Shown here piece by piece: positions 1 to 64,000 of a stretch of 64,000 nucleotides of DNA. The notes beneath the pieces were generated by a model. That model saw only the letters and a list, made by a program, of their open reading frames with translations, did not search any database and was not told the origin of the DNA. The stretch is from Chrysomallon squamiferum. Lineage: Eukaryota; Animalia; Mollusca. Both the position numbers and the translations under genes were made by a program. Location of the stretch: the NCBI GenBank assembly GCA_012295275.1, contig CM022669.1, forward strand, positions 4,340,001 to 4,404,000. Direction: 5' to 3'. Numbering within the stretch: the first letter of the stretch is position 1; each line of letters begins with the position of its first letter.

Positions 1-53
1 CTGCAACCGATCACAAAAAGAAAAAAACACAAATATGAAAAATAGCAATTTAC

Positions 54-3000
54 CTCCTTCGTCGTTGATACATTTGCCCATTCCTTTTGATCAGAAGAAA
101 TCAAGTAGTTACAGACGTTTTCAAATTGACCTAGAGAACCCTTCTCTTTGGCGTTGATTTCCAAGGCATATTCTGGATTATTTGACACGTTTTTGTCTGG
201 CATTGTCACAGTGACAATGACATTTGCACTGTTTTGCTCAACTTTAACAAACCCTTCAAGATTGTGTACAACCTTCGAGTAATGTTTAAGAAAAACCTGA
301 AATGCCAGTTCTTTGATGCTTTTGAACTGAAACTTCTTCACTGCGCCATAGTCCATGATAACAATACCATTTTTGACGGAAGGCTGAGTCAAACCTGCTT
401 CTGCAGCTTTCAAATTGTAGCCGAATCCTATTGCTGGATTTGATGGGAAAGGATTTGTGTTTCTACCCACTGAATCACAATCGAGCCTGAAGTTACACAA
501 GCCGTTGTTGAATTGCATCTTATAAATACCTCGTACAGGGAAGCGAATGATAAATGTTTTTATTTTGTCTTCGTTGTTCTGTAAAACGTACAAGTCTGCG
601 GGAATATCTTTTGGCAGTTTCTCTTCTGACATTTTTTCGTCAAACAACAACCTGTACGATAGTAGACATTCTGAAAGCATCTTAAAGCTGATCTTCACTC
701 TGCCTTCTTTAGATTTCATCACTCCAACATTTTCACTTTTAAGTCTTATGCCAGAAGAGAAATAAGATTCTGAAAGCATCGGAACTCGAACAAAATCATC
801 TTCAGTCCAAGGCGATGGTAACAGCTGCCATTCTTTCTCGGAAGCCACACACATATAAATAAATTCATCTGGATCGGTGAGAAAGTAAAATTCATCACAA
901 TCATAAAAATACATGACTTCTGATTTTTCTTGCTTTTGACTGGTACCTGTCGCTTGATCCTCTATTAAAGTCCATTGACCATCGACTACTGCTGTGAACG
1001 CCCAGAAAGGGTGGACAATCCTCCAGGAGTGATCTACATACACAGCATTCCAGGCAGAGTTGCGGTCACTGAGGTCTGTGTCACCAACTTCAAACCCTGC
1101 ACCCTTGCTTTTGCCTCTGATTATAACACACGGAATGTTGGCTGCCCTGTGAGAGAAAACTGCTGATGAACATTCAGACACACAATAAGATGGAGTGTTA
1201 GACAAATGGATAGACGGACGGACAGACACATAGCGAGAAAGACAGACAGGTAGACAGACAGACAGTCGGATAGATAGACAGACAGAGATATATAAACAGA
1301 AACACACAGAGAGACTGACAGAGATGTACAGACAGACATATGTATAAAGAGATAAATAGACACACAGTTAGGCAGATTTACGGACATGCAGACAGAGAGA
1401 GACAGACAGACTGATAGATAGACAGACAGACAGACATGCAGATAGATTAACGGACAGACAGGCAGACAGAGACAGAGATACTGGTAAATAGTTAGAAAGA
1501 CAGAGAGACATGCAGACAAACAGACAGATGGACAGACAGATATAAACAGACACAGAGAGACTGAAAAAGAGACAGATAGACAGACAGACAGGGAGAAAGA
1601 CAGACTAATATATAGAGACATAGGCACACAGTTAGATAAACGGACATGCAGACAGAGAGATATAAACAGACTGACAGAGAGACATTCAGACAGACAGGGA
1701 GACAGACAGGCTAACATATAGAGTCATAGGCACACAGTTAGATAAACGGACATGCAGACAGACACACAAATAGGTAGAGAGACAGACAGACAGTTAGACA
1801 GATTATAAACATATTTTCAGTAACCGACTGTTTACCCAGTATTTACTTGCTTATTTTAATATTAGTAATTAAATTATATTTCTGTATGATTTAAACAATT
1901 ACGATGCAGTACATACCTGCAAAGGAGGGCAAAGAATGATGGGTACGACCCTCTACGATTTTGTATTAGTTTCATGTAGCCTCTGGGTGTGTTTGGGTCT
2001 TTGACGCCAGAATACGTCATGTTGTAGATTCTTTGATTTCCCAGCCAAACGAAAATAGATCTAACTTTCTGAAGATCTGTCTTCAAATCTGAGGTGAGAT
2101 AGTTTACGAGTGACGTGTAAGTGGAGGCGTCATCTTGCGAAGCCTACAATAATAATAACAATAATAATTATAAGAAAAACAGTAACTATTATTATCACCA
2201 CTAAAGTAGCAACACGATAAAAACGATAATAATGATAAAAGCAACATACATACGCAATCATAATATATAAGTAAAGACATACGCTCACTCACATACATAC
2301 ACAAAACATACATACATACGCACACATATAAATACATGCATTACATTACATCACCTATACAGACACAAAAAACATACGTGTACTATGTAGGCAAATCCAT
2401 ATCTTATAAAGAAGATTCTTACTTGCTTTGCTTTGATTTCGATATCTCGATAATCATCTATTTTGAAAATTTCTTTCTTTCTGGTTCCTGGCGGTTTTGG
2501 AGGTGGATAACCCGGCTCTGTGTCTGCCACAAAAATCTGTTGAAAAGAAAACTACACACTCACTTTCGTCAAAGATAAATATAACTGATGAAGTGCTTGT
2601 AAATCGGCTGCAGTAAGATGTCACTGATATAGTGTTTGTAAAACGTGATACGAAATGTCACTGATACAGTGTATGTAAGATATGTCATATGAAATACTGT
2701 TGATATAGCATATGTAACAAATGTCCCTGACGTAGACTATGTAAGATATGTCACATGAAATACTACTGATATAGCATATGTAAGAAATGTCTTTAACATA
2801 CACTATGTAAGATATGTCATATGAAATACTACTGATATAGCATATGTAATAAATGTCTCTGACATAGACTATGTAAGATATGTCACATGAAATACTACTG
2901 ATATAGCATATGTAAGAAATGTCTTTAACATACACTATGTAAGATATGTCATATGAAATACTACTGATATAGCATATGTAATAAATGTCTCTGACATAGA

Positions 3001-3312
3001 CTATGTAAGATATGTCATATGAAATACTACTGATATAGCATATGTGACAAATGTCGCTGAAATAGACTACGTAAGACATCTTATATGAAATGCTATTGAT
3101 ATAGTATAGGTAACAAAGGTCACTGATATAGTATATGACATTAAACAGCAACTTGAAAGTACATGATGTGCTATTAAACCACATGCTCGTATGTTTTAAC
3201 TAAAATGAAAATAATAATAATAACTATAGCATCAAACAATGCTACTTACTCCATTTGTATCCTGGGTGACTTCCTTTACAACAGAAGTAGACTTGCTTCC
3301 TCCACATCCCAT
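54..3312 (-). CDS. Hillarin/KY-like transglutaminase-domain protein, paralog A (5' part; exons 5-8 lie beyond the window start)
   Basis: Exons with GT-AG ends and consistent phase: e1 3312-3250 (MGCGGSKSTSVVKEVTQDTNG), e2 2536-2423 (IFVADTEPGYPPPKPP...KAKQ), e3 2143-1917 (ASQDDAST...SFFALLCR), e4 1146-54 (AANIPCVIIRGKSKG...NSAWNAVYVDHSWRIVHP...YFLTDPDEFIY...EWQLL...NYLISSD). Exon 4 translated by hand with no stop. Motifs match hillarin (RNSWNAV, YFLTDPxEFIY, EWQLL). Confidence 0.85.
1190..1800. repeat. Degenerate (GACA)n/(GATA)n tract in intron 3 of A; also B 10990-11470, D 24250-24645, G 50685-50880
   Basis: Direct reading. It is the source of the LSVC-rich spurious ORFs. Confidence 0.85.
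2640..3140. repeat. 66-bp intronic minisatellite in intron 1 of A; related arrays in intron 1 of B (12320-12830), C (20870-21520), D (25400-25660), E (33720-33920), G (50270-50660)
   Basis: ACTATGTAAGATATGTCA recurs at ~2736, 2802, 2868, 2934 and 3000. It explains the repetitive ORF 2621-3184. Confidence 0.85.
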
Positions 3313-3834
3313 TTTCTGTTAGACTAAAATATAATTATTAAAATATTCTAAATCAGAACGAGTATGGCCCTGGGTATCACCAATCTGCAGACTGAATTGT
3401 TCTATGTCTGTATATGTATGTTTAGGTTTATATGTATGCGTATGTGCATGTGTATGTATGTGTGTTTGTGTGTGTATGTATGTGTGTGTGTATATGTTAT
3501 GGGTGTATTTGTGTGACTGTGTGTGTGTGTGATCTTATTATAATACTGTATCAATATTGTTACTGTTGCTATTGATACTACTATGAAAGTTACTACAATT
3601 AAAATGGTGGTGTTTCTACTATGATTCGTATTACTAAATAATAAAATGTATAAATAATAATACAGAACAATGTATATAATCACTACTCAACAAATAATAA
3701 TAATACAAAAAATGCAATTACTACAACTGCTATTAAATTTAACGGTACCATTACCACTAACAACAATAATAGTTCAGATGATAATTAAAGCAAAAGTACT
3801 ACTACTATTAATAAGTACAATAACAGCAAGAGCA

Positions 3835-3835
<1 letters not shown>

Positions 3836-3911
<76 letters not shown>
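3836..3911. repeat. (AAT)n microsatellite in the putative 5'-UTR intron; also ~13530-13845, 22610-22865, 34640-34878, 52445-52755
   Basis: Direct reading. Confidence 0.9.
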
Positions 3912-3912
<1 letters not shown>

Positions 3913-4453
3913 TACTCAGACACAAACCTGAGTTTGCACTTAATATTTACCTGTAAACAGAACGCAACAGTAAGACAACTGTCTCCAAGTTTGTCCAAGT
4001 TTAAAATAAAATCTTTGTTAACCGTTATCCACCCGAACAATGTGTTTTCAGTCAGAGATAATTACGAATAGCTACGACCTCCTATTGTAGGAGACAAGTC
4101 TAATCAAGAAAGGTGGATTCCGAGGAAAACGTTATTAATTTTAATTGAATAGGTTACTTGGTCGAGTGCGTCCACATTATAGCTGAATATACATTACTCA
4201 AAGATCTAAAATAAAACTATTGTTCGGTAATAACATTTTACAGCATGTGTCAATAGATTTTCAATAACGTCGTTGTACGTACGTTTCAGTCGCTTGTGCA
4301 AAGATACGTATAAATAAAAAAGACGCGAACGAAGAGATAGAAATGGGTCTATATGCTTTCGATAAAACAAATATAAGACAGAGTCCATGATATTAAAATA
4401 ATTATGTTTAGCTTTCGTTAAGCCATTGTTTTCATCATTCAGTTATTAATTTC

Positions 4454-4560
4454 AAGTGGTATAGCGTGGGTGGTGCCAAATATACTCTTGTGGACTAGTG
4501 GAAGAGGTTCGGGGGTTCACTTGCGTTGCCCGGGGTCTTGCAGCCAACGCCACGCCTCTG
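4454..4560. mobile_element. Degenerate hAT-type MITE copy upstream of A
   Basis: Termini AAGTGGTATAGCGTGG...CAACGCCACGCCTCTG, preceded by TTAATTTC (degenerate TSD). Internally deleted. Confidence 0.55.
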
Positions 4561-4875
4561 TTAATCACATTTTAAAATGTGCGTATAATATATTATATGT
4601 TAATATGTTGACGATATTCGTATTTTATTAAAAAGTTACAGAACGAGAAAACAAAAGTAAAATGAAGACTAACGTTTGCTAATAATAAAGTAAAATTACA
4701 AAAAACAAAATTCTGTGAGGAAATACGGAAACGGATATTTTGCAATATATATTGATGCCTGAAAAAGTTCTCAGGTTGATTTAAGATCAGGCATTACTAT
4801 TATGATAAACATAATAACAGCCAAAAAAAAAAAAATAATAATAATAATAATAAAAAATAAATAATAATAAAAATA

Positions 4876-4928
<53 letters not shown>

Positions 4929-5977
4929 TTTATGATAAATTATTATTACTATTACAAATAAACAAGATTATATATCTTAGATATTTCTTCTACATAAGCA
5001 CCAACACAAACAAGGAATACGTGACCTGAATCAAGAGTACTTATTTCAATAAACAAAGCCTCAACGCACAGTGAAACAAACACAATGGACAGTTACTCAG
5101 TTTTGTAACTGATCTGGCTGAGAATAGCTGACAGGTGCACTCTGATTCTGTTCTTGGGGAAAGATACATATACATATACATATAAAAGTTCTCTTCTTTC
5201 TTCTTTAATAATAAAATTATATCATCTTGAAAAACATGAGGCAATGGAGCGCTTATTTTTTAAATTATTTACCCCAGCGCGCCTGTTCATAGCGTCTGAT
5301 CAGTTTCAAAATGATTTTAATGAAGTGTGATTAAAGGGACACAACTCAGTCTAATTCAGTTTTTTCTTCAGATGTCTTATTTCTCATAGTTCTAATGATG
5401 AAAAATACACATCATCTGCTGAGATATATTTAATGTTTTTAACCTTTTTAATAACAATAATAATAAATAAATTAATAAATAATAACAATTAAAAGAAGAC
5501 AAGGAAGAAAATGAAAATTGTTTATGATGTTTATTTTAGGAGTAACTTTCAATCACAGATCGCTTGTATCACAGTGAAAATATCAATAATAAACTTTCCT
5601 TTATATAATGATACAAACACACAAACAAGGTGACAACATACACACAAATATAAAATAACCGGATTTCAGCAACGAAGTGGCTAATTAGTAGAGTCTAGGT
5701 TCCATTAAACTACAAATTCAAAATGTCACTTTCTGCTGATTCAATATAAAAATATTTCAAAATTTTTGTTTTTCAATTTGTAGTAACCCCCAAAAAAAAA
5801 ACCCACACTTTATTATAATTTCTCAATATTAATCTATAATAGATCTCTCATAGTGATTAACACTGCTTTATGTTAGGTATTTTAAAGAACAATTATAAAT
5901 AGAGTTTAAAATTCCTTGGTACAGTACTTATTAAAGTATTTAATCGACAGTAATCTACGAATCTTTATCACAAAACA

Positions 5978-13162
<7,185 letters not shown>

Positions 13163-13546
13163 TTTCTGTCAGCCTAAAATATAATTATTAAAATATTCTA
13201 AATTAGAACGAGTATGGCCGTGGGTATCACCAGTCTGCAGACGTTGAGCTGTTTTATTTATGTATGTGTATGTTTATGCTTATGTATATGTGTATATTTA
13301 TGTGAATGTGTATGTGTATTTATGTGGGTTTCTCTCTCTGTGTGTGACCTTATTATAATACTGTGTCAGTATTGTTACTGTTGCTATTGCTACTACTATG
13401 ACAGTTACTACAGTTGAAACTGCGGTGTTACTAATATTACTACTGCTATTATTACAGATCCATTACTCCTATTGCTAAATAATACAATCAATAAATAATA
13501 ATACACAACAATGCATATCATCACTACTTATAATAATAATAATAAC

Positions 13547-13577
<31 letters not shown>

Positions 13578-13795
13578 GTAATAATAGTAATAATACAAAA
13601 ACTGCAATAACTACAACTAGTATTAATACTAACGCTACCATTACTACTAACAGCAATAATAACCCAAATTATAATTATAGTAAAAGTACTACCACTATTA
13701 ATAACAACAATAACAGCAACAGCAATAGCAACAGAAATATTAATAATAATAATAATATTAATAATAATAATAATTGTAACAGTAATAATAATAAC

Positions 13796-13847
<52 letters not shown>

Positions 13848-14412
13848 TACACAAACCTGAATTTACACTTAATATTTACAGCACGTAACTGTAAGACAAC
13901 TGTCTAGAAGTCTATTGAAGTTTGTCAAACTTTGAAATAAAATCGAGAAGCACCTCCTTGTTAACCGTCAACCACTTTGAATAATGTGTTTTCACTCAGA
14001 GATAATTACGAATAGCAACGACTTCCTGTTCTAGGAGGACAGGTCTTGTCAAGATAGGCTGATTCCGAGAAAATCGGTTATTAATTCTTTTGTGAAACAG
14101 ATCACGGGATCGAATATGTCCATTTGTTAGATAAAAGACAGCACTGAAGGATCTAAAATGCAACTGTTGTTGCTTTATAATCTTTAACAGCATTTGTCAA
14201 TAGATGTTTTGTGTTTCCGTCGCCTACGCAAACATATAAATACATTTTTAAAAATTAGCCGACAGAGTGATAGAACTGGCTCCATATGCTTTCATTAAAA
14301 CAAATATAATGAAATATAATATTTAAAAAAATAGGGATAGATTGCATGATATTAAAATAATTATGTTTAGCTGTCGTTAAGCCATTGTTTCCATCATTTA
14401 GTTACAAACTTC

Positions 14413-14564
14413 GAGGGGTGTAGCGTGGGTTACCCGGGCGCAGAGTTCCTGGGTAGTCTTGTACTCTTGTCGACTAGTAGAAGGAGGTTTGCTCATTCCC
14501 ACGGATTAGCGGGTGTAGTACACTTCCACTGACCCGGGGTCTTGCAACAAACGCCACGCCTCTA
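14413..14564. mobile_element. hAT-type MITE copy upstream of B
   Basis: GAGGGGTGTAGCGT...ACGCCACGCCTCTA imperfect TIRs, flanked by CAAACTTC / TTAACTTC. Confidence 0.65.
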
Positions 14565-14909
14565 TTAACTTCACATTTAAAAGTATAATAATCTACAGTG
14601 TGTGCATATATTAACAAGAAAATTGTTTATGGTGTTTATTTTAGGAGTAACTTTCAATCAGAGATCGCTTGTATCACAGTGAAAATATGTATAATGAACT
14701 TTTCTTTATATAATGATACAAATACACAAACAGAGTGGGAATATACACAAAAATAAAAAATAACAGGATTTTGTAACACAATGGCTATTTAGAAGAGTCT
14801 AGGTTCAGTTTAACTACACATTCAAAACATTTTCTCTGTTGTGGTTGAATTCGTCCAAAGATAAAGAATATAACTGTAGTCTTGTATTGATTCCATTCTC
14901 TGTCCAAAA

Positions 14910-22225
<7,316 letters not shown>

Positions 22226-22612
22226 TTTCTGTCAGCCTGAAATACAATTATTAAAATATTCTAAATTAGAACGAGTATGAACGTGGGCATCACCAGTCTG
22301 CAGATGATGAGTTGTTTTATGTATGTGTATGTTTATGTTTATGTGTCTCCGCATGTGTATGTGTATCTGTGTATATATATATATATATATATATGCATGT
22401 GTGTTTCTGTCTGTGTGTGTGACCTTATTATAATACTGTATCAATACTGTTAATGTTGGTATTGTTACTATTGTGAAAGTTACTACATTTAAAATTCCGA
22501 TGTTATTAATGTTACTACTGCTATTATTACAGATCAGTTACTTGTATTGCTAAAAATAAAATGTATAAATAATAATACACAACAATGCATATCATCACTA
22601 CCTCTAATAATC

Positions 22613-22643
<31 letters not shown>

Positions 22644-22875
22644 AAAAACTGCAGTTAATACAACTACTATTAATATTAACACTGCCATTACTACTAACAG
22701 TAGTAACAACCCAGATTATAATTATAGTAAAAGTACTGCCACTATTAATAACAACAATAACTGCAAAGCAATAGAAACAGCAATATTAGTAATAATAATA
22801 ATAATTTTAATTATAACAATAATAATAGTAATAGTAATAATTAAAACAATAATAACAATAATAATATGCACAAAC

Positions 22876-23400
22876 CTGAATTTACACTTAATATTTACAG
22901 CACGTAACTGTAAGACAACTGTCTAGAAGTGTATTGAAGTTTGTCAAACTTTGAAATAAAATCGAGAAGCAGCTCCTTGTTAACCATCAACCACTTGAAT
23001 AATGTGTTTTCACTCAGACTTTCAACGACTTCCTGTTCTATAGTCAAGATAGCCTGATTCCGAGAAAAACAGTCATTAATTCTTCTGTGAAGAAGATCAC
23101 GTGATCGAATATGCCCATTTGATACATAGCAGACAGCATTCATCGATCTAAAACGAAAATGTTGTTGCGTAATAATCGTTAACATCATTTGTCAATAGAT
23201 GTTTTGTGTTTCCGTCGCCTACGCAAAGATATAAATACATTCTTAAAAATTAGCCAACGGAGTGACGGAACTGGCTCCATATGCTTTCATTAAAACAAAC
23301 ATAATGAAATATAATATTTACAAAAAAAGGGTTAGATTGGATGATATTAAAATAATTATGTTTAGCTGTCGTTAAGCCATTGTTTCGATCATTCAGTTAC
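22876..23400 (-). promoter_or_regulatory. Conserved upstream block of C: putative promoter and non-coding first exon with palindromic E-box
   Basis: The block is conserved upstream of A, B, C, D, E, G and H and ends in a CAG|GTTTGT donor-like site (22876; B 13857; E 34888; H 52435; A 3928). An AG acceptor sits ~11 nt before the ATG. The GATCACGTGATC palindrome is at 23095-23106 (also 35138-35149 and 52204-52215). Function is inferred. Confidence 0.45.
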
Positions 23401-23407
23401 TAACTGC

Positions 23408-23543
23408 GAGGGGTGTAGCGTGGGTTACCCGGGCGCAGACATCCTGGGTAGTCTTGTACTCTTGTGGATTAGTCGAATATGTTCGCGGGTTGCTCATTCC
23501 CACGGGTTAGAGGGTGTAGTACACTTGCACTGCTTCGGGGTCA
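23408..23543. mobile_element. hAT-type MITE copy upstream of C (one end deleted)
   Basis: GAGGGGTGTAGCGTGG terminus and internal sequence match the other copies. The right TIR is lost in a deletion. Confidence 0.55.
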
Positions 23544-23653
23544 ATATACACACAAATATAAAATAACTGGATTTGTGCAACGAAGTGGCTAATTAGAAGA
23601 GTCTAGGTTCAGTTTACCTACACATTCAAAACATCACTTAATGCTGATTCAAT

Positions 23654-24358
23654 ATCTGCCTGCATATCTTTTGCCAGTTTCTCTTCCGACAGTTTTTCGT
23701 CAAACAACAATTTGTAAGTTAGTAGACGTTCTGATGGTATCTCAAAGCTTATCTTGACTCTGCCTTCTTTAGATTTGAGCACTTTTCAGTGTGAGACCAG
23801 AAGAAAAATAAGATTCTGAAAACATCGGAACTCGAACAAAATCAGCTTCAGTCCAAGGCGATGGTAACAGCTGCCATTCTTTCTTGGAAGCCAAACACAT
23901 ATAAATAAACTCATCGGGATCGGTGAGAAAGTAAAATTCATTACGATGATAAATGTGCTTTCCTTCTGATTTTTTTTTCCTTTTGCCTGGAACCTTTTCC
24001 TTAGTTTTCTATTAAAGTCCATCGACCCGTGTCGAGGCCTACTACTCCTGTGAATGCCCAGTAAGGGTGGACAATCCTCCATGACTGATCTGCATACACA
24101 GCATTCCAGGTAGAGTTGCGGTTATTGATGTCTGTGTCACCAACTTCAAACCCTGCACCCTTGCATTTGTCTCCGATTATAACACACGGAATGTTGGCTG
24201 CCCTGAGAGAGACAACTGCTGATGAACATTCAGACACAAAATAAGACAGACTGTTAGGCCAAGTGGATGGATGAATGGACGGACGGACGGACAGACAACG
24301 AGACAGACAGTCAGAGACAGACAGACAGGTTGACATACAGACAGATACATAGACAGAC

Positions 24359-24429
<71 letters not shown>

Positions 24430-24493
24430 GACATAGATAGAGAGACAGACAGACAGACAGAGGACAGACAGATATATAGGTAGACCTACAGAC

Positions 24494-24536
<43 letters not shown>

Positions 24537-25993
24537 CTGATTGACAGATATATAGACAGAGATACAAACATACAGAGAGATAGACAGAGAGATATATATA
24601 GATAGATAGACAGATGGACAGACAGACAGACAGACAGTTAGATAAATCAACGGACTTCCCCTTGTGATTATATAGTCAGTATCTGACTGTTTGCCCGTTT
24701 TGGGGGGAAATCAACACTTTCTGTTTCCTTATTTCTTCTAATATTAGTAATTAAATTATATTTATGTATGATTTAAAGAATTACAGTGTGTTCATACCTG
24801 CATGAGTGACGAGTAAGTGGAAGCGTCATCTTGCGAAGCCTACAATAATGTTATAAGAAAAACAGTATATTATTATCAGCATAAAAGTAGCAGCAACAAC
24901 AAAGACGATAATAATGATTAAAACAATTATACATGCATACACAATGCTAATATATAAAAATACACTCACTTATATACCTAGATACATTCATTCATACAAA
25001 CGTAGTACTTACATACATACATCCATCCATCCATACATACATACATACATACATACATACAAAAACATAAATTCGTACATACACACATATATTACCTTAC
25101 ATTAGTTCGGGCACCTAAAACACATTAGTACTTTTTAGTTAAAAAATCTTATAAACCAGATTCTTACTTTCTTTGCTTTGACTTCGATATCTTGATAATC
25201 CTCTATTTAGAAAATATCTTTCTTCCTGGTTGCTGGTGGTTTTGGCGGCGGATAGCCCGGATGTGTGTCTGCCACAACAATCAGTTGAAAAAAAACCAAC
25301 AGATTCCACAATTAGTCTGATTTAAACGTCACTTTCAACAAACCTTTGTATGACAAATATAACTAATGAACTGTTTGTAATCCGGCTGCTGTAAGATATC
25401 ACTGATATAGTGTATGTGAGATATGTCATATGAATACTGTTGAAATCGTGTTTGTAAGATACGTCATATGAAATACTGTTGATACAGCATATGTACTAAA
25501 TATCACTGATATAGTGTATGTAAGATATGTCATATGAAATACTGTGTATATATAATATCACTGGCATAGTTTATGTAAGATATGTCCTATGTAGTACTAT
25601 TGCTATAGCATATGTAATAAATGTCACTGATATAATGTATTCGTACTGTAAAATATCACCGGTATAATAAATACTGTGAGACATTACTAAAAATAAGATA
25701 ACTTTGTAATGACATCATTTTAAATGAAGAAGACGTCAGCATATGTGAATCCTCGTAACTTTTCAGTTTTATATATTACCTTCTGTATTATCAACAAAAA
25801 CTAAATAACAATGTGAAAGTATATTATGTGCTTTTAGACCGTTTGTTCGTCTGTTTTAGAATTAAAAAAATATAATAATAACGACTGCACCAAAACATGC
25901 TACTTACTGCACACCTATATCCGTGTCGACTTCGTCCACAATAGGGGTGACTTTGTTCACAACAGGGGTAGACTTGCTTGCTCCACATCCCAT
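23654..25993 (-). pseudogene. Paralog D, truncated pseudogene
   Basis: e1 25993-25908 is 86 nt (+2 frameshift). The e2 (25281-25168) acceptor is mutated CAG>CTG. e3 is cut from 227 to 42 nt (24839-24798). e4 from 24202 has TAA at 24003-24001 and is truncated at ~23654 by a deletion that removes exons 5-8. Confidence 0.88.
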
Positions 25994-26388
25994 TTTCTAT
26001 CACCAGTCTGCAGACGATGAATTGTTTTATATATGCATATGTATGTGTAAGTGTATGTTATATGTATGTGTATGTGTAAGTGTATGTTATATTGATGTGT
26101 ATGTGTAAGTGTATGTTATATGTATGTGTATGTGTAAGTGTATGTTATATATATGTGTTTGTGTATGTATATATACATCTATGTCTGTTTCTCTCTGTGT
26201 GTGTGTGACCTTATTATAATACTGTATCAATATTGTTACTGTTGCTATTTTTACTAATATGACGGTTACTACAGTTAAAAGCGCGATGTTACTAATATTA
26301 CTACTGCTATTATTACAGATCCATTATTCGTTTTGCTAAATAATCAAATGTATAAATAATACAAAACAATGCATATCATCACTACTTC

Positions 26389-26424
<36 letters not shown>

Positions 26425-26949
26425 TAATAATAATCATATACACAAACCTAAATTTATACTTAGTATTTACAGCACGTAACTGTAAGAGAATTGTCTCGAA
26501 GTGTATCGAAGTTTATCAAACTTTGAAATAAAATCGAGAAGCAGCTCCTTGTTAAGCATCAACCATTTGAATAATGTGTTTTCAGTCAGAGATAGGCTCA
26601 TTCCGATAAAACGGTTATTATTTTTTTGTGAAGTAGATCACGTGATTGAATATGTCAGTGTTATAGATTGTACACAGCATTAGAGGATTTAAAATGCAAC
26701 TGTTGTTGCATGATAATCTTTAACAGCATTTGTCAATAGATGTTCTGTGTTTCCGTCGCCTATATAAAGATATATATAAATTATTAAAAATTAGCATGAC
26801 GGAATGATAGAACTGGGTCTATATGCTTTACTCAAACAAATATAATGAAATATAATATTTAAAAAACAATAGGTTCCATTTCATCATATTAAACTAATTA
26901 TGTTTAGCTGTCGTTAAGCCATTGTTTCCATCGTTCAGTTATTAACTTC

Positions 26950-27093
26950 GAGGGCGGTAGAATGGGTGGTGCCACAAGGGCGGTTGGTCCGGGCGCAGAG
27001 TTCCTGGATACTCTTGTACTCTTGTGGACTAGTGGAAGAGGCTCTGGGGTTGCTGATTTCCACGGGTTAGGGGATGAAATACACTGGCCTCTG
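26950..27093. mobile_element. hAT-type MITE copy upstream of D
   Basis: Perfect 8-bp direct repeat TTAACTTC at 26942-26949 and 27094-27101 around GAGGGCGGTAG...GCCTCTG. Confidence 0.65.
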
Positions 27094-28613
27094 TTAACTT
27101 CACATTTAAAAGTAAATGACCGCGTATAATATTCTACAGGCTGTGCATATGTTAACATGTTGACAATATTCGTGTTTTATTAAAAAGTTACATAATGAGA
27201 AAACAAAGGTAAAATGAAGACTAACGTTTGCTAATAATAAAGTAAAATTATAAAACAAACATTCTGTGAGGAAATATGGAAGCTGATATTTTGCTATATA
27301 CTGATGCCTGAAAAAGTCCTCCGGTTGATTTAAAATCAGGCATCACTACTATGATTAACTCAGTTACAGCCAAAACAAATAAATAATTATAATTATAATT
27401 ATAATAACAATAACAATATGATAAATTATTATTACTATTACAAATAAACAAGGAAGTAAATAACGAAATATCAATATTATATATCTTAGATATTTCTTCT
27501 ACATAAGCACCAACACAAACAAGGAATACGTGACCTGAATTAAGTATATATATTTCAATAAACAAAGCCTCAACGCACAGTGAAACAAACACAATGGACA
27601 GTTACTCAGTGTTGTAACTGATCTGCCTGAGAATAGCTGACAGGTGCACTCTGATTCTGTTCTTGTGCCGCGCAAAGTTCTCTTCTTTTTTCTTTAATAA
27701 TAAAATTTATATCATCTTGAAAAACATGAGGCAATGGAGGGCTTGTTTTTTGAATTACGTATCCGAACAGGCCTGTTCATAGTGTCTGATCAGTTTTCAA
27801 TATGTTTTTAATGCAGTATGATTCAAGGGACATAACTCCGTCTGATTCAGTTTTTTCTTGACTTGTATTTTTCATAGTTCTAATGACGAACTATACACAT
27901 CTTCTACTGAGATATATTGTAATGTTTTTAACCTTTTTAATAATAATAAAAATAATAATAATAATAATAAATTAAATAATTAAAACATTAAAAAATTTAA
28001 CAATTAAAAGAAGATAAGTAGGAAAATGAAAATAGTTTATGATGTTTATTTTAGGAGTAACTTTCAATCACAGATCGCTTGTATCACAGTGAAAATATGT
28101 ATAATGAACTTTTCTTTATATAATGATACAAACACACAAACAATTTGACAATATACACACAAATATAAAATAACCGGATTTGATAAGTGGCTAATTAGAA
28201 GAGTCTAGGTTCAGTTTACCTACACATTCAAAACATCACTTTATGTTGATTCAGTATGAAGTTATTTCAAACTTTTTGTTTTTAATTTTCTAGTAATCCA
28301 AACAAAACAAAACAAAAAAACAACACTTTATAATAATTTCTCAATATTATTCTATAATAGGTCTATCACAGTGATGAACACTGCTTTATCTTCAGTATAT
28401 TAAAGTGTAATTATAAATAGTGTTTAAAATTCCTCGGTACAGTACTTATTAAAGTATTTAATCGACAGTAATCTACGAATCTTTATCACAAAACGTCAGT
28501 CAAACGTGACTAAATTTCCTACGTTTTTGTTAATTTTCTCTACTGTAGCTGAATTCGTCGAAAGACAAAGAATATAACTGTAGTCTTGTATTGATTCCAT
28601 TCTCTGTCCAAAA

Positions 28614-30109
28614 TTACTCTTCTCTATTCTTTTCACTTATTATGTTGTTACTCTGGAAACAAATAAAAACTAAAATGTTCGAGAGCACAAATAAATAAAT
28701 TAATTAATTAATTAATAATCAAACAAACAAACAAATAAATACAAACATATCAACAAAAAATAAAGAAATAACATGAAACAAAATAAAATAAAACAAAATT
28801 TACTTTACATCTACAATGTTTAATGTTTTCACAAACATATTAGTCTATAGAAGGGACGCTTTTATTCGTTCGACTCTGCAATTCTCTGTGAGTTACTTCC
28901 CTTCAACAGTCATCTTTATAAATGAAACCTAGAAACAGTCTAATCCGCTGCACTCATAACCCTTATATACGAAGAAAAAAAATATATATATATATATATA
29001 TTTTTTCTTTTTTATGATTCTAATATGTGGCAATGAGTTGGTCGTTAATAGCGTTTGATCCATACAACTATGAGACTAAAAATGAACATTTGACACTACA
29101 AATGGTCAAATGAAATTTATTATAATTCCTAGATATTATCTGAACATCATGGACCTTCTTTATCACCATAAAATAATACTGATACAAAACATTTGCACTG
29201 CGTCATTACAGCCTGATATTTTTCTAGATGTACTCTATGCTCTCTATACTTCATTAAAAATTAAGAGTAGATGTCAAAAATAAATATAGTATAGAGTTGG
29301 GTAAAAGCCTCCCCTTAAGGAAAATATTATATATTTTATATCACATTTAGCAACTTTTCCCCGTTTTGAGCAGCGAATATAATTTATGAACTATTCTATT
29401 AGAAATCAAAACAAGTTATTAAATATCAAGTCAATACATCCCTTCCTAACTTCACAGTACTTTGTGAGTACATGACCAATCTTTAACCTAAAACACGAAT
29501 ACAAAATATTTTACGAATCTGTCAAATATTCGAAATTTCATAAAACACTTACATGAGTTAGAAGTGAAGTTTCGTGGTACAGGATGAATCTACCTACGAC
29601 GTCAGTGGAATCTTATGATGTAGATTCTGGTTTCAGTTCATATGTACACTTCGCTAAAAAACAGCGGGCTTTTTATCTCAAGGAGCCCTTTTACCCAACT
29701 CTACCCTAAGACAACAATGAAATATGCGGTGAATATTTAGGCCAGTTATGGGGAAACCCGGACCCGCAGTGTTTTCTGAATGACCAAAGATAGTCTTTAC
29801 GACTGGTGTCGTAACTAGAGCGCGGATGAGACTGATAATCTCTTTTAGTGTTAATATCAAAAACTTACCCAGACGTAAAATGTGCCGGCCCCTGCACTGT
29901 GTTGTCTGACGTTAAAAAGTTGGTACTGGTTCAGCAAACTGTCGGCTCGTTTAGCAGAAGGGATTGACAACCTCACAATATCAAACTCTTTAATAAGTCG
30001 AACAATACTGTCCTTTCCCAGACGTCTCAACAGAGTCTGTACGTACTCCCACTTCTAGAAATATTAAATAAATCATTTCAACATACTCTTAGCCCTCTCT
30101 AGATGCGTT

Positions 30110-30141
<32 letters not shown>

Positions 30142-30675
30142 CATGTGTGTATGCGTGCCTTTTTCGTTTTCTATATGCTATATAAACGTCTGTACAAAAC
30201 ACAGTGTCCAAACTATTGCAACAAAGTAAGAACAATCTCAGTTACAGAACAACGAAAATGAAGCATAACTAAGCTTACCTTCAGTTGTTTTTCTTTTTCT
30301 CCTAGAATGAGATATGTCGCTTTCATCACGTTATGAACTAGACTCTTTGGCCGGTTGTATCTGTGTATTTCAGACACAGTTTGTTGTTTTAGATCGAGTA
30401 TTTTATGCAGAAACAGATTTAGTCTCTTCAGCTGTTCTTGGACTTGGCGAGCTTCATTCATGGTATCTGAGTTGACGATCATCTGTGAAGAGATCGAGTG
30501 CTCGGCGCTGTAAATAGCGTCGTTCAATTCAGCAAGATTTCTTTTCTCCGAGGCCTCTTTCAAACCTTGTGAAAAAAAAAAAAAAAAACTCTGGTCAAGT
30601 CAACATTATATATCTTTTTTCCTTGATCTATCTTTCTTTCAATCTCTGTCTCTGTGTGTGTGTGTGTGTGTGTGT

Positions 30676-30730
<55 letters not shown>

Positions 30731-30734
30731 GTGC

Positions 30735-30765
<31 letters not shown>

Positions 30766-30883
30766 GATATTCGTCTAACACTAGTCTATCTATATGTCTG
30801 TCTATGTATGTATCTCTTTCATTTTATTCATTTTTCTAACAGATTTGATGACAGAAATATGGTAATTCTATTTTTTCAGCTTA

Positions 30884-30966
<83 letters not shown>

Positions 30967-33900
30967 AGAGAGATAAAGAGACATTCAGCACATTATATTT
31001 ACACATTACTCACGTTTTAGATGTAATTCAACAAGCCTTTCTTTCGCAGCTGTCAGTTCTCCTTCGTCATGCTGCCGAGACATGACAAAATTCAGTACAG
31101 CTTTTTCTAGCTCTTCTATGTCATCACCTTCAGTTGCCTTGATCAGCTTTGTTTTAGCATCCACCATCTGAAAGTTAAATATGTCACTAAAAACTTTTTG
31201 TGTGTGTATAATATTTAACAGTATCTCTCTCTCTCTCTATCTATCTCTCATGTGCAATAACCACACATAAACGCTGCCAAGTACATATATATATATATAT
31301 ATATATATAAATCATATATGTTCTTTATAGACATAGGCATATTTATATGAAAGAATATCTTTCTTTTACTTTAAATAAAGTAATAAACTAAAATATATAG
31401 TAACTATCACTGCACTGTCCTTTGTCTTTGTCCACTTCCTTTAATCACAATAAAAAACAATAAAATTAAAATAAATATTAAAAATAAAATAAAACAGAAA
31501 CTAAAAATAAATTAAGAAAGAAAAAGTATTTACCAAAATAAATAAACACTGCAACCGATCATAAAAAGAAAAAAAACACAAATATGAAAAATAGCCATTT
31601 ACCTCATTCGTTATTGATACATTTGCCCATTCCTTTTCATCAGAAGAAATCAAGTAGTTACAGATGTTTTCAAATTGATCTTGAGAACCCTTCTCTTTGG
31701 CGTTGATTTCCAAGGCATATTCTGGATTACTTGACACGTTTTTGTCTGGCATTGTCACAGTCACAGTGACATTTTCACTCTTTTGCTCCACATTAATAAA
31801 CTCTTCAGTATTCTCTATATGTTTAAGAGCAACCTTAAATTCCAGTTCTTTCATGCTTTTGAACTGAAACTTCTTCACTGAGCCATAGTCCATGATAACA
31901 ATACCGTTTTTGACGGAAGGGTGAGTCAAACCTGCTTCTGCAGCTTTCAAATTGTAGCCGAATCCTATTGCTGGATTTGTTGGGAAAGGATTTGTATTTT
32001 TCCCCACTGAATCACAATCGAGCCTGAAGTTACACAAGCCTTTGTTGATTTCCATCTTATAAATACCTCGTACAGGGAAACGAATGATAAATGATTTTAT
32101 TTTCTCTTCGTTGTTCTGTAACACGTACAAGTCTGCCTGGATGTTATCTGGCAGTTTCTCTTCTGACATTTTTTCGTCAAACAACAACTTGTACGTTAGT
32201 AGCCGTTCTGAAAGCATCTCAAAGCTGATTTTGACTCTACCTTCTTTAGATTTCATCACTCCAATATTTTCACTTTTTAGTGTTATGCCAGAAGAAAAAT
32301 AAGATGCTGAAAACATCGGAACTCGAACAAAATCAGCTTCAGTCCAAGGCGATGGTAACAGCTGCCATTCTGTCTCGGAAGCCATACACATATAAATAAA
32401 CTCATCGGGATCGGTGAGAAAGTAAAATTCATTACGATGATAAATATGCTTTCCTTCTGATTTTTCTTGCTTTTGCCTGGCACCTTTTCCTTCGTTTTCT
32501 ATTAAAGTCCATCGACCCGTGTCGTAGCCTGCTACTGCTGTGAAAGCCCAGTAAGGGTGGACAATCCTCCAGGACTGATCTACATACACAGCATTCCAGG
32601 TAGAGTTGCGGTTACTGATGTCTGTATCGCCAACTTCAAACCCTGCTCTGTATTTGCCTAACACAAGGAATGTTGGCTGCCCTGAGAGAGAAAAATTGCT
32701 GAAACACAGAGACACACCAATAAGACAGACTGTTAGGACAAATAGTTTTAGACAGACCAGATACACAGACAGACTGATAGATAGATAGATAGATAGATAG
32801 ATTATATAGATAGATAGAATTTTGGATGCTCTAAATAAATAAGAACATAGGCAGACAGTGACCGACTGTTTAGATAGATAGGTTGTTTTGATAGAAATCA
32901 ATACATCCTGTATTCTTTAATTCTTTTATTTGCCAGTATTTATATTGCGTTTTTTCAGAATCAACACTTCCTTATATTTCTTTTAATGTAAACTATATGA
33001 TTTAAACAATAACAATGCAGTACATACCTGCAAAGGAGGGCAAAGAATAACGGGTAAAGCCCTTTACGTTTTTTTATTAGTTTCATGTAGCCTCTGGGTG
33101 TGTTTGGGTCGCTGACGCCAGGGTACGACATGTTGTCGATTCTCTGATTTCCCAGCCAAACGAAAATAGATCTAACTTTCTGAAGATCTGTCTTCAAATC
33201 TGAGGTGAGATAGTTTACGAGTGACGTGTAAGTGGAGGCGTCATCTTGCGAAGCCTGTAATAATGATAATAACAGTTATTAAAAGAACAACAGTAACTAT
33301 TACCATCAGCATAGAAGTAGCAACACGATAAAAACCATAATAATGATAAAAGCAACATATATACACAATCATAATATATCAGTACTGACATACGCTCAAT
33401 CACTTTCACATAAAACATACGTGTACCGTAAATCCATATCTTATAAACCAGAGTCTTACGTTCTTTGCTTTGGCTTCGACATCTTGATAATCCTCTATTT
33501 TGAAAATATCTTTCTTCCTGGTTGCTGGTGGTTTTGGCGGTGGATAGCCCGGCTCTGTGTCTGCGACAAAAATCTGTTGAAAAAAAACAAACAACAGATT
33601 CCAGAATTAAACGTTACTTTCGACAAACCATTACATGATAAATATAACTGATGAACTGTTTGTAATCCGGCTGCTGTAAGATATCACTGATATAGGGTGA
33701 GTTTTTTATGGGCAAATGTGTAATATGACTGACATAGTGCATGTGAGATATGTCATATGAAATACTATTGCTATGCTGTATGTAAGATATGTCATATGAA
33801 ACACTGTTGATATAGAATATGTAACAAATGTCACTGGCATGGTTTTTGTAAGATATGTCCTATGTTAATATTATTGCTATAGCATAATGTAATACATCTC

Positions 33901-34268
33901 AGGATATAGTGTATGGTACTGTAAAATATAACTAGTATAATATATACTGTCTGACATTACTAAAGATAAAATTATTCTCTAATAACATCATATTAAATGA
34001 AGAAGACGTCAGCAAATGTGAATCCTCGCAACTTTTCTGTTTGATATATTACCTTCTGTATTATCAACAAAACGTAAATAACAATGTGAAAGTATATGAC
34101 GTGCTATTAGACCATTTGTTCGTCTGTTTTAGAATAAAAAGAAAAAATATAATAATAACGACTGCACCAACACATGCCACTTACTGCATCTATATCAGGA
34201 GTGTCTTCGTCCACAACAGGGGTGACTTCGTTCACAACAGAAGTAGACTTGCTTGCTCCACATCCCAT
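28614..34268 (-). CDS. Paralog E: either intact (~772 aa, via upstream exon-4 acceptor) or a young frameshifted pseudogene
   Basis: e1 34268-34185, e2 33573-33460, e3 33254-33028, e4 ending at 31603, e5 31167-31014, e6 30565-30279, e7 30054-29869, e8 28652-28614. The canonical e4 acceptor (32681) is followed by an 11-nt loss that leads to an early TGA. An upstream acceptor (32830) is in frame with the long ORF 31501-32901. Confidence 0.7.
30682..30973. repeat. Opposed (TC)n and (GA)n microsatellites in intron 5 of E
   Basis: (TC)n at 30682-30725 and (GA)n at 30889-30973. Confidence 0.9.
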
Positions 34269-34641
34269 TTTCTGTCAGCCTAAAATATAATTATTAAAAT
34301 ATTCTAAATTAGAACGAGTATGGCCGTAGGTATCACCAGTCTACAGACGAGGAGTTGTTTTATGTATAGTATATATGTGAATGCGTATATGTATGTGTAA
34401 CTAACTGTAAGTGTGTATGTATGTATGTGTTTGTTATTATACTGTATCAGTGTTGTTACTGTTGCTAATGTTGCAACTATGACAGTTACTACAGTTAAAA
34501 CTGCGGTGTTACTAATATTACTACTGCTATTATTACTGATCCATTTACTAAATAATAAAATGTATAAATAATAATACACAACAATGCATATCATCACTGC
34601 TACTACTGCTACTACTACTACTACTACTACTTCTGCTACTG

Positions 34642-34672
<31 letters not shown>

Positions 34673-34814
34673 AAAAACTACTATTAATATTAACGCTGCT
34701 GTTACTACTAACAGCAATAATAACCCAGATTATAATTATAGTAAAAGTACTACCACTATTAATAACAACAATATCGGCAACAGCAATAATAATAATAATT
34801 ATTATTATTATAAC

Positions 34815-34853
<39 letters not shown>

Positions 34854-35447
34854 TATAACAATAATAATAATAATAATATGCACAAACCTGAATTTACACT
34901 TAATACTTACAGCACGTAACTGTAAGAGAACTGTCTCGAAGTGTATCGAAGTTTGTCAAACTTTGAAATAAAATCGAGAAGCACCTCCTTGTTAGCCGTC
35001 AACCACTTGAATAATGTGCTTTCACTCAGAGATAAATACGACGAGCAACGACCTCCTGTTGTAGGAGGACAGGTCCAGTCAAGATAGGCTCTTTCGGAGA
35101 AAAACGGGTTTTTTTTTTGTTTTTTTTTTGTGAAGTAGATCACGTGATCGAATATGTCCGGGTGATAGTACACATCGATCGAGGATTTAAAATACAACTG
35201 TTGTTGAGTAATAATCTTTTACACCATGTGTCAATAGATTTTTTTTATGTTTCCGTCGCCTATGCAAAGATATATATATAAATCTTTTTAAATTAGAAGT
35301 GACAGAACTGGGTCTATATGCTTTTATTAAAACAAATACGATGAAAAATATAATAAAAAAAAAAAAAATGGATAGATTCCATGATATTAAATTAATTATG
35401 TTTAGCTGTCGTGAAGCCATTGTTTCAGTCATGTAGTTATTAACTTC

Positions 35448-35591
35448 GAGGGGTGGAGCGTGGGAGGGGCCACAAGGGCGGTTACCTCGGGCACAGAATT
35501 CTTAGTTTCATTAGTGGACTTGTGGAAGAGGTTCGGGGATAGCAGTACACTTGCGTTGCCCCGGGGACTGGCAAACAACGCCACGCCTCTG
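35448..35591. mobile_element. hAT-type MITE copy upstream of E
   Basis: Perfect 8-bp TSD TTAACTTC (35440-35447, 35592-35599). Imperfect TIRs GAGGGGTGGAGCGT / ACGCCACGCCTCTG resemble CAGGGGCGTAGC-type hAT ends. Confidence 0.72.
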
Positions 35592-35989
35592 TTAACTTCA
35601 CATTTAAAAGTGAGTGGCCGCGTATAATATTCTACAGTCTGTGCATATGTTAACATGTTGACAATATTCGTGTTTTATTAAAGAGTTGGAGAACGAGAAA
35701 ACAAAGGTAAAATAAAGACTAACGTTTGCTAAAAATAAAGTAAGATTATTAAATAAAATTCTGTGAGGAAATACGAAAGGTGATATTTAGCTTTATATTG
35801 ATGTCTGTTTGTTTACAATGATGTCTGAAAAAGTGCTCCGATTGTTTTAAAATACGGTATTATTACTATGATAAACTCATTTACAGCCAAATAATAATAA
35901 TTATATTAATAATATTAATAATAATATTATTAATAATAATAATAATAATTACTATTATTATTATTTATTTATTTATTTATTTTCCTCCT

Positions 35990-36440
35990 TATTGTTGTAT
36001 TTTTCTCTGTATAAAAGTAAGAAATTATAAGATTGATACATTGTGATTCTCAATACTGAGTTTCTATAACAAATCAGTAATCAGAACCCATTATTCATAC
36101 ATACTGTTTCGTGTCATTTTTACACTTTAACATTAGAATTAGAATTTATAAACAACCGTCTGACATTTGACTTCAGTTTAAGATACTCTGGGCTGTAGAA
36201 ATAACGTTTTTGACATTCAAGTCTCTCTTTTTAAGTGCTTTGCGTATAAACTGTGACATTTGGCTCTTCAGTTTAAATTCTTTGTTATTACTTATTTTAA
36301 CGTGAATATTTCACTGTTAAATTGGTTCTAAAACGTTCTGTGATAAACTTACAGTATTACTAGACGATCCACTTGTTAAATGTCTGGCAACAACTCTTGA
36401 AGCTTGAAATCTAAATTAATATTACAATCCTTTCACGACA
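35990..36440. mobile_element. Copy-specific ~450-bp insertion, possibly a decayed LINE fragment
   Basis: Absent from the homologous intergenic blocks (~27400, ~48480, ~4900). The minus strand has broken peptide patches (FIRKALKKRD...YSPEYLKLKSNVRRL) resembling the linker between endonuclease and RT in non-LTR elements. Confidence 0.3.
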
Positions 36441-37011
36441 ACAAATAAACGAAGAAGTAATTAACGAAATATCTTCAAGATCATATATATGATTAGATAT
36501 GACTTCTACATAAGCACCAACACAAACAAGGAATACGTGACCTGAATCAAGAGTACTTATTTCAATAAACAAAGCCTCAACGCACAGTGAAACAAACACA
36601 ATGGACAGTTACTCAGTTTTGTAACTGATCTGGCTGAGAATAGCTGACAGGTGCACTCTGATTCTGTTCTTGTGCCGACCAAAGTTATCTTCTTTTTTCT
36701 TTAATAATAAAACTTATATCATCTTGAAAAACATGAGGCAATGGAGCGCTTGTTTTTTAAATTACGTATCCGAACAGACCTGTTCATAGTGTCTGATCAG
36801 TTTCAAAATGTTTTTAATGTAGTATGATTGAAGGGACATAACTTCGTCTGATTCAGCTCTTTGTTAAGTAGTTCTAACGATGAACAATGCTCATAACCAG
36901 CTGAGATGTAGTTTTAACGTTCATTTAATAATAATCATAATAATAATAATAATCATGATGATGATAATGATGATGATGATGTTGTTGTTATTGTTGTTGT
37001 TGTTGTTGTTG

Positions 37012-37055
<44 letters not shown>

Positions 37056-39068
37056 TAAAAACAAATCTGCCACTTATGACCCCCTAAAACACTCCTATGT
37101 CACTATACCCTCAAGAAAGGGCAGACTGAAAATAAACTAAAAAAGAAGAACCAGTTGAAAACAAAAACATTCCCACAGATGCAAACACAAATACGTTAAT
37201 ATGCACACACAGATACACAGACATACACATATTCTGAACTATCGATTCCATCCGGAAAATATTATATCTATAATGTTCATTTGTTTTCTATCCTAATTGT
37301 TTCATGCTGACCTCTTGCGTTGTGACGCAGACTCCTTATTGACGTCACATTTATTGTTGACGTCATTCAGCTGTTTTCCGTAGCTGCGTAAGAATTGTAT
37401 AAGCTAGACGGTTGTTAAGGTAATTACTTCTTTGTTTTTGTTTTACTTTTTGTTTTAATTTATTTATTTATCCTTCAATAACTTATATATATATATATAA
37501 CTTATATATAAATAATATATATATATATATATAAAAGAAAAAAAAAAAAAAAAGATTTGCCAAATTTTCACGCGCACACACAAACACATACGTGATAAGA
37601 AAGAATCATGTTGCCGCCAGTTGGCAAATCTTTCTTTTTTATTATTTTTTTTTCTTCTTCTTTTTTTTATGAGTTCTTTTTAGTTGTCGTTTGTTCTCCT
37701 TCTAGGGATATTTTTATGTGAAACTTTGAAAGTGCACACCACAGTCTTTTGAGGAGTGGTATTGCCTGCTATAGTTTAAAAAAAATAAAAAAATAAAATA
37801 AATATTTTCATATGAAAAATAGCTTTTGTTGTACTGAATAGATAATGCTTTTTCTTTGAAATTTGATTATTTTTCAATTCATATTTATTGCATTAAACTG
37901 TGAATTATTATTTCTAAACGTCATTCTCAATTCCTGGAAAAGTCGTGAGCAACAATATGATAAAATATAATGTGTCTGTATGTGTGTGTGTGTGTGTGCT
38001 TGAATATATTTATGAATGTATTTATGAATGTATTTATGTATGCATACATGTACCCTGCATTCAGATATGAAATAGAGAGAATGCAGATCTGTGAAATAAA
38101 ATGGTACCGTTTGACAAAAGAAGAAGGGATTAAATACATATAAAGTCTCTGTAGACATTCTAAAGACTGAGAAAAATTTAGATGATGAAATTGCAGGGAA
38201 AGACATATTTGAGGAAAGGTATGAAAACTGAACTGAGCAGGAGCACAAAGGTGAAAATCGAAGAGGATTAAAGTAATTTCCCTTTACGATTCAATTCAGT
38301 GATCCCCTCATACAACGGGATCTATTCATTACGTATTTATGGATCAGCTTTGAATATATTCATATCGATCAACGGGACAAAATATTTCCGCGTGCTCAAA
38401 GGTAATAATTTACCGTTTATCGTCGCCTTTATAAATCTTTTTTTTTACCTTTTTATGTGAGGTGCTGTTATTGCTCTCGTCGATATCTCGAGCATTCATA
38501 AATAGTCGTACCCAATTTTTTTTTTTTTTTTTTTTTTTGTCAGTATCCTGCAGTATCCTGGATTCAAAATATACACATAAACAGTTTCTACATTGCGTTA
38601 ATTCAGATGCCTTTCATTGTTTGCATAAGAGCTAAGGTGATCGGCTACTCAAGTATTGCCTGGAAACGCGAGGAGATAGTGGCCTGAAATCGCTCGCGAA
38701 AGACACTATTCCACGACGTGACTTTTTTTTGTGATAAAATTCTTCTGATGTTCAGCATTTCCACGAATGCAATGGCATGACAATTAATTATTATCTCTGT
38801 CGACCGGGAGGATTGGAATGCAAGTAAGTGATTTGTGTTGTAACTGTAAAAGATAGTTTATATGCACAAAGAGCATTTAGTATTAAATGGGTGTGGGGTG
38901 TATCTCTTTCTTTCTATCACATTCTCTCTCTCTCTCTCTTTCTCTCACACACACACACACACACACACACAGATACACACACAAAATATAAGATACACAT
39001 ACACACACAAAATACATACCTTAGTCGATACATCTGTCTGTGTGTGTGTGTGTGTGTATGTGTGAGAA

Positions 39069-39159
<91 letters not shown>

Positions 39160-39354
39160 AAAACTAAACATATTCCATTATTTACACGAACGGCGCATAC
39201 TTCCAACGAACAAACCATCTACCCATTTAGTGATATTAAATTTCTGGAACTTTCTATTACTTTAGGTATCTCTCACCACCGAGAAAACGTAGCCTGTGTG
39301 CTACAACTGACAGCTACTGGTGAATATTTCAGATGTCTGTAACGGAGTCATATA

Positions 39355-40475
39355 ATGGGATGTGGAGGAAGTAAGTCGACAAAGACGAGGACGGACGCAC
39401 CGGATATAGATGGTGTAAGTTACATTAGTTATTGCACGTGACTGCTTTCCATATTTGGAGCATAAAATGACTGGGCGAAATCTCTGTTCAGCATTTTTTT
39501 TTTTTTTTTTTTTTTGAAATAAAATTTTGTTGTTTTGTTGTTCTTGTTGTCTTTTCTTTTTTCTTTGTGGCTGTGTGGTCTTTTTAATAATCTGAGGTTA
39601 TTCAATATTTTTTCTATTATCTGCTGCAATGAAAATGTTGCGTTTTCATATTATAAAAAAAATAAAGATAATAATAATAATAATGTCAGAGGAGAGGCTT
39701 TCACCTACCTCAGCCCTACGGACTTCGGCGTACCTCTAAAATTCATTTCCATCACGGTTGAAATCACTGTATAAGTCTGATAAAGATATTATTCAATATG
39801 AAAATATACGTTAAAAACAACACCACAGAGAAGTCAAATTACACTCAAAATCCTACATGTTGGCCTTCAAATTCCATAGTTTTATAATGATTCAACATAC
39901 TGTAATAATGACAGTCTATGAAATTAAAATAGATATTTTGTTTTTAACATAGATAAATGTCAATGCTTTAATGTTGTTTTCGTAATGTCGGTTACATACA
40001 TTTCAATAGTCTTTCCATTCTGTAACAGCGGGTTATATGCCCAGTGACAGAGGTATGTTTTTGTATATTTTGTAGTAACTCTTAACAGTGCATATTTGTT
40101 TATTAATCCTTTGTTTTAAATGTTATAAAAGTAGCTTTACACTTCATAACTGTTTTACAGTTTTCGCAAACAGCTTAAAACCACTCCAAATGATATACGT
40201 TTCATAAAAAATAAAATAATAATAATAAAATAAAAAACATAAAAATGTAAAATAACTTTCTGAAAACAAATTTAAAATATTATTTCTTTACTATATTCAT
40301 ATTCACTACTAATATCTATGCATATTGCCTATATCATTTAAAATTTTTAAAAAGCGTTTCAATTATTATTATATGGTGATTGGTGATTGATATCTAAATG
40401 GTTTAAATCATCATTTTAATTTTTAAATAAAATAATAATAATAAATAATAATAATAAGAAGAAGAAGAAGAAGAA

Positions 40476-40517
<42 letters not shown>

Positions 40518-41077
40518 TAACAATAATAATAATTTGTCTAATGTGAGTTAAATATCATTGTCTATCATACACACATAGTAGTCTACATTCTGAGGAATAT
40601 AAAGTTCATTTCATATTAATCGTGGAATATTTCTTTCTCAACAGATAGAAGCCAAAGAAACAGAGCCTGGTTACCCAGCAGCGAAACCTCCAACAACCAA
40701 GAAGAAAGAGATTTTCAAAATACAAGATTATCGAGATGTTGACGAAAAAGCCAAGAAAGTAAGACATCTACGAAAACAAATTAATAACTGCAGAAAATGT
40801 TCATTAGCAGATGCCTGCGAGTGTGAATGTGTGTTGTTGTTTTTTGGTATATGTGTGTCTGTGTATGTATATATATATATATATCAATGTGCGTGTGAGT
40901 ATGATGGTTGTACTGGGGTGTGTTTGCGCATGTTGTTGGGGTTTTTGTGTTTGTTTCTTTTGTTTTTTGTGGATTTTTGTTTTTTGTTATTGCTTGTATC
41001 TCGTTATGGATATGAGAACGTTGAGTTTATTTCTGTGTCTGTGTGTATTTTAGGGAATGTTTGTGTAGATAGGAGTT

Positions 41078-41116
<39 letters not shown>

Positions 41117-43042
41117 GCCTTTATATGAATAGAAAGAAATGTTTCTGTCATGTGTTCGGCCATATTATATTGCTTTAGTACAAAAAGGACTCGAGAACAT
41201 TTTATATCTGCATATGATGTCTGTTATCAAAAGTCGAAATTATTATTTAAAGAAAAATACTTTTTCAGTTAATGAATTCATTACTACGTCATCACGTTAA
41301 TAACGTCACGTGGTCTCATTCAAACATTTATACATACTCGTCTAATGAAATAACTGAGTTATATAAGCCAGTACGTACAGTGTTGTTAAAATGCTTTAAT
41401 TTGTTTCTGTCAAAATTAATTATGTGTAGTTCAGTATTATCTCAGCACAATGCAGCACTGGAGGGCGTGCGACTATAACAGCTTGTTTCCAGTGAACAGC
41501 ACGCCTCGTTTATTTATGTCCCTCAAGTGTACGCAGTTTTATGAAGTTGTTATCACGGCCCTTATAAAGAATTATTTATAATTCAGAGCAGTTATTCAAT
41601 AGTCTCCAAAACACACGTAAACAGTCGGTGTCAGTTTTACGATAACACCGAACATAGTTTTGACTTAAGTGGTTACCACGTTAAAAAAAAAAAAAAAAAT
41701 TAATTAAAATAAAGAATTAAAAGTAAACATCATATTTTATGTTGTGTATGCTAGCGCAGTTAAGCGAAATTTTTATCACTGACTCGGGCTTTGCGAAGAC
41801 GTTCTTGGGAAAGGACCAACGTACACAGGAACCTTAATTACGTTTAACTTCAAAGAAAACTGTTAACCTGAAAACCAGTAGTTCAGTAATATCGAGGATT
41901 TAGGTCAAGTTGATAAAAGCTTTACAGATTTACATAAAAGATTATACTGATCCTTTCGTGTTAAGGGTGTGGCCAGAAAATGTTGAGCTTTGTTATCTCA
42001 TAATAGTTAATACGTGTCTCTTGGTCAAATATTCACTTTAAATGTATTAAGAAAAACATGTTCACATTCTCCAGCATACAACTCTCCCAGTGTTGTCGCC
42101 AATTTATCTATTGAATTCGGTCCGGTTGATATGAAATGGGGTTTTTGTTTGGGGGGGGGGGTGAAAGAAAAGGTGCCAAACGAATTTACAAATGTATATC
42201 AGTAGGTGAAACAATTTAATTCCTGGTATTCCTTCATGAAAGAACATTATTAAAATTTAAGCGTATCCATGGCGATGTCAGTAAACTAATCTAGTTTACG
42301 TCGTACTAATACTTCCAATACTACTATTACATTTTACTACTGGTACATTCACTCCAGCTACTGTTACATTACTGCTAATACTTTAAACACAGTCACTGCT
42401 ACTGCTACCTTACTTCCACCACCTAGATCAACATCACCACCACCACATACTGCTGCTACTGCTACTATCACTATTACTATAATTACTGTTATAATTACTA
42501 CTACAAATAATTGGTTAGTATATTTCTGTTGTTGTTGTTGCTGTTGTGGAAGAAAAAGTAGTAGTTCTAAAACAACTACTACTAGTAGTAGTAGTAGCAG
42601 CAGCAGCAGCAGCAGTAGCAGTTACTGTTTTTCTTATAATTATTATTATTATTATTATTATAGGCTTCGCAAGATGACGCCTCCACTTACACGTCACTCG
42701 TAAACTATCTCACCTCAGATTTGAAGAAAGATGTTCAGAAAGTTAGGTCTATTTTCGTGTGGCTGGGAAACCAGAGAATCTACAACATGACGTATTCTGG
42801 CGTGAAAGACCCAAACACACCCAGAGGCTACATTAAAAACTAATTAAAAAAAGGGTAAACGGTCGTACCCGTCATTCTTTGCCCTCCTTTGCAGGTTTGT
42901 ACTGCATTGTTACTTCAAAGTAGTATTGCTGTTATCTGAACACAATTATATTGGTTACAGTTTAAGAAATAAAATATTAAAATATCTAGCCACATGGATG
43001 CTTGGATTCTCAGATTATAGGATAGATGAATTGGATTAACTC

Positions 43043-43097
<55 letters not shown>

Positions 43098-45639
43098 AGG
43101 GGGGATGGGGAGGGCGGGAGAGAGAGTGAGGGAGATAGAGAGAGAGACAGAGAAACAGAGAGAGATAGAAAGAGAGAGAGAGATATAGAAAAAGAGACAG
43201 ATAGAGTGAGAGAGAGAGAGAAAGAGAGAGACACAGAGAGAGAGGGGAGAGAGAAAGAGATTTATCATTTCGATAATTTATTCATTTAGAGCATCCAAAA
43301 TTCCGTGTGTTGTAATCACAGGACATTGGCGATACAGACCTTAATAACGGCAACTCTGCCTGGAATGCTGTGTATGTAGATCAGTCCTGGAGGACTGTCC
43401 ACCCTGACTGGGCTTTCACAGCAGTAGCAGGCTACGACACGGGTCGATGGACGTTAATAGAAAACCAAAGAAAAGGTGCCAGGCAAAAGCAATAAAAATC
43501 GGAAGGAATGCACATTTATTGTCGTAATGAATTTTACTTTCTCACCGATCCTGATGAGTTTATTTATATGTGTATGGCTTCCGAGAAAGAATGGCAGCTG
43601 CTACCATCGCCTTGGACTGAAGCTGATTTTGTTCGAGTTCCGAAGTTTTCAGAATCTTATTTTTCTTCTGGCATAACACTAGTAATTGAAGAATGATGAA
43701 ATCTAAAGAAGGCAGAGTGAAGATCAGCTTTGAGATATCTTCAGAAAGTCTACTAACGTACAAGTTGTTGTTTGACGAAGAAATGTCAGAAGAGAAACTG
43801 CCAAAAGACGTCCAGGCAGACTTGTACGTTTTACAGAACAACGAAGACAAAATAAAATCATTTATCATTCGCTTCCCTGTTCGAGGTATTTATAAGATGG
43901 AAATCAACGACGGTTTGTGTAACTTCAGGCTGGAATGTGATTCAGTGGGGAAAAACACAAATCCTTTCCCAATAAATCCAGCAATAGGATTCGGCTACAA
44001 TTTGAAAGCTGCAGAAGCAGGTTTGACTCAGCCTTCCGTCAGAAACGGTATTGTTATCATGTTTCAAAAGCATGAAAGAACTGGAAATTCAAGTTTTTCT
44101 TAAACATTACTTGAAGGTTGTACAGAATCTTGAAGAGTTTATTAATGTGGAGCAAAAGAGTGAAAATGCCATTGTGACTGTGACAATGCCAGACAAAAAC
44201 GTGTCAAATAATCCAGAATATGCCTTGGAAATCAACGCCACAGAGAAGGGTTCTCTAGATCAATTTGAAAACATTTGTAACTACTTGATTTCTTCTGATC
44301 AAAGGAATGGGCAAATGTATCAACGACGAAGGAGGTAAATGGCTATTCTTCATATTTGTGTTTTTTTCTTTTTATGATTGGTTGCAGTGGTTATTTATTT
44401 TGGTACATACTTGCTTTTTCTTTCTTAATTTAATTTTAGTTTCTGTTTTATTTTGTTTTTAATATTTATTTTAATTTTATTGTTTTTTATTGTGATTAAA
44501 GGAAGTGGACAAAGACAAAGGACAGTGCAGTAATAGTTACTATATATTTTAGTTTATTACTTTATTTAAAGCAAAAGAAAGATATTCATTCATATAAACA
44601 TAATCTTGAGAAAAACATTTAATGATATACATACATGTATGCATGCATATTATTATATAAATAACTATGTGTGTATATGTGTAAGAATGTGTTTGTACTT
44701 CTCAGCGTTAATGTGTGTTTATTTCAGAGAGAGACAGACAGAGAGAAAGAGAGAGAGAGAAAGTGAGTTACATTTTATTCACATATAGTAAACATACAGT
44801 GAGAGAAGGAGACAATTCGACACGTTGATTAGTACATACAGAGTTTGTAATGAGATATTTAACTTTCAGATGGTGGATGCTAAAACAAAGCTGATCAAAG
44901 CAACTGAAGGTGATGACATAGAAGAGCTAGAAAAAGCTGTACGGAATTTTGTCATGTCTCGGCAGCATGATGAAGGACAACTGACAGCTGCGAAAGAAAG
45001 GCTTGTTGAATTACATCTAAAACGTCAGTAATGTGCAAATAGAATCACTCTCTCAGGGTTTTTTTGTTTTCTGTTTTTCACAAGGTCTGAAAGAGGCCTC
45101 GAAGAAAAGAGATCTTGCTGCATTGAACGACGCTATTGACAGCGCCGAGAACTCGATCTATTCAAAGATGATCGTCAACTCAGAGACCATGAATGAAGCT
45201 CGCCAAGTCAAAGAACAGCTGAAGAGACTAAATCTATTTTTTCATGAAATACTCGAACTAAAACAAGAAACTGTTTCTGAAATACACAGATACAACCGGC
45301 CGAAAAGTCTAATTCATGACGTGATGAAAGCGACATATCTCATCCTAGGAGAAAAAGAAAAACAACTGAAGGTAAGCTTAGTCATTGGTCATTTTCGTTG
45401 TTATGTAATTGAGATTGTTCTTACTTTGTTGCAGTAGTTTGGACACTGTGTTTTGTACACACGTTTATATAGCAAATAGATAAAGAAAAAGGCACGGACA
45501 CACATACAAGCGCGCGCAGAAGTCTATTATACATACATACATTTTACTTTCAACTCAGTGCATACATAAATATCTATTTGTATATGTCTCTCTTTTTTAT
45601 GTATATATGAATATATATATATATATACCTATGTGTGTG

Positions 45640-45672
<33 letters not shown>

Positions 45673-47418
45673 ATTTCAGTGTTTGTTTGTTAACAGTATA
45701 CAGTATATTCACGCCAAGAGTATGTTGAAATGATTTATTTAATATTTCTAGAAGTGGAAGTACGTACAGACTCTGTTGAGACGTCTGGGAAAGGACAGTA
45801 TTGTTAGACGTATTAAAGAGTTTGATATTGTGAGGTTGTCAATCCCTTCTGCTAAACGAGCCGACATTTTGCTGAACAAGTACAAACTTTTTGACGTCAG
45901 ACAACAGAGTGCAGGGGCCGGCACATTTTACGTCTGGGTAAGTTTTTTATATTAACACTAAAAGAGATTACCAGTCTCATCCTGCGCTCTAGTTACGCCC
46001 CCAGTCCTAAAGAATATCTTTGGTGATACTAACAAATAGTATAGCCTAATTAAGACATGGACAACCATTTTCGAGAATCATGCCGCATAGAAACGTGGGT
46101 CATTCTTCAGACAGGCTGTACTACTAATAAACGTTATTTTCATCCTGAAAATAGAATTGTCATTCAGAAAACACAGCGGGCCCCAGTTTGCCCATGACAG
46201 GTCTAAATATTCACTGCATATTTCATTGCTATCTTAGGGTAGAGTTGGGTAAAAGGTCTCCTTGGGATAAAAAGCCCACTGTTTTGTAGTGAAGTGTACA
46301 TATGAACTTAAACTAGAAGCTACTTCATGATTCCACTGACGTGGAACCACGAAACTTCAGTTCTAACTCATGTAAGTGTTTTATGGAATTTCGAATATTT
46401 GACAGATTAGTAAAATATTTTGTATTCGTGTTTTAGGTTAAAGAATGGTCATGTACTCACAAAGTACTGTGCTGTTAGGAAGGGATGTATTGACTTTATA
46501 TTTAATAACTTGTTTTAATTTGTAACAGTATAGTTGATGGTGCATTCATTAAAATTTCGCATAAAAGGCCCCATTATAAGATAAATGTGCGTGTTTTATT
46601 ATATTGATTTAATATCACGAATTCACAAAATCAGTTCCTCTGTTTATAAATTATATTTACTGCTCAAAACGGGGAAAAGTTGCTAAATGTGATATAAAAT
46701 ACTTTCCTTAAGGGAAGGCTTTTACCCAATGCTATACTATATTTATTTTTGCCATCTAGTCTTAATTTTTAATGAAGTTTAGATAGGATCGAGTAAATCT
46801 TGAAAATTATCAGCGTGTACTGACGGAGTTCAGATGTTTTGTATCAGTATTATTTTATGCTGAGGAAAAAAGGTCTAAGATGTTCAGATAATATCTGGGA
46901 ATTACAATAAATTTTATTTGACCATTGTTAGTGTCAAATGTTCATTTTTAATCTCATAGTTATATGGATCAAACGTCATTAACGACCAACTTATTGCCAA
47001 ATATTAGAATCATTAGAAAGAAAAAAAATATATATAGATCATAAGGATTATGATTGCAGCGGAATTAGACTGTTTATAAGTTTCATTGATTAAGATGACT
47101 GTTGAAGGGAAGTAACTCACCTAGGATTGCAGAGTCGAACGAATAAAAGCGTTCCTTCTATAAATTAATATGTTTGTGAAAACATTAAACATTGTAGATG
47201 TAAAGTAGATTTTGTTTTATTTTATTTTGTTTCATTTCATTTCTTTATTTTTTATTGATATGTTTGTATTTATTTGTTTGTTTGTTGTTTATTTATTAAT
47301 TAATTAATTAATTTATTTATTGATACATTTATCTATTTATATTGTGGTCAGGAACATTTTATTTTTTATTTGTTTCCAGAGTAACAACATAATAAGTGAA
47401 AAGATTAGAGAAGAGTAA
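39355..47418 (+). pseudogene. Paralog F, chimeric full-length pseudogene (divergent exons 1-2, cluster-like exons 3-8)
   Basis: e1 39355-39414 (MGCGGSKSTKTRTDAPDIDG), e2 40645-40758 (IEAKETEPGYPAAKPPTTKKKEIFK...), e3 42664-42894 (+4 nt, TAA at 42841), e4 43290-44334 (23-nt deletion at ~43328, CAA-TAA stop at ~43493, further indels at ~43685, ~44062, ~44303), e5 44870-45023, e6 45085-45371, e7 45752-45937, e8 47380-47418. Confidence 0.85.
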
Positions 47419-48799
47419 TTTTGGACAGAGAATGGAATCAATACAAGACTACAGTTATATTCTTTGTCTTTGGACGAATTAAACTACAACAGAGAAAATT
47501 GACGAAAACGTAGGAAATTTATTCACGGCTAACTGACGTTTTGTGATAAAGATTCGTAGATTACTGTCGATTAAATACTTTAATAAGTTCTGTGCCGAGG
47601 AATTTTATACACTATATATAATTACACTTTACTATACTATAGATAAAGCAATGTCCATCACTACGAGAGACTTTTATAAAATAATACTTAGAAATTATAA
47701 TAAATTGTATTTTTTATTGCTGTGGGGGTTACTACAAGTTGAAAAACTAAAATTTTGAAATAATTTTATATTGAATCAACATAAAGTGACGTTTTGAATT
47801 TGTAGTTTAGCTGAACCTAGACTCTTCTAATTAGCCACTTCGTTACATAAATCCGGTTATCTTTGATTTGTGTTTATATTGTCACTTTGTCTGTGTGTTT
47901 GTATCATTATATAAAGGAAAGTTTATTATACATATTTTCACTGTGATACAAGCAATCTGTGATTGAAAGTTACTCCTAAAATAAACATCATAAACAATTT
48001 TCAGTTTCTTACTTTTCTTCTTTTAGTTGTTATTATTATTATTATTATCAGACGGAGTTATGTCCCTTCAATCATACAGCATTAAAAACATATTGAAACT
48101 GATCAGACGCTATGAACAGGCCTGTTCGGATACGTAATTTAGAAAACAAGCGCTCCATTGCCTCATGTTTTTCAAGATGATATAAGTTTTATTATTAAAG
48201 AAAACATAAGAGAACTTTGGTCGTCACAAGAACAGAATCAGAGTGCACCTGTCAGCCATTCTCAGCCAGATCAGTTACAAAACTGAGTAACTGTCCATTG
48301 TGTTTGTTTCACTGTGCGTTGAGGCTTTGTTTATTGAAATAAGTACTCTTAATTCCGGTCACGTATTCCTTGTCTGTGTTGGTGCTTATGTAGAAGAAAT
48401 ATCTAAGATATATAATATTGATATTTCGTTATTTACTTCCTTGTTTATTTGTAATAGTAATAATAATTTATCATATTGTTATTGTTATTATAATTATAAT
48501 TATAATTATTTATTTGTTTTGGCTGTAACTTAGTTAATCATAGTAGTGATGCCTGATTTTAATTCAACCGGAGGAATTTTTCAGGCATCAGTATATAGCA
48601 AAATATCAGCTTCCATATTTCCTCACAGAATGTTTGTTTTATAATTTCACTTTATTATTAGCAAACGTTAGTCTTCATTTTACCTTTGTTTTCTCGTTCT
48701 GTAACTTTTTTAAAAAAATACGAACATTGCCAACATGTTAACATATGCACAGACTGTAGAATATTATACGCGGCCATTAACTTTTAAATGTGGAGATAA

Positions 48800-48956
48800 C
48801 AGAGGCGTGGCGTTGGTTGCCAGTGTATTTCATCCCCTAACCCGTGGAAATCAGCCACCCGGAACCTATCCCACTAGTCCACAAGAGTACAAGAGTACCC
48901 AGGAACTCTGCGCCCGGTGCAACCGCCCTTGTAGCACCACCCACGCTACACCCCTC
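48800..48956. mobile_element. hAT-type MITE copy upstream of G
   Basis: CAGAGGCGTGGCGT...ACGCTACACCCCTC flanked by GGAGATAA / GAAGTTAA. Confidence 0.62.
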
Positions 48957-49539
48957 GAAGTTAATAACTGAATGATGGAAACAATGGGTTAACGACAGCT
49001 AAACATATTTATTTTAATATCATGCAATGGAACCTACTGTTTTTTAAATATGATATTTCATTATATTTGTTTGATTTTTTATAGCATATAGACCCAGTTC
49101 TCTCATTCCGTCAGGCTAATTTTTAAAAATGTATATATATCTTTATATAGGCGACGGAAACACAGAACCTCTATTGACAAATGCTGTTAAAGATTATTAC
49201 GCAACAACAGTTGTATTTTAAATCGTCTAATGCTGTGTACTATCTGTAACACTGACATATTCAATCACGTGATCTACTTCACACAAAAAATAATAACCGT
49301 TTTATCGGAATGAGCCTATCTGTGACTGAAAACATGTTATTCAAGTGGTTGACGGTTAACAAGGAGGTGCTTCTCGATTTTATTTCAAAGTTTGACTAAC
49401 TTCGATACACTTCGAGACAGTTCTCTTACAGTTACTTGCTGTAAATACTAAGTGTAGATTCAGGTTTGTGTATATGACTATTATTATTATTATTATTGTT
49501 AGAATTATTATTATTAATTTTATTATTGTGATAATTAAA

Positions 49540-49577
<38 letters not shown>

Positions 49578-49910
49578 AGTAGTGACAATATGGATTGTTT
49601 TGTATTATTTATACATTTTATTATTTAGCAATACGAATAATGGATCTGTAATAATAGCAGTAGTAATATTAGTAACACCGCGCTTTTAACTGTTGTAACT
49701 CTCATATTAGTAACAATAGCAACAGTAACAATACTGATTCAGTATTGTAATAAGGTCACACACGCAGAGAGAAATAGACATAGATGTATATACACATTCA
49801 CATACACATACATATAACATACACTTACACATACACATACTTATAACATACACTTACACATACATATGCATATATAAAACAATTCATCGTCTGCAGACTG
49901 GTGATAGAAA

Positions 49911-51478
49911 ATGGGATGTGGAGCAAGCAAGTCTACCCCTGTTGTGAACGAAGTCACCCCTATTGTGGACGAAGTCGACACGGATATAGGTGCAGTAAGT
50001 AGCATGTTTTGGTGCAGTCGTTATTATTATATGTTTTCTTTTTATTCTAATACAGATGAACAAACGGTCTAATAGCACACAATATACTTTCACATTGTTA
50101 TTTAGTTTTTGTTGATAATACAGAAGGTGATATATCAAAGAGAAAAGTTACGAGGATTCACATATGCTGACGTCTTCTTCATTTAAAATGATGTCATTAC
50201 AAAGTAATCTTATCTTTAGTAATGACTCACAGTATTTATTATACCAGTGATATTTTACAGTACGAATACATTATATCACTGACATTTATTACATATGCTA
50301 TTACATAGGACTATATCTTACATAAACTATGCCAGTGATATTTGTTACATATTATATATCAACATTATTTCATATGACATATCTTACAAACACTATTTCA
50401 ATAGTATTTCATATGACATATCTTACATACACTATATCAGTTACATTTATTACATATGCTATATCATTTATATTTATTACATATGCTTTATCAACAGTAT
50501 TTCATTGACATATCTTACAAACACGATTTCAATAGTACTTCATATGACATATCTTACATACACTAAATCAATAGTATTTCATATGACCTATCTCACATAC
50601 ACTATGTCAGTTATATTATACACTGCACATAATAATCATACACTATATCAGTGATATCTTACAGCAGCTGGATTAGAAACAGATCTACCTATATATCTAC
50701 CTATATATCTGTCTGTCCTCTGTCTGTCTGTCTGTCTCTCTCTATCTATGTCTCTATCTGTCTACCTATCAGTCTGTCTGTCTATCTATCTGTCTGTATG
50801 TCAACCTGACTGTCTGTCTCGTTGTCTGTCCGTCCGTCCGTCCATCCAGCCATCCACTTGGCCTAACAGTCTGTCTTATTGTGTGTCTGAATGTTCATCA
50901 GCAGTTTTCTCTCTCAGGGCAGCCAACATTCCGTGTGTTACAATCGGAGACAAATGCAAGGGTGCAGGGTTTGAAGTTGGTGACACAGACATCAATAACC
51001 GCAACTCTACCTGGAATGCTGTGTATGTAGATCAGTCCTGGAGGATTGTCCACCCTTACTGGGCGTTCACAGGAGTAGCAGGCCACGAAACGGGTAGATA
51101 GACTTTAATAGAAAACTAAGGAAAAGGTTCCAGGTAAAAGCAAGAAAAATCACAAGGAAAGCACATTTATCATCGTAATGAATTTTACTTTGTCACCGAT
51201 CCGATGAATTTATTTATATGTGTATGGCTTCCGAGAAAGAATCGCAGCTGTTACCATCGCCTTGGACTGAAGCTGATTTTGTTCGAGTTCCGATATTTTC
51301 ATCGGCTTATTTTTCTTTTGGCCTCACACTGAAAAGTGAAAATGTTGGAGTGTTCAAATCTAAAGAAGGCAGAGTCAAGATAAGCTTTGAGATACGATCA
51401 GAACGTCTACTAACGTACAAGTTCTTGTTTGACGAAAAACTGTCGGAAGAGAAACTGCCAAAAGATATGCAGGCAGAT
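49911..51478 (+). pseudogene. Paralog G, truncated pseudogene (inverted twin of D)
   Basis: e1 49911-49994 (MGCGASKSTPVVNEVTPIVDEVDTDIGA). Exons 2-3 are deleted (intron 1/intron 3 junction at ~50683). e4 from 50918 has TAG at 51099 and TAA at 51117 and ends at the same GCAGAT|ATTGAATCAGCAT deletion junction as D. Confidence 0.88.
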
Positions 51479-51743
51479 ATTGAATCAGCATAAAGTGATG
51501 TTTTGAATGTGTAGGTAGTAAACTGAACCTAGACTCTTCTAATTAGCCACTTCGTTGACCAAATCCGGTTATTTTATATTTGTGTGTATATTGCCACCCC
51601 GTTTCTGTGTTTGTTATACATATTTTCACTGTGATACAAGCGATCTGTGATTGAAAGTTACTCCTAAATTAAAAATAATAAACAATTTTCTTGTTAATAT
51701 ATGCACACACTGTAGAATATTATACTTTTAAATGTGAAGTTAA

Positions 51744-51902
51744 TAGAGGCGTGGCGTTTGTTGCAAGACCCCGGAGCAGTGCAAGTGTACTACATCCTGT
51801 AACCCGTGGGAATGAGCAACCCGCGAACCTCTTCCACTAGTCCACAAGAGTACAAGAGTACCCAGGAAGTCTGCGCCCGGGACAACCCACGCTACTCCCC
51901 TC
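51744..51902. mobile_element. hAT-type MITE copy upstream of H
   Basis: TAGAGGCGTGGCGT...ACGCTACTCCCCTC flanked by GAAGTTAA / GAAGTTAG. Confidence 0.65.
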
Positions 51903-52444
51903 GAAGTTAGTAACTGAATGATGGAAACAATGGCTTAACGACAGCTAAACATAATTATTTTAATATTATGCAATCTATCCTTTTTTTTTGTAAATATTAT
52001 ATTTCATTATATTTGTTTTAATAAAGCATATACAGCCAGTTCCATCACTCCGTCAATTAATTTTTAAAAATGTATTTATATGTTTGCGTAGGCGACAGAA
52101 ACACAAAACATCTATTGACAAATGCTGTTAAAGATTATTACGCAACAACATTTGCATTTTAGATCCTTCAATGCTGTCTACTATGTATCAAATGGGCATA
52201 TTTGATCACGTGATCTTCTTCACAAAAGAATGAAAAACCGTTTTTCTTGGAATCAGCCTATCTTGACGATAGAACAGAAAGTCGTTCGAAGTCTGACTGA
52301 AAACACATTATTCAAGTGGTTGACGGTTAACAAGGAGCTGCTTCTCGATTTTATTTCAAAGTTAGACAAACTTCTATACACTTGGAGACAGTTTGTCTTA
52401 CAGTTACGTGCTGTAAATATTAAGTGTAAATTCAGGTTTGTGTA

Positions 52445-52496
<52 letters not shown>

Positions 52497-52538
52497 GTTT
52501 CAATTATTACTATTACTATTATTATTGTTATAATTAAA

Positions 52539-52589
<51 letters not shown>

Positions 52590-53081
52590 ATTGCTGTTTC
52601 TATTGCTTTGCTGTTGTTGTTATTAATAGTGACAGTACTTTTACTATAATTATAATCTGGGTTATTACTGCTGTTAGTAGTAATGGTAGTGTTAATATTA
52701 ATAGTAGTTGTAATAACTGCAGTTTTTGTGTTATTATTATTATTATTATTATTATAAGTAGTGATGATATGCATTGTTGTGTATTATTATTTATACATTT
52801 TATTATTTAGCAATACGAGTAATTGATCTGTAATAATAGCAGTAGTAACATTAATAACACCGGAATTTTAACTGTAGTAACTTTCACAGTAGTAACAATA
52901 GGAACAGTAACAGTATTGATACAGTATTATAATAAGGTCACACACACTGACACACACCCACATACATATATATATATATAGATACACATACACATAAATA
53001 TACACATACACTGGTGATACCCACGGCCATACTTGTTCTAATTTAGAATATTTTAATAATTATATTTTAGTCTGACAGAAA

Positions 53082-53279
53082 ATGGCAGGTGGAGCAAGCA
53101 AGTCTACCCCTGTTGTGAACGAAGTCACCCCTGTTGTGAACGAAGTCACCCCTGTTGTGTACGATGTCACTTCTGTTGTGTACGAAGTCACCCCTGTTGT
53201 GAACGAAGTCACCCCTGTTGTGAACGAAGTCACCCCTGTTGTGAACGAAGTCACCCCTGTTGTGTACGATGTCACTTCT
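53082..53279 (+). pseudogene. Paralog H, exon-1 fragment cut by the satellite array (inverted twin of the 5' end of C)
   Basis: MAGGASKST followed by 8 copies of PVVNEVT-like repeats. It runs directly into the tandem array at ~53280 with no donor site. Upstream 51.6-53.1 kb mirrors 22.2-23.6 kb. Confidence 0.8.
53109..53279 (+). repeat. Coding 21-bp minisatellite (8 units; PVVNEVT) in exon 1 of H
   Basis: CCTGTTGTGAACGAAGTCACC repeated. Confidence 0.92.
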
Positions 53280-53280
53280 C

Positions 53281-56207
53281 TTGTTTTTTTATTATAACAG
53301 AAAATAAGCAAAGTACACAGATAAAAAAAAAAAAAAAAAAACAAATAAAGAACCAACCACGTTGAATTATTAAACGATAGAAGCTCGGCGTTTTCTTCGC
53401 AGGTTCCATTTTTCGGATAATTACCGTACGTCTTGACATTAGTGAATACATCTCACGTAAGGGACATAACTCTAATCTATGTCTGTGAACACATCTCACT
53501 AAAGGGAGATAACTGTAATCGATATAATTTTTACTTTGCTTAGTGAGTACATCTCACGTAAGGGACCTAACTCTAATGTGTTTGTGAGCACATATCACTA
53601 AAACGAGATAATTCTAATTGATCTGATTTTTCTCTTTCCTTAGTATACACAGACACAGACACACACACACAGAAACACACACACACACACACACACAGAA
53701 ACACACACACAGAATCACACACACAGAATCACGCAGCAGAGAAAAAACCTCTGGTACTTAATGCATATACAATTCTAAAAGAAATAAAATTAAAATTCAA
53801 TTAATTAAAAATTGGCAGAGAATTTAAAAACAAATAAAGTTCAGAATATTAACAAAATACAAAAAGAAATAATAAATTCTGATATTAAAAAGTCGAATCT
53901 CTCAAATGACAGATTAAAATATTTTATTTACTGATTTTTTTATTATAACAGAAATAAGCAAAGTACACAGGATAAAACAAAAGAAAAAAGAAACAAATAA
54001 AGAACCACGTTGAATTATTAAAACGATAGAAGCTCGGCGTCTTCGCAGGTTCCATTTTTCGGATAATTACCGTACGTAAGCTTAGTGAATACATCTCACG
54101 TAAGGGACATAACTCTAATCTATGTCTGTGAACACATCTCACTAAAGGGAGATAACTGTAATCGATATAATTTTTACTTTGCTTACATCTCACGTGAGTA
54201 CATCTCACGTAAGGGACCTAACTCTAATGTGTTTAAGCACATATCACAAACGAGAGATAATTCTAATTGATCAAACGAGATAATTCTAATTGATCTGATT
54301 TTTCTCTTTCCTTACACACACAGACACAGACACACACACACAGAACACACACACACACACACACTCACACAGAATCACACACACAGAATCATACGCAGAG
54401 AAAAACCTCTGGTACTTAATGCATATACAATTCTAAAAGAAATAAAATTCAATTAATTAAAAATTGGCAGAGAATTTAAAAACAAACAAAGTTCAGAATA
54501 TTAACAAAATACAAAAAGAAATAATAAATTCTGATATTAAAAAGTCGAATCTCTCAAATGACAGATTAAAATATTTTATTTACTGATTTTTTTTTTATTA
54601 TAACAGAAATAAGCAAAGTACACAGGATAAAACAAAAGAAAAAAGAAACAAATAAAGAACCACGTTGAATTATTAAAACGATAGAAGCTCGGCGTCTTCG
54701 CAGGTTCCATTTTTCGGATAATTACCGTACGTAAGCTTAGTGAATACATCTCACGTAAGGGACATAACTCTAATCTATGTCTGTGAACACATCTCACTAA
54801 AGGGAGATAACTGTAATCGATATAATTTTTACTTTGCTTAGTGAGTACATCTCACGTAAGGGACCTAACTCTAATGTGTTTGTGAGCACATATCACTCAA
54901 ACGAGATAATTCTAATTGATCTGATTTTTCTCTTTCCTTAGTATACACAGACACAGACACACACACATAGAAACACACACACACACTCACACAGAATCAC
55001 ACACACAGAATCATACGCAGAGAAAAACCTCTGGTACTTAATGCATATACAATTCTAAAAGAAATAAAATTCAATTAATTAAAAATTGGCAGAGAATTTA
55101 AAAACAAATAAAGTTCAGAATATTAACAAAATACAAAAAGAAATAATAAATTCTGATATTAAAAAGTCGAATCTCTCAAATGACAGATTAAAATATTTTA
55201 TTTACTGATTTTTTTATTATAACAGAAATAAGCAAAGTACACAGGATAAAACAAAAGAAAAAAGAAACAAATAAAGAACCACGTTGAATTATTAAAACGA
55301 TAGAAGCTCGGCGTCTTCGCAGGTTCCATTTTTCGGATAATTACCGTACGTAAGCTTAGTGAATACATCTCACGTAAGGGACATAACTCTAATCTATGTC
55401 TGTGAACACATCTCACTAAAGGGAGATAACTGTAATCGATATAATTTTTACTTTGCTTAGTGAGTACATCTCACGTAAGGGACCTAACTCTAATGTGTTT
55501 GTGAGCACATATCACTAAAACGAGATAATTCTAATTGATCTGATTTTTCTCTTTCCTTAGTATACACAGACACAGACACACACACATAGAAACACACACA
55601 CACACTCACACAGAATCACACACACAGAATCATACGCAGAGAAAAACCTCTGGTACTTAATGCATATACAATTCTAAAAGAAATAAAATTCAATTAATTA
55701 AAAATTGGCAGAGAATTTAAAAACAAATAAAGTTCAGAATATTAACAAAATACAAAAAGAAATAATAAATTCTGATATTAAAAAGTCGAATCTCTCAAAT
55801 GACAGATTAAAATATTTTATTTACTGATTTTTTTATTATAACAGAAATAAGCAAAGTACACAGGATAAAACAAAAGAAAAAAGAAACAAATAAAGAACCA
55901 CGTTGAATTATTAAAACGATAGAAGCTCGGCGTCTTCGCAGGTTCCATTTTTCGGATAATTACCGTACGTAAGCTTAGTGAATACATCTCACGTAAGGGA
56001 CATAACTCTAATCTATGTCTGTGAACACATCTCACTAAAGGGAGATAACTGTAATCGATATAATTTTTACTTTGCTTAGTGAGTACATCTCACGTAAGGG
56101 ACCTAACTCTAATGTGTTTGTGAGCACATATCACTAAAACGAGATAATTCTAATTGATCTGATTTTTCTCTTTCCTTAGTATACACAGACACACACACAC
56201 ACACACA

Positions 56208-56244
<37 letters not shown>

Positions 56245-56820
56245 AGAATCACACACACAGAATCATACGCAGAGAAAAACCTCTGGTACTTAATGCATAT
56301 ACAATTCTAAAAGAAATAAAATTCAATTAATTAAAAATTGGCAGAGAATTTAAAAACAAATAAAGTTCAGAATATTAACAAAATACAAAAAGAAATAATA
56401 AATTCTGATATTAAAAAGTCGAATCTCTCAAATGACAGATTAAAATATTTTATTTACTTTTTTTTTTTATTATAACAGAAATAAGCAAAGTACACAGGAT
56501 AAAACAAAAGAAAAAAGAAACAAATAAAGAACCACGTTGAATTATTAAAACGATAGAAGCTCGGCGTCTTCGCAGGTTCCATTTTTCGGATAATTACCGT
56601 ACGTAAGCTTAGTGAATACATCTCACGTAAGGGACATAACTCTAATCTATGTCTGTGAACACATCTCACTAAAGGGAGATAACTGTAATCGATATAATTT
56701 TTACTTTGCTTACATCTCACGTAAGGGACCTAACTCTAATGTGTTTGTGAGCACATATCACTCAAACGAGATAATTCTAATTGATCTGATTTTTCTCTTT
56801 CCTTAGTATACACAGACACA

Positions 56821-56863
<43 letters not shown>

Positions 56864-57469
56864 AGAATCACACACACAGAATCATACGCAGAGAAAAACC
56901 TCTGGTACTTAATGCATATACAATTCCAAAAGAAATAAAATATAATTAATTAAAATTTGGCAGAGAATTTAAAAACAAATAAACTTCAGAATATTAACAA
57001 AATACAAAAAGAAATAATAAATTCTGATATTAAAAAGTCGAATCTCTCAAATGACAGATTAAAATATTTTATTTTATATTTTTTTTTTTATTATAACAGA
57101 AATAAGCAAAAAGTACACAGGATAAAAAAAAAAAAAAAAAAGAAACAAATAAAGAACCACGTTGAATTATTAAAACGATAGAAGCTCGGCGTCTTCGCAG
57201 GTTCCATTTTTCGGATAATTACCGTACGTAAGCTTAGTGAATACATCTCACGTAAGGGACATAACTCTAATCTATGTCTGTGAACACATCTCACTAAAGG
57301 GAGATAACTGTAATCGATATAATTTTTACTTTGCTTAGTGAGTACATCTCACGTAAGGGACCTAACTCTAATGTGTTTGTGAGCACATATCACTCAAACG
57401 AGATAATTCTAATTGATCTGATTTTTCTCTTTCCTTAGTATACACAGACACAGAAACAGACACACAGAA

Positions 57470-57502
<33 letters not shown>

Positions 57503-58095
57503 CACACTCACACAGAATCACACACACAAAATCATACGCAGAGAAAAACCTCTGGTACTTAATGCATATACAATTCTAAAAGAAATAAAATTCAATTAAT
57601 TAAAAATTGGCAGAGAATTTAAAAACAAATAAAGTTCAGAATATTAACAAAATACAAAAAGAAATAATAAATTCTGATATTAAAAAGTCGAATCTCTCAA
57701 ATGACAGATTAAAATATTTTATTTACTGATTTTTTTATTATAACAGAAATAAGCAAAGTACACAGGATAAAACAAAAGAAAAAAGAAACAAATAAAGAAC
57801 CACGTTGAATTATTAAAACGATAGAAGCTCGGCGTCTTCGCAGGTTCCATTTTTCGGATAATTACCGTACGTAAGCTTAGTGAATACATCTCACGTAAGG
57901 GACATAACTCTAATCTATGTCTGTGAACACATCTCACTAAAGGGAGATAACTGTAATCGATATAATTTTTACTTTGCTTAGTGAGTACATCTCACGTAAG
58001 GGACCTAACTCTAATGTGTTTGTGAGCACATATCACTCAAACGAGATAATTCTAATTGATCTGATTTTTCTCTTTCCTTAGTATACACAGACACA

Positions 58096-58140
<45 letters not shown>

Positions 58141-58728
58141 AGAATCACACACACAGAATCATACGCAGAGAAAAACCTCTGGTACTTAATGCATATACAA
58201 TTCTAAAAGAAATAAAATTCAATTAATTAAAAATTGGCAGAGAATTTAAAAACAAATAAAGTTCAGAATATTAACAAAATACAAAAAGAAATAATAAATT
58301 CTGATATTAAAAAGTCGAATCTCTCAAATGACAGATTAAAATATTTTATTTACTGATTTTTTTTTTATTATAACAGAAATAAGCAAAGTACACAGGATAA
58401 AACAAAAGAAAAAAGAAACAAATAAAGAACCACGTTGAATTATTAAAACGATAGAAGCTCGGCGTCTTCGCAGGTTCCATTTTTCGGATAATTACCGTAC
58501 GTAAGCTTAGTGAATACATCTCACGTAAGGGACATAACTCTAATCTATGTCTGTGAACACATCTCACTAAAGGGAGATAACTGTAATCGATATAATTTTT
58601 ACTTTGCTTAGTGAGTACATCTCACGTAAGGGACCTAACTCTAATGTGTTTGTGAGCACATATCACTAAAACGAGATAGATAATTCTAATTGATTGATTT
58701 TTTTTTCTCTTTCCTTAGTACAGACACA

Positions 58729-58789
<61 letters not shown>

Positions 58790-59382
58790 ACACACACAGA
58801 ATCATACGCAGAGAAAAACCTCTGGTACTTAATGCATATACAATTCTAAAAGAAATAAAATTCAATTAATTAAAAATTGGCAGAGAATTTAAAAACAAAT
58901 AAAGTTCAGAATATTAACAAAATACAAAAAGAAATAATAAATTCTGATATTAAAAAGTCGAATCTCTCAAATGACAGATTAAAATATTTTATTTATTTTT
59001 TTTTTTTTATTATAACAGAAATAAGCAAAGTACACAGGATAAAACAAAAGAAAAAAGAAACAAATAAAGAACCACGTTGAATTATTAAAACGATAGAAGC
59101 TCGGCGTCTTCGCAGGTTCCATTTTTCGGATAATTACCGTACGTAAGCTTAGTGAATACATCTCACGTAAGGGACATAACTCTAATCTATGTCTGTGAAC
59201 ACATCTCACTAAAGGGAGATAACTGTAATCGATATAATTTTTACTTTGCTTAGTGAGTACATCTCACGTAAGGGACCTAACTCTAATGTGTTTGTGAGCA
59301 CATATCACTCAAACGAGATAATTCTAATTGATCTGATTTTTCTCTTTCCTTAGTATACACAGACACAGACACACACACATAG

Positions 59383-59418
<36 letters not shown>

Positions 59419-60003
59419 TCACACACACAGAATCATACGCAGAGAAAAACCTCTGGTACTTAATGCATATACAATTCTAAAAGAAATAAAATTCAATTAA
59501 TTAAAAATTGGCAGAGAATTTAAAAACAAATAAAGTTCAGAATATTAACAAAATACAAAAAGAAATAATAAATTCTGATATTAAAAAGTCGAATCTCTCA
59601 AATGACAGATTAAAATATTTTATTTACTGTTTTTTTTTTTATTATAACAGAAATAAGCAAAGTACACAGGATAAAAAAAAAAAAAAAAAAAAGAAACAAA
59701 TAAAGAACCACGTTGAATTATTAAAACGATAGAAGCTCGGCGTCTTCGCAGGTTCCATTTTTCGGATAATTACCGTACGTAAGCTTAGTGAATACATCTC
59801 ACGTAAGGGACATAACTCTAATCTATGTCTGTGAACACATCTCACTAAAGGGAGATAACTGTAATCGATATAATTTTTACTTTGCTTAGTGAGTACATCT
59901 CACGTAAGGGACCTAACTCTAATGTGTTTGTGAGCACATATCACTCAAACGAGATAATTCTAATTGATCTGATTTTTCTCTTTCCTTAGTATACACAGAC
60001 ACA

Positions 60004-60054
<51 letters not shown>

Positions 60055-61291
60055 AGAATCACACACACAGAATCATACGCAGAGAAAAACCTCTGGTACT
60101 TAATGCATATACAATTCTAAAAGAAATAAAATTCAATTAATTAAAAATTGGCAGAGAATTTAAAAACAAAGAAACTTCAGAATATTAACAAAATAGAAAA
60201 AGAAATAATAAATTCTGCTATTAAAAAGTCGAATCTCTCAAATGACAGATTAAAATATTTTATTTACTGATTTTTTTATTATAACAGAAATAAGCAAAGT
60301 ACACAGGATAAAACAAAAGAAAAAAGAAACAAATAAAGAACCACGTTGAATTATTAAAACGATAGAAGCTCGGCGTCTTCGCAGGTTCCATTTTTCGGAT
60401 AATTACCGTACGTAAGCTTAGTGAATACATCTCACGTAAGGGACATAACTCTAATCTATGTCTGTGAACACATCTCACTAAAGGGAGATAACTGTAATCG
60501 ATATAATTTTTACTTTGCTTAGTGAGTACATCTCACGTAAGGGACCTAACTCTAATGTGTTTGTGAGCACATATCACTCAAACGAGATAATTCTAATTGA
60601 TCTGATTTTTCTCTTTCCTTAGTATACACAGACACAGACACAGACACACAGAAACACAGACACACACACACACACACACACACACAGAATCACACACACA
60701 GAATCACACACAGAGAAAAACCTCTGGTACTTAATGCATATACAATTCTAAAAAAGAAATAAAATTCAATTAATTAAAAATTGGCAGAGAATTTAAAAAC
60801 AAATAAAGTTCAGAATATTAACAAAATACAAAAAGAAATAATAAATTCTGATATTAAAAAGCCGAATCTCTCAAATGACACATTAAAATATTTTATTTAC
60901 TGATTTTTTTTTTTATTATAACAGAAATAAGCAAAGTACACAGGATAAAACAAAAGAAAAAAGAAACAAATAAAGAACCACGTTGAATTATTAAAACGAT
61001 AGAAGCTCGGCGTCTTCGCAGGTTCCATTTTTCGGATAATTACCGTACGTAAGCTTAGTGAATACATCTCACGTAAGGGACATAACTCTAATCTATGTCT
61101 GTGAACACATCTCACTAAAGGGAGATAACTGTAATCGATATATTTTTTTACTTTGCTTAGTGAGTACATCTCACGTAAGGGACCTAACTCTAATGTGTTT
61201 GTGAGCACATATCACTCAAACGAGATAATTCTAATTGATCTGATTTTTCTCTTTCCTTAGTATACACAGACACAGAAACAGACACACAGAA

Positions 61292-61326
<35 letters not shown>

Positions 61327-63560
61327 CACACTCACACAGAATCACACACACAGAATCATACGCAGAGAAAAACCTCTGGTACTTAATGCATATACAATTC
61401 TAAAAGAAATAAAATTCAATTAATTAAAAATTGGCAGAGAATTTAAAAACAAATAAAGTTCAGAATATTAACAAAATACAAAAAGAAATAATAAATTCTG
61501 ATATTAAAAAGTCGAATCTCTCAAATGACAGATTAAAATATTTTATTTACTGATTTTTTTATTATAACAGAAATAAGCAAAGTACACAGGATAAAACAAA
61601 AGAAAAAAGAAACAAATAAAGAACCACGTTGAATTATTAAAACGATAGAAGCTCGGCGTCTTCGCAGGTTCCATTTTTCGGATAATTACCGTACGTAAGC
61701 TTAGTGAATACATCTCACGTAAGGGACATAACTCTAATCTATGTCTGTGAACACATCTCACTAAAGGGAGATAACTGTAATCGATATAATTTTTACTTTG
61801 CTTAGTGAGTACATCTCACGTAAGGGACCTAACTCTAATGTGTTTGTGAGCACATATCACTAAAACGAGATAATTCTAATTGATCTGATTTTTCTCTTTC
61901 CTTAGTATACACAGACACAGACACACACACATAGAAACACACACACACACTCACACAGAATCACACACACAGAATCATACGCAGAGAAAAACCTCTGGTA
62001 CTTAATGCATATACAATTCTAAAAGAAATAAAATTCAATTAATTAAAAATTGGCAGAGAATTTAAAAACAAATAAAGTTCAGAATATTAACAAAATACAA
62101 AAAGAAATAATAAATTCTGATATTAAAAAGTCGAATCTCTCAAATGACAGATTAAAATATTTTATTTACTGATTTTTTTTTTTTTATTATAACAGAAATA
62201 AGCAAAGTACACAGGATAAAACAAAAGAAAAAAGAAACAAATAAAGAACCACGTTGAATTATTAAAACGATAGAAGCTCGGCGTCTTCGCAGGTTCCATT
62301 TTTCGGATAATTACCGTACGTAAGCTTAGTGAATACATCTCACGTAAGGGACATAACTCTAATCTATGTCTGTGAACACATCTCACTAAAGGGAGATAAC
62401 TGTAATCGATATAATTTTTACTTTGCTTAGTGAGTACATCTCACGTAAGGGACCTAACTCTAATGTGTTTGTGAGCACATATCACTAAAACGAGATAATT
62501 CTAATTGATCTGATTTTTCTCTTTCCTTAGTATACACAGACACAGACACACACACACAGACACACACACACACACACACACACAGAATCACACACACAGA
62601 ATCATACGCAGAGAAAAACCTCTGGTACTTAATGCATATACAATTCTAAAAGAAATAAAATTCAATTAATTAAAAATTGGCAGAGAATTTAAAAACAAAT
62701 AAAGTTCAGAATATTAACAAAATACAAAAAGAAATAATAAATTCTGATATTAAAAAGTCGAATCTCTCAAATGACAGATTAAAATATTTTATTTACTGAT
62801 TTTTTTTTTTATTATAACAGAAATAAGCAAAGTACACAGGATAAAACAAAAGAAAAAAGAAACAAATAAAGAACCACGTTGAATTATTAAAACGATAGAA
62901 GCTCGGCGTCTTCGCAGGTTCCATTTTTCGGATAATTACCGTACGTAAGCTTAGTGAATACATCTCACGTAAGGGACATAACTCTAATCTATGTCTGTGA
63001 ACACATCTCACTAAAGGGAGATAACTGTAATCGATATAATTTTTACTTTGCTTAGTGAGTACATCTCACGTAAGGGACCTAACTCTAATGTGTTTGTGAG
63101 CACATATCACTCAAACGAGATAATTCTAATTGATCTGATTTTTCTCTTTCCTTAGTATACACAGACACAGACACACACACACAGAAACACACACACACAC
63201 ACACACAGAATCACACACACAGAATCATACGCAGAGAAAAACCTCTGGTACTTAATGCATATACAATTCTAAAAGAAATAAAATTCAATTAATTAAAAAT
63301 TGGCAGAGAATTTAAAAACAAATAAAGTTCAGAATATTAACAAAATACAAAAAGAAATAATAAATTCTGATATTAAAAAGTCGAATCTCTCAAATGACAG
63401 ATTAAAATATTTTATTTACTGATTTTTTTTTTTATTATAACAGAAATAAGCAAAGTACACAGGATAAAACAAAAGAAAAAAGAAACAAATAAAGAACCAC
63501 GTTGAATTATTAAAACGATAGAAGTTCGGCGTCTTCGCAGGTTCCATTTTTCGGATAATT
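53281..63560 (+). repeat. Tandem satellite array, ~16 units of ~619-645 bp, Helitron/HINE-like unit
   Basis: A near-identical unit recurs (the spurious MRCVHRHR ORF starts at 54797, 55416, 56035, 57294, 57937, 58567, 59209, 59845, 60478, 61761, 62386, 63011). The unit has internal CATCTCAC..AAGGGACATAACTC subrepeats, a variable (CA)n/(GACA)n tract, a HindIII site in every unit except the first, and an A-rich spacer. Confidence 0.95.
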
Positions 63561-64000
63561 CTGTGTTTCTGTTTTTCGGTGTTTCTGTGTGTGTGTGTCT
63601 GTGTCTGTGTATACTAAGGAAAGAGAAAAATCAGATCAATTAGAATTATCTCGTTTTAGTGATATGTGCTCACAAACACATTAGAGTTAGGTCCCTTACG
63701 TGAGATGTACTCACTAAGCAAAGTAAAAATTATATCGATTACAGTTATCTCCCTTTAGTGAGATGTGTTCACAGACATAGATTAGAGTTATGTCCCTTAC
63801 GTGAGATGTATTCACTAAGCTTACGTACGGTAATTATCCGAAAAATGGAACCTGCGAAGACGCCGAGCTTCTATCGTTTTAATAATTCAACGTGGTTCTT
63901 TATTTGTTTCTTTTTTCTTTTGTTTTATCCTGTATACTTTGCTTATTTCTGTTATAATAAAAAAATCAGTAAATAAAATATTTTAATGTGTCATTTGAGA
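63561..64000 (-). repeat. Same satellite unit in inverted orientation
   Basis: After ...TTTTCGGATAATT the sequence switches to (TG)n-ATACTAAGGAAAGAG..., the reverse complement of the unit. The MRCVHRHR ORF now lies on + at 63758. Confidence 0.9.

Follow-up and report, generated by a model that had tools for sequence, protein, structure and literature searches.

A recombinant exon-4 junction with two stacked acceptors in one copy of a KY/hillarin-related tandem gene array: probably a loss-of-function allele

Tandem gene arrays undergo birth-and-death evolution through unequal crossover and gene conversion. The array described here is related to the hillarin/LTD-1/kyphoscoliosis peptidase (KY) family, of which hillarin/LTD-1 in the narrow sense carries an N-terminal LIM domain (also present in one source's name for it). 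Catalytically dead members of the family are already known, Cyk3 being the example in the available text of PMC3718969. For an altered intron-exon boundary, a comparable system is the canine Merle allele of PMEL, in which use of the upstream acceptor adds repeat and intron in frame (162 nt, 52 aa) and results in an aberrant protein, according to the available text of PMC6091007.

The gene array and its family

The stretch of DNA analyzed, referred to as the window, is 64,000 nt long and AT-rich (GC 0.28-0.40), and carries within 1-53 kb seven related gene copies, A to G, which are ~90% identical to one another. The reading frame is open in B (728 aa), in C (850 aa), and, as far as the window reaches, in the partial copy A, while D, F, and G, three of the seven, are broken by stops or frameshifts. 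The closest named proteins are hillarin-like ones of gastropods, led by "hillarin-like isoform X2" from Gigantopelta aegis (59% identical), which makes a gastropod host probable. A likeness to the hillarin/LTD-1/KY family is provided by the Ig-like KY domains: PF23265 matches the exon-4 frame of copy E in two stretches (E=7.5e-25, 88 bits against a cutoff of 27). The transglutaminase-like core, PF01841, gives no match to individual exons of E or C, the domain being split by intron 3; homologue P0002, which aligns at 41-44%, clears it (24.7 bits, cutoff 23). In contrast to KY, whose catalytic residues are Cys225, His267, and Asp282, all three are replaced in the window copies; the Cys-His-Asp triad is present in the vertebrate KY rows of the alignment and replaced in the gastropod rows shown. 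Copy E also differs from hillarin/LTD-1 in the narrow sense in having no N-terminal LIM domain, none being found in its exons 1-3 (141 aa, 2 Cys) by inspection, with Pfam run on exon 3 only. A third difference from KY/hillarin is that close homologues of the window copies carry a C-terminal dynein-stalk-like region.

This C-terminus (E exons 6-7, window 29869-30565, with the same exons in B, C, and F) resembles the stalk/microtubule-binding region of axonemal dynein heavy chains, and many homologues extend across it. Residues 462-562 of P0002 match DNAH6 (E=2.5e-6), E exon 6 alone gives a weak match to DNAH2 (E=0.46), and Pfam on the C-terminal region found no domain. The top Foldseek match of the model of another homologue, P0013, is the ciliary central-pair chain 7n6g_6E (FAP246; E=3e-16, TM 0.39, rmsd 25). 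Judging from sequence and model, a transglutaminase that has lost catalysis and carries a dynein-like microtubule-binding tail might be a protein of cilia; hillarin is unmentioned among the literature matches listed beside this idea. The conserved dynein-stalk-like C-terminus may merit more attention than the E allele itself.

We also noticed several other features of the array. Exon 1 contains a 21-nt coding tandem repeat, which in C is expanded to a 471-nt exon (window 21755-22225). A transcript from X1, one of the RNA runs described below, lacks 21 nt at 34222, and a repeat resembling the exon-1 one at 53082-53280 runs into a tandem satellite that occupies 53281-64000 (units of ~635 bp that are ~95% identical; an inversion lies near 63560). 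Copies D and G are both truncated at base 550 of exon 4 (23500-23655 and 51477), past which they enter similar non-coding sequence in opposite orientations. Copy F has its own 23-nt deletion inside the first 60 nt of exon 4 (43290-43345), flanked by short TTG repeats and overlapping the position of the E lesion described below. The intron 2 donor of copy C (20644), GTTAGA, is weaker than those of the other copies, and C may be poorly spliced because of it.

The exon-4 junction of copy E

Copy E consists of eight exons on the minus strand, which are given below with the parts of its intron 3 and exon-4 start.

34185..34268, minus strand: exon 1 (ATG; MGCG start), spliced to exon 2 in the X1 RNA contig
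33460..33573, minus strand: exon 2, in the X1 contig with 0 mismatches
33028..33254, minus strand: exon 3, phase 2; its end encodes the helix of the transglutaminase core (106-116 in the homologue model); X1 contig with 1 mismatch
32843..33027, minus strand: 5′ part of intron 3, A/B-like at its start and then C-like by local alignment
32817..32842, minus strand: upstream F/C-type acceptor (exon start 32830) and 14-nt exon-4 stub, equal to F at 25/26 nt
32776..32818, minus strand: TATC microsatellite, 10.5 units by TRF, with the putative crossover at its 5′ edge
32704..32760, minus strand: the 19 codons of highest hydrophobicity in the possible insert (mean Kyte-Doolittle 2.56)
32682..32745, minus strand: G/D-type intron-3 end by alignment; it includes a branch-like CTAAC, a cryptic AG that is in frame (exon start 32698), and the orthologous one (exon start 32681)
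32647..32659, minus strand: 13 nt replacing 24 nt of the paralogues by alignment, a net 11-nt loss and frameshift
32636..32638, minus strand: premature TGA reached by translation from acceptor 32681
31603..32681, minus strand: exon 4, with the rest of the transglutaminase-like core and two Ig-like KY domains (PF23265); donor confirmed by RNA loose ends
31014..31167, minus strand: exon 5, from sequence
30279..30565, minus strand: exon 6, from sequence
29869..30054, minus strand: exon 7, from sequence
29452..29487, minus strand: exon 8, coding part up to the stop

An initial annotation of this DNA had described two stacked exon-4 acceptors in copy E, and both are present with the coordinates and motifs it gave. 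Its assignment of the upstream one to the F/C type also holds, the intron-3/exon-4 junction of copy F being reproduced over 32817-32842; the 20-nt exact E/F match at this acceptor was reached by none of 2000 block shuffles (best 12). A TATC/TCTG tract does lie between the acceptors, although the true microsatellite covers only 43 nt and not the ~135 nt proposed. The downstream acceptor at 32681, described as of A/B/D type, scores best locally against G, followed by D, A, and B (113, 103, 97, and 88). Local alignments resolve intron 3 of E into a mosaic of C-like, F-like, and G/D-like parts, in agreement with the recombinant insertion that had been suggested.

The 11-nt loss reported just inside exon 4 was confirmed by alignment with A, B, D, and G, and can also be aligned as an 8-nt and a 3-nt deletion with substitutions. 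As had been predicted, translation through 32681 ends early, giving a product of 156 aa whose TGA lies 1033 nt before the end of exon 4. Use of the orthologous acceptor leads to a frameshift and a premature stop far upstream of the last junction. The route through 32830 is open as claimed (771 aa over 8 exons, including a 53-aa insert), and the remaining seven exons are indeed intact, being open with GT..AG ends, so that E has no further disabling lesion beyond its exon-4 start. A third AG that restores the frame was correctly noted, with the exon start at 32647 and not at ~32648; we found further ones at 32914, 32773, and 32698, plus 32614, and in total 6 of the 22 AGs in 33020-32600 restore the frame. 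Frame agreement is a 1-in-3 event, one reason why a compensating frameshift is unsupported.

The upstream AG follows a pyrimidine tract (14/19 pyrimidines) and opens an in-frame, stop-free extension, as expected of an exonised segment, and the possible insert contains a hydrophobic stretch of at least 19 aa by Kyte-Doolittle mean only. The description of the 53-aa segment as exonised microsatellite is correct as to its hydrophobicity, but its best 19-mer comes mostly from the G/D-like intron end. Exon 4, in its shifted frame, encodes the final 8 of the 53 residues, which means that the segment replaces conserved residues and is not purely additive.

Open hydrophobic frames turned out to be common in the introns of this array. 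We took 1308 overlapping 147-nt windows from the third introns of A, B, D, and G; 608 of them were stop-free, and 589 of these 608 (97%) were hydrophobic (best 19-residue Kyte-Doolittle mean, KD19, of at least 1.6). Reading the final 150 intron bases of A, B, C, D, and G in the frame of the insert likewise meets no stop, with KD19 between 1.68 and 2.29, and T makes up 65 of the 149 nt of insert DNA. Two results count against reading the insert as a by-product of composition: its KD19 of 2.56 exceeds that of every one of the 608 open control windows, and dinucleotide shuffles, which destroy repeat structure, left the insert open in 230 of 3000 cases, with only 14 of those reaching 2.56. The open hydrophobic frame in E is nevertheless most likely a compositional by-product of T/C-rich DNA and not a new membrane domain. 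T/C-rich mollusc introns offer open frames that look like transmembrane segments about half the time, and a gene predictor or a reader can falsely "rescue" a broken gene copy with a membrane insert.

Structural constraint, selection, and RNA

The structural argument is based on the AlphaFold model of P0013 (69 sequences, mean pLDDT 95), in which the junction sits between helix 106-116 and strand 121-128, with pLDDT ~97 there. The span from Cys to Cys in this region is 8 residues in 58 of 60 homologue rows and 10 and 18 in the others; 58 of 62 homologues have the second Cys. (Two outliers of a separate pattern search were false matches, their actual spacing being normal.) None of the 60 aligned homologues has an insert comparable to that of E, the largest being +10. 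Whichever acceptor restores the frame in E, the first core strand is lost together with the near-invariant Cys. By motif and spacing this lost cysteine is the putative equivalent of human KY Cys243. According to the available text of PMC13434911, human KY Cys236 and Cys243 have the same spacing as the two cysteines of the homologues, Cys243 is predicted to be part of the core sheet's first strand, and Cys243Arg, a variant of uncertain significance, is associated with lowered protein and myopathy. At window 33028 the phase-2 intron that follows the Leu-Cys codons falls in the codon at which human KY exon 8 ends in that source (PMC13434911). In the shifted frame of E, Pro and Gly recur with the spacing they have in the lost strand, and an E-private change at 32666 turns Arg into Leu in this frame.

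E-private changes comprise 33 nonsynonymous and 9 synonymous ones against 49 and 26 in B and C together (p=0.15), and broken copy F is likewise not distinguishable, which makes this a weak test. Pairwise dN/dS for E is 0.39-0.67 against 0.32-0.86 over all 21 pairs. Among the seven window copies, neither dN/dS nor private-change counts separated the broken from the open ones.

Five sequence runs cover the region (X1-X5), four on record as RNA from one study and X5 with no type on record; X3 and X4 are small-share runs, and X4 gave no contig on the window. Both contigs that bridge the exon 3-exon 4 junction (2/2) show a normal-length 48-nt exon-4 start, with the insert absent. The X1 contig (739 nt) is spliced across introns 1-3; it agrees with E exon 2 without any mismatch and shows a single one in exon 3. 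After exon 3 it contains 48 non-matching letters, where E has 37, and rejoins the window at 32644; as 48 equals 37 plus 11, its exon-4 start is of normal length. The X3 contig has the same 48-letter joint, with only 18 nt on the exon-3 side and 16 mismatches downstream, and is probably a paralogue transcript. A loose end in X2 is of the intact type.

Across 32453-32644 there are 12 differences between the X1 contig and window E in 192 nt. The rate elsewhere is lower, 8 of 1257 (Fisher p=1e-6); this second figure combines exons 2-3 of the contig with four further contigs from X1, of which one is identical for 397 nt, and omits one second contig over a duplicate span (4 mismatches). Because the mismatches are concentrated in 32453-32644, the window's E allele would appear to contain a foreign tract of ~230 exon-4 bases, and the X1 contig is probably from an intact, expressed E allele. 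Rare paths are lost from Logan contigs, which may also be chimeric among 90%-identical paralogues; as these can share more than 31 nt across the junction, a chimeric X1 contig is possible.

Contig depth is 0 at 32713-32813 in X1, X2, and X3 and at 32648-33015 in X1, X2, and X4, which with contigs is no proof of absence; 32759-32819 was skipped as repeat in mapping. X5 covers 29 of 30 bins, introns included, with depth 0 at 32744-32807 and 32856-32983; among the pieces listed none covers the 11-nt loss, and the loose ends are of the intact type. An X5 joint between 32742 and 33004, with 4 mismatches in 49 nt, is probably from a paralogue. The same run gave a depth-30 contig over ~32820-32849 and a depth-30 contig of 131 nt that reaches 32644 at its position 76. 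If these two are one, with a joint at the repeat dropped in mapping, the upstream acceptor would be followed directly by a normal exon 4, which is the expected ancestral state. The RNA runs apparently carry an E allele other than the window's.

Competing explanations and known systems

We consider window copy E to be probably a loss-of-function allele that arose when two paralogues recombined out of register. In this scenario a crossover would have led from an E gene whose acceptor was of F/C type, 14 nt into exon 4, into the intron-3 TATC tract of a G/D-like copy, and the crossover or conversion would have brought in the donor's intron end, acceptor, and first ~230 nt of exon 4. The 11-nt loss may have come with a dead donor or arisen at the junction itself. 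Splicing at 32681 would produce a decay-prone message coding for 156 aa, and splicing at 32830, 32773, 32698, or 32647 would produce in-frame messages without the first core strand and its cysteine, the proteins from which would probably misfold. The mosaic intron, the normal-length E-like transcript in another sample, the loop constraint, and the three broken copies suggest this reading. Against it, E has no second disabling lesion, its private changes are not significantly relaxed, and the RNA is from one study and apparently from another allele. Acceptor 32830 may well be used, being homologous to an acceptor in open copy C; an insert-bearing 32830 message may exist in carriers, although we lean slightly against it, and its existence would not imply a working protein.

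It is unlikely that E is functional through the cryptic AG 17 nt upstream of the old one (exon start 32698), which would yield 727 aa, compared with 728 for B, with a frame-shifted stretch replacing the strand. This route is open, and in frame by virtue of the 17 nt, instead of 16, that separate the two AGs in E; its product preserves the Pro and Gly spacing, a CTAAC motif lies 35 nt upstream, and E-specific changes cluster nearby, with extra pyrimidines and a neighbouring AG lost. On a crude acceptor matrix, trained on 32 partly homologous sites in which the A/B/D/G type outnumbers the C/F type, 32698 has the second-highest score among the AGs in 33000-32600 (3.9, tied with 32773). However, the old AG at 32681 is intact and scores higher (6.1), the near-invariant Cys is missing from the product, and the replacement strand obtains 3.0 bits on the family profile, against 24-31 for A, B, and C (10 vs 9 columns). 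The bridging RNA contigs also have 48 unplaced letters, where E spliced at 32698 should leave 54. With a net gain of 2 aa, this acceptor would still be a likelier rescue than the insert. That the segment is an assembly chimera, or a consensus error in a collapsed tandem array, seems quite improbable: the array is highly repetitive, with copies ~90% identical, and the bridging contigs have a normal junction, yet the inserted part differs from each window copy by several substitutions and indels, the 11-nt loss lies outside any homopolymer, and the flanks are continuous with no N in the window.

The initial annotation suggested that a compensating frameshift may have helped create a de novo membrane-spanning insert, a claim left unsupported by the chance nature of the frame, the open control introns, the normal-length RNA, and the fixed loop. 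Dominant use of 32830, with the 53-aa segment translated into a stable membrane-inserted protein, is in our view very unlikely, despite the open 771-aa frame, a true paralogous acceptor nearer to the donor, a KD19 above all control windows, and the reported ease with which T-rich non-coding DNA encodes transmembrane-like segments (available text of PMC7005711). Such an insert would split the core between helix and first strand in the homologue model, nothing like it occurs in the 60 aligned homologues, and a single crossing would leave the halves of one domain on opposite sides of the membrane. The bridging RNA contigs are of normal length, and 32830 scores -0.6 on the crude matrix, whose training set is poorer in C/F-type sites. 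It is hardly to be expected that decay clears the 32681 message in carriers and leaves the 32830 message to turn a soluble pseudo-transglutaminase into a stable membrane-inserted protein that is still polymorphic. If true, a conserved fold would have gained a membrane segment in one step, a rare event and one testable between two alleles.

Read as a probable loss-of-function allele, copy E is a commonplace mark of turnover in a gene array, though one that can be read clearly, and it adds a new case to a known type of event; among the literature matches listed, no title concerns this locus. It resembles the Merle allele of PMEL in that an insertion at an intron-exon boundary supplies a second, upstream acceptor. 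As described in the available text of PMC6091007, the Merle insertion is a SINE, the original acceptor still yields normal protein, and use of the upstream site is demonstrated, whereas in E the added acceptor is paralogous, the orthologous route is frameshifted, and upstream use is predicted from sequence. The T-rich, hydrophobic insert of E recalls the transmembrane segments from thymine-rich DNA reported by Vakirlis 2020; those are, in the available text of PMC7005711, stand-alone ORFs with expression and fitness data, while in E a candidate segment read from the DNA interrupts a folded domain. With seven ~90%-identical copies, three of them broken, and mosaic ancestry along E, the locus resembles other birth-and-death arrays, and differs in that the E breakpoint left a 14-nt exon stub and with it two stacked acceptors, a less common scar.
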